Notes under the pieces: model-generated
Database searches by the model: none
Told to the model about the DNA's origin: nothing
Seen by the model: the letters and a program-made list of their open reading frames with translations, nothing else
Position numbers and translations under genes: made by a program
Part shown: positions 1 through 64,000 of the stretch, one piece after another
Layout: each line of letters starts with the position of its first letter
How positions within the stretch are numbered: the stretch's first letter is position 1
Source of the DNA: an uncultured Pseudomonadota bacterium
GTDB taxonomy: Bacteria; Pseudomonadota; Gammaproteobacteria; Natronospirales; REEB76
Direction: 5' to 3'
Assembly (NCBI GenBank): GCA_963774895.1
Contig: CAVZGN010000001.1
Coordinates: 292,495 to 356,494, forward strand
DNA length: 64,000 nt

Positions 1-739
1 CTATGCGGATCTCGCCAAGTACTACGCCGACCCGCGTTTCTACCAAGCGCCGATCAAGGGCCTGCTGTCGGACCAGTACGCTGACCAGCGCCGCCAACTG
101 ATCAATCTCAGCCACGCCAACCCGGACATTGGGCCCGGCGATCCGCGCCTGTTCAACGGCGACACCACCGATTTCGAGACCGCAGACGAAAGCGGCATGA
201 TGGTCTCCATGATCCAGTCCAACTACGCCGGCATGGGCTCGGGTCTGGTCCCCGACGGGCTGGGCTTCATGTTCCAGGATCGCGGTGCGCTGTACTCGTT
301 GCAAGACGGTGCCGCCAACGTGTACGCGCCGCGCAAGCGCCCGTTCCACACCATCATCCCGGCCTTCGTGATGAAGCACGGCCAGCCGTGGCTCGCGTTC
401 GGTGTGATGGGCGGCGACATGCAGCCGCAAGGCCATGTGCAGGTGCTGGTCAACATGATCGACTTCGGCATGAACGTACAGGAGGCCGGAGACGCCGCCC
501 GCTGGCGGCACTACGGCGACGCCACCCCCACCGGGCTGCCGTCGCAGGGCATCGGCACGGTGGAGATGGAAACCGGCTTCGATCCGGCCGTGAAGGCGGA
601 GCTGGCCAAACGCGGCTATAAGATCGTGCCCGGCACCGGCGCCTTCGGTGGCTATGAGGCGATCATGTACGACCCGATACAACATATGTACTGGGGCGCC
701 AGCGAGATGCGCAAGGATGGCGAAGTGATTGGATACTGA
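1..739 (+). CDS. ggt: Gamma-glutamyltransferase family protein, C-terminal part (5' end outside the window)
   Basis: The frame is open from nt 2 (YADLAKYYADP...NGDTTDFETADESGMMVSMIQSNY). It includes the autocleavage Thr region (GDTT), GMGSG, PRKRPFHTIIP, FGVMGGDMQPQGH and the terminal SEMRKDG motif typical of GGT small subunits. Confidence 0.92.
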   Translation, partial: YADLAKYYADPRFYQAPIKGLLSDQYADQRRQLINLSHANPDIGPGDPRLFNGDTTDFETADESGMMVSMIQSNYAGMGSGLVPDGLGFMFQDRGALYSLQDGAANVYAPRKRPFHTIIPAFVMKHGQPWLAFGVMGGDMQPQGHVQVLVNMIDFGMNVQEAGDAARWRHYGDATPTGLPSQGIGTVEMETGFDPAVKAELAKRGYKIVPGTGAFGGYEAIMYDPIQHMYWGASEMRKDGEVIGY

Positions 740-752
740 TACTAATTTATTA

Positions 753-798
753 CTACGAACTAGGTAGGTCGGAAGTTCAAATCTCTCCAGGGGCGCCA
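753..798 (+). pseudogene. Degenerate 3' half of tRNA-Arg(ACG), att-like remnant, copy 1
   Basis: CTACGAACTAGGTAGGTCGGAAGTTCAAATCTCTCCAGGGGCGCCA has an anticodon loop (CTACGAA), a T-arm (GTTCAAATC) and a CCA end. There is no 5' half or D-arm upstream. Confidence 0.72.
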
Positions 799-832
799 AA
801 TAGAAATGCCCACTATTGGGCATTTCTATTTT
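798..832 (+). terminator. Intrinsic terminator following tRNA remnant 1
   Basis: Perfect 15-bp stem AAATAGAAATGCCCA/TGGGCATTTCTATTT with a CTAT loop and a T-rich 3' end. Confidence 0.75.
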
Positions 833-1107
833 GTCATAATCCGAAAGGTGTTCCGTGCCGACGCTATGATCAGCGTACACCGGCGGACATCCAGCACCGA
901 ACAGTAAGGCCAGCTTATGGGGCAGTGCGGACGTCTTAAGCACTTTGCCGTAAGCAACGGTCTGGAATTGATACACAGCCCGCCGTCCACGCACTCCCGC
1001 AGGCTACAAATATCAGGTATGTCCTGATGCCACAACCCGCCATTTTCCGATTGTGCAACTGGCCGCATCCGGACATATTCACTGCATGCAAATAAGCTGG
1101 AGACCCG

Positions 1108-1515
1108 ATGAATACCCATGAGACAACCGGACATATCCGCGTGTTACTCGCCGACGATAATGCTTATTTCATGGAAAACATGCGTCATATGCTTTCCAGG
1201 TATGAGTGGTTGCAGATAGTGGGCTCAGCTTACAACAGCAATGAGTGCCTCGCGCTGGTCGCTGAGCTGCATCCCGATGTAGTGGTTCTGGATCTGGAAA
1301 TACCGGAAATAAACGGTTTTGAAATCACCAAGCGCATCCAGTCACTGTCTACCAAGCCCCGCATTATCATTTTGTCGTTTTATGATGAACCTGAATACCG
1401 TGAGGGTGGGCAGAATCTGGGCGTGTTTGGATACGTCTCGAAAGCCGAGATCTCAACCGATCTGATCCCAATGCTGCGGGATCTTTCTCAAGTACATGAG
1501 TGCAGGACTGCTTGA
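1108..1515 (+). CDS. Stand-alone response regulator receiver domain (NarL-type REC, no output domain)
   Basis: Motifs RVLLADDN, PDVVVLDLEIP (phospho-acceptor Asp), IIILS and GYVSK are present. The 135-aa protein ends without an HTH. Confidence 0.85.
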   Translation: MNTHETTGHIRVLLADDNAYFMENMRHMLSRYEWLQIVGSAYNSNECLALVAELHPDVVVLDLEIPEINGFEITKRIQSLSTKPRIIILSFYDEPEYREGGQNLGVFGYVSKAEISTDLIPMLRDLSQVHECRTA

Positions 1516-1677
1516 TCCCACCTGTTTACACCATCATCACTCTTCGATCCTTGGACTTACATAGCGGTCATAACATCACCTTGTTTGTGGAAAACTGACG
1601 CAATTTGTCAGTTCCTGTGGCTGCTGAACAGCACAAAATAACACGCTCAATATCTCAGATTACAGGGCACAACGGTT

Positions 1678-1693
1678 TGGCACCAGATATGCA
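1678..1693 (+). promoter_or_regulatory. Candidate sigma-54 (-24/-12) promoter
   Basis: TGGCACCAGATATGCA has exact GG-N10-GC spacing and one mismatch to TGGCAC-N5-TTGCW. Confidence 0.5.
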
Positions 1694-1741
1694 TATATTT
1701 AGGTGTAGGAGACGTATACGTAAAAAAATTGGTGAATTGTC

Positions 1742-1876
1742 ATGTTCAGACACATACGCAACCTGGCTCTTACCTGTGCCACCACAATGCCGCTAGCCAT
1801 CGCGGCCGTCTGTTTGATGTGCATTCTGTTCACAATGGCCGTTCTGCATTTATTCCATGAACAGCTGAGGTTTTAG
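1742..1876 (+). CDS. Putative 44-aa single-pass membrane protein (absent from the ORF track)
   Basis: Hand translation: MFRHIRNLALTCATTMPLAIAAVCLMCILFTMAVLHLFHEQLRF*. Basic N-terminus followed by a hydrophobic stretch, downstream of the sigma-54 motif. Confidence 0.35.
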   Translation: MFRHIRNLALTCATTMPLAIAAVCLMCILFTMAVLHLFHEQLRF

Positions 1877-1892
1877 ACAGGGTTAATGAATC

Positions 1893-2147
1893 ATGTATAC
1901 CATAGCCGATGACTTCTGGGATAGTTACTTCCGGCATAAGAAAGAAATGCGCAGCCTGAGACGTGAAGCCACCAACGCCCCAGTTCTACGCCGTATTACT
2001 TCAGTGGGTATAAACGAGGTGCCTGATCGTATAGTTCACACGAATCAGGCGGGGCGCAATAACAGACCACAGATAAGAAATATTACTGGGGAATGGAATA
2101 CACACAGTCACCCTGGGGCTAACAGCAGCCATTTTAGAAATCGATAG
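1893..2147 (+). CDS. Hypothetical protein
   Basis: 84-aa ATG-start ORF with no recognisable motif, followed by an imperfect hairpin at about 2180-2210. Confidence 0.3.
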   Translation: MYTIADDFWDSYFRHKKEMRSLRREATNAPVLRRITSVGINEVPDRIVHTNQAGRNNRPQIRNITGEWNTHSHPGANSSHFRNR

Positions 2148-2432
2148 AATCCAATGGGTCCATATTATTCATGAGATTCTGTCGGCGATCCCAGCAGATG
2201 ACCGCCGACAACCTGGCAATAATGCTTTATTGCTGTGGTACTTCTTGCGTGTCTCTTCGACATTACCGGTGAAACGCGGATCCTGCTGGCGTTCATTGCT
2301 CATCACAAATACCGCCACGTCCCACACGTCCTGGCCTGATGATGTGCCACCGGCGACCGATGGCGAGTTTGTGACTAAGTGCGAGCCAGCTATCTGGTAA
2401 ATTTATAAACAGGCATATTAATTTAGCTGTCA

Positions 2433-2477
2433 CTGCGAACCAGGGGACTGAGAGTCCGAATCTCTCCAGGCGCGCCA
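2433..2477 (+). pseudogene. Degenerate 3' half of tRNA-Arg, att-like remnant, copy 2
   Basis: CTGCGAACCAGGGGACTGAGAGTCCGAATCTCTCCAGGCGCGCCA is an imperfect direct repeat of 753-798 and shares the AATCTCTCCAGG..GCGCCAAATA core. Confidence 0.65.
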
Positions 2478-2511
2478 AATAATAATGCTCCTTCGTGGGG
2501 CATTTTATTTT
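2477..2511 (+). terminator. Intrinsic terminator following tRNA remnant 2
   Basis: Hairpin AAATAATAATGCTCC-TTCGT-GGGGCATTTTATTTT, homologous to 798-832. Confidence 0.6.
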
Positions 2512-2619
2512 GCTATTATAAAGTACTTAAATCCGACATCCGCAATATTACAGAGTTCTTCCAAAGGAGTATAAAATTATGGCTTACAGATCCACATGGA
2601 TTAACTTTCGGAAGGAGAT

Positions 2620-3375
2620 TTGATATCCATGTTGGACAAGGCTCAGCTGTACCCCGGAAAGTATAAGCACGATCAAGTGAACTTCGTTCCTGAATCGTTA
2701 TTCGGATTCTGGTTTCTGGGTACGCATATATGGGAACGACATGTCATCCAGATCACACTCGATGATTTGATGCATCTGATCAGTGCACGGAAGAATTCAT
2801 ATCCAGTGATACTGGATGCAGGCTGCGGCCAAGGTCGTGCATTGCAACTGCTATATTCAAGGCTTCACCCGCGACGACTTATCGGTTTAGATGCTGAAGA
2901 AAAAGCCCTAGTACGTGCTCGCAAGCAAGCTGCGCGGAATGGATTGGAAGTTGAATTCTTAAAGGGTGATTGTGCCTCGATTGATCTGCCGGACATCAGC
3001 GTTGACTTGCTTTTTTGTCACCAGACTTTCCATCATCTAGTACATCAGGAAAAAGCCCTGGCTGAATTTTACCGGGTACTCAAACCCGGCGGGTTGCTGT
3101 TGTTTGCGGAATCCACGCGTGCATACATCGATACCTGGGTTATTCGTCTGTTGTTCAGGCATCCCGTGGAAGCTCAGCGCAGCGCCGAAGAATATCTCTC
3201 GATGATTCGGAACGCAGGGTTTATGTTTGATTCATGTAATGTGTTGCTGCCCTATCGCTGGTGGAGCCGTACCACTCTAAACGGCTTGCTGGAACTATGC
3301 CGCCTGCGGCGTGTGCCACCGCCGGGGCAGCGCCAGGAAACCTTGGTGTTTCTAGTTGGAGCAAAGCCTTATTAG
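2620..3375 (+). CDS. Class I SAM-dependent methyltransferase (cluster-associated)
   Basis: Motif I ILDAGCGQG, plus HQTFHH and RVLKPGG. Convergent with the cluster fabG. Confidence 0.88.
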   Translation: MISMLDKAQLYPGKYKHDQVNFVPESLFGFWFLGTHIWERHVIQITLDDLMHLISARKNSYPVILDAGCGQGRALQLLYSRLHPRRLIGLDAEEKALVRARKQAARNGLEVEFLKGDCASIDLPDISVDLLFCHQTFHHLVHQEKALAEFYRVLKPGGLLLFAESTRAYIDTWVIRLLFRHPVEAQRSAEEYLSMIRNAGFMFDSCNVLLPYRWWSRTTLNGLLELCRLRRVPPPGQRQETLVFLVGAKPY

Positions 3376-3454
3376 AGACTAGCAGCTAATCGATTCTGCA
3401 CTTGCTCCTAATTGTTTAATTCTTACCTACATGTGTGAAAGCGTTGCACAGACA

Positions 3455-4186
3455 TTAAAATAATCCTCCATTTACTGAAAATACTTGACGTGTAATATAT
3501 CCTGCAGAGTCTGAAAACAGAAAAGCCACGAGTCCCGCAATTTCTTCAGGGCGTCCAAGTCGGCCGAGTGGGATCTGACTGATGATTTCTTCGAGGGACA
3601 AGCCGTGGAGCATCTCAGTTTCAATCAGTCCCGGCGCAACACAGTTTACGGTTATTCTGCGGCTGGCTAGCTCAACCGCCAGCGCTTTGCTGGCCCCGAT
3701 AATGCCGGCCTTGGCTGCGCTGTAATTGGTTTGACCCCGATTACCGATAAGACCCGACATCGAGGCCATAGTTATGATGCGACCACCATCGCGCATGCGT
3801 ACCAGCGGCATTACCAAGGGATGCAACAGATTATAGAAGGCGTCCAGATTGACGGCCATAACACGATCCCAGTCCTCGCCGGACATGGCAGCAAACGTAT
3901 TGTCGGCGGTGATGCCGGCGTTGCATACCACGCCCCAGTACGCGCCATGCTTATCCAGTTCCACCTGTAGGACACGCTGCGTCGCGTCGCGATCAGTGAG
4001 GTCAAAAGTGAGTGTGTGAGCATCGCCACCGTTAGCAATTATTTTCCGTGCCAGGGCATCTGCTTTTGCTGCGTTGTGGTGATAATGCAAACTGACATCA
4101 AAACCCGCAGCGCCGAGCTGGCTGGCGATCGCACCGCCGATACCACCACTTGCACCAGTGACCAAAACTCTTTTAGGTTCACTCAC
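3455..4186 (-). CDS. fabG: 3-oxoacyl-ACP reductase (ApeQ-like FabG)
   Basis: SDR motifs VTGASGGIG, NAGI, YSAAK and VNCVAPGLIETEM. Confidence 0.93.
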   Translation of the reverse strand: MSEPKRVLVTGASGGIGGAIASQLGAAGFDVSLHYHHNAAKADALARKIIANGGDAHTLTFDLTDRDATQRVLQVELDKHGAYWGVVCNAGITADNTFAAMSGEDWDRVMAVNLDAFYNLLHPLVMPLVRMRDGGRIITMASMSGLIGNRGQTNYSAAKAGIIGASKALAVELASRRITVNCVAPGLIETEMLHGLSLEEIISQIPLGRLGRPEEIAGLVAFLFSDSAGYITRQVFSVNGGLF

Positions 4187-4626
4187 GGCATATTCTCCGG
4201 GTCGATTTCAATAACAATTAACCTGGCCTTCGCCAGCGTTTGTCCCTCACACTCGATAGTACAAGCACAAGCGCCAATACCGCCGCTATCCCCGAATTCA
4301 CGCTCTGCCAGGATTTCCAATCGCGCGCCTTCACGAAAGTATGGTGTCATAGATTGATAATGGCGTGTGCCCAGTAACATGCCGGTCCGCGGAGGTTGGC
4401 GCGAATGACGCCCCATTATTCCTGCATGCGCAGCAATCGCTTGTGCCATGAGTTCGATACCGACCCATGATGGCACACCATGATCGGCGATATAGAAGGG
4501 ATGCTCACGTGTAATAAGCGCGACTACACGAATGCTGTCTTTAGAATCCATTAATACTTTTTCTATCAATACAGCGCGTCCCTGATGGGGAAGTAACTTG
4601 GCAGTCGGTGGGAATGGTGCTTTCAT
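4183..4626 (-). CDS. Hotdog-fold 3-hydroxyacyl-ACP dehydratase (ApeP-like)
   Basis: Motifs LLPHQG, GIELMAQAIAAH and GMLLGTR. The ATG at 4626 overlaps the stop codon of the upstream KS. Confidence 0.85.
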   Translation of the reverse strand: MKAPFPPTAKLLPHQGRAVLIEKVLMDSKDSIRVVALITREHPFYIADHGVPSWVGIELMAQAIAAHAGIMGRHSRQPPRTGMLLGTRHYQSMTPYFREGARLEILAEREFGDSGGIGACACTIECEGQTLAKARLIVIEIDPENMP

Positions 4627-5804
4627 TAGCCACGACCCAAGACAATGCATGCATTGTTACCACCAAATGCAAATGAATTGCTGACGGCGATATTACAAAC
4701 ACAAGGGGCACAATCGAGTGAGCATAAGTTCAGTTGGGCCAGTTTTGGATCCGCTTCGCGATCCCATAGATGTGGAGGAAGACGTGTCGGTAAAGACTCG
4801 GTCAACAACATCCAGCAGAAAGCAGTTTCAGTGGCGCCAGCTGCTCCTAGCATATGGCCTACAAGTGGCTTAGTAGAACTGCACGGTACTGTCGTCCCCA
4901 GCACACGCTCGACGACATGACTTTCCATCAAATCGTTCTCGATCGTGGCGGTACCATGCAAATTCATATAATCCACCGCCTTTGGCTTTACACCCGCATC
5001 CGAAAGTGCTTGACGCATTGCGAGTTCGGCACCGCGTCCTTCAGGATCGGGGCCCGAGATATGATAGGCATCGGATGATTCACCGATTCCAAGTAGGCAC
5101 ACGGGCCCCGGATCGCAGCTCATCAGGAATATTGCTGCGCCTTCCCCGATGTTGATGCCGTCGCGATTTTTGCTGAACGGATTACAGATATTTTTCGATA
5201 GCGATTCAAGCGCCGCGAAACCATTGAGTGTAAGGCGGCATAGTGAATCAACACCACCCACAATCACCGCATCACATAGCCCGGTAGTGAGCAGGCGCCG
5301 GGCAGAGGAAAATGCCTTGGCGCTGGAAGTGCAGGCAGTGGATACGGTCCAAGCCGGACCGCGGACGCCCAACGCATTGCGTAGGTATTCACCGGGGCTA
5401 CTAATTTCCTGCTGCAAATAACTGTAACCCGCTGGGAACACACCATCATGCAGATAGGTAGCCAGACCACGCTCACCTTCGGCGATACCCGCAGTGCTGG
5501 TACCGAGCACGATGCCCACACGAGTCGTGCCATAACGGGCGAGAGCGGATTCAATCTGATTCTGGATTTGAAGGGTGGCGGCACGCAAAAGACGATTATT
5601 ACGCGACGCGTACTCTATCCATCGCGGTTCCAGTTCAGGTAGGTCGTTCATCACTGCGCCCACGCATACCGTGCGGCAGGGTATCAGATCATCCCGTGCC
5701 TGCATTCCCGATGTGGCGCCTTTGGACAAGGCAGCACGAACGCCGTCCACATCGTTACCCAGTGCATTAATGATGCCAAGTGCATGTAGAAACACACGCG
5801 TCAT
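4626..5804 (-). CDS. Beta-ketoacyl-ACP synthase (ApeO-like KS)
   Basis: Cys-His-His triad in STACTSSAKA, LHGTAT and KPLVGHMLGAAG, with C-terminal SNSFAFGGNN. Confidence 0.92.
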   Translation of the reverse strand: MTRVFLHALGIINALGNDVDGVRAALSKGATSGMQARDDLIPCRTVCVGAVMNDLPELEPRWIEYASRNNRLLRAATLQIQNQIESALARYGTTRVGIVLGTSTAGIAEGERGLATYLHDGVFPAGYSYLQQEISSPGEYLRNALGVRGPAWTVSTACTSSAKAFSSARRLLTTGLCDAVIVGGVDSLCRLTLNGFAALESLSKNICNPFSKNRDGINIGEGAAIFLMSCDPGPVCLLGIGESSDAYHISGPDPEGRGAELAMRQALSDAGVKPKAVDYMNLHGTATIENDLMESHVVERVLGTTVPCSSTKPLVGHMLGAAGATETAFCWMLLTESLPTRLPPHLWDREADPKLAQLNLCSLDCAPCVCNIAVSNSFAFGGNNACIVLGRG

Positions 5805-6382
5805 GGTTGCGGAACGCCGTTTGCAACCGGCGTCATTCGTACTGACAAATTCTCAGATGGAATCTGGATATCAATTTGTGCATCGGCGAGCGGTGCATTT
5901 GATATCTCAATGCGGGCGATTAAACGGTCATGCTCGAACAGTTCGCGCACCTGGCCGTGATTATCTGTGTTCACGTTGATGGTTAAGTGATGTAGTCGGC
6001 TCTTCAATATAGCGGGGTCGGCAACCGACAACTCCAACATTACCACAAGCATTTTGGGTCGGATATCGGTTTGCGGCGCTTCGCTAGTGATTGTATGTCC
6101 ATCATATACAACCATAAACAGATTGGTGCCGAAAAGACTGGTACCAGCCAGTCGCAGTGTATCCGCATTTATCTGCAATTGGCCCAAAAACACATCTTCA
6201 TGGCCATCGCGACGAATATTGACCATGTGGGTTGCGCGCACCGCCGGTAGTGCTTCCGGCGCGAGCAGGCAAACGTACCCACTGCGCCCCACCGGGGTGC
6301 AATCGGGCATGGCGGGTGCCGATGCGCAGCCAGCAACCAGCGCTATCATCGGTAGTATCAACAGGCAAGTCCGATGGATCAT
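5801..6382 (-). CDS. Lipoprotein, DUF3261/ApeN-like
   Basis: Start at 6382 (ATGA overlap with the MMPL stop). Signal peptide with lipobox LVAGC, in the ApeN position between MMPL and KS. Confidence 0.7.
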   Translation of the reverse strand: MIHRTCLLILPMIALVAGCASAPAMPDCTPVGRSGYVCLLAPEALPAVRATHMVNIRRDGHEDVFLGQLQINADTLRLAGTSLFGTNLFMVVYDGHTITSEAPQTDIRPKMLVVMLELSVADPAILKSRLHHLTINVNTDNHGQVRELFEHDRLIARIEISNAPLADAQIDIQIPSENLSVRMTPVANGVPQP

Positions 6383-8697
6383 GCCAGACCCCCATGGGTT
6401 GGCGGCAAGGATAACGGAGTGCTCAAATAACTGGCCAATATGCCTATCAATGTGGCCAACCCGAAGGCATGCAGCGCGGGTATCTGGCTCAAGGCAAGCA
6501 GGCCGAATGAACAAAGGGTGGTCAGAGCCGAGAGCGTGACCGCCAGTGCAGAAGGTTGCAGATGCGCGATGCCTTCACGCAGAAACACCGCGTAGTCACG
6601 TCCCAATCCCAGAATCAAAATCAATGCGACTACCACGAATATGTTCACGGGTACGTTGAGCCAGCCGAGTACCCCGAGCGTGATAGCCAGTGCCAGTAAC
6701 GGCGGAAATAGCATGCGCAATGCCTCACGGCGACCGTATCGCCATAACAGGATCGCCGAAATCAGCAAATAGCCGATGATCACCAGCCAGCTGGCACGCA
6801 CCCGGATGCGATGGAAAGTATCCGTAATGCGCGTCAGCGGCGCAACGAAACTAACACCTGATACCGCAGCAGCAGCCTGTTGTAGTACTACGGGATCGAT
6901 GTCCGTGCGGCTGTTGACGGTTGCGAGCAGTGCAACAGTGTTACCTGCCGGGATTACGAAAGCTTTTAGATCGGGTGAGGCTTCAAACAGGGTCTGAGCG
7001 CGCAATAGCTGGTGTGTTGCTGTTCGCCATTCAGCTGTGATGCGCGTTGCTAATGCCACCGGCAGGCCGAGACGTATGAAAGCGCGGTCAAGTGCCGTGG
7101 GGGTAGCGAATATTTTATCCCAGGCAGAGAGACTTGCGCGTTGTTGCAGCATTGAGGGAAGGAAACGCGACAGTCCCAGCAGCGCGGCATCGGGCAGTGT
7201 TTGTCGGAGATTTGCAAACAGCGTCTCTTCACGATGCAACGCCTGATCCAAATCAGACGCTTCGATCAGAAAATACCCGGGAGGCGGGATCTGTCCCAGG
7301 GCGCTGCGAATCTCTTGATCGCTGTGTGTGAGTTGTCGCGGAAAGTGTTGCAGATCACGCACGTCGTCGCTGGTGTGCAAACGTAGCCAGCCTGGTATTG
7401 CCAGCAGCAAGGCCAGCACCGGCAGCAGATAGCGCCAGTAGGAAGGCCGGCTGGCGAACTTGATGAAGCGTTGGGGCCAGACTGCTGCTGGATGCAAGGT
7501 GACGCGGGAATGTTGTGTTAGTGTGACCGGAAAGATCAGCACGACTACTAGCCCGGCTTCCAGCAGACCGGCGACCGAGAACACCGCGATTTGGTTGAGT
7601 GCTGGGAAACCTGCCAGTGACAGGAATGCGAATGCCACCACACCGGTGAGCAGCCCCATATACAAGCCAGGACGTACATTGCGCATCACATCCTTCGGCG
7701 TACTTTCGCCGAACCAATATTCGGCGAAATACAGGAATGCGTAATCGATGGCGATACCGAGCAATGTAGTCCCGAATACTAGGGTCAATATCTGGATGGA
7801 ACCAAAGCAAGCAATCACCGCGGCGCTGGCTGCCAAAATGCTGGCAACCAGCTGCAATGCTGCCAGTACATGCGGTGCCAGACTGCGGAACACGAAAGCG
7901 ATCAAAGCCATGATCAGCAAGGTAGAGACGATTGTTAGCCACTGGATCTCATGCTGTGCTTCGTTACGCGCGGCATCGGTGTACAGGGATGCACCGGTGG
8001 CGAGGATCCTGCAGGGGCCACAGGTCTTAAGTACGGCTGCTTCGGCATGACGTGTCGCGCGTGCCGCTAAAGCCGCGCCTTGTTCGTCAAATGCGGAACC
8101 AAGAAGCTGCATGTGAACCAGGTAATAGCGTTGGCCGCCGCGCACGGCGGTTAGGAACGGCCCATCCGGCAGAAAATCCGGATAGGGGCGCGGTAATTCC
8201 GAGATGAAACGGTTGAGGTATCCACCCGGGTCGCTCTCGAACACATTCACCATGGCGGTTGGGCTCGCCATCGATGCAGCGACATCAGTTGCGAATGCAT
8301 TCACGCCGCCTTTATCAAGGCGTGCAGTTTGTGCAGCGTTCAGCAATGCGAAGTGGTGTGCCTGGTAGATCTTTAGCAGGCGCTCCAGCTCCCGAACTGA
8401 ATTATCCATGCGCAAGCCGGCCGCCAATAATGCCTGTTGTGCGGCTAATGCGGCACTGCGTGTTTGTGGCGTGTCCTCACCACTGACCAGTACCAGCAAT
8501 TGGTGTGCGAACGCATCCCGGCTACGCTTAGTGGCGGCGGCGATAGCTGGCGATTCTTGTTCACCGGGCAACAGGGAGAGAATGTCAGTATTGATCGGAT
8601 GCTGGATATCCATGCGTATCCAGGCAATGATGCACAACACGCTTAGGGAAGCGAGCCAGATAGCCCATCTGGCGGCTGTCGGAAGGGTCATTCTCAA
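6379..8697 (-). CDS. MMPL family exporter (ApeM-like)
   Basis: 772 aa with two multi-TM blocks and motifs INTDILSLLP, GIAIDYA and GLGRDYAVF. Confidence 0.88.
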   Translation of the reverse strand: MRMTLPTAARWAIWLASLSVLCIIAWIRMDIQHPINTDILSLLPGEQESPAIAAATKRSRDAFAHQLLVLVSGEDTPQTRSAALAAQQALLAAGLRMDNSVRELERLLKIYQAHHFALLNAAQTARLDKGGVNAFATDVAASMASPTAMVNVFESDPGGYLNRFISELPRPYPDFLPDGPFLTAVRGGQRYYLVHMQLLGSAFDEQGAALAARATRHAEAAVLKTCGPCRILATGASLYTDAARNEAQHEIQWLTIVSTLLIMALIAFVFRSLAPHVLAALQLVASILAASAAVIACFGSIQILTLVFGTTLLGIAIDYAFLYFAEYWFGESTPKDVMRNVRPGLYMGLLTGVVAFAFLSLAGFPALNQIAVFSVAGLLEAGLVVVLIFPVTLTQHSRVTLHPAAVWPQRFIKFASRPSYWRYLLPVLALLLAIPGWLRLHTSDDVRDLQHFPRQLTHSDQEIRSALGQIPPPGYFLIEASDLDQALHREETLFANLRQTLPDAALLGLSRFLPSMLQQRASLSAWDKIFATPTALDRAFIRLGLPVALATRITAEWRTATHQLLRAQTLFEASPDLKAFVIPAGNTVALLATVNSRTDIDPVVLQQAAAAVSGVSFVAPLTRITDTFHRIRVRASWLVIIGYLLISAILLWRYGRREALRMLFPPLLALAITLGVLGWLNVPVNIFVVVALILILGLGRDYAVFLREGIAHLQPSALAVTLSALTTLCSFGLLALSQIPALHAFGLATLIGILASYLSTPLSLPPTHGGLA

Positions 8698-9266
8698 ACC
8701 CCGGATGGTCTGCTGGATAGGGGTGAGAAGCGAATTTTCATGCTGCCACCCGAATTATCCTTGATGATAAGACTTTCAGGATGACCCGGCGATATTTCTG
8801 TCACCTGGATGGTATCGATAGTACCGGCTATGGGGCCCGGCTTGGGTTTCAACAGGATTTTCTGGCCTTTGGGCAGTTGCATGATGCTCACAGCAAAGTA
8901 CTGCTGCAGGTCTGAACGATCCCCAGACAGTGCACTGACAAAGATGCGTTCGATGGCTGCCAGCCATGGCGTCTGCTCAGGATCAAGTTGCCGGATTGTA
9001 CCGTCCGGTAATTGTTCTTGTGCATGCTCACCGTCCATTTCGAACACATAGTGATACGGTGAATTGATTTCCCAGCGGAATCCGTGAGCATTATCAATAT
9101 GAACTATGCCGCGACTGACAAGCGGTGTATTAAAACCCGGCAGTGTTCGAGTCTGCACAAAGCTTGCATCGAAATCCGATGATAATAGGGACGTGTTGCC
9201 GGCGGCCGATGCTACGGATGCCGCGCACACAACCCACACACCTGCCAGTAAGTGCGAATATTTCAT
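8694..9266 (-). CDS. LolA-like periplasmic lipid carrier (ApeL-like)
   Basis: Signal peptide and FVQTRTLPGFNTPLVSRG...WEINSPY pattern, directly upstream of MMPL. Confidence 0.82.
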   Translation of the reverse strand: MKYSHLLAGVWVVCAASVASAAGNTSLLSSDFDASFVQTRTLPGFNTPLVSRGIVHIDNAHGFRWEINSPYHYVFEMDGEHAQEQLPDGTIRQLDPEQTPWLAAIERIFVSALSGDRSDLQQYFAVSIMQLPKGQKILLKPKPGPIAGTIDTIQVTEISPGHPESLIIKDNSGGSMKIRFSPLSSRPSGV

Positions 9267-9682
9267 AAATAATTCTTAAGGCGTTCCAGCAACGCTGGGG
9301 GACTGACCAACTGCAGTTCTTGGGTATGCGCGTCAAGGGCGCACTGGATGGTATAACCTTTGGTGAGACGCTTGCCGTTTACGACATCCAGAACTAGGTA
9401 ATCGATCTTCATACGATTTTCCCACTCCATCAATGAAGCGCTTACACGTATGTGTTGCCCATAGCGCAGAGGTTTTATGAAACGCGTATGCACCTCGATT
9501 ATGGGCCACAGGAAGTTTGATGCTTGCATCTGTGGATAGTCATAATTAATTTTGCGCAACAACTCTGCACGCGCGGCTTCGAAATATCGGAAATAATTAC
9601 CATGCCATGCAACTTGCATGGGATCGACGTCCTGAAACGGGATCTGGATGTCGACTGTGGCAGAAATTAAAGCCTTGGGCAT
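9263..9682 (-). CDS. Acyl-CoA/ACP thioesterase, 4HBT-type (ApeK-like)
   Basis: Motif FQDVDPMQVAWHGNYFRYFEAAR. Confidence 0.88.
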   Translation of the reverse strand: MPKALISATVDIQIPFQDVDPMQVAWHGNYFRYFEAARAELLRKINYDYPQMQASNFLWPIIEVHTRFIKPLRYGQHIRVSASLMEWENRMKIDYLVLDVVNGKRLTKGYTIQCALDAHTQELQLVSPPALLERLKNYL

Positions 9683-9684
9683 GG

Positions 9685-11256
9685 TTAAGCGAATATCATC
9701 CAACGACGTTGTTTAATCGCCTCGCATAGGTGGCGAAGTTCAAAATCCAGCGCACGATCTTCTTCTACATATGGAAATAACTGAAAAACTTCAGTTTGCA
9801 TGCCGTGTATTTCAGGGTTTAGAACATTAGCCGGGATCTCGCCTCGACGGCGGCGGATTTCAAGTGCCTGACAGGTAGCAGCTAAACATGCAGCCGCGAC
9901 TTGCTCTGTCAGATCCAGTACCCGAATGGCATCACGTGCCGAGATAGTACCCATGCTGACCTTGTCCTGATTGTGGCATTCAGTGGAGCGGGAGAATACG
10001 CTGGCGGGCATGGTTAGCTTGAGTGCCTCCGCGGTCCAGGCCGAGACCGCAATCTGCACTGCCTTGAAGCCGTGATTGAGGCTGGCACGCTCACCTTCAC
10101 TCGCAGAAAGGTTGCTGGGCAGGCCATTGTTGAACCGGGTATCCACCAGCAGGGCAAGCTGTCGGTCAAGCAGGTCGGCGATATTGGCGATAGCGTTCTT
10201 CATGCTGTCGGCTACAAATGCGATATGTCCGCCGTAGAAATGCCCGCCGTGATACACCTTACCCGACTCGGGATCGATGATCGGGTTATCGTTGGCGCTG
10301 TTCAATTCATTTTCGATGTCGCGACGCATCCAGCCGAGCGCATCTGCAAGCACTCCGATCACATGGGGTGCACAGCGGATCGAATAACGATCCTGGATGC
10401 GGGTGGAACTCTCGCTCTGCGAGGCGCGCACATCTTTATATATCCAGGCAGCGATCTGTTGTTGACCGCTATGTGGCTTGACCGCGAACAGCCCGGGTGC
10501 GAAATGTTCAGCATTACCACCCAAGGCGAGGCTGGCCATGGCAGTGATGCGAGCAGCCAGGCGTGACAGATATTCGGCCCGCTCCCAGGCCAGACAGGTG
10601 AGCGCGGTCATCACCGAAGTGCCGTTCATCAGGGCTAGGCTTTCCTTCGGTTTGAGGGTGATTGGTGGCAGTGAGTTAGCCTGCAATGCTTCGCTCGCGG
10701 AACATAGGCGTCCCTGGAAAAGTACCTGGCGCTCGCCCATCATGGCTGCCGCTACATACGAGAGCGGTGTCAGATCGCCGCTGGCCCCCACGGAGCCTTC
10801 CTCGGGAATCAGCGGTGCAATGCGATGCTGGATCAGCGCTTCCAGCTGCGTGAGAACCTGCATGCGCACGCCGGAAAATCCGCCAGCAAGTGAGTTCAAA
10901 CGCGTGGCCATAATGGCGAGCGTGGTTGGTTCATCGAAGTAGTTTCCCAACCCACAGCCGTGATAGCGCACCAGATGTGCTGGCAGTTGTTCCAGTACAT
11001 GGTCAGGAATCGATACGGTACAGGAATCACCATAGCCGGTGGTAACGCCGTAGATGGGGCGTCCCGCGGTGATGTATTCCGCTAACAATTCGGCGCCGCG
11101 ATCGATGCGCTTCCGGAAACTGCTACTGCGCTGCAATTCCAGCCGTGTTCCGCGGGCGACGGCGCCTACCTCATTCAGCGTTAGGTGTCGCCCACCGATG
11201 ACTACCAGATTCTCCGACGAGTATGTTGTTGTGTTGCGCATCGAGTTTGTTCTCAT
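9685..11256 (-). CDS. Aromatic amino acid ammonia-lyase (HAL/PAL/TAL family, MIO enzyme)
   Basis: MIO-forming GSVGASGDL, plus YGVTTGYG, QDRYSIRC, NDNP and HNQDKVSMG. Confidence 0.92.
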   Translation of the reverse strand: MRTNSMRNTTTYSSENLVVIGGRHLTLNEVGAVARGTRLELQRSSSFRKRIDRGAELLAEYITAGRPIYGVTTGYGDSCTVSIPDHVLEQLPAHLVRYHGCGLGNYFDEPTTLAIMATRLNSLAGGFSGVRMQVLTQLEALIQHRIAPLIPEEGSVGASGDLTPLSYVAAAMMGERQVLFQGRLCSASEALQANSLPPITLKPKESLALMNGTSVMTALTCLAWERAEYLSRLAARITAMASLALGGNAEHFAPGLFAVKPHSGQQQIAAWIYKDVRASQSESSTRIQDRYSIRCAPHVIGVLADALGWMRRDIENELNSANDNPIIDPESGKVYHGGHFYGGHIAFVADSMKNAIANIADLLDRQLALLVDTRFNNGLPSNLSASEGERASLNHGFKAVQIAVSAWTAEALKLTMPASVFSRSTECHNQDKVSMGTISARDAIRVLDLTEQVAAACLAATCQALEIRRRRGEIPANVLNPEIHGMQTEVFQLFPYVEEDRALDFELRHLCEAIKQRRWMIFA

Positions 11257-12925
11257 CCAAGGTGTTTGATTCAGAGATTACCGGGGTCATGGATTTGGCC
11301 CAGAAATCGTAGAAGTTGTACCACTGTAATGGAAAACGGGTGGCGTAGTGCGCCAGGCGTTGAGCGTAGCGGGAAGCCCACATCGAAGCGGCCTCAGTTC
11401 GTTGCTGGCGCGGTAGCTGGATGCGTTCAGCGAACGGCTCCAGGTAGATGCGATAGCCACGACCTTCGCGTACACACATAAACAGGTATACCGGGCATTC
11501 GAGCACGTGCGCCAGCATATACGGGCCGATTGCGAACCGTGCCGGACGTCCCAGGAATTCCGCCTCGACTACCGGGCTGTGTTCTGAAACCGGGATACGG
11601 TCGCCCACGGTTACCACCACTTCTCCGGCATCTATCTTTTCACGCAGCATGACCGCCGTATCCGGACCGATTTCCTGGACATGGATCAGCCGCAGGCCGT
11701 ATTCCTGGCTGGTCTCGGCCAACATGGCATTCACTTTGCGTGCGTTATTGGTATACATCAAGGCATTCACGCGCAGGCTTGGAATGAGTGTCGATAACGC
11801 GCGCGCCAGTTTGAGGTTACCAAGATGTGCGCTCAACAACAGTACCCCATGTCCACGTGCTACTGCCGTGGTCAAGAGCTGCTTTTCAGGAAAATCAATC
11901 TTGATGCGCGATGGATCGGACCAGGCCAACACCATGTCCAAGATCGAAATCGAGAACTGGGTGAAATGCGTGAAACTGACACGCATTTTTCTCGAGCGTC
12001 CGGCTGCAATCAGGAATTGTCGTGAAGCACGGCGTGCCTGCGGGTGGGTCAGAAAAAAATATGCATTCACCGGAAACAGGATCGCGAGACTCATATACCG
12101 GCCGAAGACGCGATCTATAAAGCCTATGAACCGCAGGCCATTTAGACTTCCGCGCTCATCGATTTGTGCCCAGTGTTGCCGCCGGTTACGCGTGAGGTTG
12201 CGATATATAAGTTTAGGGATACGCGGGAGCATGCCTAGAAACAAACGAACGTGCAGCCAGGTCATGCGCGCATTGTCCGATATCATCCGGAAATGCGAGG
12301 TTCCATCTTGCGGATAATGAACTTTGGTAGGCAGAAACCGACTTTCAGTTCCAGCCCAATACAAACGTGTCATGATATCGGTATCGAAGTCCATGCGCTT
12401 TCCGATAGACACGCATTTGCTCAGTTCCAAGGTTGGCGCTATCGGATATACACGGAAGCCGCACATGCTGTCGCGAAGCTGCAGTGACAATGTATCAAGG
12501 TAGATAAGCACATGCGTGAGATAGCGACCATAGAAACGCGCCGCAGGTATCGAATCGTCAAATACCGGGTCGCCAGAAACCAAATGCAGCGGATACTTCC
12601 GGGCAAGCCCACACATAGCCGGAATATCGTCCAAATTGTGTTGGCCATCGGCATCAATCTGTAAAGCATGTGTGAAACCTTGTTCTGCGGCACGTGCGAT
12701 GCCGGCAACCACGGCCGCGCCCTTGCCTGTGTTTTCAGGCAACGTCAGACATTCGATCTGCGGATCGCGCTCGGTGATTTGTCGGATCGCGTGCTTTGTG
12801 GTTGCGTCACTGCCGTCGTCCACTAGGATGCAAGGCAACTGATTGATGCGTAATGCAATTACGATCCTCTCCAGGCAGATGTGATGATTAAATATTGGGA
12901 TTACTGCACAGGCTTTGAATTTCAT
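11171..12925 (-). CDS. Fused GT2 glycosyltransferase / lipid A-type acyltransferase (ApeJ-like)
   Basis: N-terminal VDDGS, GKGAAV, QIDADGQH and DSMCGFRVY. C-terminal AHLGN, GDR and PLQWYNFYDFW. Confidence 0.88.
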   Translation of the reverse strand: MKFKACAVIPIFNHHICLERIVIALRINQLPCILVDDGSDATTKHAIRQITERDPQIECLTLPENTGKGAAVVAGIARAAEQGFTHALQIDADGQHNLDDIPAMCGLARKYPLHLVSGDPVFDDSIPAARFYGRYLTHVLIYLDTLSLQLRDSMCGFRVYPIAPTLELSKCVSIGKRMDFDTDIMTRLYWAGTESRFLPTKVHYPQDGTSHFRMISDNARMTWLHVRLFLGMLPRIPKLIYRNLTRNRRQHWAQIDERGSLNGLRFIGFIDRVFGRYMSLAILFPVNAYFFLTHPQARRASRQFLIAAGRSRKMRVSFTHFTQFSISILDMVLAWSDPSRIKIDFPEKQLLTTAVARGHGVLLLSAHLGNLKLARALSTLIPSLRVNALMYTNNARKVNAMLAETSQEYGLRLIHVQEIGPDTAVMLREKIDAGEVVVTVGDRIPVSEHSPVVEAEFLGRPARFAIGPYMLAHVLECPVYLFMCVREGRGYRIYLEPFAERIQLPRQQRTEAASMWASRYAQRLAHYATRFPLQWYNFYDFWAKSMTPVISESNTLDENKLDAQHNNILVGESGSHRWATPNAE

Positions 12926-13272
12926 TCTGTTGCCTCGTAATACAGTTTTCCGCTGGAATATATATGCTCAGCATTACGGTACTCATAGCTTAGTTTCTTG
13001 CGTTCGACGTCCGCTGTCAGATGTAGCGTCAATTGTGTATTTGGGAGAATAGGCCGTTTGAATTTAATCTGTTCGAGCGTACCCACGCTGGTATTTATCC
13101 TGTAGATCTCACCCGCAAAATGCACTGCCCATCCAATCTGGACCACACCAGGCAGGATCGGCTGATTCGGGAAATGACCCTCGAACCACGGGTTATCTGG
13201 AGTAACTAATAGGTCCACCTCACAGTGCATGTTGTGATACCGCTGCGCAATGATCACTGGCAATCCCGTCAT
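12922..13272 (-). CDS. FabZ-like dehydratase (ApeI-like)
   Basis: Motifs WFEGHFPNQPILPGVVQIGW and IKFKRPILP. Confidence 0.87.
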   Translation of the reverse strand: MTGLPVIIAQRYHNMHCEVDLLVTPDNPWFEGHFPNQPILPGVVQIGWAVHFAGEIYRINTSVGTLEQIKFKRPILPNTQLTLHLTADVERKKLSYEYRNAEHIYSSGKLYYEATE

Positions 13273-14633
13273 GGTAGAGGCTCAAAAAGCTGTTGCAGAC
13301 GTTGATGACCGACTTTCCCCATATCGGTTTCAGGTAGCGTGTCAATAAAACGCCACTTGCGGGGAATCATAACGGGTTCATAACTGGTACGTAACCAGGT
13401 GCGAAGTGCATCACGGATTTCGGTCTTACCGGATGTCGTCAGCGTGGCTTGACCTTGCGCATTCAGCACCACTACCGCGCCGATTAGTGCACGGCGCCCC
13501 TCGATCAGCAACAGGCGCACATCCTGCACCCAAGGATGTGTCATAAGATACGCTCGCATCTCAGTAAGCGAGATGCGCTTATCTGCAAATTTGATCACAT
13601 CATCAGCACGACCCAGGAGCACGAATTTTCCGTGGTCGCTACTGCGTGCGAGATCACCGGTGGCCACCCAATCACCCAACCAGGTATTGCCGGAGCGCAC
13701 CCAGAGTCTGTTACCCGCGGATTCTTCCCGCAATGAAATCTCCACGCCTTGGATAGGCTGCCATGGCCGACGATTCTGCGGCCCTGACCACGTACGCCAA
13801 GCGATTCCGCCCGTTTCAGTACTCCCATACACTTCGATGACCGCACGCCCCCAGCCCCGCGCAAGCATGCTGGCGGTATTATCCGCGAGTGGCGCACCCG
13901 AGCTGAATATGGCAGGTACTTGTGAAGGATTCGGCAGCTCAGTAGGGTTGTCTATCCGGCTAAGAAATGTCGGGCTACTGACGATCGCGCACCTGATGCG
14001 TGCAGCCGCCGCACGTAATGACGCGGGATTCAGACACACGCTGGATTGGAAAGGACGTTCTGACAGGATTGGCCACAAAATCCTGAAAAGCAGGCCATAC
14101 AGGTGATAGTGTGGAACCGTTCCTGCAATAACTGCTTGCCCAATTTGTTCACCCCACTCATATTCCAATGTTTCCACTTCATGGCGCAATTGTGCGAATG
14201 TCTTGGGTACACATTTGGGTGTACCGGTGGAACCCGAAGTATTAAATTCGATACATGCTGAATCTTCCGGTATAACAGGAATAGCAGATGAGGAGACTAC
14301 ATCTGCACACATGGTTATAAGTTCGAAACCTGGGCATGGTTCGTGCCTATCGCTGAGGATGGCATCGACTCGCGTTTTGAAAGTATTCAGGCTGCCAGCC
14401 AGTGGTGCTTGTGGCAGGACCATGACGCGCCGGCTATTGGCGAGTGCAAACAAACCGATAGCAAACCAGGCGCTGTCTTCACATATCAGGGCCCAGCGTT
14501 GAGCGGGATGCTGTGTGATAATTTTAGTAAGCCCATTCACACGCCGCCAGAAAGTTGTGCGATCTAACACAGTGCCGGTTTGCAGTGCCACGATGTCATG
14601 AAGCGCACTGGATTTATAAATCCTGGCATTCAT
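13269..14633 (-). CDS. AMP-binding acyl/aryl-ACP ligase (ApeH-like)
   Basis: Motifs TSGSTGTPK, YGSTETGG, TGDL, GRADD and MGKV. ATGA overlap with the upstream gene. Confidence 0.9.
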   Translation of the reverse strand: MNARIYKSSALHDIVALQTGTVLDRTTFWRRVNGLTKIITQHPAQRWALICEDSAWFAIGLFALANSRRVMVLPQAPLAGSLNTFKTRVDAILSDRHEPCPGFELITMCADVVSSSAIPVIPEDSACIEFNTSGSTGTPKCVPKTFAQLRHEVETLEYEWGEQIGQAVIAGTVPHYHLYGLLFRILWPILSERPFQSSVCLNPASLRAAAARIRCAIVSSPTFLSRIDNPTELPNPSQVPAIFSSGAPLADNTASMLARGWGRAVIEVYGSTETGGIAWRTWSGPQNRRPWQPIQGVEISLREESAGNRLWVRSGNTWLGDWVATGDLARSSDHGKFVLLGRADDVIKFADKRISLTEMRAYLMTHPWVQDVRLLLIEGRRALIGAVVVLNAQGQATLTTSGKTEIRDALRTWLRTSYEPVMIPRKWRFIDTLPETDMGKVGHQRLQQLFEPLP

Positions 14634-15211
14634 GCTGCGACCCACTTGCGGCGCAGGTATGTGCGTACTATATATTCACACACGAATACCCCGCCGAACA
14701 GGAAGTAAACAATCACGCCATTATAGAGAGACCATGCCTCAAAGGATGTGCCGATAGCTGTATACAACGACACCAACGCGTTGCAGAGCAGCACGCCACA
14801 CCAAATCCAGGTTAGGTGACGGGTATATATGATGCCCTGCGGTGGTAATTCGTGATGTTCCATGCGGGCTAAGCGTTCGGCAAGCGGCATGCGGGTGAAC
14901 AGTGAGCCGAAGAAGAACGCGAACACCAGCAAGGTGAGCAGCATGGGGTACAGGCGTAAATACATCAGTTTTATATTGGGCATCAGTAACGGTACTACAA
15001 GCGCCGCAACCAGTATGATCGCAGCCAGACATATACTCCAGAAACGCATCGTCTGATTTATCCATGCGGCGACCAGCAGGCGGGCAGCCAACAACAACAA
15101 CAATCCGGCCATAAGCACGCTAGGCGACAGATAATCGTCAGCAAAATAGATGGCAACCGGATAAATGAGCAGCGCGCCAACTACAATCAGTTTTATTGGA
15201 GTAAGTGTCAT
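14630..15211 (-). CDS. Membrane protein (ApeG-like)
   Basis: Multi-TM protein with LRLYP, FGSL..P.AERLAR, YTR.LT..W and W.LYNG...Y motifs. Confidence 0.8.
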   Translation of the reverse strand: MTLTPIKLIVVGALLIYPVAIYFADDYLSPSVLMAGLLLLLAARLLVAAWINQTMRFWSICLAAIILVAALVVPLLMPNIKLMYLRLYPMLLTLLVFAFFFGSLFTRMPLAERLARMEHHELPPQGIIYTRHLTWIWCGVLLCNALVSLYTAIGTSFEAWSLYNGVIVYFLFGGVFVCEYIVRTYLRRKWVAA

Positions 15212-15344
15212 TTGCAGGCCGCCGGCGGCTGCCCTGTGCCTGTTCGCACTTCCCATATAGCGCTGACCGGTTCATGCTTCACTTGCTCACCAGAGATGTT
15301 CTTGATTTGATTCGGGGCTAAGGTGGAGGCCACGCAGTCGCTAT

Positions 15345-15605
15345 TCAAGCTTTCTGTTGTGACTGAATAAACTTGGCCAAGTTTTCCACCGAATAAAAAT
15401 GCTGACGAGTGTTGGCCGAATTCGCGTCCAGCTTAATCTGGTACCGTTTCTGTATAGCGACACCCAATTCGAGTGCATCGATAGAATCGAGCCCCAAGCC
15501 GTCACCGAACAATGGAGCTTGCGCGTCGATATCGTCGGGCGTGATCTCTTCAAGATCAAGCGTATCGATGATGAGCAGTTTCAGTTCTTGGATTAGGGTA
15601 TTCAT
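15345..15605 (-). CDS. Acyl carrier protein (ApeE-like)
   Basis: PLFGDGLGLDSIDALEL contains the phosphopantetheine attachment Ser. Confidence 0.92.
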   Translation of the reverse strand: MNTLIQELKLLIIDTLDLEEITPDDIDAQAPLFGDGLGLDSIDALELGVAIQKRYQIKLDANSANTRQHFYSVENLAKFIQSQQKA

Positions 15606-16383
15606 GATTGGCGAGCTGCTGTTTAAAGAAATCTTCCAATGCACGTGTGAGGTGACGTGCTGCAACACCATTAGGCGAATCACTGGGGTATTCCAGAGCC
15701 GCGAGCATTTGCGGCGGATAGGCCTTTATTAGTAGCCGCCAGGGCCGGTTAGGCACCTGGTACCACTGAGTATTTTTGATCAGCGCGGGTGGTGAACAAT
15801 GAATCACTAACGGAAATATCTTGCAGTGACTGCGCACGGCGACCTGTGCTGCACCACGTTTGAAATGCAATGGCTCACCGGGAATTGAGCGGGTACCGGC
15901 TGGAAATACGATGAGTGTATGACCGTTCCGCATCGAATTGACGCAAATATCGATAAGGCTAACCGAGTCTCCATTGCTGATGTAGCCTGCGGCCTTAGCG
16001 AAATAACGTGTGAACGGATTGCGCATGGTTGAGCTTTTTACCACACAATCCGCCATGGGGAGCAATGAGATCAGGGCGACTGCATCCAGATACATAGGAT
16101 GGGTCGCCACTACCAGCTTACCTCGTGCCTGTGCCAGCCATTCTTGGCCCTCTACTTCGACCCAACCGAGCCTGAGCATTGCGATTGATGCGAGTAAGGC
16201 ACGGAAGGAGTAACTGATAAATATCCGGATACGTTGCTGGCGTTTAATAGGAGCAGCAGGCCATAGCAGCAAAGCCGGTAGCACTGTGAAATTGGCGACA
16301 ACACTACAAATGCCGAACCCGGCAAAACATAAACCAGTACCAAGGGCACGCCAATAGGTGTAGAGTTTAGCCAGCACCAGCAC
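15556..16383 (-). CDS. Lysophospholipid acyltransferase, PlsC family (ApeD-like)
   Basis: HX4D motif (THPMYLD), DCVVK, FPAGTRS and FKRGAA. Confidence 0.85.
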   Translation of the reverse strand: MLVLAKLYTYWRALGTGLCFAGFGICSVVANFTVLPALLLWPAAPIKRQQRIRIFISYSFRALLASIAMLRLGWVEVEGQEWLAQARGKLVVATHPMYLDAVALISLLPMADCVVKSSTMRNPFTRYFAKAAGYISNGDSVSLIDICVNSMRNGHTLIVFPAGTRSIPGEPLHFKRGAAQVAVRSHCKIFPLVIHCSPPALIKNTQWYQVPNRPWRLLIKAYPPQMLAALEYPSDSPNGVAARHLTRALEDFFKQQLANHEYPNPRTETAHHRYA

Positions 16384-17113
16384 GCTCCAGCTGCCACGTT
16401 TGATCGATGCCCAAGACTACTTGGGGGGTATCCTCGATCAAGAAGCGGATCAGAGCATCCCCCGAAGATTGCTGCTGTGTGATTGGTCCTGTATGCCGCC
16501 CCAGGCGACAACGCAAAGCCGAACCAACTGCCGGGGTTAGCAACAGCGAGATAGCGATGGGCAGACGAGCACTCTCGGAGATATATGTGCGATATATTTC
16601 TGGCACTGAGTCGTCTGCATAAGTGACCAACACGTGTTTATTACCTTCCGCAATCATATTCGCACCTTCCAGTATGCTTAAGCCCAGGGTATCGGGACCA
16701 GCCGCCATGGCTGTAGCTGCACTCCTGTCGCCACGTGCGATTGCAAACAAGCCCGCGACACTGTTGTGGACTGACAAGGTAAATTGGGTTGGCGACAAAG
16801 TGTCTTCATTGGCCAGCGCGGTCATCAGCTCAACAGTTCGATTCAGGACTCCATGCCGCGAAGCGAATATATACCTAACCTCATCCAGTCCCTCGGCGCA
16901 CGGCCAAGCTGTGTGTAGCGCCATGCGTCCAAACCGATCAAGGCGGCGACGCAATAATCCTGGCAGAAAGCTTACGTCCAGTCGATCATCGGGCGAAGGC
17001 GGCAACTTCCCTTTAAGCCAACTGCGCCAATCCTGCACATCAAGAATCCCCGGCGCCCAAGCCCGCCAACGGGCTATTCCAAAATATCCAGTAAAGTCAG
17101 GAGTGGGGCCCAC
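16367..17113 (-). CDS. Beta-ketoacyl synthase chain-length factor (ApeC-like)
   Basis: Motifs LRRRL, FASRHG and LSPTQFTLSVHNS. Truncated KS fold without the catalytic triad. Confidence 0.88.
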   Translation of the reverse strand: MGPTPDFTGYFGIARWRAWAPGILDVQDWRSWLKGKLPPSPDDRLDVSFLPGLLRRRLDRFGRMALHTAWPCAEGLDEVRYIFASRHGVLNRTVELMTALANEDTLSPTQFTLSVHNSVAGLFAIARGDRSAATAMAAGPDTLGLSILEGANMIAEGNKHVLVTYADDSVPEIYRTYISESARLPIAISLLLTPAVGSALRCRLGRHTGPITQQQSSGDALIRFLIEDTPQVVLGIDQTWQLERAGAG

Positions 17114-17261
17114 TTTTATATTAAAGCCAAATACCCATTTTCATTATACTTACCTACATAGCTCGAGCGACTAGTGCTATCAATGCATTCTAATGGCGGT
17201 GTTTTGTGACTCGCAAGACAAAACCTGCCTTTCCCCAATGATTCGGCGTGTTTCCGCCATG

Positions 17262-17951
17262 TTATCCCAGTTCTGCCGTACCCCGCACAACGCCCTGGCT
17301 CGGAAGTATTTGTAGAAATAGCATGCTTACGCACAACCCCAAGGCCGCTCCGGACACAAGATCAATCGCCAGATGTTGTTTGGTGGCTAAGGTGGAATAG
17401 GCAATCAGTACGCACCAACATATATTGATCACGCGTAGAATCCAGGGAGTGCGCATTTGCTTGAGCATGCGGTGCAACCAGACCCCGGTGAGCACCCCGA
17501 AAGCCACGTGTAATGAGGGACACGCATTTCCAGAAGCATCCACCGATTTAAGAAAGGCGACGGAGGGGTACTGGGCCCAATCTATACCTAACTTGGGTAC
17601 GACTGTCGGCCAGAAAAAGAATATGGCAAATCCGGCCAGGCTCAGGACCGTTACCGCGCCGAAATAGGGTGCCAGCTCTTGCCAACTGCAGATAAGCAAC
17701 GGCACCAGTGAGATATATAGCCATAAGGAGGCATAGAACACGATGCACCATGGCTGGAAACTGATCAAACGATCAAGGCCGATTTCCGGTATTACAGTGA
17801 CTGGATACATCGGGTGTTTGAGTAGCCAAAAATAGCCCATCAAAAATAATGTCATGTAGGCAGTTACACCGAGCATTTTGAGTAGCCAATGGGTTTCAAT
17901 CCTGAAAACGGCCTGCCTTAACCAGCTTGTTTGTTGGGAGATTACAGTCAT
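17262..17951 (-). CDS. PAP2-superfamily membrane phosphatase/phosphotransferase (Aur1/Ipt1-like)
   Basis: Multi-TM protein with catalytic motifs NACPSLHVA and STLATKQHLAID. Confidence 0.8.
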   Translation of the reverse strand: MTVISQQTSWLRQAVFRIETHWLLKMLGVTAYMTLFLMGYFWLLKHPMYPVTVIPEIGLDRLISFQPWCIVFYASLWLYISLVPLLICSWQELAPYFGAVTVLSLAGFAIFFFWPTVVPKLGIDWAQYPSVAFLKSVDASGNACPSLHVAFGVLTGVWLHRMLKQMRTPWILRVINICWCVLIAYSTLATKQHLAIDLVSGAALGLCVSMLFLQILPSQGVVRGTAELG

Positions 17952-18311
17952 ACTAAATTAGCCGGTACCTTCGTCTATGAAGTTCAAACGATCAAATTGC
18001 CAGCCCGGCTCGCCCGTGTCGAGTAAAATTACCGGCAATCCTCCGTTAGGCATTCTGACAATATTGTCTAGTGAAGTCTTGCCGCCAGGCTCTTCCCTGG
18101 TAGGCAGCCAGAGGGGTAACGAGCTTTTTAGACATGCTAAATTTATTAGTAGTGTAAAGTGGCAGGGGGTATAGGGCATGGCAGAACCTGTATTTTGATC
18201 ATGAATTTTATCCAAAAAACTATCAGATTAAATTACAAACAGTATTCTACACATGGTTGAAAAGGTCAGCATCTTAAGAGGCCATTGCTCAGTAGTATTA
18301 TGGGGCATGAT

Positions 18312-19658
18312 ATGAGCCATACGCAGATAGCGTTCTCACAGGAAGAGCATTGCGATGTGTTAGTAATTGGCGGGGGGCCTGGCGGCAGCACTGCCGCAAC
18401 CCTACTAGCGCGGCGCGGCCACCATGTGATATTGCTCGAAAAAACGCATCATCCACGCTTCCACATTGGCGAATCACTGTTGCCGATGAATCTGCCGATG
18501 TATGAGCGTCTGGGGGTGCTGGAAAAAATCCGAGCTATGGGTGTATGCAAACACGGTGCCGATTTTGAGGCAGACAATGACCGTGGTTACAAGACTTATC
18601 CTTTCGCCCGTGCGCTGGGTAACAGTCCGCCGTATGCTTTCCAGGTGTGGCGTCAGGATTTTGACAAGATGCTGTTTGAGCATGCGCATGAGAACGGCGC
18701 AGATGCACGCCAAGGCGCCGAAGTCGTGGCCGTGGAACAGCGTGGCGCACGCGAAACTCACGTCGAGGTGCGCACTGAAGATGGCGGCACCTATCATGTA
18801 CAGACCCGCTACCTGCTGGATGCCAGTGGCCGTGATGCTTTCCTGGCCAGCAAGAAAAAAATCCGCCACAAGAACCCGCAACACCAGAGCGCAGCAATCT
18901 TCGCTCACTTCCGCAATGCTGAGTATCGCCCTGGCAATGACGCCGGTAACATCAGTCTCTATAACTTCGAATATGGCTGGATGTGGATGATCCCATTGCC
19001 TAATGGGGTCATGAGCGTCGGCGCGGTTTGCCGCCCGGATTATCTCAAGCAACGCCGCGGACGCACTCGCGAATTTCTTTACGAGACTCTCAAGCTTAAT
19101 CCTGCATTGTGGAAGCGAGTGCAAAGCGCGCAGCTCATTGGTGATGAAGTGCGCGTTACCGGCAATTACTCCTACGATTCAAGCACCATCGGTGGCCCCG
19201 GTTGGATGCTTGTCGGCGACGCTTTCGCATTCCTGGATCCCGTGTTTTCTTCCGGTGTGTATCTGGCCACCTGTGGCGCGGAGCAAACCGCGGCGATTGT
19301 GGACGCGGTTTTATATGATCCATCCCAGGAAATTCGCATGCAACAGCGGCTGGAAAAACGCCTGCGCAAAGGAATGCGCCGATTTGCTTTCTTCATCTAC
19401 CGGTTCAATTCGCCGGTAATGCGATATTTGTTCAAGCATCCGCGTAACACTTGGAAGGTCGAACAGGGCGTGATCTCGATGCTGGCGGGTGACCTGTTCG
19501 ATTCACGGCCGGTGTGGTGGCGGCTGCAACTGTTCCGTGTCATCTACTACATCGGTGCGCTTTTTAACTTGCGCCGCTGGTACGCAGAGCATCGCTATCG
19601 ACTGGCGCAAGCGAAAACGAATTTCAGCAGTGGTACTACGTCGGTAGATCCCGAATAA
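18312..19658 (+). CDS. Flavin-dependent halogenase (phenolic/carrier-tethered type, xanthomonadin halogenase-like)
   Basis: Motifs GGGPGG, PRFHIGESLLP, a conserved Lys in VCKHGA, WMWMIP (WxWxIP) and GDAFAFLDPVFSSGV. Confidence 0.8.
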   Translation: MSHTQIAFSQEEHCDVLVIGGGPGGSTAATLLARRGHHVILLEKTHHPRFHIGESLLPMNLPMYERLGVLEKIRAMGVCKHGADFEADNDRGYKTYPFARALGNSPPYAFQVWRQDFDKMLFEHAHENGADARQGAEVVAVEQRGARETHVEVRTEDGGTYHVQTRYLLDASGRDAFLASKKKIRHKNPQHQSAAIFAHFRNAEYRPGNDAGNISLYNFEYGWMWMIPLPNGVMSVGAVCRPDYLKQRRGRTREFLYETLKLNPALWKRVQSAQLIGDEVRVTGNYSYDSSTIGGPGWMLVGDAFAFLDPVFSSGVYLATCGAEQTAAIVDAVLYDPSQEIRMQQRLEKRLRKGMRRFAFFIYRFNSPVMRYLFKHPRNTWKVEQGVISMLAGDLFDSRPVWWRLQLFRVIYYIGALFNLRRWYAEHRYRLAQAKTNFSSGTTSVDPE

Positions 19659-19704
19659 ATGCAGGCGGGATTGCTTGGGAGAAAGAGTAGCTCATTTGTT
19701 ATTT

Positions 19705-20535
19705 ATGAGTTTGATTACGCGTCTTTATTTCTTGCTATGTGCATTGATACCAGTCGCGGTGCATGCAGACGTGCCAAGCGTTATGCAAACAATGCAATTG
19801 GAGATGGGTCTCGGGATAGGTGCTCTCCGTTTCCCGGACTATCCAGGCGCAGATGAGCACCGCACACTACTGTTGCCGTTTCCTTATATCGTTTATCACA
19901 GCCGGTACCTGGATGTGAATCGTGAGCAGGTGCGAGGTAAATTGCTCAGTGGCAAGCGTCTATCCTTGGAGGTGGATTTCGCCGGATCAGTGGCCGTGGA
20001 TTCATCCCGCGACCAAGAACGCCGGGGCATGCCCAATCTAGGCTGGATTGGCGAAGCTGGGCCGGCCTTACGTTATCAGATCTGGAGTAATCACACCGAA
20101 AACATGCATATTTCAGTTGTACTGCCGGTGCGCATAGCGGTAAGCGCTGACGCGCTCAATCTACATTACCGTGGCGAAGTGTTAGAACCACGGCTCGAAT
20201 TGGTAAACGATATCGGCGATGGCGATCGCATCCTAAATCTCAATACCAGCCTGTCGGTACTCTACGGCAGTCGTGACTACTTCCAGTACATCTATGGTGT
20301 GCCTCTACAGTACGCTACAATCGTCCGTCCCGCATATAATGCGCCCGGAGGATACGGTGGGTACCGTATATCGCTGGGCGGAAGTCTTCAGCGCGGCAGC
20401 ATCGTTTATGGTGCGTTCATTGCATACGTGAATTTCAATGGTGCCGCATTCGTCAATAGTCCGCTCGTGAGCCGCGCTCAAGACTCGTCATTCGGAATCA
20501 TGGTTGCTTGGATATTGAAGCGCGGCAACAATTGA
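19705..20535 (+). CDS. MipA/OmpV family outer-membrane protein
   Basis: Signal peptide, G.G....PDYPGA....LP.PY..Y, R.GMP.L....EAGP and SPLV motifs, with a terminal beta-strand. Confidence 0.8.
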   Translation: MSLITRLYFLLCALIPVAVHADVPSVMQTMQLEMGLGIGALRFPDYPGADEHRTLLLPFPYIVYHSRYLDVNREQVRGKLLSGKRLSLEVDFAGSVAVDSSRDQERRGMPNLGWIGEAGPALRYQIWSNHTENMHISVVLPVRIAVSADALNLHYRGEVLEPRLELVNDIGDGDRILNLNTSLSVLYGSRDYFQYIYGVPLQYATIVRPAYNAPGGYGGYRISLGGSLQRGSIVYGAFIAYVNFNGAAFVNSPLVSRAQDSSFGIMVAWILKRGNN

Positions 20536-20649
20536 ATATTGTCACCGGCAGAAGCGATGATGCCAATGCCATTCTAGTGAATAAGGGCGATCTCTTTTTT
20601 TAGATGCATAAATTAGGATGAACACTGTGCTGCAGCCAAGGGAATCTGC

Positions 20650-21855
20650 GTGATCATCAAACCTAAAGTTTGGAATTTTATCTGCACCTCGGCCCATCCG
20701 CTCGGGTGTGAGATGAACGTGCTAGAACAGATCAACGTCACCAAGCGTCTAGGTAAACTATTGGATGGACCTAAGCGTGTGTTGATAATCGGAGCATCCA
20801 CTGGTTATGGCTTGGCTGCCCGAATAACAGCGGCTTTCGGGTTTGGTGCCGCCACCCTTGGGGTGTTTTTAGAGAAGCCAGCCAGGGGCACAAAGACGGC
20901 CAGCGCCGGCTGGTATAACTCGGCGGCATTCGACAAGTTCGCTAAACAAGCTGGATTGCAAAGCAGATCCATCAACGGCGATGCTTTTTCGGATGAGTTA
21001 CGTGCCTGTGCAATCGACTTGATCAAACGCGAGATGAGTGACCAAATCGATCTAGTCGTCTATTCGTTGGCATCTCCTGCACGCCGGCTGCCGGATACAG
21101 GTGATGTCATACATACCTCGCTGAAACCAATCGGTGGAGTTTTTTCTGGTAAATCGATTGATACTGATCGCGACATGCTCATTGATGTTTCTGTTGAACC
21201 GGCGACCGAACAAGAGATCAACGACACCATCGGGGTAATGGGCGGGGATGATTGGGCTCTCTGGATTGAGGCACTGCATAACGCAGGGGTTTTGGCAAAG
21301 AACGCAAAGACCATCGCCTTCAGTTACATCGGGCCAGAAGCTACCTGGCCCATCTATTGGCACGGGACCATTGGCCGCGCAAAACAGCATCTTGAGGATA
21401 CTTCCAGACAGCTTCAAGACAAATTTCGGACCCAGGGTTTAAGTGTGTATGTTGCAATGTTGAAATCCGTGGTCAGCCAGGCGAGCGCGGCTATCCCGCT
21501 CATGCCGCTGTATATCTCGCTCGTATATCGAATCATGAAAGACCGGGGATTCCACGAAGGAAGTATTGGGCAGATGAACCGTTTGTTCCAGGAGTTTCTC
21601 TATCAGAAAGATGGCGACCCACCCAAGACCGATGATCAGGGCCGATTGAGGTTAGATGATCTGGAATTACGTGATGATGTGCAAAAGGCATGCACTGCAG
21701 CTTGGGCGCAAGTCACAAAGGAAAATTTTGTCGATATTACCGACTACTATGGGTATAAGCAGGGGTTCCTACAACTGTTCGGCTTCGCCAGACAAGACGT
21801 TGACTATGAGCTGGATATACCTGTGGATCTAACGTTTGATTGTATCGACCTTTGA
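20650..21855 (+). CDS. fabV: Enoyl-ACP reductase FabV / trans-2-enoyl-CoA reductase
   Basis: Motifs [44 protein letters not shown] and catalytic Y-X8-K ([10 protein letters not shown]). Confidence 0.93.
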
Positions 21856-21976
21856 AATATTTAACCCCGCTGAGCATGCCTAGTATGGTGATAAACAAAA
21901 TCAGTCTGCCATGAAATATAGCGATCCATTCCCCATCAAGCATGTTAAATTTCCAAATAAATTGTTTAATTGAATT

Positions 21977-22702
21977 ATGCCAACCATGATCCAACTTATG
22001 TTTGCGAGTGCGGGCACTTATACGCACGTTGAGCAGGAGCACGCCCTATCAAGATTACATGCGAGAGAAAGGCTACGTTATGAGAGGTTCTCTAGCATAC
22101 GAAGGAGGCATACCTGGTTAGTGGGACGTACCTTCCTTCTCGATGCACTGCAGCAACAACTGGGGAAATTTAACGCTCAGTCGCTACGTACGGATGGGCA
22201 TGGCGGTATTCGCCTGCTGGGTGAGCCGCATAGGTTGAGCTTGAGCCACTGTCGGGATTTATTTGTCGTAAGCTTGTCACGCATAACCACAGGCGTTGAC
22301 ATTGAGAATCTGCGGTCACGCAAGCTGCTTCAGCATATCCGACAGTTATTTAACCGCAGCGAAACCGACCATTTGAATGGTCTTAAGGAAGCTGAGAGGC
22401 TGGATGCGTTTTATATCTACTGGACGTTGAAAGAAGCGGCTTGTAAGGCGGCGAATATATCAGTATGGGAGGGCTTGCCTAACACATGTTTCGAGTTGGC
22501 CGTAGGCGGATTCAAATCACAGGCGCCATTTCCAAACGGGGATTGGCAATTCATGTCTGCCTATATCGAACCGCATTGGCGCGTAGCGCTAGCCATGCGC
22601 GATGCTAAATGTGCACCCCGAATAGATTGTTGGTGTAAGACAGCAGCCCGGCAATGGTGCAGGCATAAACTTGACCATCAGATATTCTTGCATGGAAAAT
22701 AA
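21977..22702 (+). CDS. Sfp-type 4'-phosphopantetheinyl transferase
   Basis: Motifs LSLSHC, GVDIE and WTLKEAACKA. Confidence 0.87.
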   Translation: MPTMIQLMFASAGTYTHVEQEHALSRLHARERLRYERFSSIRRRHTWLVGRTFLLDALQQQLGKFNAQSLRTDGHGGIRLLGEPHRLSLSHCRDLFVVSLSRITTGVDIENLRSRKLLQHIRQLFNRSETDHLNGLKEAERLDAFYIYWTLKEAACKAANISVWEGLPNTCFELAVGGFKSQAPFPNGDWQFMSAYIEPHWRVALAMRDAKCAPRIDCWCKTAARQWCRHKLDHQIFLHGK

Positions 22703-22723
22703 ACGAAGAGTTGCTATTAATCT

Positions 22724-23599
22724 GTGTGGAAACTGCGATTCCCTATGCATGACCGGCATCATGAGTTAATGGACGCAATCTCATCGCAACACATGCGATT
22801 TCGGTTCATTCGCTGGAACCTGCACTACATTACTCATGCCTATATTATATTCAGTGTTATCGGCATCTTTGTGTTTGACTGGTCTGTGCTTCTCATCGGC
22901 ATACCCGCAGTCCTGCTGGTGCTATTGTTGACTGATGGAATCGCGCGTCCAGGATCTTCGCTTTTTTATCCAACCATCACACACGGACCACGTGGTAGCA
23001 ATCGTATCGCGCTGAGTTTTGATGATGGCCCCGATCCAGACGTCACACCGCAAGTGCTGGATGTGCTGGCGCAAAATGGCACGCGCGCTACATTTTTCGT
23101 CATCGGTAAACGGCTAGACGCATATCCGGAACTGGCAAAACGCATGATCGCAGACGGCCATGTCCTGGGCAATCACTCATGGAGTCACTCACGCTTGCAA
23201 AATTTTTATTTGACGAAGCGACATCTAGCAGAAATTGAGAGTTGTGAACGGGTCATTATGCGTACAACTGGGAGTTCATCGCCGACATTGTATCGGCCGC
23301 CGATTGGTTTAAAGAGTTGGGACCTGGCGCGCGCTGCCGATCGGCATAACCTGACTCTGGTCGCATGGTCGCTGCATAGCTGCGATACTCGCCAGCCTGA
23401 CCCGGGAAAAGTAGCTGGGCGGGTGCTCAGGAAAATATGCGGTGGAGACATCGTGCTGTTGCATGACGGCCATGACCTGCCAGGCCGGCACCGGCCGTAT
23501 TGCGCACCAGCGGTCCAACTGATCCTGCAAGGTTTACGCGCTAAAGGCCTGGAATGTGTCACGATACCGGAATTATTAGGAGTGCATAAAAATGCCTAA
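22724..23599 (+). CDS. Polysaccharide deacetylase (CE4/NodB) with N-terminal TM segments
   Basis: Motifs SFDDGPD, NHSWSH, YRPPIG and LLHDG. The start codon is uncertain. Confidence 0.88.
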   Translation: MWKLRFPMHDRHHELMDAISSQHMRFRFIRWNLHYITHAYIIFSVIGIFVFDWSVLLIGIPAVLLVLLLTDGIARPGSSLFYPTITHGPRGSNRIALSFDDGPDPDVTPQVLDVLAQNGTRATFFVIGKRLDAYPELAKRMIADGHVLGNHSWSHSRLQNFYLTKRHLAEIESCERVIMRTTGSSSPTLYRPPIGLKSWDLARAADRHNLTLVAWSLHSCDTRQPDPGKVAGRVLRKICGGDIVLLHDGHDLPGRHRPYCAPAVQLILQGLRAKGLECVTIPELLGVHKNA

Positions 23600-23764
23600 C
23601 TGTATGATATCTGTGGCCCATACGACCTTTGCCGAGGTATCTGTTCCTGGCTGGTGCTTCGTGGCTATTCGAATCAGAATAAAAATTGTCAATTTTGTGG
23701 CCAAAATGAGGTAAAGTTGCCTCTTCATCGCTTATATAAGAAGCTAACGAGAGAACGATTCAAT

Positions 23765-24016
23765 ATGGTCACTCAGGATATATACCAAACACTTAAAAAT
23801 ACTTTGGTGGAGCAGTTTGATCTGGATCCCGCCAAAATCACTCCGCAAGCGAGGCTATCAGAAGACTTGGATCTCGACAGCATTGATGCCGTGGATATGG
23901 TGCTCAAATTACAGGAAATCACAGGTTGCAAGGTCAGTCCGGATGATTTCAAAGAGGTGCGAACTGTTGGGGATGTACAAAAAGTTATCGAGAAACTCCT
24001 CTCAGAGAATAAATAA
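23765..24016 (+). CDS. Acyl carrier protein (ApeF-like)
   Basis: Sequence EDLDLDSIDAVD...PDDFKEVRTVGDV. Confidence 0.9.
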   Translation: MVTQDIYQTLKNTLVEQFDLDPAKITPQARLSEDLDLDSIDAVDMVLKLQEITGCKVSPDDFKEVRTVGDVQKVIEKLLSENK

Positions 24017-24157
24017 CGCACTGTGTGTTTACAGGCTGCAAGCCGACTTCAGGGGTATTTTGCGATAATCTGGGCTTGGCAGGTCGATGTGTTTGAATAA
24101 ACCAAGAACGAATGTTTTTGTATCCGCAATTATTATTACCCAGCAAGGAGGTTTCGA

Positions 24158-25390
24158 GTGCATCGACGCGTAGTGGTGACCGGTGTAGGTGGCCTGACTG
24201 CGCTTGGACATGATTGGCCTGCGATCAGGAAAAACCTAAAGACGCGGGTCTCAGGTGTGAAATTCATGGACGCCTGGTCGGGATTTAAGGACATAAATAC
24301 CAGGCTGGCTGCGCCAGTCGCGGCCTATGACCTGCCACCTCACTATACCCGCAAGACAACGCGGAGCATGGGACCTGTGGCGCTCATGTCTACACGCGCC
24401 ACGGAAATTGCGCTGGACGATGCTGGGCTGCTTAAAGATCCGATACTGACCTCTGGCCGAACCGGGATCGCCTATGGAGCATGCGCGGGCAGTGCAGCGC
24501 CGGTGATGACTTTCGGGCACATGGCCAGCACCGGAAGCCTGCGCGGTGTGACCTCCAACACTTACATGCAGATGATGAGTCATACCGGAGCCGTGAATAT
24601 CAGCCTATTCTTTGGGATTACCGGACGCATCATTCCCTCCAGCAGTGCTTGCACTTCGGGTAGTCAGGCCATCGGGTTTGCCTATGAGACGATCAAATAC
24701 GGCAAGCAGGTAGCGATGATCGCAGGTGGTGCTGAAGAACTGAGTCTGGGCCCATCTGCGGTGTTTGATACCCTGTTTGCCACCAGCACTCGCAATGATG
24801 CACCGCACACCACGCCTCGTCCTTTCGATCGGGATCGCGATGGTCTGGTTGTAGGTGAAGGCGCTGCGACCCTGATACTTGAGGACTTGGAGCATGCACG
24901 TGGTCGCGGAGCACATATCTATGCAGAAGTCATCGGATTTGGCTGCAATGCTGATGGCTCACACATCACACAACCAAAGACGGGTACCATGGCCGCTGTC
25001 ATGCAGCTGGCTTTAGAGGATGCCGGCATTGCGTCCCAAGCTATCGGGTACGTGAATGCTCATGGAACCGGTACTGACATCGGTGATATTGCTGAATCTA
25101 TCGCTACCCAGCAGGTATTTGGTAAGCGCATACCGATCAGTTCCCTAAAAAGCTATTTTGGACATACGCTTGGGGCCTGCGGCTCACTGGAAGCCTGGAT
25201 AACAATCGAAATGATGCGGGAAGACTGGTTCGCGCCCACCATCAACCTCGAAAACATCGATCCTGAATGCGCAGAACTAGATTACCTTATGGATGGTGGC
25301 CGCAAACTGCAGGTCCAGAATGTAATGAGTAACAATTTTGCATTCGGCGGTATCAATACCAGTTTGATATTCCGCCGTTGGGATGTCTGA
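24158..25390 (+). CDS. Beta-ketoacyl-ACP synthase (ApeR-like FabF family)
   Basis: Motifs SSACTSGSQ, AHGTGT, SYFGHTLGACG and NNFAFGGIN. Confidence 0.92.
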   Translation: MHRRVVVTGVGGLTALGHDWPAIRKNLKTRVSGVKFMDAWSGFKDINTRLAAPVAAYDLPPHYTRKTTRSMGPVALMSTRATEIALDDAGLLKDPILTSGRTGIAYGACAGSAAPVMTFGHMASTGSLRGVTSNTYMQMMSHTGAVNISLFFGITGRIIPSSSACTSGSQAIGFAYETIKYGKQVAMIAGGAEELSLGPSAVFDTLFATSTRNDAPHTTPRPFDRDRDGLVVGEGAATLILEDLEHARGRGAHIYAEVIGFGCNADGSHITQPKTGTMAAVMQLALEDAGIASQAIGYVNAHGTGTDIGDIAESIATQQVFGKRIPISSLKSYFGHTLGACGSLEAWITIEMMREDWFAPTINLENIDPECAELDYLMDGGRKLQVQNVMSNNFAFGGINTSLIFRRWDV

Positions 25391-25456
25391 TAACGGGTTT
25401 ATGCTGGGTATACTTTAGTGTTAATTCAGTGACGCATAGACTCTCCAAAATTACCA

Positions 25457-26947
25457 TTAACGTTTTGCAGATGATCCCAGCAAATGGCCATCGATTATCA
25501 GGCCATAATAGCTGTCATGGCTGTGGTATTTCTTGCGGGTCTCTTCAACATTGCCGGTGAATCGCGGATCCTGAGGGCGTTCGTGGCTAACAACGAATGC
25601 CGCCACATCCCAGGCTTGCTGGTCCGTGAGCGTATCGCCAGCGCCGTACGGCATGTTGGCCTTTATGAAAGCGGCCGCGGTGCTGACACGTTCCATGCCG
25701 GCACCCCAGTTGAAGGATTTTGGGCCCCACAAGGGTGGGAATACCTGTGTACTGTTCGTTTCGCGTCCTTGGCCATCATCGCCATGGCAGAGCGCGCAAT
25801 TAGAAGCAAACACACGTGCACCTCGCTGGACATCCGCTGGCTGTGATGGCGGCGCCAGGTTCGGGTAACCCGCGCCTTTGGGCGTGATGCCAACCGGCAG
25901 GCCGATAGCCAGCCAGTGGAAATAGGTGACCAGCGCTTTCATCTCCGGACTGTCGGCTGCCGGTGGTGTGCCGTTCATACTGTAGCGGAAACAACCCTGG
26001 ATACGTTCTTCCAGGGTATTCACCTTCTGGTTCTTATCACGGTATTTGGGATAGACCACATACGCGGCCCACATGGGGGCCGAATCTGCGCGCCGCCCAT
26101 GATCCATGTGACAACTAGAACAGTTCAGGCTGTCGTCTACATACTTGCCGGTTTCGTGTTGAGTATCTTCAAAGACTTGCATCCCATGCCAGATCATCTC
26201 GCCATCCGGCCCGGATGGAATGGCTGTTTCAGGTGGTGGCACGAAATCATCCGGTGACTGAGGCATATATTTGTACGCTGTATCGTGTGGCGGACGAACT
26301 ATTGTCACTCGTTCATCAGGCTTCAAATGCGATATATAGCCCATAACCGCCTGCAGATCAGCGTCATTCAAGCCTTTGCTCGCACGACTCATTACCATCA
26401 TCGGCAACGATCCACCGGTTACATTCCTGAATATCTGTAGTCGCGCCAGCATGTATTCCGGTGATTGTCCAGCGAAAGCAGGAATACCCGGCGCCACACC
26501 CGCAAGATCCGGCCCGTGACAATCCATGCAGGCGGGCGCGTTCCTGCTCCAGTCGCCTACGGTCACCAACTCATGTCCTCGGGTAAGTTCCGAGACGGAA
26601 ATTGGTCGGTTCGATGGCACAAAGGGTGCTTTGATGCCGCTGAAATAATCTGCGAGATCGGTAATGTCTTTATCGCTCAGGCTCTTGGCTACCGGCTGCA
26701 TGAAGTCATTGACTCGCGTTCCACTGCGAAAATAGCGCAGTTGCTGCTGCAGATAATCGGACGGCTGACCGGCGATGCGTGGATAGATGCCGCCACCCAG
26801 ACCCTGCGGACCATGGCATCCCGCACACACTTGAGCTGCTGCCGGTGCCTTGCGGAACGAAAGAGCAGTATCAGCAGCGCACAGTGGGGTGCTCGTGCCG
26901 GCTGAGGTGATGACTATCAGAAAGGCGATTATCGAGTGCAGTCGCAT
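25457..26947 (-). CDS. tsdA: Tetraheme c-type cytochrome, TsdB-TsdA fusion (thiosulfate dehydrogenase/tetrathionate reductase)
   Basis: Signal peptide and four CxxCH motifs (CAGCH, CMDCH, CSSCH, CALCH). TsdA motifs RIQGCFRYSMNG, PPLWG, SFNWGAGM and FIKANMP. The N-terminal part is a c4-like diheme domain. Confidence 0.85.
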   Translation of the reverse strand: MRLHSIIAFLIVITSAGTSTPLCAADTALSFRKAPAAAQVCAGCHGPQGLGGGIYPRIAGQPSDYLQQQLRYFRSGTRVNDFMQPVAKSLSDKDITDLADYFSGIKAPFVPSNRPISVSELTRGHELVTVGDWSRNAPACMDCHGPDLAGVAPGIPAFAGQSPEYMLARLQIFRNVTGGSLPMMVMSRASKGLNDADLQAVMGYISHLKPDERVTIVRPPHDTAYKYMPQSPDDFVPPPETAIPSGPDGEMIWHGMQVFEDTQHETGKYVDDSLNCSSCHMDHGRRADSAPMWAAYVVYPKYRDKNQKVNTLEERIQGCFRYSMNGTPPAADSPEMKALVTYFHWLAIGLPVGITPKGAGYPNLAPPSQPADVQRGARVFASNCALCHGDDGQGRETNSTQVFPPLWGPKSFNWGAGMERVSTAAAFIKANMPYGAGDTLTDQQAWDVAAFVVSHERPQDPRFTGNVEETRKKYHSHDSYYGLIIDGHLLGSSAKR

Positions 26948-26985
26948 CCCATGATACCTATTGGCAATGATGGTCTATTCGCTGT

Positions 26986-27549
26986 TCACATCGGGATCAA
27001 GGTATAACCTTGTTGTTGCAGAATTATCATTGTGGAGAGGTAGGAGAGAGCGATCTTGACGTCTGGGTTCACCCAGCTGTGTTCGTATTTATCACCTGCC
27101 AGGGCCTGACCGCAAACCGCAAACTCTACGCCAGCGGCTTTCAACTGGCTGATGAGCGCGATGTCAGGATTGTCCACGCCGAATTCTTTGCGATAATGTG
27201 CGTTATCAAGCACAATCGAGACGGCACCGCCGGTGATGATAACCACGAATTTGAGATGTTCTAGGGGCACGCCCGCCGATACGAATACATTGATGGCGCG
27301 CGCCACGTGATCCAGGCCATCATTGATGCTCTTTACATCCTTCGGGTCTTTATTGCCACGGGTAATGCTGAAAACCGCCTTGTAGGTGACATCTTTCTGC
27401 GGCTGGAATGCAGCATCCGGTAATGGGAGCATCTCGCCGGCAGCCTTGATAGCCGGGTTTTGCCAGACGACGGCCGGGGGATCAGCTAAAATGCTGGATG
27501 AGAGAGAAATGCCAATTAAAACAGCAGCTAAGCTTAGATGTCTGAACAT
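26986..27549 (-). CDS. Secreted DsrE/DsrF-like protein
   Basis: GGAG RBS and ATG at 27549. Signal peptide, then VAR.IN, NP...LI..L..AGV.FAVCGQ and QQQGY motifs. Confidence 0.75.
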   Translation of the reverse strand: MFRHLSLAAVLIGISLSSSILADPPAVVWQNPAIKAAGEMLPLPDAAFQPQKDVTYKAVFSITRGNKDPKDVKSINDGLDHVARAINVFVSAGVPLEHLKFVVIITGGAVSIVLDNAHYRKEFGVDNPDIALISQLKAAGVEFAVCGQALAGDKYEHSWVNPDVKIALSYLSTMIILQQQGYTLIPM

Positions 27550-27669
27550 GGCACGACTCCTGACTTGCGGTAGACAGTATCCCGGGGTGGGGGAGTGTCG
27601 AAGTTTAGATGATAATGCAGATAAACACAGCATGACGCGCGCGCGTGCTTTCCATACAGAACTCTTCGG

Positions 27670-28488
27670 GTGTATCGCATGCATGTAAATAACCTGACCG
27701 CACAACTACTGTTGGCAGCCACACTGCTCGGGTTGCCGTGCATGCCAGCCATGAGTGCCGGATCTCCGGCCATAACACCTCAATCGATTAATATCACTCA
27801 TGCCGATGTGCAATATGCACTGGTCAAAGGCCATGCTGTGCTTGGCTATCTAAGCCAACCCGCCAAAAAAGCAAGCGGCGCACCGGGACTCATCCTCATC
27901 CCTATGTGGTGGGGGCTGAATCGGCACATGCGTGATCTGGCCGATCAGTTTGCACGCCAGGGCTATGTGGTCTTGGCCGTGGATCTGTTCAATGGACATA
28001 CCACCCGTGATCGGACCGAGGCTGCACATCTCGCGGATATCGCGGAGGCAAATCCGATTACTACGCTCTCCAATCTGGAGCAGGCCACATCTTATATGAC
28101 CGCCCAGCAGCAGGTGAATAATCTCGGTGTGATCGGCTGGTCCTTCGGCGGTCGCTGGGCATTCCGGATCGCCAGCGATCTACCCCAGGATTTCGATGCG
28201 CTGGCTGTATTTTATGCACCACCTTATACAGAACCCTCGCAACTCGCCGCCCTGCGTATGCCGATACTGGCCTTTTTCGGTGGCCGTGATCCGTTCGTAC
28301 CGGTAGAACTGATTAGTAAATTCCAATGGGCCGCAGGGCTGGCGAGCGCCAGTTTGACGATCCATATCTATCCGGATGCCAGTGCCACATTCGATGATCC
28401 TAATTCCACGGCCTATGAGCAGCGCGATGCAGAAGATGCCTGGCGGCAACTGGATGCATTTCTGGCAAGTAATCTTAAACAAGATTAA
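27670..28488 (+). CDS. Dienelactone hydrolase family protein (secreted, atypical catalytic residues)
   Basis: Motifs WWGLN, GYVVLAVDLF, GVIGWSFGG, FGGRD and A.DAW....FL. Hydrophobic signal peptide. The start may be at 27679. Confidence 0.8.
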   Translation: MYRMHVNNLTAQLLLAATLLGLPCMPAMSAGSPAITPQSINITHADVQYALVKGHAVLGYLSQPAKKASGAPGLILIPMWWGLNRHMRDLADQFARQGYVVLAVDLFNGHTTRDRTEAAHLADIAEANPITTLSNLEQATSYMTAQQQVNNLGVIGWSFGGRWAFRIASDLPQDFDALAVFYAPPYTEPSQLAALRMPILAFFGGRDPFVPVELISKFQWAAGLASASLTIHIYPDASATFDDPNSTAYEQRDAEDAWRQLDAFLASNLKQD

Positions 28489-28621
28489 TACATGCTTGCA
28501 TAAAGTTAGCGCAAGCTTGTGTGTGCAGGCCTGTAATGATTTTATTAACAAAGGGTCAAACCAGATTAATCGAGTTGTTTCAATTGTTGATTGAATACGG
28601 ATTTTCCAACTGGAGAACCTC

Positions 28622-31600
28622 ATGGTACATGTTCGGGTTTGGGTAATATCACGCTGGTATGCGGCGGGACTGCTCGCTGTATTGGGAGGTTCCGCACTCG
28701 GGGCCAATTCCCTGGCTCCCCTGTATTCCCAACTCCACTGGCGCGAGGTTGGTCCATTTCGTGGCGGCTGGTCCACCATGGCGGCGGGAATCCCCGGTCA
28801 GCCCAATGTGTTTTATTTCGGTGGTGCCGATGGCGGTGTATGGAAGACCAGCGATGCGGGCCTGACCTGGCAACCTTCCTTTCAGCAGGCGGGTTCCATC
28901 TCTATCGGCGCCCTGGCCATCGCGTCCTCGAACCCTGACGTCCTGTATGTGGGCACGGGCCAGGTGGCAGCGCGGTATGACGTCGTCGAAGGTGACGGGG
29001 TCTACCGCAGTACGGATGGCGGCAAGAGCTGGCAGCATCGGGGCCTGGATGAAACTCGGCACATCGGCCGCATCTGGATCGATCCCAAGAATCCGGATGT
29101 GGTGCTGGTGGCCGCGCTCGGCAATTATTTTGGAGCCAGCGCACAGCGCGGCGTATTCCGTTCCACGGACGGCGGTCAGCATTGGGACAAGGTGCTGTTC
29201 GTCAACAATGATACCGGCGCAGTGGATATCAGCGCTGATGATGCGCACCCTGAGCTGATGTTCGCCGCCACCTGGCAGACGCGCATGTATCCCTGGTTGT
29301 CTTATTACAAGCCGGGTGTGGAGGCGGGAAGCGGCATCTGGAGATCCATGGATGAAGGCAAGACCTGGGTCAGACTTTCAGGGCATGGGTTGCCAGCTGA
29401 ATCCATGGGACGCATCGGCCTGGCGGTCGCGCCAGGGACTAGCGGCCAGCGCGTATATGCCATCATCCAGTTACGCAAGCCGGATGACAGCGCCCTGTAC
29501 CGCTCAGATGACGGCGGAGAAAACTGGAAGCGATTGGGCGGCAACGGTCTCGGTAATTCCTATTTCGGCCGGGTGACTGTGGATCCCAAGAATCCCGATA
29601 CCGTCTATGTCATGAACCGTTCGGTGGCGCGCAGCACTGACGGCGGCAAGACTTTCATCTGGTTCAAGGGCGCGCCTGGCGGCGATGACTATCACTTCAT
29701 GTGGATCAATCCCGACGACGATGATTACATGATCCTGGCCAGCGACCAGGGCACCACCGTCAGCGTGGACGGCGGCCAAAACTGGTCGAGTTGGTATAAC
29801 CAGCCCACCGGCCAGTTCTATCACGTGGTGGCCGATAATCGCTTCCCATACCGCATCTACAGCGGTCAGCAGGACAGCGGTACGGTGGAAACCAAGACCC
29901 GCGGCGACTACGGCGAGATCACTTTCCGTGAATGGCACCCGGTGGGCGGCGACGAGCGCAGCTACGCGGTGCCCGATACCGGTGACCCCAACATCGTGTA
30001 TGTGGGCGGTTTGGGTGGCCATGTATCGCGTTTTGATGCGCGCACCGCGGATGTGCAGAATATTTCCGCAACACCGGTTTCACACTATGGAGAACGGCCC
30101 TCGACCCTCAAGTACCGCTATAACTGGTTCTATCCGGTGGTGGCGGACCCGCACGCGGCACATACCCTGTATCTGGGATCCCAATACCTGTTCAAGACCA
30201 GCGACGAAGGCCAGCACTGGCACACCATCAGTCCAGACCTGAGCGGCGCCGATCCCAAGAACGCTAAGAACTGCAATGCAGATGACATCACACTTCAAGA
30301 TGCGCGCGCCTGCGGTTATGGCGAGATCTTTGCGATCGCGCCGTCACCCATCAAGCGTGATGAGATCTGGGTTGGCAGTGACGACGGTTTTATCCACTTG
30401 ACCCGCGATGGGGGAAAGCACTGGCAGAACGTCACGCCCGCCGGCATGCCGTTCTGGGGGCGTGTCAACCAGATCGACGCTTCACCGACCGATCCGGCCA
30501 GTGCCTACGCGGCCGTGGATGTACATCGCCGGGATGTTCGCGCTGCCTACATGTTCCGCACCCACGATTATGGACAGCATTGGACCAAGATCACGGACGG
30601 CATCCCCGCCGGCCAGTATGTTTACGTCGTGCGCCAGGATCTTAAGAATCCGGGCTTGCTGTATGCAGGCACGAACGCGGGCGTCTATGTATCGTTTGAC
30701 GACGGTGATCACTGGCAGTCACTGCAGCTCGACTTGCCGAGTGTGCGGGTACGGGATCTCACTTTGCATGGCGATGATCTGATCGCCGCGACTCAGGGCC
30801 GTGGACTGTTGATACTGGATAACGTGACGCCGTTGCGCCAGGCCAGCGAATCGTTAATGCATGCCACGGCCTACCTGTTTAAGCCGGCTGTCGCGATACG
30901 TGTGCGTGACAATAATAACAAGGACACACCGCTACCACCGGAAATCCCCGCTGCGCAGAATCCACCCGCGGGCGCAGTGTTGGATTACTGGCTGGGGAAG
31001 GACGCACAGGGCCCGGTCAGACTCGCGATCTATGATGCGCACAACAATCTGGTACGCGCCTATGCAAGCGACGCAGCCATCCCAACCCTCAAGACTCATC
31101 GGTATTTCAACGCAGGCTGGTTGGTGCCTACGGAAATGCCATCAACCATACCGGGTGCGCACCGCTTCGTTTGGGACCTGCGTTACGCCCGGCCACGAGC
31201 GATCCTGTATGACTATTCCATTGCCGGCCTATTTAACCAGGGCACACCGGTGGTGCCGGAAGGACCGCGAGTCTTGCCGGGTGATTACCGTGTGGAATTG
31301 AGCGTGGACGGCGTCAATTATAGCCAGCCACTGACAATCTCTTTGGATCCGCGCATGCATCCGGCCGCCGGTGAGTTGCAGCAGCAACTCAGCCTGGCAC
31401 GCCGCATCGATGCAGCCATGGACGAAAGCTTTGCTGCGTATGCGGCACTCCAGGATCTGCACGCACAGCTGACGGCGCTCAAATCCCAATTAATGGCTGA
31501 ACCCGCCAAGGCAAAATTGCCGCAAACAGTGAACGCGCTGGACCAGCAGGTGACGATGCTGGCGGACAAACCCAAAGAGCGGAGCAATTTCGCTGCCATC

Positions 31601-31798
31601 AATCGCGGACTCGCCGACCTGGCGACCCAGATGGATGATGGGGATCGCACACCGCCGGCTTCCTACTACGAGACTTTCGAGTCCTATCGGGTCAATACCC
31701 GGACCGCCATGCAACATTGGCAGCAACTGCGCTCGAATGAGATCCCTGCACTTGATGCGCAACTGAAAAGCCTGGGGATGCAACCACTAAAATTATGA
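28622..31798 (+). CDS. Secreted BNR/Asp-box repeat beta-propeller protein (VPS10/GH74-like)
   Basis: Signal peptide, WREVGPFRGG and many S.DGG.(T/S/H)W Asp-boxes, with a C-terminal coiled coil. Confidence 0.85.
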   Translation: MVHVRVWVISRWYAAGLLAVLGGSALGANSLAPLYSQLHWREVGPFRGGWSTMAAGIPGQPNVFYFGGADGGVWKTSDAGLTWQPSFQQAGSISIGALAIASSNPDVLYVGTGQVAARYDVVEGDGVYRSTDGGKSWQHRGLDETRHIGRIWIDPKNPDVVLVAALGNYFGASAQRGVFRSTDGGQHWDKVLFVNNDTGAVDISADDAHPELMFAATWQTRMYPWLSYYKPGVEAGSGIWRSMDEGKTWVRLSGHGLPAESMGRIGLAVAPGTSGQRVYAIIQLRKPDDSALYRSDDGGENWKRLGGNGLGNSYFGRVTVDPKNPDTVYVMNRSVARSTDGGKTFIWFKGAPGGDDYHFMWINPDDDDYMILASDQGTTVSVDGGQNWSSWYNQPTGQFYHVVADNRFPYRIYSGQQDSGTVETKTRGDYGEITFREWHPVGGDERSYAVPDTGDPNIVYVGGLGGHVSRFDARTADVQNISATPVSHYGERPSTLKYRYNWFYPVVADPHAAHTLYLGSQYLFKTSDEGQHWHTISPDLSGADPKNAKNCNADDITLQDARACGYGEIFAIAPSPIKRDEIWVGSDDGFIHLTRDGGKHWQNVTPAGMPFWGRVNQIDASPTDPASAYAAVDVHRRDVRAAYMFRTHDYGQHWTKITDGIPAGQYVYVVRQDLKNPGLLYAGTNAGVYVSFDDGDHWQSLQLDLPSVRVRDLTLHGDDLIAATQGRGLLILDNVTPLRQASESLMHATAYLFKPAVAIRVRDNNNKDTPLPPEIPAAQNPPAGAVLDYWLGKDAQGPVRLAIYDAHNNLVRAYASDAAIPTLKTHRYFNAGWLVPTEMPSTIPGAHRFVWDLRYARPRAILYDYSIAGLFNQGTPVVPEGPRVLPGDYRVELSVDGVNYSQPLTISLDPRMHPAAGELQQQLSLARRIDAAMDESFAAYAALQDLHAQLTALKSQLMAEPAKAKLPQTVNALDQQVTMLADKPKERSNFAAINRGLADLATQMDDGDRTPPASYYETFESYRVNTRTAMQHWQQLRSNEIPALDAQLKSLGMQPLKL

Positions 31799-31826
31799 AG
31801 CGACATCCATAACAAGACCATGAAAG

Positions 31827-31854
31827 CAAACGCCCGGCGAGAGCCGGGCGTTTG
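31827..31854. terminator. Bidirectional intrinsic terminator
   Basis: Perfect hairpin CAAACGCCCGGC-GAGA-GCCGGGCGTTTG between convergent genes. Confidence 0.75.
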
Positions 31855-31881
31855 AATCTGTAAGGAGGAAAGACCGGATAG

Positions 31882-32565
31882 TTAATTCGATCCCGCCACT
31901 TTCTTGAGACAGGTTATGATTTCATCGCTCATTTTCATCGCGGCTTCATCAGTTTTGGCCGGGTTCTTGACTTCCGGGCAACCTGCTTTCTTGGCATAGG
32001 GCTCAAACGCTGGTGACGCCACCAGCACACGCGCCTTATCCAGCCATTGGTATTGGTTGATCAAGGCATTGCGGAAGGCAGTCTGGGCAGTGTTTACTTC
32101 CTTGGGTGCTGTCTTGACCTCCTGGTTATATTTTGTAGCGCGTGCAATCCAATCATTCTGGCGTTTGTTCAACTGAGCTGGTTCAGACTTTAATTGATCA
32201 CTTGTCTGTTTGAGCTCGGTGTTCTGTGCCTTGCAGGCATTGTACTGATCGGTAGTTTTTGGTTTCGCACATGCCGCCTCGTAATCGCTGGCTTTCTGGT
32301 TGAAATCAGCCGAAGCCTTTTTCAAGGCATCGATATCGGCTTGCAACTGCTGCTGCTGCTCCTGGATCGACTTGCCTTCGGCCACCAGAGCGTCATTATT
32401 TTTGACGGACGCGTCCAATGCGGCTTTGGTGGAATTCGTCTTCCCCGTAGCGGCCTCACCTTGGGTGATTAGACTCGCGACCGATTCGGCGCCCCAAGCG
32501 GTAGTCAGTGCACTGTTAAGACCGAAGATGGTTGCCAGCATGAAAATACGTACGGTGGTCTTCAT
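31882..32565 (-). CDS. Secreted coiled-coil hypothetical protein
   Basis: Signal peptide ending AWG/AES, long A/K/Q-rich heptads and four Cys. Confidence 0.75.
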   Translation of the reverse strand: MKTTVRIFMLATIFGLNSALTTAWGAESVASLITQGEAATGKTNSTKAALDASVKNNDALVAEGKSIQEQQQQLQADIDALKKASADFNQKASDYEAACAKPKTTDQYNACKAQNTELKQTSDQLKSEPAQLNKRQNDWIARATKYNQEVKTAPKEVNTAQTAFRNALINQYQWLDKARVLVASPAFEPYAKKAGCPEVKNPAKTDEAAMKMSDEIITCLKKVAGSN

Positions 32566-32620
32566 TGAAAGCCTCGTTGGATGGATTTATAACTCTAATT
32601 GTAGATGGAAACCCCTGCCG

Positions 32621-34003
32621 TCACCAAGTGCTTACGAGCCGGTCGGCTAATTTCAGGGCCGCCAGCCTAAGCTCGGGCACGGCCGTGCATTCCCAGTCGC
32701 GGGCTTTGAGCAGCGGGCCGGTGTAAAAAATAACCTCGGAAGTACGGTTGGTGTGATCAAGCAGGGCGCCCTCGTTGTCAGTCTGCAAGCCCAGCCTTAA
32801 TGGGTCGGGCATCAGCAACCCTTGTTTCAAGAGTGAATGGATCAACGGGTCGCGTAGCTTGGTAAGATCGCTTTGCGGGCCGGTGCAGTTGACGACGATC
32901 GCTATCTGTGTATGTTGGATCAAGGAGTGATGGCGCGCCTTCCAGGAGACCGTGATCTGTCTATTATTGGACGTTAGCTTAAGCAATCGTCCCGCCTGGG
33001 TAACGAGTTTTCCAGCACGCAATAACCCATCCAGTCTGGCAGCGGCCATGGGCGCGGTGCGGTGGCGGTGGGTATCCCAGTAAGGTTGCAGATGGCGAAG
33101 AAATCGCCGCCGTTCTGCGAGATCCAGTGCCTGCCATAGGGCCGGCGTGACCGAACGCAACGAGCCGATGACATCACGCCAATCAACGCCCGCAGCAGCC
33201 AGTTCGCGAATGTGCCGTCGCACCGTATGCAGGTACTGATGAATTGTAGCCTGACCGCTCAGCATTCCCGGAGGCAGCAAATTCTCTGCCGGCATGGATG
33301 GCAGATCACGATGAGTCTGGGGTAGCAGGCCGCGGCGTGAAAGCGCGAACAAAACACTGGAGAAACCCCGGCGCGTAAGTTCCAATGCTACATCCATCAT
33401 GGTGAGCCCGGTGCCAATTAGAAATACAGGTTGCGCCAGATGCACATTATCCAGGGCACCCGTCGCCCAAGGGTCACGGATGTAAGCCGGGCTTTCAAAA
33501 AAATCCAGGTCCGATACCGGTGGATCGGCGGCCGGATAATTGCCTACGGCTAAAACCAGGCGATCTGCTGTATGTTCACTGCCATCTGCAAGCAGTAGAT
33601 CCAGCTGTTGATTTCCACGCGCAAGCTTCAGGTCAATCACTTCACCCGTGATGGTCTTGAGCCGAGCTTGTGTGGAGGCAGCCGCTGCTTCCTCGAGACG
33701 GGTGCCGAGATAACGTCCATAGATATCGCGTGCTACGAAACTTGCCCCAGTGACGGCGGCATCACTGACGCGTGCAAAATCCAGAAAATCATGCTCACGA
33801 TCCGGAAATAAACTCATGCGCCCCGCCGGGACGTTCAGCAGGTGCCAAGGCGAATGTGTGCCATAGGCAACGCCGCGTGCCATGCTGGCGCGACGATTGA
33901 TGAGCAGCACCTCAATCGGTTTATTTCCATGGCGGGTAAGCAGCTGGATGGCGGTAGCAGTGCCGCTGAAACCGGCACCGATGATGGCAATCGTATGCTT
34001 CAT
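32621..34003 (-). CDS. FAD/NAD(P)-binding oxidoreductase of unknown function (YdhS-like)
   Basis: Motifs IIGAGFSG, GVAY...HLLNVPAGRMS, GTGLTMMD, NCTGP and WECTAVPEL. Confidence 0.85.
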   Translation of the reverse strand: MKHTIAIIGAGFSGTATAIQLLTRHGNKPIEVLLINRRASMARGVAYGTHSPWHLLNVPAGRMSLFPDREHDFLDFARVSDAAVTGASFVARDIYGRYLGTRLEEAAAASTQARLKTITGEVIDLKLARGNQQLDLLLADGSEHTADRLVLAVGNYPAADPPVSDLDFFESPAYIRDPWATGALDNVHLAQPVFLIGTGLTMMDVALELTRRGFSSVLFALSRRGLLPQTHRDLPSMPAENLLPPGMLSGQATIHQYLHTVRRHIRELAAAGVDWRDVIGSLRSVTPALWQALDLAERRRFLRHLQPYWDTHRHRTAPMAAARLDGLLRAGKLVTQAGRLLKLTSNNRQITVSWKARHHSLIQHTQIAIVVNCTGPQSDLTKLRDPLIHSLLKQGLLMPDPLRLGLQTDNEGALLDHTNRTSEVIFYTGPLLKARDWECTAVPELRLAALKLADRLVSTW

Positions 34004-34055
34004 AGTATGCCACGATTGTAATGGCCGCATGCTGTACGATTTTTCATTTGTGATA

Positions 34056-35351
34056 TTAGAGTATCGCGGCGTAATCATCCTGGACGCGCGCCAGGTCCAG
34101 CTTGTTGAGGAAATTCGAGTAGCACATCCATGCAGTGATGCCGTTCAGGTCCGCGAACGGCGGCGGCAGGAAGCGTGGCGGCGTGATGATGCCTTCGTCC
34201 ACATACTGCGCCAGGGTGCGTACGTCTTCGAGCGTGGTCTTGCCGCAAAACAGCATGGGGATGCGGTGCAGCATGCCCTTCTTGACCGCCAGCCGGATGT
34301 AGTTGTAAATCATGATGAAGCCCTTGTTATAGGACAGGTCCTTGGTAAAGGGCTGGCCCGATGGCGTGCTGCCACGGAAGATGCGTGAGGCGTTGGCGAA
34401 ACTCTCCTCTTCGGTAAGGTTCTGGGTAAGGTAAAAACGGTACACGTCCAGGAAGTCACCGCCCTGTTCGGCCATGTGCACGGCCGTGATCCGGTTCGCA
34501 AGACGTTTGAGGCGGCTTGGATAGGAAGCGAAGGTTACGATTTCCATGAGGATCGCGAGACCTTCCTGGGTGATGGTGGAAGAGGGTGGGCCTTTGGAGA
34601 GGAAGGTGCACACAGGCTGGTTGCTGCCGTTCAGGGTGGTGCCCAAATGTACCCAGCCTTCATGCACTTCCAGCACCCGCAGGTCGCGTTGGTTGAATCT
34701 GGCATCCTTGCGGATCTTGATGTAGTCGGCGCCGGCAGCGGCATCCGCCAGGATGCCGTCCGACAGCCTGACGTGCATGGCGGCATTCGATTCACCGTAA
34801 ACCTGGTTGATGCGCTGCTGCAGGATTTTTACCGCATCCTCGCCGGAAATATTCTTATCCGCCGGTTTCAGCAGTTCGCTTTGGTCGATGTTCGATATGG
34901 CGTCGCTCAATAGTTTGCCGAGATCGGCCAGTGTCGGGCCGCCCGCATGGAAGGCGTCGCTGGCCGAACCATAGAGTTCCTGGGAAAGGGCCGCGAATTC
35001 CGGCGTGCCGCGGGTTTCCAGCATGCGCACGACCTGGATGTACTCACGACACATGCGCCGCATGATTCCGCCCAGAGGATTGTATTGACCCAAATGAGTG
35101 GAGACATCGCGTTCGATGTCATGAAATTCCTGACGTTTCTGGGCCGCGTCGAAGCCCAGTGGACGGCCGTCATAGTAAGCCTGATCGACATTCGGCAGTT
35201 CCCTGGCCCCGTTCCTGAAGAAGTCTGCCTGGATGCTGCCATCCCACTTGATCTGGTCAAGAATCCGGATAGGCCTCTGCGCCACGACCAGGCGGTCGGA
35301 GAGTGTACGCAATAGTTGTCTGTAGTCAGCGCTGTTGTCCGGTGTCGACAT
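34056..35351 (-). CDS. QEGLA-motif protein (DUF1704, putative metallocarboxypeptidase)
   Basis: HEGWVH (HExxxH), TQEGLA, RIFRG and FTKDLSY..G motifs. Confidence 0.88.
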   Translation of the reverse strand: MSTPDNSADYRQLLRTLSDRLVVAQRPIRILDQIKWDGSIQADFFRNGARELPNVDQAYYDGRPLGFDAAQKRQEFHDIERDVSTHLGQYNPLGGIMRRMCREYIQVVRMLETRGTPEFAALSQELYGSASDAFHAGGPTLADLGKLLSDAISNIDQSELLKPADKNISGEDAVKILQQRINQVYGESNAAMHVRLSDGILADAAAGADYIKIRKDARFNQRDLRVLEVHEGWVHLGTTLNGSNQPVCTFLSKGPPSSTITQEGLAILMEIVTFASYPSRLKRLANRITAVHMAEQGGDFLDVYRFYLTQNLTEEESFANASRIFRGSTPSGQPFTKDLSYNKGFIMIYNYIRLAVKKGMLHRIPMLFCGKTTLEDVRTLAQYVDEGIITPPRFLPPPFADLNGITAWMCYSNFLNKLDLARVQDDYAAIL

Positions 35352-35363
35352 ACTCGAGAACGT

Positions 35364-38300
35364 TCAGCCGGCCGCAATACGCGCCAGCTTGCGTACTTCT
35401 TGCATAGCCACCGCCAGGCTCGGAAAATCGGTGATATTGGCGTTCTTCATCTCGCCCAGGACACGTTGTGTATGCTGGATGCGTGAGGTGTACTCCGCGA
35501 ACCAGGTATTGACGTGATCCATGGCATCGCCCACGTTCGTGACCTTGTTCAGCGCTTGGGACGTGAGCAGCCGCTGTTGCAGATACAGATTTTCACGCAG
35601 GGTGGCGCGCGCTTCCGCCTGCCAATGACCATCGACTGAGAGCGATTCTATTTGGCCACGCAACCAGTCAAGACCCAACTCACGGCCGATATGGAAGTAG
35701 ATTCGCGCCACCGCATCTACTGGCAGTTTGGTCTGCTGGGCCACGTCCACCAGGTCGAAGGCGGGATATAGGGTCGGGATCGTGGCAATATGATGTGCCA
35801 GGGATTCCGGCACTCCAACATCGGAGTACTGCTGCAGCATGCGATGGTAATGCTCCATCTGGGGTTCGCTCAGGACCGCCGCCATGTGCGTGCTGAGATG
35901 CTCGATGCCGGGCCGGTACATCGGTACGGTGGCGGCGATATCCAGGCGGCCGTGGAGGTGATCCAGCAGCCAGCGGCTGGCATGCTTCAGTAACCCGACG
36001 GTCTGTACCGCCATTGCGACCTGCACGTTGGCCGGTATGCGGTTATCCAGGGCCTCAATGGCGGACCAGATGCTCACCATGCCAAAGCTTTCACGCGCGA
36101 TGGTATAAGCGCGCGCCACCGAGGCGATGCCGACGCCGCTTTCCTCCTGGGTGCGCTGCGCGAACGTCGGTCCCATGCGGTTCACCATGCTATTGGTGAT
36201 GGCGGTGGCCACGATCTCGCGACGCAGGCGGTGCTTGGGCATGAACTCGTGATATTTTCTGCGCAGCTCCGTGGGGAAGTAATTTTCCAGTTCGTTGGCG
36301 AGATACGGGTCTTCAGCCACATCCGAGGCCAGCAACGCGTTGTAGATGGCGATCTTGCTATAGGCCAGCAGCACCGCGAGCTCCGGGCGGGTCAGCCCAT
36401 GCGTGCTGGAGCGGCGTTCCTTGAGTTCCTCATCACTGGGCAGGAATTCGATAGCACGATTCAGTATCCCGGATTTTTCCAGCTGGTACATCAGGTAGGC
36501 ATGTTCATTGATGCGAGCTGTTGCCTGGGATTCAGCCATGGACAGGGCCTGGGCCTGCATGTAGTTATCGCGCAATACCAGTGCGCCCACCTCGTCGGTC
36601 ATGCTGGCCAGCAATGTGTTGCGCATGGCTCCGGTTAAACGCTTTTCGTTCGCCACCAGATTAAGCAGGATCTTGATGTTGACCTCGTGGTCCGAGGTAT
36701 CCACACCGGCGGAATTGTCGATGAAATCGGTGTTGAGACGCCCGCCGTTTAGCGCATACTCCACACGCCCAAGTTGCGTAAGGCCCAGATTGCCGCCTTC
36801 ACCCACGACCTTGCAGCGCAAGTCGCGGCCATTGATGCGCACCGCGTCATTGTTGCGGTCGCCGACTTCCGCATTGCTCTCATGGCTGGATTTCACATAG
36901 GTGCCGATGCCGCCATTCCATAACAGGTCAACCGGGGCTTTCAGGATTGTGCGCATGAGTTCCGCGGGCGTCAGTTGATGGGCTTCGATGCCCAGAGCCT
37001 GACGTGCTTCTGCGCTGATCTTTATCAGTTTGGCGGAGCGTGGGAATACGCCGCCACCGCCTGAGATCAGTTTGCTGTCATAGTCGGCCCAGGAGGAACG
37101 CGCCAGATTGAACAAGCGCGCGCGTTCCTTGAGACTTGTCGCCAACTCTGGATTCGGATCGATAAAGATATGGCGGTGATCGAAGGCCGCCAGCAGCTTG
37201 ATATACGGCGACAGCAGCATGCCGTTGCCGAACACATCGCCGGACATATCACCGATGCCGACCACCGTGAACTCCGTGGTCTGGGTGTCAAGGCCCATTT
37301 CACGGAAATGGCGCTTCACGGACTCCCAGGCTCCCTTGGCGGTGATACCCATTTTTTTGTGGTCGTACCCGGCGGAACCGCCCGAGGCAAAGGCATCGCC
37401 CAGCCAGAAATTATATTCAGCCGATATGCCATTGGCGATGTCGGAAAAACTCGCCGTGCCTTTATCCGCAGCCACTACCAGATAGGGATCATCGTCATCA
37501 TGTCGCACTACCTGCGGCGGCGGCACGATCTTGTCCTTTACGATGTTGTCGGTCAGGTCCAGCAGGCCGTGCATGAATGTCTGGTAGCAGGACACCACTT
37601 CCTTCATGACGGCCTCGCGGTTTTCACTGCGTGGCGGTTGTTTCACATAGAAACCGCCTTTGGACCCTACCGGTACGATGACGGTATTCTTGACCTGCTG
37701 GGCCTTCATGAGTCCCAGCACTTCCGTGCGGAAATCCTCGCGCCGGTCTGACCAGCGGATGCCGCCACGTGCCACCTTGCCACCGCGCAGGTGTACTGCC
37801 TCCACATGCGGTGAATACACCCAGATCTCATACATTGGGCGTGGCAGTGGCAGTTCCGGTATCTGCGAGGAATCGAACTTGAAGGACACGTAGGGCTTGT
37901 GTCCGTTGCCCTTGAGGGTCTGATAGTAGTTGGTACGGATGGTGGCACGCACCACGTTCAGGAAGCTCCGTAGGATGCGATCGTCATCCAGGCTGGACAC
38001 CGATTCCAGGGCCTTGTCAATTTCTTCCGTGAATCGCACGATCAGCGCATCACGGTCTTTGGCCCCCTTGGGATTATGGCGAGCCTCGAAATACTGCACC
38101 AGCAAGGCTGCAATTCGTGGATTGTTGGTGATGGTGCGTTGCATGTAATCCGGACTGAAAGTCAGGTTGGTCTGCAGCAGGTATTTGCAGTAAGCCCGCA
38201 GCAGCATGGCCTGCCGCCAGTTGAGTTCCGCACCCAGCACCAGGCGGTTGAAACCATCATTTTCGGCTTCACCGCGCCATACGCGGGCAAATTGTTCATG

Positions 38301-40184
38301 AAAACTGGTCCTGACCTTATCGATATCCAGCGAGCCGGCGTAGATCAGCTCGAAGTCCTGGATCCACACGATGGATTCGTCCGGCAACACCATCTTGTAG
38401 GGGCGTTCGCCCATGACGCGCACACCCATGTTTTCCAGCATGGGCAATGCATCGGAGATGGAGATTTCCTGTTCACGGTGGAAGATATTGAAGCGCAGGT
38501 AGCCTTCGGGCGCGTGTTTGGGACGGTACAGGCTCATGCGCAAGTTGTCCTCGCCGACCAGTCCATCCATCTGTTCGATGTCGAAGGCTGCGGCTTTTGC
38601 CTTTATATCCTCCTGGTAAGCGACTGGAAACTGGTTACCGTAGCGGCTGAAATATTTCAATCCCTGTTCTTCGCCAAACCGCTCTATCAGCACCATGCGT
38701 AACTCGTCTGACCAGGAACGTATTACCAGGGCAATTTCCTGCTCTAGAGCGCTACAGTTGTATTCCGGCAGTTTCCACGGGGTCGTGCGTATGATGATAT
38801 GCACGCGCGCCAGTGCCGATTCGGACAGATGCACTTCACGCTCGACGCTCTTGCCGTTGAGCGCCTTGAACAGGATGTTTTCTATCTTGGCGCGCACCTG
38901 GCTGTTGTAGCGATCGCGTGGTATGTACGCGAGGCAGGAGAAGAAACGCCCGAAACTGTCACGGCGGATGAAAAGTTTCACCCGCTGGCGCTCCTGCAGA
39001 TGCACCACGCCCATGGCGGTTGCCAGAAGTTCCTCGACTGTGCTTTGCAGCAGTTCATCGCGTGGAAATGTCTCCAGGATATGCAACAAAGCCTTGAGGT
39101 CATGGCTGCCTGAAGGCAGACCTGAGCGGCGTATCACCTCGGCGACTTTCTTGCGCAATAACGGAATGTCACGCGGACTGCGGCTATAGGCGGTGGAGGT
39201 GAACAGCCCCAGGAAGCGCCATTCACCATTGACCTTGCCATCCTTGCCGTAACGCTTTATTCCGACGTAATCCAGATACCCGGGACGGTGCACGGTCGCG
39301 ACCGAGTTCGCCTTGGTGATGATCATGAATTCCCGGGCGCGCGCGCGTTTGCGCACGTCCTGGGGCAGCACCAGGAAACTGGAAGAGATTCTTGCGCCGC
39401 TGTCACGCAGGATACCGAGACCGGATTGTGGCACGATCCTGAGCAGGTCCTCGCCTTTCTCATCCACCAGGTCGTATTCGCGGTACCCCAGGAAAGTGAA
39501 ATGGTCATTGGCCAGCCATTCCAGGAAGCGCTGGCCTTCGTCAATCTCATCGTCGCCGAGGATCGGGCGATATTGGTCCACGGCGGCACACACTTCACCG
39601 ACTTTCTCACGCATCGTGTGCCAGTCATCCACAGTGGCGCGTACGTCGCGCATAACCGAGCGCAGTTCGTCTTCCAGACTCTTGAGTTTGACAGGATCGC
39701 TCTGGTGATCCACCTCGAAATGTATCCAGGATTCCACCAACCCGCTTTGATGCTGTTCTTGGTCAGAATCCAGCCGCACGATGGCATCTTGTTTGTCGCG
39801 CAAAAGGTAGAGGATGGGATGCACGGTCAGGTGTACGCCGATCCCGTGGCGCGTCAGCGTCATGATGGTGGAGTCCACCAGGAACGGCATATCACCGTTT
39901 ACCATCTCGATGATGGTATGCAAACTCTTATAGCCATCTTTTTTGGGATCAGGGTTGAATACCCTGACCAGGGTTTCGCCGGCAGGCCGTCTCAGGCCGA
40001 ACTTCCAGTGGCCGAGGGCCGCGTAATACAGGTATTGCGGCGTGCATTCCATTAGATCTTCCGCGGCGATATCGTCGTAATATTGCCGCAGGAAATTTTC
40101 GAATATCAGTGTGGCGTCTTGTTTCTTGGCGAGGGCAACAATCTTTTCGAGATGAGATTCCCGGGATTCGGATTTGCGTTGCAT
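35364..40184 (-). CDS. gdhB: Large NAD-specific glutamate dehydrogenase
   Basis: 1606 aa with motifs [48 protein letters not shown] and [15 protein letters not shown]. Confidence 0.96.
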   Translation of the reverse strand: [1606 protein letters not shown]

Positions 40185-40329
40185 GGTGGCGCGGGCTTTG
40201 CGAAATTTTGCGGTTTTGACTCTGTGTATTTTAGCGCTTTTTCTTTTGCAGTGGCTTTACAGTATCGGGTGTTTTAAAGTTAACGGTGGTCGAAGCCGCC
40301 GTAGTTAGCCACCGCGAGTCGCTTAGCGT

Positions 40330-41577
40330 CTAATGGGCTTTTTGCAGATCGCTGATCACTGCTGCCAGCCAGCGGCAGGCGGTGCCGCCGGTGATACAAC
40401 GATGGTCGAAAGTGATGGAGAGCGGGACGCGTTTGTGCACCTCGACGCCACCCAGCACTGGTACCACATCGTGGCGCAGTCCACCGGTGCCGAGAATGGC
40501 GACCTGCGGCGGCACCACCACCGGTGTGGCATAACGTCCAGCCATCATGCCGAAATTGGACAGGGTGATAGTGGCATCCTTCATGTCTGCGGGTACCACC
40601 GTACGGTTGCGCGTGGTCTCTTTGATGCGGTTGAGATCAGCGCGCAGTTGTTGGGCGTGCTTGCGGCCCGCATCCCGTAGTACCGGTACGATCAGTCCAT
40701 CCGGTGTATCCACCGCCATGGCCACATCCACGCGTTCATGCAGGGTGCGTTCCATCTTCTCGCCGTCGTACCAGGCATTGAGCTCCGGCTCGGCGCGGCA
40801 GCCGGCCACGATGGCACGCAGGATACGCACCGTGATGTCCTGACCCGGCGCCCAGTTATGGATGTCGGCGTCATCGAACAGCGTGCACTCCATGACTTCG
40901 TTGCGAGCCCGCGTCATGCTGGCATGCATGGCGCGGCGCGGGCCGCGCAACGGCTCGGCCAGACCATATTTGAAGTCGGTGCGAGCGGGCGGCAGATCCC
41001 AACGGGTTGTAGAAGCGTGAGCCGCAGGCGCGGGTGTTTGTCCGGCCGATGAGCGACGCACATCGTCTGCGCTGATCGTGTCATTCTTACCGGTGGCCCG
41101 GCAGGTGGCAAGGTCCACGCCCAGCTGCTTGGCGAGGATGCGTACCGAGGGCAGGGCCTTCACATGTACCGGCCCCTGTTTCTGTTTCTTGCGGATGATG
41201 GCGGTCTCGGCCACCAACTCGTTGCCGGTGGGCATGTTGCCCACCACCGTGCCGCTGTCCTCCGCGATGGGTTGAGATTTCGGTTGCGCAGGCGCGACCG
41301 GCGTTACTTTCGCCGTGGATTTCGCTGCCGGCGCATTACCGCCTTCAATATCGAATTCCACCAATGCGGCGTGCGTGGGGATGATGTCACCGGCTTTGCC
41401 GTGTAGCTTCAGGATCTTTCCGGCCCAGGGCGACGGTACGTCCACCACCGCTTTGGCGGTCTCCACCGACAGCAGCGGCTGGTCCACCTTGACCACATCG
41501 CCTTCCTGCACGTGCCAGTTGACGATCTCCGCTTCCTGCAGACCCTCGCCTAGATCCGGGAGATTAAACGTTTTCAT
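40330..41577 (-). CDS. 2-oxo-acid dehydrogenase E2 (dihydrolipoamide acyltransferase)
   Basis: Lipoyl domain LPDLGEG...VETAKA, peripheral-subunit-binding segment and catalytic FDHR. Confidence 0.92.
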   Translation of the reverse strand: MKTFNLPDLGEGLQEAEIVNWHVQEGDVVKVDQPLLSVETAKAVVDVPSPWAGKILKLHGKAGDIIPTHAALVEFDIEGGNAPAAKSTAKVTPVAPAQPKSQPIAEDSGTVVGNMPTGNELVAETAIIRKKQKQGPVHVKALPSVRILAKQLGVDLATCRATGKNDTISADDVRRSSAGQTPAPAAHASTTRWDLPPARTDFKYGLAEPLRGPRRAMHASMTRARNEVMECTLFDDADIHNWAPGQDITVRILRAIVAGCRAEPELNAWYDGEKMERTLHERVDVAMAVDTPDGLIVPVLRDAGRKHAQQLRADLNRIKETTRNRTVVPADMKDATITLSNFGMMAGRYATPVVVPPQVAILGTGGLRHDVVPVLGGVEVHKRVPLSITFDHRCITGGTACRWLAAVISDLQKAH

Positions 41578-41578
41578 G

Positions 41579-42556
41579 TCAGGCCTCCAACACTTTACTG
41601 ATCCCCCGCATAATCCGCTCCACGCTCGGCATGTAGTCGTGCTCCAGCTTGAACAGCGGCATGGGGATGTCATAACCGGTGACGCGTTCGATGGGCGCTT
41701 TGAGTGCGTAGATGGCTTTCTCGGCCACCGTGGCTGCAACTTCAGCGCCCACTCCGCAATTCCTCGGCGCTTCGTGGATGATCACCAGCCGTCCGGTTTT
41801 CTCCACCGATTCCAGGATAGTTTCGAAATCGATGGGACTGATGGTGGCCAGATCGATGACTTCGCAAGCCACGCCTTGTTCTGAGAACTTAGCGGCCGCT
41901 TGCAGGGTCTCGTGGATCATGGCGCCCCAGGACACTAAAGTCACATCGCCACCTTCGCGCAGTACGAAACAGGTATCCAGCGGCAGGGCTTCGCCGTTGT
42001 CCTCGACCTCCTGTTTGTTCATGCGATACAGTCGCGTGGGTTCCAGGAACACCACCGGATCCGGATCGCGGATGGATGCCAGCAGCAGCCCATAGGCGCG
42101 CGCAGGGGAGGATGGCATGACGGTGCGGATGCCGGGCATGTGCGCGAATAGGGCTTCGTTGCTTTCGGAATGATGCTCGGGCGCGTGGATGCCGCCGCCG
42201 GAAGGTGCGCGCAGCACCATCGGCACATGCAGGCGTCCGCGGGTGCGGGTACGCAGTCGGCCTGCGTGATTGATCATCTGGTCCACGGCGGGATAGATAA
42301 AGCCCGAGAACTGGATTTCCGCCACCGGTTTCATGCCCATGGCCGCCATGCCGATGGACATGCCGGCGATCAGCGCTTCCGCCAACGGCGTGTCCATGAC
42401 GCGCTGTTTGCCAAAGCGCTGCTGCAGGCCGCTGGTGGCACGGAACACGCCGCCATTCACGCCCACATCCTCACCGAGTACCACCACGGCGGGATCGTGT
42501 GCCAGCTCATAGGCCAGCGCCTGGGTGATGGCTTCCACCATCGCGACCTTAGCCAT
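41579..42556 (-). CDS. 2-oxo-acid dehydrogenase E1 beta subunit
   Basis: Motifs GEDVGVNGGVFRAT, DTPLAE, AEIQF and APEHHSES. Confidence 0.93.
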   Translation of the reverse strand: MAKVAMVEAITQALAYELAHDPAVVVLGEDVGVNGGVFRATSGLQQRFGKQRVMDTPLAEALIAGMSIGMAAMGMKPVAEIQFSGFIYPAVDQMINHAGRLRTRTRGRLHVPMVLRAPSGGGIHAPEHHSESNEALFAHMPGIRTVMPSSPARAYGLLLASIRDPDPVVFLEPTRLYRMNKQEVEDNGEALPLDTCFVLREGGDVTLVSWGAMIHETLQAAAKFSEQGVACEVIDLATISPIDFETILESVEKTGRLVIIHEAPRNCGVGAEVAATVAEKAIYALKAPIERVTGYDIPMPLFKLEHDYMPSVERIMRGISKVLEA

Positions 42557-43628
42557 GCTGCTGGCCATCCGCGACCGCTGCGTCCCGCTGGGCCACGAGA
42601 TTCTCCGGGAGATTCGCGAACATGTGATCGAACATGCTTGCGATCGGCGGATTACCGCCATCTTTATATAGCTTCACTTCCGCATCCATCTGGGCGGTAC
42701 ATTCCGCCAGCAACTTGTCTTCCTGCTTCTGGTCCCACACACCGATGTCCATCAGATATTTGCGGAAGCGGATCAGGGGTTCTTTCTTTTTGGCATCTTC
42801 CACTTCATCCTTGCCGCGATAGCGAGTGGCGTCATCAGCGGTGGTGTGGTCGCTGATGCGGTAGGTGAGGGCTTCGATCAACGTCGGACCTTTACCGGAG
42901 CGCGCCTTATGCAGGGCGTATTCCATGATGTCGCGCACTGCGATGATGTCGTTGCCATCCACCTGGATGCCCTCGAAACCGCCGGCGACGGCTTTCTGCG
43001 CCAGGGTCTCGCAGGCGGTCTGCGCAGACAGTGGCACCGAAATCGCCCACCGGTTGTTGGATACCACGAACACCACCGGCAGCTGATAAGCGCCGGCGGC
43101 GTTCAGGGATTCGTAAAAATCACCCTGGGAAGTGCCGCCATCGCCGATGACGGAAACCGCCACGCGCTTTTCGCCGCGCAGCTTGAAGGCCAGGGCCGCG
43201 CCGGCGGCGTGATGGAACTGGGTGGCGATGGGTACGGCCCAGGCGAAGTCATGCGCCGGGCCGGAGAAATCGTTGCCGCGTTCGTCGCCGCCCCAGAACA
43301 GCAGCACATTGTGGGGTTTTACGCCGCGCCAGAACTGCGTGCCGTATTCACGGTACATGGGAAAGAACACGTCCTCCGGCCGCATGGCGGCGCCGATGCC
43401 CACATGTGTGGCTTCGTGGCCGAGGCAGGAGGCGTAGGTACCGAGCTGGCCAGTGCGCTGCAGGGCGATGGACTTGGTGTCGAACACCCGCACGAACGAC
43501 ATCATGCGGTACATCTTGAGGAGGTCGTCGTGGTTCTCGGCGAACTTGGGCAGCTTCTTCTGGGTGAGTTTGCCTTCGGGATCCAGATATTGCTGATACT
43601 TGATATCGAAGCTCGCGACGGTCTTCAA
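42549..43628 (-). CDS. 2-oxo-acid dehydrogenase E1 alpha subunit (probably branched-chain type)
   Basis: ThDP motif GDGGTS...NNRWAISVP, plus LQRTG and HTTADDATRYR. Confidence 0.92.
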   Translation of the reverse strand: MKTVASFDIKYQQYLDPEGKLTQKKLPKFAENHDDLLKMYRMMSFVRVFDTKSIALQRTGQLGTYASCLGHEATHVGIGAAMRPEDVFFPMYREYGTQFWRGVKPHNVLLFWGGDERGNDFSGPAHDFAWAVPIATQFHHAAGAALAFKLRGEKRVAVSVIGDGGTSQGDFYESLNAAGAYQLPVVFVVSNNRWAISVPLSAQTACETLAQKAVAGGFEGIQVDGNDIIAVRDIMEYALHKARSGKGPTLIEALTYRISDHTTADDATRYRGKDEVEDAKKKEPLIRFRKYLMDIGVWDQKQEDKLLAECTAQMDAEVKLYKDGGNPPIASMFDHMFANLPENLVAQRDAAVADGQQHG

Positions 43629-43800
43629 ACTACATCCTCCTCAAGAGCGGGAAGAAACGGGCGGAAAAGCGGAAAAACCATTGGAAACCCTGGCATCGGC
43701 AGGTCCGGCATTATACAGGAGCCCCCCGCAGGCCGCCTTGACCTGACTGCCGCCAGCTCTCGGCTAGAATGGACCTCGTATTCCTCAATCCGGAACCGCC

Positions 43801-44655
43801 ATGACCGCCAACAAACGCGAACTGGAGCAGGGTATCCAGACCGACCTCAGGGGGCGGCTCACCTATGCGGGCTACCTGTGCCTCGACCAGGTGCTCAGTG
43901 CCCAGAAACCCCTGAGCAAACCCCTGCACCACGACGAGATGCTGTTCATCATCCAGCACCAGACTTCGGAGCTTTGGATCAAGCTCATGTTGCATGAACT
44001 GGAAGCTGCCATCCGTCATATCCAGCGCGACCAGCTGGAGCCGTGCTTCAAGATCCTGGCGCGCGTGAAGCAAATCCAGATGCAGCTGTTTAATCAGTGG
44101 TCGGTATTGGAAACGCTGACACCCTCGGAATATTCCCAATTCCGCCACCTGCTGGGAACTGCTTCCGGTTTCCAGTCGGTCCAGTATCGGGCGCTGGAAT
44201 TCGTGCTGGGCAACAAGTCCGCGGAGATCATGAAGGTATACGAATATGATCCGCAGGCGCATGCGTATCTTGACAGCCTGCTACGCCGCCCAAGCCTGTA
44301 CGACGAGTTCCTGCGTTATCTTTCACGCCGTGGCTTGCCTGTGCCCAAGGAAAAGATCGAGCGCGACTGGTCGGAAGCTTACGAGCGCCATGCCGGCGTG
44401 ATAGCAGTCTTCAAGACTGTCTACGAGAACACGGCAAAATGGTGGGATGCCTATGAGATGTGCGAGAAGCTCGTGGATGTGGAGGAGTACTTCCAGCTCT
44501 GGCGCTTCCGCCACATGAAGACCGTAGAACGCATCATCGGCCACAAACAGGGCACCGGCGGTTCTTCGGGCGTGGCTTTCCTCCGAAAAGCCCTGGATCT
44601 GACCTTCTTTCCGGAATTGATCGACGTGCGCACCGTGATCGGTGTCGTTAAATAA
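43801..44655 (+). CDS. kynA: Tryptophan 2,3-dioxygenase
   Basis: Motifs [29 protein letters not shown] and GTGGSSG. Confidence 0.96.
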
Positions 44656-44770
44656 GACATGCCTGACACTTTGGGCTGCAATCAGGGCGGGCTGTATAAT
44701 CAGTATTTCTGAAATCGATGCAGCACAGGCCGGGTTCAGTAGCCCAGCCGCGGCACCAGGAGGACAGACC

Positions 44771-45859
44771 ATGAACGCACAGTCCAATGTCGGCATAAAA
44801 CCGATACAGTTCGACAACCCCATGGGGGTGGACGGTTTTGAATTCGTGGAATTCGCCGCCCCGGAAGCCCGTCTGCTGCACGAGTTGTTTCCCCGTCTCG
44901 GCTTCAGTGCGGTGGCGCGCCATAAACGCCGCAAGATTACTCTGTACCGCCAGGGCGACTGCAACTTCCTGGTGAACGAGCAACCCGATTCTTTCGCCGC
45001 CGATTTCGCTGCCTCGCACGGACCTTGCGCCTGTGGCTTCGCCATCCGCTTCAGCAAGCCGGCTGAGTCGGTGCGCAAGCAGGCCATAGGCAAGGGTGCG
45101 GAGCCGATCACCAACAAGGAATCCACCAAGGCCGTGGATGTCCCGGTCATCAAGGGCATCGGCGGCAGCATGCTGTATCTGGTGGATCGCTACGGTTCCA
45201 AAGGCGAAGTGTACGCTTCCGACTATGAATATCTGCCCGGTGTGGACCGGCATCCCAAGGGTTTCGGCCTGACGTTCCTGGATCATCTCACGCACAACTT
45301 GTATTTCGGCAACATGGAAAAGTTCGCCGATTTCTATCACAAACTGTTCAACTTCCGCGAGATCCGCTATTTCGATATCAAAGGCGCCAAAACTGGCCTG
45401 GTCTCGAAAGCCATGACCGCGCCGGACGGCATGGTGCGCATCCCTCTCAATGAGTCGTCCGATAAGAAAAGCCAGATCAACGAATACCTGGACGAATACC
45501 AGGGCGAGGGTATCCAGCATATCGCGCTGTTTACCAATGACATCTACGTGACCGTGGAATCCATGCGTGCCGCGAACATGAAATTTCTGGATACGCCAGA
45601 TGCTTACTTCGAAATGATCGATGAGCGCGTGCCCAACCACGGTGAGGACGTGCCACGGCTGGCCAAGAACAAGATATTGATCGACGCGGACCGGGAGACC
45701 AAGAAAAAATTATTGTTGCAGATCTTCACGGAGAATTGCATCGGCCCGGTGTTCTTCGAGATCATCCAGCGCAAGGGCAATGAGGGCTTCGGTGAAGGCA
45801 ATTTCCAGGCACTGTTCGAATCCATCGAACGTGATCAGATGAAGCGCGGGGTGCTGTAA
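44771..45859 (+). CDS. hppD: 4-hydroxyphenylpyruvate dioxygenase
   Basis: AGGAGG RBS before the ATG at 44771. Motifs DHLTHN, GEGIQHIA and FFEIIQRKGNEGFGEGNF. Confidence 0.96.
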   Translation: MNAQSNVGIKPIQFDNPMGVDGFEFVEFAAPEARLLHELFPRLGFSAVARHKRRKITLYRQGDCNFLVNEQPDSFAADFAASHGPCACGFAIRFSKPAESVRKQAIGKGAEPITNKESTKAVDVPVIKGIGGSMLYLVDRYGSKGEVYASDYEYLPGVDRHPKGFGLTFLDHLTHNLYFGNMEKFADFYHKLFNFREIRYFDIKGAKTGLVSKAMTAPDGMVRIPLNESSDKKSQINEYLDEYQGEGIQHIALFTNDIYVTVESMRAANMKFLDTPDAYFEMIDERVPNHGEDVPRLAKNKILIDADRETKKKLLLQIFTENCIGPVFFEIIQRKGNEGFGEGNFQALFESIERDQMKRGVL

Positions 45860-45892
45860 ATAATTATGACGGCGTTTGCCGTCACTCCTTAT

Positions 45893-45929
45893 CCCCTCGC
45901 CCCTGGTGGGAGAGGGAAGGGTGAGGGGG
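45893..45929 (+). repeat. REP-like palindromic repeat (CCCTCTCCC/GGGAGAGGG-GGGTGAGGGG family)
   Basis: CCCCTCGCCCCTGGTGGGAGAGGGAAGGGTGAGGGGG, the same family as 48886-48924 and 48980-49015. Confidence 0.75.
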
Positions 45930-45945
45930 AAATCAGGAGTTGTTT

Positions 45946-47304
45946 ATGTCCAGGGAGCCGAGCATGATCAAGTCGAGGTCCGACATTGATCCAGCGATAA
46001 AAGTTCATTATCAATCCGGCTTCGGCAATGAATTCGCCACCGAAGCGTTACCCGGCGCCTTGCCGGTCGGGCAGAACTCACCGCAGAAAGTCCCCTATGG
46101 TTTGTACGTCGAGCAGCTTTCCGGCACGGCGTTCACGGCGCCGCGCCACGCCAACCGCCGCAGCTGGCTGTACCGAATCCGTCCCGCGGCCATGCACCGG
46201 CCCTTCGAGATGCTGCCGGACGGACGCTTTCATAACCGCTTCGATGAATTAGCCGCCAACCCGAATCAGCTGCGCTGGAATCCGTTCCCGTTGCCAACGA
46301 AAGCCACGGACTTCGTGGATGGCCTGTTCACCATGGCCGGCAACGGCAGCGCTGCGGCCCAGACAGGCGTCGGCATCTATATCTATGCCGCCAATCGCTC
46401 CATGCAGCAACGCTTTTTCTATAATGCCGACGGTGAACTACTGATCGTTCCGCAGCAGGGCCGCTTGCGCATCGCAACGGAATTGGGTGTGCTGGAGCTC
46501 AAACCACTGGAGATCGGCGTGATACCGAGAGGTATCCGCTTCTGTGTGGAACTATTGGATGATTCTGCGCGCGGCTACATGGCCGAAAACTTCGATGTAC
46601 TCATGAAGCTGCCGGAACTCGGTCCCATCGGTTCCAACTGTCTGGCCAGTGCGCGGGATTTCATCTATCCCGTAGCGGCTTACGAGGATAAAGAAGGCCG
46701 TTTCGAACTACTGGCTAAGTTCCAGGGACGTTTATGGTCGGCGGCGCTGAATCATTCGCCCCTGGACGTAGTGGCCTGGCACGGAAATTATGCCCCGTAC
46801 AAATATGACCTGACGCGCTTCAACACCATTGGCTCTATCAGTTACGACCACCCGGATCCATCGATATTCACGGTACTGACTTCGCCCAGCGATACGCCCG
46901 GCACCGCCAACATGGACTTCGCGATCTTTCCGCCGCGCTGGCTGGTGGCGGAGCACACCTTCCGTCCACCCTGGTACCACCGCAACGTGTCTTCGGAATT
47001 CATGGGGTTGATCACCGGCGTGTATGACGCCAAAGAAGGCGAGAAAGGCGACGGCTTCGTTCCAGGCGGCGCTTCATTGCACAACTGTATGAGTGGCCAC
47101 GGACCGGATGCCGCCAGCTATGAGCAGGCAGTGGCGGCGGACACTTCCAAGCCCCAGCACATCACTGACACTATGGCGTTCATGTTCGAAACCCGCGCCG
47201 TGATCTGCCCCACCAGGCAGGCCATGGAAGCCGAGGAACTGCAGCCGGATTACTGGCAATGCTGGCAAGCGATCAAAAAGCATTTTGATCCAAAGCGCCA
47301 ATAG
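45946..47304 (+). CDS. hmgA: Homogentisate 1,2-dioxygenase
   Basis: Motifs [40 protein letters not shown] and [12 protein letters not shown]. Alternative start at 45964. Confidence 0.96.
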
Positions 47305-47314
47305 TTCTTCGAAT

Positions 47315-47704
47315 ATGAGGCGTTACTTAGATTTCGCACAGCGCATATTCAGGTGCGCAATTTTTCTTGTTTATTGTTTATTATTAGCATGCGCTACACA
47401 TCAGTACACGCTTTTAAATAATTATTCTGGATGGATCAAACTCTCCAAACCACCAATCGAGGCTAAGAATATTTTAGCTGTCGCTGACAGGCGGATACAG
47501 GATCAATACGCTTCTGATAAATATGACTTCGTATAGTTTTCTAGCGGTCAAGATGAATATCTAATTTATTTCCACGATCACTATTGGACAGAATATTATA
47601 ATTATGCAAGTCCACATTGTGGAGACGAGACAGTCATTTTTAAGAAAACGGATAGCAGGTAGGTACAAACCAAGAATGGAAAATCCGTCATTTGCGTAGA
47701 TTGA
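47315..47704 (+). pseudogene. AT-rich lipoprotein-like gene interrupted by two in-frame TAG codons
   Basis: ATG at 47315 and lipobox LLAC. The frame continues past TAG 47534-47536 and TAG 47660-47662 to TGA 47702-47704. Confidence 0.5.
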
Positions 47705-47737
47705 ATAGGCAGAAATAATTCCACACCTGGAGATACA

Positions 47738-48841
47738 GTGAAGCTAGCAAGTCTTAAAGTAGGTGATCGCGACGGCACGCTGATTGTAGTGGACAAGAAG
47801 CTGCAACATGCGGTCGAAGTTCCTGGAATTGCCGCCACTTTGTTGCGGGCACTGGAAAACTGGAGTGCAGTCGAGCGCAAGCTGGCACTCATTTACAACT
47901 CGATTAATGTTAAAGACTGGGCCGATAAACGCACCAGCGAGATGTCAGCTGACATGAAAGTACAACAGCGAATCGTGGATGCGGCAGCCTATCAACAGCA
48001 TATGAAAGAATTATCCGAAACGCTGAAAAATGGCAGGGTCACCAAAACCTTCGAGTTAAACGTGAGCGAACTGGCGGCCGCATTGCCACGTGCGCCGCAG
48101 TTCGTGGACGGCAGCGCCTATCTTATCCACGTGGAGCGGGTGCGCAAGGCGCGTGGTGCGGAAATGCCTCCGAGTTTCCTCAACGATCCGCTCATGTATC
48201 AGGCTGTGAGTGACCACTTTCTATCACCCACCGAGCCGATTCGCATGGCCGATGAAGCCTGGGGCATCGATTTCGAATCGGAAGTGGGTGTGGTCGTGGA
48301 CGATGTGCCCGTGGGTGTGACGCCTGATGAAGCCGCAAAACACATCAAGCTGGTGCTGCTGATCAACGACGTATCATTACGCAACCTCATCCCCGATGAA
48401 CTGGCCAAGGGTTTCGGCTTCCTGCAGAGCAAGCCGCGCTCAGCCCTGTCGCCCATCGCCGTCACGCCCGACGAATTGGGCAATGCCTGGATGGACGGAA
48501 AGGTCCATCTGCCATTGGTGACCCATTTGAACGGCAAGCTGTTCGGCGAACCCAATGCCGGCGTGGACATGCAGTTCAATTTCCCGCAGCTCATCGCCCA
48601 TGCCGCCAAGACCCGGCCACTAGCCGCGGGCAGCATCGTGGGCTCCGGCACGGTCGCCAACCAGGATGAATCCAAAGGTTCGTCCTGTCTCGCCGAGAAG
48701 CGCGTGCTGGAGATCATCAAGGAGGGCAAGCCCAAGACGCCATTCATGAAGTTCGGCGACCAGGTGCGTATTGAAATGTGCGACCCGCGCGGAGCTACAA
48801 TTTTTGGCGCGATCGAACAAATTGTCGAGAAATCTCCATGA
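47738..48841 (+). CDS. Fumarylacetoacetate hydrolase family protein (likely the fumarylacetoacetase of this pathway)
   Basis: Motifs RDGTL, DGSAY..HV, PLMYQ, IDFESE, NDVSLRNLIP.EL.KGFGF.QSKP and GSGTV. Located between hmgA and maiA. Confidence 0.9.
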   Translation: MKLASLKVGDRDGTLIVVDKKLQHAVEVPGIAATLLRALENWSAVERKLALIYNSINVKDWADKRTSEMSADMKVQQRIVDAAAYQQHMKELSETLKNGRVTKTFELNVSELAAALPRAPQFVDGSAYLIHVERVRKARGAEMPPSFLNDPLMYQAVSDHFLSPTEPIRMADEAWGIDFESEVGVVVDDVPVGVTPDEAAKHIKLVLLINDVSLRNLIPDELAKGFGFLQSKPRSALSPIAVTPDELGNAWMDGKVHLPLVTHLNGKLFGEPNAGVDMQFNFPQLIAHAAKTRPLAAGSIVGSGTVANQDESKGSSCLAEKRVLEIIKEGKPKTPFMKFGDQVRIEMCDPRGATIFGAIEQIVEKSP

Positions 48842-48885
48842 TGCAGATTGTGATAAGCCTGCACGCTCCAATTATCTGGTATCGT

Positions 48886-49015
48886 CCCCCTCACCCCAGC
48901 CCTCTCCCACCTGGGGAGAGGGAGCCAAGATAGCGTGCAATTCAACTTTCGCTATTTGCGTAGTTGGACCAATAGTTTTCCCTCGCCCCTTGCGGGAGAG
49001 GGGCAGGGTGAGGGG
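48886..49015. repeat. Inverted pair of REP-like repeats (REP doublet)
   Basis: CCCCCTCACCCCAGCCCTCTCCCACCTGGGGAGAGGGAG (48886-48924) and CCCTCGCCCCTTGCGGGAGAGGGGCAGGGTGAGGGG (48980-49015) face each other. Confidence 0.78.
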
Positions 49016-49020
49016 TAGAT

Positions 49021-49665
49021 ATGGAGTTTTACACTTATTTTAGATCGTCGGCCGCCTACCGGGTGCGCATCGCACTCAATCTCAAGGGATTGAAAGCGGA
49101 TTACCGCTACGTGCATCTGGTGAAGGACGGCGGCCAGCAGCACAAGCCGGAATATCTAACAGTCAATCCACAGGGATTAGTGCCGGCGCTGGTGGATCAT
49201 GGTCATGTGCTCACCCAGTCTCTGGCCATCATCGAATACTTGGAAGAGACCCATCCGCAGCCGCCGTTATTACCCAAGGATGCTTTGGGACGTGCGCGTG
49301 TGCGCGCGCTGGCACAGGTCGTGGCCTGCGATATCCATCCGGTAAACAATCAACGCATCATCAAGTATCTGGAGCAGGAATTCGGAGCCGACGAAGCCGC
49401 ACGCAAGCGCTGGATCCAGAGATGGGTCAAGGATGGTTTCTCAGCGCTGGAGAAGATGCTGGCCGGCCATCAGTCCACCGGCAGATGCTGTCAGGGCGAT
49501 CAACCGGGCCTGGCTGATGTCTGCCTTGTGCCTCAGGTATTCAATGCCAGGCGTTTCGAAGTGGACATGGCCGCATTCCCGACGATTCAGCGCATTGATG
49601 CCCATTGCCTGAGTCTTAGGCCGTTCGCCGATGCCGCGCCCGGAAAGCAGGCGGACGCCGGCTGA
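49021..49665 (+). CDS. maiA: Maleylacetoacetate isomerase (GST zeta)
   Basis: Motifs YFRSSAAYRVRIALNLKGL, NPQGLVP, QSLAIIEYL, CDIHP and PQVFNARRF. Confidence 0.95.
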   Translation: MEFYTYFRSSAAYRVRIALNLKGLKADYRYVHLVKDGGQQHKPEYLTVNPQGLVPALVDHGHVLTQSLAIIEYLEETHPQPPLLPKDALGRARVRALAQVVACDIHPVNNQRIIKYLEQEFGADEAARKRWIQRWVKDGFSALEKMLAGHQSTGRCCQGDQPGLADVCLVPQVFNARRFEVDMAAFPTIQRIDAHCLSLRPFADAAPGKQADAG

Positions 49666-49695
49666 CTCTAGGGCCCGGGTTGCATCATTACATGC

Positions 49696-50178
49696 TCATG
49701 CCGGAACTGCTTCGTGATCGATGCGTGACACGGGCGAACCATCCGCATTCCAGCGGCGGTCGTCATTGACCAGGGAGTAGATCCACTCGGCCCGTCCGGA
49801 GATATTGCCGCTGATGTCCTGCCAATCGATCTGGCCATCGCTTTGTTTGGCAGCGCCGCTATCGCCATGTTCAAGCCGGGCAGCTTCCAGCTGCCACTTG
49901 AGCGCGAAATAGCGGGCGGCATCGCGGCAAGTCTTGCCCGCGCCAGCTTCCGCATGATCTGTGGGCACGACACCGGTGATGACCCAGAGTTTGGGGGAGA
50001 CGCCGTGTTTGGGCCAGACGCGTCCCAACATGGCGCGGTGGGGCACCATCCACAACCATTCGCCGGTGATATCGGTGTCGAATACCTCGAGTTTCCGCAG
50101 ATACTCGGCAACCTGCTGTTGCTGGGCTTTGTGCCATTCGGCAAAAGCGGCATCATCAAAGGGCATGGGTGAAGACAT
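49696..50178 (-). CDS. DUF4826-like protein
   Basis: Pattern WVITG.VPTDH...RDAARYFALKWQL. Start inferred at 50178. Confidence 0.65.
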   Translation of the reverse strand: MSSPMPFDDAAFAEWHKAQQQQVAEYLRKLEVFDTDITGEWLWMVPHRAMLGRVWPKHGVSPKLWVITGVVPTDHAEAGAGKTCRDAARYFALKWQLEAARLEHGDSGAAKQSDGQIDWQDISGNISGRAEWIYSLVNDDRRWNADGSPVSRIDHEAVPA

Positions 50179-50209
50179 GGAAAACCTCGTAACGTTGATA
50201 ATACAGATT

Positions 50210-51313
50210 TTAAGGTAGATGCGGCTCGGAAAGATATTCCCGGCTCTGCATCTCCCGTAAACGGCTGGTGGTACGCTGGAACTCGAAGCCGAGCCGCTTG
50301 CCATGGTAAAGGCCGGCGATATCGGTGACCGCTGAGATCGCCAGCTTCACCTTGCGGTCATAGAATTCATCCACCAGTGCTACGAAGCGTCGGGCTTCGT
50401 CTTCCAGATCGGTGCTCAACCGCGGGATATCCGAGATCAGCACCGTGTGAAAGCTGCGGGCGATCTCGATGTAATCCAGCTGGCTGCGCGGGCCGCCGCA
50501 GATGTCCATGAAATGGAACCAGACCACGCCGTCGGCATGCTGTCTGATGAGGATCGGGCGATCGTTGATGAGCAGCGGCTCATCGCTGCCATGGGAACCA
50601 GCGGAGATTTGTCCGAAGAAGGCTTGCAGATGCGCATCCGCTTCGGCGCCTGAGGGTGTGTAGAACAAGCGGGCATTTTCCAGGTGCCGCAGGCGGTAGT
50701 CGATGCCGCCGTCCACATTCAATACATGCGTGTGTTGCTTGAGGGATCTGATCGCCGGCAGGAAACACTCTCGCTGCAAACCATCTTTATAGAGCTTGTC
50801 TGGCGGGATATTGGAGGTGGCCACCAGGGTCACGCCATCCGCAAACAGGTATTCGAATAACCGGCCAAGCAGCATGGCATCCGCGATGTCGGATACGAAG
50901 AACTCATCGAAGCACAGCACCCGTGCCTGTTCACTGAAATGGCGCGCCACGATCCTGAGCGGATCCTGCTGTTCGGGCAGGGATTTGAGCTGTGTGTGCA
51001 CCATCTGCATGAAACGATGGAAGTGCAGCCGGCGTTTTTCCGGAAATGGCAGGCATTCGTAGAAACAGTCCATCAGCCAGGTCTTGCCGCGGCCAACCGA
51101 GCCCCACAGATACAGTCCCTTCAGCGGCGTCTGTGTCTGGCCCAGCCAGCGACGCCAGCGGGGCAGAGGCGGGCGTTTCACTAGGAAATGGTAGAGCACA
51201 TCTAATGCCGCCACGGCCTTAACCTGGGCAGCGTCTTTCACGAATCCCGGTTTTGCCAGATCCGCTTGGTAACGTTGCCGCGGTGTCAGCGGCAGGGTGG
51301 CACTGTCCATCAT
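50210..51313 (-). CDS. zapE: Cell division ATPase ZapE (AFG1 family)
   Basis: Motifs GLYLWGSVGRGKT, HFHRFM, CFDEFFVSDIADAM, TSN, LYKDGLQR and RTTSRL.EMQ. Confidence 0.93.
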   Translation of the reverse strand: MMDSATLPLTPRQRYQADLAKPGFVKDAAQVKAVAALDVLYHFLVKRPPLPRWRRWLGQTQTPLKGLYLWGSVGRGKTWLMDCFYECLPFPEKRRLHFHRFMQMVHTQLKSLPEQQDPLRIVARHFSEQARVLCFDEFFVSDIADAMLLGRLFEYLFADGVTLVATSNIPPDKLYKDGLQRECFLPAIRSLKQHTHVLNVDGGIDYRLRHLENARLFYTPSGAEADAHLQAFFGQISAGSHGSDEPLLINDRPILIRQHADGVVWFHFMDICGGPRSQLDYIEIARSFHTVLISDIPRLSTDLEDEARRFVALVDEFYDRKVKLAISAVTDIAGLYHGKRLGFEFQRTTSRLREMQSREYLSEPHLP

Positions 51314-51317
51314 CGAT

Positions 51318-53270
51318 TCAATCCTGCTGCAACTCAGGCAGGTTCTGGTAGTGCTGGAGCGCCTGCGGGTTGGCGAGTGCGTCGGTATTCTTGACCGGCC
51401 GGCCGTGGATTACGTTGCGCACCGCCAGCTCGGTGATCTTGCCGCTGATGGTGCGCGGGATATCCGCTACCGCGATGATCTTGGCCGGCACATGGCGCGG
51501 CGAGGTATTGTCGCGGATGGTTTTCTTGATCTTCGAAGTCAGCGCTGTGTCCAGCATCACGTCATCGCGCAGGCGCACGAACAGCACCACGCGCACATCG
51601 CCCTTCCAATCCTGGCCCACGGCCAGGGATTCGACGATCTCCGGCAGTTTCTCCACCTGCCGGTAGATCTCCGCGGTACCGATGCGCACGCCGCCGGGGT
51701 TGAGGGTTGCGTCCGAGCGTCCGTAGATGATGAGACCGTCGTGTTCGGTGAGTTCCGCCCAGTCGCCATGGCGCCAGATGTTCGGGAACACATCGAAGTA
51801 GGCATCGTGGTACTTGCGTCCGTCGGGATCGTTCCAGAAAAAAACCGGCATGGAGGGGAACGGCTTCACGCACACCAACTCGCCCGGCCGGCCGCGCACA
51901 GGCTGGCCGGCATCGTTCCAGATTTCCACCGCCATACCCAGACCCCGGCATTGCAGCTCACCGGGATACACCGGCAACAGCGGATTGCCGAGGGCGAAAC
52001 AGGAGATGATGTCGGTGCCACCGGAGATCGAGGACAGGCACAGGTCGGATTTGATATCGCGATAGACATATTGGGAATTTTCCGGCAACAGCGGCGAGCC
52101 GGTGGAGGTGATGATGCGTAGCTTCTCCAGTTTGTATTTTTGCCTGGGATGCATGTCGAATTTCTCAGCAGCTGCCAAATATTTGGCGCTGGTGCCGAAG
52201 ATGCTCAGGCCCTCCTCGTCGGCGATGCGCCACAAGATGTCCAGCTCGGGATGGAAAGCAGAACCGTCATAAAGCAAAACCGTGGCACCCACCGCCAGGC
52301 TCGATACCAGCCAGTTCCACATCATCCAGCCACAGGTGGTGAAGTAGAAGATCATATCGTCGCGCCTGAGATCGGTATGTAGCACCAGTTCCTTCAGATG
52401 CTGGATGAGTGTGCCGCCGGCGCCGTGCACGATGCACTTGGGCACGCCGGTGGTGCCGGAGCTATACATGATGTACACCGGATGCTCGAACGGCAGTTGT
52501 GCGAATTCGATCTCCGTGGCATCGGTCAAGTAATCATGCCAATGGATAGCATTAGGTAATCCGGTGATATCCGGGTCGGCGTTTACATAGGGAATCACCA
52601 CCAGCTTCTGCACCGAGATCAGCTGCTCCAGCACCCCACGTATTCGTTCCAGTGAGTCCACGGTCTTGCCGGCATAGAAATAGCCGTCGCAGGTGAATAG
52701 TATCTTGGGTTCGATCTGGCCGAAGCGGTCGAGCACACCGTTGATGCCGAAATCCGGCGAGCACGAAGACCAGATGGCGCCGAGGCTGGTGGCTGCCAGC
52801 ATGGCGATGATGCTCTCCGGGCGGTTGGGCATGAACCCCGCCACCCGGTCGCCGCTTTTCACGCCGGACTTCCTGAGCGCACCGGCCAACGCCGCCACCT
52901 GTGCGTAGAGTTCCCGATAGCTCAGGTTGAGGCGCTTGCCATCCTGTTCGCAGCGGAACACCAGGGCAGTGCGTTCATCCCGGTAGCGCAGCAGGTTTTC
53001 GGCGAAGTTCAGGCACGCGCCGCTGAACCATCGGGCGCCGAGCATTTTATCGCCGTCCACCAGTACCTGGTCCCAGGGTTTTGAGGCTTTGATGCCGCAG
53101 AAGTCCCAGATATGCGGCCAGAAGCGCTCTGGATGCTCGACCGACCAGTGGTACAGCTCAGGGTAACTTTTTACTTCCGGCCCAGCATGTTTCCGCACAT
53201 GCTCCAGGAAGCGCGTCAGATTGGTGCGCTCGATGACCTGTGGGCTGGGTTTCCAGAGCGGTTGGGTCAT
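51318..53270 (-). CDS. Acetoacetate--CoA ligase
   Basis: Motifs LNFAENLL, SSCSPDFG, YSSGTTGVPKCIVH, TTCGWMMWNW, SISGGTDI and GRSDATLNPGGVRIGT. Confidence 0.93.
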   Translation of the reverse strand: MTQPLWKPSPQVIERTNLTRFLEHVRKHAGPEVKSYPELYHWSVEHPERFWPHIWDFCGIKASKPWDQVLVDGDKMLGARWFSGACLNFAENLLRYRDERTALVFRCEQDGKRLNLSYRELYAQVAALAGALRKSGVKSGDRVAGFMPNRPESIIAMLAATSLGAIWSSCSPDFGINGVLDRFGQIEPKILFTCDGYFYAGKTVDSLERIRGVLEQLISVQKLVVIPYVNADPDITGLPNAIHWHDYLTDATEIEFAQLPFEHPVYIMYSSGTTGVPKCIVHGAGGTLIQHLKELVLHTDLRRDDMIFYFTTCGWMMWNWLVSSLAVGATVLLYDGSAFHPELDILWRIADEEGLSIFGTSAKYLAAAEKFDMHPRQKYKLEKLRIITSTGSPLLPENSQYVYRDIKSDLCLSSISGGTDIISCFALGNPLLPVYPGELQCRGLGMAVEIWNDAGQPVRGRPGELVCVKPFPSMPVFFWNDPDGRKYHDAYFDVFPNIWRHGDWAELTEHDGLIIYGRSDATLNPGGVRIGTAEIYRQVEKLPEIVESLAVGQDWKGDVRVVLFVRLRDDVMLDTALTSKIKKTIRDNTSPRHVPAKIIAVADIPRTISGKITELAVRNVIHGRPVKNTDALANPQALQHYQNLPELQQD

Positions 53271-53514
53271 GGGATATAAGTCCGGGTCGCATAGGCTGAA
53301 AAATAAATTATCTCAGGTTTTGCACTGCTTGCGGCCGCATGGGGTGCGCGGACCCTGGCAGTGAGCACAAGGTTGCAGGATTCTAAGCCCGGCGCATATT
53401 GCAAGATGGGGGCGAGACAGCAGCGGAAAGATGGGTTATCGTGCGCGCGCCATCCCCGCTAACCAATAACCATGGGATGGGGTCCGTCCGGCGGACGGGA
53501 ATGCATTCCGGCAA

Positions 53515-55521
53515 ATGGGAGAATCCCACGTGAAACCAACAACCTCCAAAAGCATCACGTCGCTGACTGAATTTACCATCCGTGGTGTACTCATCGGCAT
53601 CATCCTTACGGTGGTGTTCACGGCAGCCAACGTGTATTTCGGCCTCAAGGCCGGTCTCACGTTCTCCACCTCGATTCCGGCAGTGGTGATCTCCATGGCG
53701 CTGCTGCGCTGGTTCGGCAACGCCACCGCGCAGGAGAACAACATTGTGCAGACGATCGCTTCCGCGGCCGGCACCCTGTCCTCCGTCATCTTTGTGCTGC
53801 CCGGTTTCGTCATCATCGGTTGGTGGACAGGCTTCCCGTTCTGGTTGTCGGCCGCGGTATGCGCCACTGGTGGTGTGCTGGGCGTGATGTATTCGATCCC
53901 GCTGCGCCGCGCGCTGGTGACCGACTCCGATTTGCCTTACCCGGAAGGCACTGCTTGTGCGGAAGTGATCAAAGTGGGCACAAGTCCCGAGGGCGCCGAG
54001 GATGTGGAGGCCGGCACTGCCGGGCTCAAGGCAGTCATCGGCGGAAGCATTGCATCCGCCGTGTTCTATCTCGTGGTGCAGACCAAGATTCTCGCCAGCG
54101 ATGTGGTCAGCTATTTCCGTCTCGGCGGTGAAAAAAGCTCGGCCACCGGTTTCGACTTTGCGCTTTCCTTCGCGCTGTTCGGCATCGGCCATCTGGTTGG
54201 TATCACCGTAGGTCTGTCGATGCTGGTGGGCGCACTCATCGGCTGGGCCTGGGGCGTGCCGCACTTTACTGCATTGCATCCGGTCGTGGGTGCGGCCGCA
54301 GACGTAGCTCAAGCCGGTTGGAGTCATTACGTGCGTTTCGTGGGTGCCGGCGCCATCGGCGTGTCCGCCATTTGGACGCTGTTCAAACTCATCAGGCCAG
54401 TGGTCGGCGGCCTCAAGGGCGCGATCGCGTCGTCACGGGTGCGCAAGGCAGGCAAGGGCGATACCCTGCCACGCACGGAACACGACATCCCTGTGAACCA
54501 GATGGCGCTGGTCTCGCTCATCTGCATCGTGCCTATCTGCTGGCTGCTATGGAGCTTCGCGAGTGGCGCGGGCTTGGGCCAGCACGCTTTGTTGCTGACC
54601 ATCGGCGGCATCATCATCGTGGTGATCATCGGTTTTCTGGTGTCTACGGTGTGCGGCTACATGGCCGGACTCATCGGCGCTTCCAACAGCCCGCTCTCAG
54701 GCATCGGCATCCTAGTGGTCGCCACCACGGCGCTTTTCCTGGTGGTGGCCGTCAAGGCCTCGCTGCCGCCTGAAGCCGGCAAAGCGCTAGTCGCCTACGC
54801 ACTGTTCGTGACATCGATCGTGTTCTGTGTGGCGGCCATCGCCAACAACAACCTGCAAGACCTGAAGACCGGCCAGCTGGTGGACGCCACGCCCTTGAAA
54901 CAGCAGTGGGCGCTGGTGATTGGTGTGCTCGCAGGCGCGGTAGTGATACCACCGGTGCTGGATCTGGTCAACAAAGCCTACGGTTTTCTGGGCGCACCCG
55001 GTGTGAACCCGGCGCATGCACTGCCTGCGCCCCAGGCGGGACTGATCTCGGCCCTTGCCCAGAGCGTGATTCAGAACGACGTGGAAAAGTGGAAGCTGAT
55101 GGGCATTGGCCTGGGTATCGGCATTGCCAGCATCCTGGTGGATTGGGCGTTCACCCGCACCACCAAAACCGTGCGCATGCCGCCGCTCGCCGTCGGCCTC
55201 GGCATTTATCTTCCCACCGCCTCGACGCTGATGATCGTGGTGGGTTCGGTGGTCGGCTGGTGGTATGACCGGCGTGCGCAGCGCGCGCCCAGACCGGATG
55301 CCGCCAAGCAACTGGGCGTACTGCTGGCCTCGGGACTGATTGTCGGTGAAAGCGTGCTGGGGTTGGTGGTGAGTGCACTGGTGGTGTTCTCCGGCAATTC
55401 ATCGCCGCTCGGCGTAGTGGGCGACAGTTTTTTCATACCCTCGCTTTTCATCGGCGGGATCGCGTTCGCGGTGGTGGTGTTCGTGCTGTACCGGTGGATG
55501 GAGAAGCTGGTGCGGAAGTAA
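53515..55521 (+). CDS. OPT family oligopeptide transporter
   Basis: Multi-TM protein with motifs SIPAVVIS, ENNIVQT.ASAAG, LPYPEG.A, NNLQDLKTG, LPAPQA and ASGLIVGES. Confidence 0.93.
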   Translation: MGESHVKPTTSKSITSLTEFTIRGVLIGIILTVVFTAANVYFGLKAGLTFSTSIPAVVISMALLRWFGNATAQENNIVQTIASAAGTLSSVIFVLPGFVIIGWWTGFPFWLSAAVCATGGVLGVMYSIPLRRALVTDSDLPYPEGTACAEVIKVGTSPEGAEDVEAGTAGLKAVIGGSIASAVFYLVVQTKILASDVVSYFRLGGEKSSATGFDFALSFALFGIGHLVGITVGLSMLVGALIGWAWGVPHFTALHPVVGAAADVAQAGWSHYVRFVGAGAIGVSAIWTLFKLIRPVVGGLKGAIASSRVRKAGKGDTLPRTEHDIPVNQMALVSLICIVPICWLLWSFASGAGLGQHALLLTIGGIIIVVIIGFLVSTVCGYMAGLIGASNSPLSGIGILVVATTALFLVVAVKASLPPEAGKALVAYALFVTSIVFCVAAIANNNLQDLKTGQLVDATPLKQQWALVIGVLAGAVVIPPVLDLVNKAYGFLGAPGVNPAHALPAPQAGLISALAQSVIQNDVEKWKLMGIGLGIGIASILVDWAFTRTTKTVRMPPLAVGLGIYLPTASTLMIVVGSVVGWWYDRRAQRAPRPDAAKQLGVLLASGLIVGESVLGLVVSALVVFSGNSSPLGVVGDSFFIPSLFIGGIAFAVVVFVLYRWMEKLVRK

Positions 55522-55544
55522 GTTGTTTTGCCTACCAATTTTAA

Positions 55545-55823
55545 GCGGGCTTCCGCGCCCGCGCGGCAGGTCCCTTTCTTTGTACGCGCAAAGAAAGGGA
55601 CGAAAGAAACGCGCCCCGGGGTTTCCGCGCCTGCTTGAAATCGAAGGCAGGAACCCTTCGATTTCAAGCGCGTTCCCTTGTTTCTCGCCTGACTCAGGGC
55701 GGCGCAGACGGGTCATCCATGACCCGCTGCGCCGGCTCGTCGTCCTGACTTCGCCCCGCCCCAAAGAGGCGGGCCTGTTCTTCGTCAGGCTGCGAGACTC
55801 GGCGGAAAACACGGGGGTCTGAA
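55545..55823 (-). repeat. Long multi-hairpin intergenic repeat, copy A
   Basis: Perfect stems of 13 bp (55570-55601) and 15 bp (55633-55669), plus a CATCC-loop hairpin. Its ends resemble the reverse complement of copy B. Confidence 0.6.
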
Positions 55824-55857
55824 GAACAAGAAACGCTCAACATCATGTGGTTTTTGC

Positions 55858-56080
55858 ACCCGTAGCGCGAGCCGAGCACTGAAGCGAGCAAGGTTAGCCC
55901 AGGGGCGCGGACTGGATGTCCGCGCTCTCGCCGTCAGGCCAAGGATGGCCTGTCGGCGAGACTCCGCAGCGAGCAAAGCGCGCAGGGCAGTCGCCGTCTG
56001 CGGCGGCCCGCGCTTCGGGGAAATGGTTTTGGTGACTTTTGCCGAAACAAAAGTCACCCGTCGTGCGGGGCGGAACCCGC
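55858..56080 (+). repeat. Long multi-hairpin intergenic repeat, copy B (inverted relative to A)
   Basis: GGATG-containing hairpins (GGACTGGATGTCC, AGGCCAAGGATGGCCT), an 11-bp stem GGTGACTTTTG/CAAAAGTCACC and a terminal GCGGGGCGGAACCCGC. Confidence 0.6.
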
Positions 56081-56088
56081 TATCTTAA

Positions 56089-57033
56089 TTAAAGCTTGTC
56101 CAATTCCTTTTCTAACTCCGGCAGCACCTGAAACAGATCCCCCACCAGTCCGATGTCGGCTATCTGGAAAATCGGTGCATCCGGATCCTTGTTGATGGCG
56201 ACGATGGTGCGCGCATCCTTGATGCCGGTGAGGTGCTGGATGGCGCCGGAAATGCCGACTGCCACATACAGGTCCGGCGCGATGATCTTGCCAGTCTGCC
56301 CCACCTGCAGATCATTGGGCACGAAGCCGGCATCCACGGCCGCGCGTGAGGCGCCCACAGCCGCGCCCAGCTTGTCGGCGAACTTGTAGATGATGGCGAA
56401 ATTCTCCTTGCTGCCGACGCCACGCCCGCCGGACACCACACGCGGCGCGGATTGCAAATCGGGCCGGTCGCTTTTCTCGGCCTTGAGTTCCACAAAGCGT
56501 GTATGTGAAGGCAGCGCCGCATCGGTGCTGACAGCGGTAATCTCTGCCGCGCCGCCACTGCCGCATTCCTGCCAGGATGCGATGCGCACCGTGGCTACCA
56601 CACAGGGTTTCTCCGGAGCCTTGATCGTGACGATGGCGTTGCCAGCGTACATGGGACGCTCGAAAGTGGTGGCGTCGATTACTTTCATCACGTCGCTCAC
56701 CTGCTGCGCGCCCAACAATGCGGCGGCACGCGGCAGTACGTCCTTGCCGAAGGTGGTGGAGGGCGCCAGTACGTGAGTGTAATCCTTGGCCAGCTTCGCA
56801 ATCTGTGGTGCGAGTATTGCCGCGAGCGGGTGGGCATTTTCCGTACGCTCGACTTTCAGCACTCGTTTCACACCCTTGAGCTTGGCCGCGGCCTGCGCGA
56901 CGCTGCCGGCATCGGTGGCAAATACTACAATTTCGATGTTGCCGCCGATGGCGTGTGCGCAGCTTACCGCTCTGGCGGTGGCTGGGTTTAGTTTCTTACC
57001 ATCATGCTCGGCGATTACCAGTATCTTGCTCAT
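56089..57033 (-). CDS. etfA: Electron transfer flavoprotein alpha subunit
   Basis: Motifs [39 protein letters not shown] and AINKD. Confidence 0.96.
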
Positions 57034-57159
57034 TAGGCGTGTCCAGAAAATTTCTAGATCTTGAACGAGGACAAGGCGCAGTGCGTGCGAGGGGCGGAGT
57101 CAACAAACCAGTTAGTGAGTACCCGAGCACGCGCTGCAACGCCGTAATCGGGCAAAAGA

Positions 57160-57277
57160 TTAAGGAACCTCTGATCAATTTCCTTTCCGTCGTTCCCGCG
57201 CAGGCGAGAACCAAGTGAAATCCGCCCTCTGGATACCCGCCTTCGCGGGTATGACGAATAAATCAGAGTTACCTTAA
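57160..57277. mobile_element. MITE-like element with TTAA-ended inverted repeats enclosing a REP doublet
   Basis: TTAAGGAACCTCTGAT / ATCAGAGTTACCTTAA match 14/16 as inverted repeats. Inside are CGTCGTTCCCGCGCAGGCGAGAACCAAG and CTGGATACCCGCCTTCGCGGGTATGACG. Confidence 0.55.
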
Positions 57278-57292
57278 ATTTTATGGGCATGA

Positions 57293-58039
57293 CTACAGCA
57301 CCCCCCGTTGTTTAAGTGCGGCAATGAGTGCGGGAACATCTTCCACTTTCTGGCCACCGATTCGCGGCGGCGGCGGCGCGTATTTTGTTACTTCCAGATG
57401 CGGAGCTGCGGCAATGCCCAGTTCTTCCAATCTCAGGGCTTGCAGGGGTTTGCTGCGGGCTTTCATGATGTCGGGCATCTTCACGAACCGCGGGGTGTTG
57501 AGCCGCAGGTCGGTGGTGATTACCGCCGGCAGATCGATCGACAGGATCTCCAACCCGGCGTCCACTTCGCGGGTGACGGCCGCGGTCTTGGCTTTCAATT
57601 CCACCTTGGAGGCAAAGGTTGCCTGAGGACGGTCCCACAGGGCCGCCAGCATCTGGCCGGTCTGGTTGCTGTCGTCGTCGATGGCCTGTTTGCCGAGGAC
57701 CACCAGTTCGGGATTCTCGCGTTTCACCAATGCATGCAACACGCGCGCGATCATCAGGGGTTGCAGTGCTGCGCCAGCTTCCACCAGTATCGCCCGGTCA
57801 GCTCCCATGGCCAGGGCTGTGCGCAGCTGTTGCTGGCTGTCCGCTATCCCGATGCTCACGGCCACGATCTCCGCCTGCGTGCCGCCTTCGCGGATGCGCA
57901 AGGCTTCCTCCAAGGCGATCTCGTCGAAGGGATTGATGCTCATCTTGACGCCATCGGTGTTGACGTCGCTGCCGTCCTTTTTCAGCTGCACACGCACGGA
58001 ATAATCGATGACGCGTTTAATGCCGACCAGTATTTTCAC
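57293..58039 (-). CDS. etfB: Electron transfer flavoprotein beta subunit
   Basis: Motifs KRVIDY, NPFDEIALEEA, ALAMGADRA, GKQAIDDD and LNTPR. Confidence 0.96.
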   Translation of the reverse strand: MKILVGIKRVIDYSVRVQLKKDGSDVNTDGVKMSINPFDEIALEEALRIREGGTQAEIVAVSIGIADSQQQLRTALAMGADRAILVEAGAALQPLMIARVLHALVKRENPELVVLGKQAIDDDSNQTGQMLAALWDRPQATFASKVELKAKTAAVTREVDAGLEILSIDLPAVITTDLRLNTPRFVKMPDIMKARSKPLQALRLEELGIAAAPHLEVTKYAPPPPRIGGQKVEDVPALIAALKQRGVL

Positions 58040-58198
58040 TTTGTCCGCCTGATGTTTATCGAAACACTAGGTTGTATTCTTGTCCAAACACGATCGGGTG
58101 ATGGGTTGCGTGAAGTATACAATCTTCGTATGTGACTGACGGCAGTCACCGCTTGAAGATAGCACCCCATGCGGTTGCGTGTGTGGTGGATATGCCGG

Positions 58199-58993
58199 TT
58201 ACGGGTTTTTGGTTGCTACGATGACCTGGAAGTTGCCGCAGAAGTAGGTGCGGCGCTCGCAGGTAAAACCGCCGATCTCATGGAATAGCATCACCGGGTC
58301 GTGGGTATCCCACAGCGCCAAACCCAAGGGCTCGAAGACCTTGAAATAGGTCCAGCTGAGCGCCCGTAATACCCAGCGTTCCGGCTTGTGGAATTCAGCC
58401 AGATAGACCTTGCCGCCCGGTTTGACCACGCGCCCGGCTTCCCGCAGGGCCTGAATCTTGAGGTGGTGCGGGAGTTCATGCAACAGGAAGAAGATCACGT
58501 TGGCCGCCACCGATCCGCTCTCAAGCTTCAGGGATGCGGCGTTCTGTTCCAGCATCTCGGTCTTCTCCACATGGCCGAGCAGCTTGCTCTCCGCATGGCT
58601 CAGTTCGTTCTTGATGATGTCGGCGATCAGCACCTTGCGCGCACCGGTCTCGATCGCGGCCGTGACCACACGCGGGATCACGTTGCCGAAGGCACAGGAC
58701 GTGATCAGGACTTTCTGGTCGCGCAGGTCAAGACGCCGCAGCCCGTCCACGATCGCGGAAACCAGCCGGTGATACTGGAACAGCAGGATCGCGGAGATGA
58801 TCGGCTGGAAATCGATAAGGCGTATGAGTCGCATATTCGAGTAGATCGGATATATATGCGAAGCGTCCGTGTCTTCTCCCGAAAGCGCGCTGCGGACCAT
58901 GAGGGCGCCGCGGGTCAGCGTGAAGAAGAACAACGCCGTGCCCGTGAGCAGGGCTGTGATTGACCCAATAACATAAATCATCCAGGTTCCCAT
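58199..58993 (-). CDS. RquA-like class I SAM-binding protein with N-terminal TM helix (putative rhodoquinone biosynthesis enzyme)
   Basis: Gly-poor motif I (LITSCAFGN, cf. RquA QxACVYG), LIDFQPIISAILLFQYHRL, FFLLHELP, KPGG, EFHKP and FEP...LW. Lies directly downstream of frdD with a GAGG RBS. Confidence 0.7.
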   Translation of the reverse strand: MGTWMIYVIGSITALLTGTALFFFTLTRGALMVRSALSGEDTDASHIYPIYSNMRLIRLIDFQPIISAILLFQYHRLVSAIVDGLRRLDLRDQKVLITSCAFGNVIPRVVTAAIETGARKVLIADIIKNELSHAESKLLGHVEKTEMLEQNAASLKLESGSVAANVIFFLLHELPHHLKIQALREAGRVVKPGGKVYLAEFHKPERWVLRALSWTYFKVFEPLGLALWDTHDPVMLFHEIGGFTCERRTYFCGNFQVIVATKNP

Positions 58994-59064
58994 ATTCTTA
59001 TATCCTCTTTTGCCCTTGAGACCGGCCTATTCCCGAGCCTGAACCAGCAGATGCCGGAGGCAGG

Positions 59065-59442
59065 CTAAGAATACCTTATCAACGCCAATGCATAAACCGT
59101 GACCAGGGTTGCAACCAGCGGCAGCCCGTAACAGAAAAGTTTGGCGATCACACCCGTATGCATGCCGAAGTCATGCAGACTGTGGAAGATGCGATGCCCG
59201 GCATGCCAGAAGAACAGCATCACCACGACGAACAGGAACGCGGCGCCGAGCCACGAATGCGCGAAGGCCAGTACATACGAGTAGGACAGGGTATCAGCGG
59301 GCAGCAACAGACCGAGCGGTACTGCGATACCTGTGATCAGCACCAGCACCGGGCCTATCAGTGCGGACAGCATGCCGCCCGCGCCGAACAGCAGCCAGAA
59401 CACCGGCGCATTGGTGCGTTGCATATTGATCTTCATGCCCAT
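59065..59442 (-). CDS. frdD: Fumarate reductase anchor subunit D
   Basis: Motifs R.NAPVFWLLFGAGGM, WHAGHRIFHSLHD and CYG. Confidence 0.92.
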   Translation of the reverse strand: MGMKINMQRTNAPVFWLLFGAGGMLSALIGPVLVLITGIAVPLGLLLPADTLSYSYVLAFAHSWLGAAFLFVVVMLFFWHAGHRIFHSLHDFGMHTGVIAKLFCYGLPLVATLVTVYALALIRYS

Positions 59443-59846
59443 AGACCCCAGACCAAGGCGAACAGGATAATGCTGACGATGACAGTCGCCGCCAGGCCGC
59501 TGCGCGTGATGGCTGCCGCGGACAGGCGCTTGCCTTTCAGCATGATCGGCGGCAGGGTCCGCGGCATGATGTGGAACCAGGTCCAGCTGTGATAGCTAAT
59601 GGCGACCAGCGTGATCACTTGGAAGGCGACGGACGACGGCGACTTGAGCGCAGCCAGCCAGGCATCCCAGGCTGCCTGGCCTTGCGACAGGCGCACCAAA
59701 CCTACCAGCAACACCAGTGCATAGGCGGCCACGAACACCGCGGTGGCCTCGTGGAGCATGTACTCGATATAGAAAGTGTTGCGCCGCCACCATCCCTGCA
59801 TGGGGCGCCTATACGGCCGCCGGCCGCTGCTGGCAGGAGCGGTCAT
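59433..59846 (-). CDS. frdC: Fumarate reductase anchor subunit C
   Basis: Motifs RRPYRRPM..WW...FY..YMLHEATAV and HSWTWF...P. Confidence 0.92.
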   Translation of the reverse strand: MTAPASSGRRPYRRPMQGWWRRNTFYIEYMLHEATAVFVAAYALVLLVGLVRLSQGQAAWDAWLAALKSPSSVAFQVITLVAISYHSWTWFHIMPRTLPPIMLKGKRLSAAAITRSGLAATVIVSIILFALVWGLWA

Positions 59847-60598
59847 TTATCACCTCCACGTGGAGTCACGAAGCGCAGGAAATAATCCTTGGCCGCGTTG
59901 GCCTTGTTCACGTTCACCGCATTCGCCGGATCCACCAGCTTGGGGCAGACCTCGGAGCAGTAGCCAACCGCGGTGCAATTGAAGACCCCGTCCTCGGAGT
60001 TCACCAGCGGCTTGCGCTGCTGCTCTCCGCTATCACGCGAGTCCAGGTTGTAGCGATGCAGCAAGGCGATGATGCCCGGCCCCAGAAACTTCGGGTTCAG
60101 GCCATACTGGGGGCAGGCGGCATAACACAGCATGCAGTTGATGCACGAGCTGAACTGCTCATACACATCGCGCTCGGCCGGGGTCTGCAGGTATTCGCCC
60201 TGTGCCAGCGGGCGCGGCTGCTTCTCGATGATATAGGGCTTGATGCTCTCGAGCTTCTCGATAAAGTCGTCCATGACGATCACCAGATCGCGTTCGATGG
60301 GGAAGTGCGCCAGCGCTTCGACCCGCACGCGTCCGGGATAGAATTCCCGCAGAAAGGTCTGGCACGCGAGCCGCGGCTTGCCGTCGATCATCATCCCGCA
60401 GCTGCCGCAGATGGCCATGCGGCATGACCAGCGGAAACTCAGGGTGCCATCCAAAAAATCCTTGATGTATTGCAGACCCTGCAGCACCGACATATCCTCG
60501 CTGAAGGGCACGCTGTAGGTCTGCAGCACCGGCTTGGCATCCTGCTCGGGCCGGTAGCGCAGCACATCCATCATGATGGTGTTTTCGGTATTCGGCAT
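59843..60598 (-). CDS. frdB: Fumarate reductase iron-sulfur subunit
   Basis: Cysteine motifs RWSCRMAICGSCG, CINCMLCYAACP and CTAVGYCSEVCPK. Start at 60598. Confidence 0.95.
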   Translation of the reverse strand: MPNTENTIMMDVLRYRPEQDAKPVLQTYSVPFSEDMSVLQGLQYIKDFLDGTLSFRWSCRMAICGSCGMMIDGKPRLACQTFLREFYPGRVRVEALAHFPIERDLVIVMDDFIEKLESIKPYIIEKQPRPLAQGEYLQTPAERDVYEQFSSCINCMLCYAACPQYGLNPKFLGPGIIALLHRYNLDSRDSGEQQRKPLVNSEDGVFNCTAVGYCSEVCPKLVDPANAVNVNKANAAKDYFLRFVTPRGGDK

Positions 60599-60599
60599 C

Positions 60600-62387
60600 T
60601 CAGTGACCCGCGGCTTTTTTGTCATGCTCGGCTTGCTCTCCGGCCGCGCCGTAGGCGCGTACCCCGGGCTGTGACTTGGTGATCTTGACCGCGCCATATT
60701 CGATGCGCGGTGCGGATTCACCATTGTAGTAAGCCAGCGAATGTTTCAGATAATTGGCGTCATCGCGTTTTTCGTAGCCATCGAGCCGCTGGTGGGCACC
60801 GCGTGATTCCTTGCGGTTGAGGGCGGAATGCACCATGGCCTGGGCCACTTCCAGCTGATAACCGAGCTCAATGGCTGCCAGCCAGTTTGAATTCCACACC
60901 CGGGACTTGTCCTCCACATCCACGTTCTTGAAGCGCTGCCGGAGTTCGCCGAGCTTGTCGCAGGTGGTCTGCATGCTGTCGGCCAGCCGGTAGATGCCGC
61001 AGCCGTCCTCCATGCTCTGGGCCATTTGCTGGCGCAGCGTCGCGAGCCTCTCGCTGCCATCGCTGCGTTTCACCAGTAGTTCAGTGCGCTGCTGCGCGGC
61101 CGTGGCCTGGTCCAGCAAGGTCTTGGTATCGCCAGCAGGCATAGTTTTCGCAAACCGCGCCGCCTCGTCACCGGCCACTTTGCCGAATACACACAGTTCC
61201 GCCAGTGAATTTGAACCCAAGCGGTTGGCGCCGTGGATCCCGACACTCGAACATTCACCGACCGCATACAGTCCCGGGAGCGGTGTCGCACAATGTCCGT
61301 CTACCAGGATCCCGCCCATGGTGTAATGAATTGCGGGGCGTACCGGTATCGGTTGCTTGGCCGGATCGATGCCCATGAAGATCTCCGCCATCTCGTAGAT
61401 TTGCGGCAGGCGCTCGCGCAGACGCGCTTCGCCCACATGCCGCATGTCGAGTTGCACGTAGGTGCCGTGGGGCCCGTCGAGGGTGAGCCCCTTTTGCTGT
61501 TCATACCAGAACGCCTGGCTCAGGCGGTCGCGGGGTCCGAGTTCCATGTACTTGTTGCGGGGTTTGTCTTCCGCGGGTCCCAGGCCGTAATCCTGCAGGT
61601 AGCGGTAACCGTCCTTGTTCAACAGGAATCCACCCTCACCACGACAGGCTTCGGTGAACAGCAGACCGGTGCCCGGCATGCAGGTGGGGTGATATTGCAT
61701 GAACTCCATGTCGCGCAGCGCCACCCCATGCCGGTAGGCCAATGCCATGCCATCGCCGGTGACGATGCCGCCATTGGTGTTCTCGCGGAACGCGCGGCCG
61801 GCGCCGCCGGTGGCGATGATGACCGCTTTGGATTTGATCAGCGTGAACTGGCCGGTGCGTATCTCGATCACTACGACGCCTTGCACGCGCCCGTCCGCGG
61901 TCACCAGATCCACGCAGAAGTGTTCATCGAAGCGCCTGATGGAAGGATATTTGATGGAAGTCTGGAACAGGGTGTGCAGCATATGAAAGCCGGTCTTGTC
62001 GGCGGCGAACCAGGTGCGCTCGACCTTCATGCCGCCGAAGGCGCGCACGTTTACGTGGCCATCCGGCTTGCGGCTCCAGGGGCAGCCCCAGTGCTCCATC
62101 TGCACCATCTCTTCGGGGCAATGGGCCACGAAATACTCGACCACGTCCTGCTCGCAGAGCCAGTCGCCGCCGCCCACGGTATCGTTGAAATGATAGTCGA
62201 GCTTGTCGTCCGGACGTGTGACGGCGGCCGAACCGCCTTCCGCGGCCACCGTGTGGCTGCGCATGGGGTAAACCTTGGAGATGAGCGCGATCCTCAGCGC
62301 AGGATCAGCCTCGGCCACGGCGATGGCCGCGCGCAGGCCCGCACCGCCCGCTCCTACGATTGCGACGTCCGCTTCGTAGACTTCCAC
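60600..62387 (-). CDS. frdA: Fumarate reductase flavoprotein subunit
   Basis: Motifs SKVYPMRSHTVAAEGG (covalent FAD His), ADKTGFHMLH, QYHPT, TEACRGEGG, HYTMGG and HGANRLGSNSL. Confidence 0.96.
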   Translation of the reverse strand: MEVYEADVAIVGAGGAGLRAAIAVAEADPALRIALISKVYPMRSHTVAAEGGSAAVTRPDDKLDYHFNDTVGGGDWLCEQDVVEYFVAHCPEEMVQMEHWGCPWSRKPDGHVNVRAFGGMKVERTWFAADKTGFHMLHTLFQTSIKYPSIRRFDEHFCVDLVTADGRVQGVVVIEIRTGQFTLIKSKAVIIATGGAGRAFRENTNGGIVTGDGMALAYRHGVALRDMEFMQYHPTCMPGTGLLFTEACRGEGGFLLNKDGYRYLQDYGLGPAEDKPRNKYMELGPRDRLSQAFWYEQQKGLTLDGPHGTYVQLDMRHVGEARLRERLPQIYEMAEIFMGIDPAKQPIPVRPAIHYTMGGILVDGHCATPLPGLYAVGECSSVGIHGANRLGSNSLAELCVFGKVAGDEAARFAKTMPAGDTKTLLDQATAAQQRTELLVKRSDGSERLATLRQQMAQSMEDGCGIYRLADSMQTTCDKLGELRQRFKNVDVEDKSRVWNSNWLAAIELGYQLEVAQAMVHSALNRKESRGAHQRLDGYEKRDDANYLKHSLAYYNGESAPRIEYGAVKITKSQPGVRAYGAAGEQAEHDKKAAGH

Positions 62388-62426
62388 ATTATGTCCTTTG
62401 GCCGATGGATCTGAATCGATATACCT

Positions 62427-62468
62427 AGATTAAGACCTGGATGGTAGTCTTGAATTGATCCAGGTCAT
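62427..62468 (-). promoter_or_regulatory. Class II FNR/ANR-dependent promoter of frdA
   Basis: TTGATCCAGGTCAT (62455-62468) matches TTGAT-N4-ATCAA at 8/10. A minus-strand TAATCT at 62432-62427, taken as the -10, places the box centre at -41.5. Confidence 0.65.
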
Positions 62469-62499
62469 AAGGACGACTCTCCTGACCTATAAACGATGT

Positions 62500-64000
62500 T
62501 CACAGGTTCTGGTAATTTGGCCCGGAACCGCCCTCCGGCGTGGTCCAGGTAATGTTCTCGTAAGGATCCTTGATATCGCAGGTTTTGCAGTGCACGCAGT
62601 TAGCGGCATTGATCTGCAGTCGCTTGCTGCCGTTCTCCTCGACGATCTCATAGACCTGCGCCGGGCAGAAGCGGGTGCAGGGGTTGCCGAATTCCTGGGA
62701 GCAACGGCCGATGCACAGATTGGTGTCCGGCACCTTGAGATGCACTGGCTGGTGTTCGTCGTGGGTGGTGGTGGCAAAGAACACCGAAGCCAGCCGGTCG
62801 CGCGGCGGCAATGTACGGGTCACGTAGTCCTTCACTTTGGCGTAATTTTCATCACGCTTTTTGAGGCTCTTCCAGTCTGCATGATTCTTGAACGTCCAGG
62901 GCAGCTTGCCGAAGGTGATGGTCTCCAGCGCGCCGTTCAGCAGTCCGAACCATAAGCCCCGGTGAAAGCCGGGACGGATGTTGCGGATCTTGTGCAATTC
63001 CTTCGCGGAACGCGAGCGGCGCCAGCGGGCGTCGAAACCCTCGCTGCTGCCGTGTTCCGCCAGATGTTCCGCCGCCAGCATCCCGGAGCGCAGCGCCATG
63101 TGTACGCCCTTGATCTTGGGTACGTTGAGCATACCCGCCGCATCGCCCACCAGCAGCGCACCGGGCATCTCCAGTTTAGGCAACGATTGGATGCCGCCTT
63201 CGGTGAGTGCACGCGTGCCCGCGGAAAGGATCTCGCCGCCTTCCAGCAGCGATTTTACACTCGGGTGGTTCTTGAATTGCTGGAAGGCTTCGAAAGGCAT
63301 GAAATCCGGATTCTGGTAATCCAGCCCCATCACGTAACCCGCGTATACACGGTCGTTGTCCAGGTGATAGAGGAAACTGCCGCCGTAGGTCCGGGAATCC
63401 ACCGGCCAGCCGATGCTGTGTTGTATCAATCCGGGTTTCGCCCGGCCCGCCGGCAGTTGCCAGAGTTCCTTGAAGCCGATGCCGTAGGTTTGCGGTGAAC
63501 ACTCCGCATCCAATCTGAATTCCCGGATGAGCTGTTTGCTGACGCTGCCGCGGCAGCCTTCCGCCAGCACCGTGACGCCGGCATGGATATCCACGCCAGC
63601 GGCGAAGTTGGGTCCCGGCGTGCCGTCTTTGTTCAGACCCATGTCGCCGCAGCGCACGCCAATGACCTTGCCGTTATCGATCAGCGCCGCCGCCGCGGGA
63701 AAACCCGAGAAGACTTCCACACCCAAAGATTCCGCCTGTTGCGCCAGCCATGCACACAAACTTCCCAGCGAGATGATGAAGTTGCCGTGATTTTTCATCT
63801 GCGGCGGTAATGGCAGACGGATGCGTCCGGTCTTGGTGAGCAGCGCGAATTGGTCCTTGGTCGCAGGTACGCAGATGGCGGGAGGCGTTTCGCGCCAGTC
63901 GGGCAGCAGTTCATCCAGCGGCGCTGGTTCCATCACGCAGCCGGAAAGGATGTGCGCGCCCACCGTTGAGCCTTTCTCCAGTACGCAGATACGGCTCTCG
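62500..64000 (-). CDS. Electron transfer flavoprotein-ubiquinone oxidoreductase (5' end outside the window)
   Basis: Motifs LEKGSTVGAHILSG, AEGCRG, GFKELW, EGG.QSLP, GDAAG.LNVPKIKG.H and C-terminal [4Fe-4S] CPAQVY...CVHCKTC. Confidence 0.95.
   Translation of the reverse strand, partial: ESRICVLEKGSTVGAHILSGCVMEPAPLDELLPDWRETPPAICVPATKDQFALLTKTGRIRLPLPPQMKNHGNFIISLGSLCAWLAQQAESLGVEVFSGFPAAAALIDNGKVIGVRCGDMGLNKDGTPGPNFAAGVDIHAGVTVLAEGCRGSVSKQLIREFRLDAECSPQTYGIGFKELWQLPAGRAKPGLIQHSIGWPVDSRTYGGSFLYHLDNDRVYAGYVMGLDYQNPDFMPFEAFQQFKNHPSVKSLLEGGEILSAGTRALTEGGIQSLPKLEMPGALLVGDAAGMLNVPKIKGVHMALRSGMLAAEHLAEHGSSEGFDARWRRSRSAKELHKIRNIRPGFHRGLWFGLLNGALETITFGKLPWTFKNHADWKSLKKRDENYAKVKDYVTRTLPPRDRLASVFFATTTHDEHQPVHLKVPDTNLCIGRCSQEFGNPCTRFCPAQVYEIVEENGSKRLQINAANCVHCKTCDIKDPYENITWTTPEGGSGPNYQNL

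Follow-up and report, generated by a model that had tools for sequence, protein, structure and literature searches.

Introduction

Rhodoquinone is the quinone with which complex II is run backwards in bacteria that otherwise possess only ubiquinone, and in many anaerobic eukaryotes. It is made by RquA, a SAM- and Mn2+-dependent enzyme that exchanges a methoxy group of ubiquinone for an amino group. To our knowledge, RquA is the only known microbial rhodoquinone synthase. The potential of rhodoquinone is given as roughly −63 mV in PMC11707229. For the enzyme from Rhodospirillum rubrum, Neupane et al. (PMC9814641) report that SAM is the amino donor, that Mn2+ is required, that residues D118 and D143 are needed, and that the first 40 amino acids are dispensable. 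According to the same text, the protein requires detergent, is membrane-associated, looks monotopic, and needs O2 in vitro.

Stairs et al. (2018; PMC5953543) described rquA genes located close to those of complex II, and among the 182 organisms of that study none carries both group A and group B rquA. Canonical rquA has been named in Rhodoferax fermentans (PMC10411912), and R. ferrireducens is treated as a rhodoquinone producer with an rquA orthologue in PMC6529003. Here we describe a gene that follows frdABCD in an uncultured Pseudomonadota bacterium and that encodes a member of an unnamed, membrane-anchored RquA subfamily, which is a real and coherent feature. We refer to this gene and its product as T.

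Results

An RquA-family gene follows frdABCD in an inserted cassette

The window, that is the whole 64,000-nucleotide stretch of DNA analysed, carries the features listed in Table 1. The first-pass annotation, made from the letters alone, had placed a methyltransferase-fold reading frame directly 3' of frdD on the same strand, and both the frame itself and the profile matches of the four frd genes agree with this. All of the peptides it had quoted (LIDFQPIISAILLFQYHRL, ITSCAFG, EQNAA, FFLLHELP, PGG, EFHKP, and FEP..LW) are present in the translation of T. The start codon is preceded at 9 nt by a Shine-Dalgarno-like GAGGA, and a scan of the 71 nt that separate frdD from T, which lie on the same strand, found neither a promoter-like nor a terminator-like site. 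For frdB, the start that we chose (MPNTEN...) is not that of the longest frame, which begins at 60724 within frdA and aligns to the profile from its residue 47. Between T and its orthologue at locus L009, dN is 0.054 and dS is 0.665 (dN/dS ~0.08); T is under purifying selection.

Table 1. Coordinates of the frd operon, the adjoining RquA-family gene, and associated features in the window.
Feature	Position	Strand	Remarks
Anchored RquA paralogue (T)	58199..58993	minus	264 aa; ATG at 58993, stop at 58199; TM helix at about residues 5-27 followed by an RquA-type class I methyltransferase-fold domain
frdD, fumarate reductase membrane anchor subunit	59065..59442	minus	NF003977, 136.2 bits (cut-off 60)
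frdC, fumarate reductase membrane anchor subunit	59433..59846	minus	NF003445, 105.7 bits, below the cut-off of 143; called from position and best match
frdB, iron-sulfur subunit	59843..60598	minus	NF009051, 397.5 bits (cut-off 333)
frdA, flavoprotein subunit	60600..62387	minus	NF006686, 1041.8 bits (cut-off 854)
Candidate FNR-type box ATGACCTGGATCAA	62455..62468	minus	67 nt 5' of the frdA start
Inserted cassette (box, frdABCD, T)	58045..62499	minus	~4.45 kb; flanked by ETF-QO and etfBA

The genus is represented by 21 genomes, of which 3 carry T; frdD is found in just these three. In the window, a gene resembling ETF-quinone oxidoreductase (ETF-QO) lies upstream of frdA, where it is truncated by the window end, and etfB and etfA lie downstream of T. 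DNA homology to all five cassette-less congeners compared ends at 62500-62507 on one side and at 58038-58044 on the other, and in each of these five ETF-QO is directly joined to etfB-etfA. The frdABCD genes and T were acquired as one unit, and because congeners that lack the cassette join ETF-QO to etfBA, the ETF genes are the insertion site only. The first-pass annotation had remarked that RquA often neighbours ETF genes; here we rejected ETF as a functional partner of T. Beyond ETF-QO lie genes for HMG-CoA lyase, biotin carboxylase, carboxyltransferase, and enoyl-CoA hydratase, and an acetoacetate-CoA ligase gene is found at 51318-53270; we read these surroundings as a neighbourhood of the leucine-catabolism type.

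A box of the form (T/A)TGACCTGGATCAA is located 66-68 nt upstream of frdA in the window and at loci L009 and L010, where it reads TTGACCTGGATCAA, despite diverged spacers. The FNR pattern with two mismatches was found 29 times in the whole window against 26.3 expected, which is chance frequency, and so the candidate FNR-type box counts only through its conservation at L009 and L010. The arrangement resembles the frdABCD-rquA clusters of Burkholderiales and other Pseudomonadota, in which an E. coli-type frd operon of four genes is likewise followed by an RquA-family gene on the same strand, with an FNR-type box upstream. In the window, however, the RquA-family gene is the anchored paralogue, FrdB is only 56-59% identical to that of the Rhodoferax-type operons, and the whole unit was recently inserted between ETF-QO and etfBA.

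The assembly (2.42 Mb in 4 contigs, 96% complete) was searched for other sources of a low-potential quinone. No canonical rquA was found in it: T is the sole RquA-family match, and the next match to the RquA profile, at 51 bits, is a true UbiE. A check for men and mqn genes, as the first-pass annotation had suggested, returned MenA at only 54 bits (cut-off 102), no MenD, and no MqnA/D. UbiA scored 349 bits. Because neither a menaquinone pathway nor a canonical rquA was found in this genome, any low-potential quinone on which the E. coli-type Frd draws would have to come from T. A separate, forward-type sdhA is encoded on contig 3. We also searched the genome for a U32 peptidase gene of the UbiU/V type and found none.

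T belongs to the RquA family

The top NCBIfam match of T is the RquA equivalog NF038261 (119 bits, E 2.4e-34, profile positions 13-217 of 218), at a score below the curated cut-off of 175. UbiE/MenG models give at most 46 bits, with TIGR01934 at 46.2 bits against a cut-off of 158. In Pfam only broad methyltransferase domains pass, namely PF01209 (50.4 bits, threshold 20.1), Methyltransf_25, and Methyltransf_11. When diverse members of the anchored clade were compared with the same models, 16 of 16 matched NF038261 (best E 5.8e-48), and 12 of the 16 also matched TIGR01934, much more weakly. T is thus RquA-like and not UbiE-like, as had been proposed from the sequence.

A library of 1.84 billion representatives contains 398 proteins that match T at E 0.001. 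For the nearest full-length matches (60% to 31% identity) the alignment begins at residues 10-20, and these proteins have a hydrophobic N-terminus in common. In the next tier (25-35% identity) the alignment begins only at residue ~51, and the proteins start with PxYL...YWWAY. Among the nearest full-length proteins outside the clade, four have informative names and all four are RquA; of 10 outside-clade clusters that were looked up, 2 contain an NCBI-named RquA, for example from Oxalobacter. The source names of all clade members are 'class I SAM-dependent methyltransferase' or 'UbiE' and nothing else, which fits the earlier expectation that pipelines would label T a generic methyltransferase.

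An N-terminal membrane helix defines the clade

The N-terminal transmembrane helix noted in the first-pass annotation is confirmed for T. Its best 19-residue Kyte-Doolittle window (residues 6-24) has a mean of 1.90, and an AlphaFold2 model built from a 71-sequence alignment (mean pLDDT 86.1, pTM 0.82) shows residues 3-37 as one helix ahead of a methyltransferase domain of Rossmann type. With a 19-residue window of mean hydropathy of at least 1.6 as the measure, an N-terminal transmembrane window is present in 21 of 21 clade members, versus 1 of 64 canonical representatives, where it is internal. Since the positive charges R28 and R34 come after the helix, the positive-inside rule would place the catalytic domain of T in the cytoplasm. 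Among solved structures, the model comes closest to yeast Coq5 (4obw, E 5.4e-12), and a sequence search of solved structures in the PDB with T gave no match at E 0.001.

Phylogeny was assessed with a quick maximum-likelihood tree of 90 rows, comprising 86 relatives and, as outgroup, 4 methyltransferases of T's own genome; representatives of <200 aa or >400 aa and P0133 were omitted. The anchored proteins are monophyletic (SH-aLRT 95, or 97 with P0265), and RquA together with the anchored clade is split from the four outgroup sequences with a support of 93. This monophyly and the helix in every clade member bear out the earlier suggestion of a separate RquA-related clade. The backbone is weak: a tree with the 64 canonical rows forced together was not rejected by the AU test (p-AU 0.754) and had an lnL better by 17.6. 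The anchored clade is either the sister of canonical RquA or nested inside it.

RquA-specific residues are retained in T

Residue conservation was tabulated for 17 sequences of the clade and 64 canonical representatives beside the outgroup, with P0265 and four partial or long-branch rows omitted; the UbiE contrast consists of four methyltransferases from T's own genome, one of them UbiE. Canonical RquA of the R. rubrum type and T have in common the class I methyltransferase fold, a degenerate motif I (L-Q-x-x-C-x-Y/F-G), D125, K137, FFLxHExP, the E221-P222 pair, which is common to the clade as a whole, and W228. Motif I of canonical RquA is L-Q-x-x-C-x-Y-G (Q 95%, C 81%, Y 95%, G 94%). In the clade the corresponding frequencies are C 88%, F 76%, and G 100%, and T reads ITSCAFG, in contrast to the Gly-rich VAGGTGD of UbiE from its own genome.

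The same separation from UbiE is seen along the rest of the domain. K137 is present in 100% of both canonical and clade sequences and is R in the genome's own UbiE. F168, F169, L170, H172, E173, and P175 are conserved at 88-100% in canonical RquA and 94-100% in the clade, where the own UbiE reads A F G L R N V T over positions 168-175. E221 (92% canonical, 100% clade) is L in that UbiE, and W228 (81% canonical, 94% clade) is V. Over 71 mixed sequences, Y51, L70, K137, L170, H172, and E173 are invariant. The RquA residues K137, H172, E173, P175, and E221 are thus all present in T.

The Asp that follows motif I, D125, is also present in T and is found in 100% of canonical and 94% of clade sequences. 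At position 151, T has Asn, which the first-pass annotation had thought unusual for the second acidic SAM-site position. This proved mistaken, as canonical RquA has D in 73% and N in 25% of sequences (16 of 64) and the clade has D in 82%; the above-threshold RquA of genome G028 also carries Asn here. We therefore rejected Asn151 as a distinguishing trait, since it is a common canonical variant. By motif position, D125 and N151 would correspond to R. rubrum D118 and D143, the R. rubrum sequence itself lying outside the alignment.

Other features do set the clade apart from canonical RquA, to which the anchored form is 24-35% identical. At positions that are 94-95% conserved in the canonical enzyme, the clade has the specific changes G72F, Q130E, and Y102F. 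The canonical N-terminal PxYL...YWWAY (P, Y, and final Y 92% each, L 84%, W 86%, A 83%) is absent from the clade, which has the transmembrane helix and H-x-Y-x-x-Y instead.

Gene neighbourhoods of the anchored clade

A scan of species-representative genomes gave 369 pattern matches, of which 296 encode a relative of T, and the best 80 of these 296 loci were kept. The search used a closer alignment, which biases the set toward relatives of 64-90% identity. None of these best 80 of 296 has a broken reading frame. Judged by record titles, most of the 80 come from Burkholderiales MAGs, including Rhodoferax, Comamonadaceae, Polaromonas, Ramlibacter, Janthinobacterium, Methylotenera, and others.

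Genes for fumarate reductase adjoin T in 5 of these best 80 of 296 loci. Four of the five (L009, L010, L018, and L068) have frdABCD followed by T; in the fifth, L056, T precedes a canonical rquA and the frd operon is convergent. By our count, the full 8 kb upstream is present in 53 of the 80 loci, and frdABCD is found there in 4 of the 53. More commonly T follows serS (28 of 80 loci), with ispH and genes for a serine/threonine dehydratase and an FKBP isomerase nearby. Its other neighbours include ABC transporter genes, glcD, and a LysR-type regulator. No conserved partner gene emerged across the 80 loci; like T, canonical RquA is a single-gene unit with no conserved partner and is associated with fumarate reductase genes. 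A TTGTC-N4-ATCAA-like box is found upstream of T in 27 of 27 serS-T loci, which are closely related and make this weak evidence.

T coexists with canonical rquA

Genome searches covered the genomes of 50 of the 80 loci, a selection of our own made up mostly of longer loci. Canonical rquA is also present in 35 of these 50 genomes, and within the same genomes the canonical proteins score 260-323 bits where the anchored ones score 95-121 bits. FrdD was detected in 39 of the 50: 32 of the 35 genomes that carry both genes have it, as do 7 of the 15 that carry T alone, and the 8 T-only genomes in which none was detected are MAGs of unknown completeness. By our count from match coordinates, 18 of the 35 have canonical rquA on the strand of frdD and at most 300 nt 3' of it, and the order frdBCD then rquA was confirmed in 9 of 10 loci that were fetched.

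Canonical rquA was sought in the four genomes with frdABCD-T (G041, G042, G046, and G080) and not found. T thus holds the exact post-frdD slot of canonical rquA, in genomes without the canonical gene: with the slot being the same, T stands where canonical rquA stands elsewhere. The first-pass annotation had expected homologues of T to be linked to frd. As a general property of the clade this is rejected, given that only 5 of 80 loci have the linkage; the failure is softened because canonical rquA takes the frd slot in most T genomes.

An even sample of 301 genomes was taken from the family of G047, with the limits that kin are non-independent and that the centre genome, G047, was picked for having T. 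In this sample canonical rquA occurs in 26 genomes and T in 12, with both in 10 and T only in 2. Put differently, T is found in 10 of the 26 rquA-positive genomes versus 2 of the 275 rquA-negative ones. The two T-only genomes have no frd within 7 kb. From the coexistence with canonical RquA in 35 of 50 genomes and in 10 of the 12 T-bearing genomes of the even sample, it follows that T is a paralogue and not simply a replacement of RquA. In this respect the anchored form differs from canonical groups A and B, for which PMC5953543 reports no organism with both.

Discussion

We consider it likely that T is a membrane-anchored rhodoquinone synthase serving the fumarate reductase with which it was acquired. 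Through the single N-terminal helix, the cytoplasmic catalytic domain would be kept at the membrane, within reach of ubiquinone-8. Because the RquA-type degenerate SAM motif, K137, H172-E173, and E221 are kept, T would be expected to carry out the same amino transfer as RquA. The rhodoquinone produced would be the low-potential donor for the adjacent four-subunit FrdABCD, in a genome in which no menaquinone pathway was found. The 4.45-kb unit of frdABCD and T was acquired behind a candidate FNR-type box, and the five genes are probably co-transcribed under low oxygen. Since T arrived together with the frd operon, it probably enables fumarate respiration when oxygen is scarce. The data show the family relationship, the clade, the membrane anchor, the structure of the cassette, and purifying selection; from these we infer catalytic activity, the use of rhodoquinone by Frd, co-transcription, and oxygen control.

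Several observations count against T being a rhodoquinone synthase for Frd. Its score of 119 is below 175, PxYL...YWWAY is missing, the changes G72F, Q130E, and Y102F are found in the clade, and frd does not adjoin T in 75 of the 80 loci. Why T and rquA coexist (35 of 50 genomes; 10 of 26 versus 2 of 275 in the even sample) is not readily accounted for by a redundant isozyme. In addition, no U32 (UbiU/V) gene was found that would account for anaerobic ubiquinone supply, and FrdD was not detected in 8 of the 15 T-only genomes.

Some of these points would be explained if T were an RquA-derived enzyme with a job other than bulk rhodoquinone synthesis. It might be a condition-specific rhodoquinone synthase that relies, for instance, on some oxidant different from O2, or it might aminate another position or another quinone, or modify rhodoquinone further. 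The coexistence with canonical rquA in most carriers agrees with such a role, as do locus L056, where the two genes lie side by side and beside frd, the clade-specific substitutions at positions otherwise 94-95% conserved, and the separate TTGTC-N4-ATCAA-like box of the serS-T loci. R. rubrum RquA, moreover, requires O2 in vitro, and its natural anoxic oxidant is unknown (PMC9814641). On a broader view of the same idea, the anchored clade could be a second, functionally distinct enzyme of the rhodoquinone pathway, with an FNR-like box of its own, that is kept beside RquA in most carriers, could work without O2 or make another aminoquinone, and would alone support Frd in a few lineages, including the present one. 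We regard both the distinct role for T, which is the main rival to our reading, and this wider version for the clade as unlikely. A role that needs ready-made rhodoquinone is improbable here because T's own genome has no canonical rquA; rhodoquinone as substrate fails in this genome and in two congeners that have T and Frd without canonical rquA, and yet T is still strongly selected. Further, all RquA-specific invariant residues are retained, and T occupies the exact slot after frdD that canonical rquA holds elsewhere.

The remaining two explanations fit poorly. That T is a standard class I enzyme of the UbiE/MenG/Coq5 type, methylating C or O and unrelated to rhodoquinone, is what a reader of its source names would conclude, as these are all generic methyltransferase or UbiE; PF01209, Methyltransf_25, and Methyltransf_11 are above threshold, and the fold is shared, with Coq5 4obw as the best structural match. 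Coq5, however, is also named as a structural relative of R. rubrum RquA in PMC9814641. T lacks the Gly-rich motif I consensus, scores 46 bits with TIGR01934 against 119 with the RquA model, and carries residues found only in RquA at positions where its own UbiE differs, and a true UbiE is encoded elsewhere in the genome, all of which makes this explanation quite improbable. Still harder to credit is that T has lost its function, or is losing it, and is carried along with the frd cassette. It is missing from 18 of the 21 genomes of the genus and has Asn in place of an Asp whose counterpart was mutated in R. rubrum, but that Asn occurs in 16 of 64 canonical RquA, dN is far below dS, and the 80 loci, at 64-90% identity, all retain an unbroken frame.

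A pairing of rhodoquinone synthesis with Frd was to be expected; what is new is the coexistence of T with RquA, the displacement of RquA in the frd slot, and the invisibility of the anchored form to the curated model. Searches of main texts, including 10.64898/2026.04.08.717022 and PMC5953543 (for 'transmembrane'), found no TM-anchored RquA, and none of the main texts searched held an assay of an anchored-clade member. As no organism with both group A and group B is reported in PMC5953543, the data suggest that the anchored clade is absent from that data set. An anchored member may be among the 15 species for which RquA activity was confirmed in PMC11707229, whose tree was drawn from 'every hit'.

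The anchored form is widespread, being encoded in 296 stretches of species-representative genomes and always annotated as a generic methyltransferase. If our reading of T is correct, surveys with the curated RquA model miss rhodoquinone capacity in genomes like this one and overlook a second RquA-family gene in most Rhodoferax-type genomes. Should the paralogue have another oxidant requirement or product, this would bear on how RquA works without oxygen, and a second enzyme working without O2 would have its counterpart in ubiquinone synthesis, for which there are O2-dependent and O2-independent routes. Finally, K137, H172, E173, and E221, which are kept in both the canonical and the anchored forms, are candidate residues of the Mn2+ and substrate site.

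Genomic setting of the cassette

The genes around the cassette, which is formed by frdABCD and the anchored RquA-family paralogue, encode acetoacetate-CoA ligase, ETF, ETF-QO, an SDR protein, HMG-CoA lyase, biotin carboxylase, a carboxyltransferase and enoyl-CoA hydratase, as read from the window together with the adjoining stretch of its own contig (L099, G000:C1:356000-368000). This neighborhood looks like a leucine/isovalerate catabolic cluster. The window also carries an OPT-family transporter gene, with etfA on one side and the acetoacetate-CoA ligase gene on the other. In several congeners the insert's place is taken by a spacer of approximately 750 nt (L101:722-1500, congener G002), and a small ORF of approximately 125 aa lies inside it.

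Genes flanking the cassette in the window
Feature	Position	Strand	Profile match
Acetoacetate-CoA ligase gene	51318-53270		
OPT-family oligopeptide transporter	53515-55521	+	TIGR00733, 627.9 bits

A conserved box upstream of the anchored paralogue

At all 27 loci where serS is found upstream of the anchored paralogue (e.g. L012 and L021), the 103-201 nt spacer between the two genes contains a TTGTC-N4-ATCAA-like box. Its sequence is mostly TTGTCCTGAATCAA, with one to two mismatches to the FNR consensus, which hints that the paralogue possesses its own oxygen-responsive promoter. The conservation of the box is weak evidence, because the 27 loci are close kin.

Anchored and canonical genes in the same genome

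In a betaproteobacterial MAG (L056:8001-11534), a canonical rquA directly follows the anchored paralogue; its product is 36% identical to RquA of G028, a genome whose canonical RquA exceeds the curated threshold. Since frdDCB come next in convergent orientation, the anchored and canonical genes stand side by side at a single frd locus. In G089, a canonical-type rquA was detected as two sub-threshold pieces covering profile positions 1-72 and 104-218 (G089:C9:249654-250321), and may be a broken canonical copy. The pieces lie approximately 3 kb from frdD, and the same genome retains the anchored paralogue.

Incomplete and atypical loci

No RquA-family match was found in G024, a same-family genome that is 81% complete and whose frdD is a fragment at the extreme end of a contig (G024:C373:3-191); a gene downstream of this frdD would fall past the contig end. 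In another MAG (G072:C2:9607-10239), the match to the anchored paralogue lies within an open frame of 718 aa, as opposed to the usual 265-300 aa, and this frame may reflect a fusion or a missing stop.
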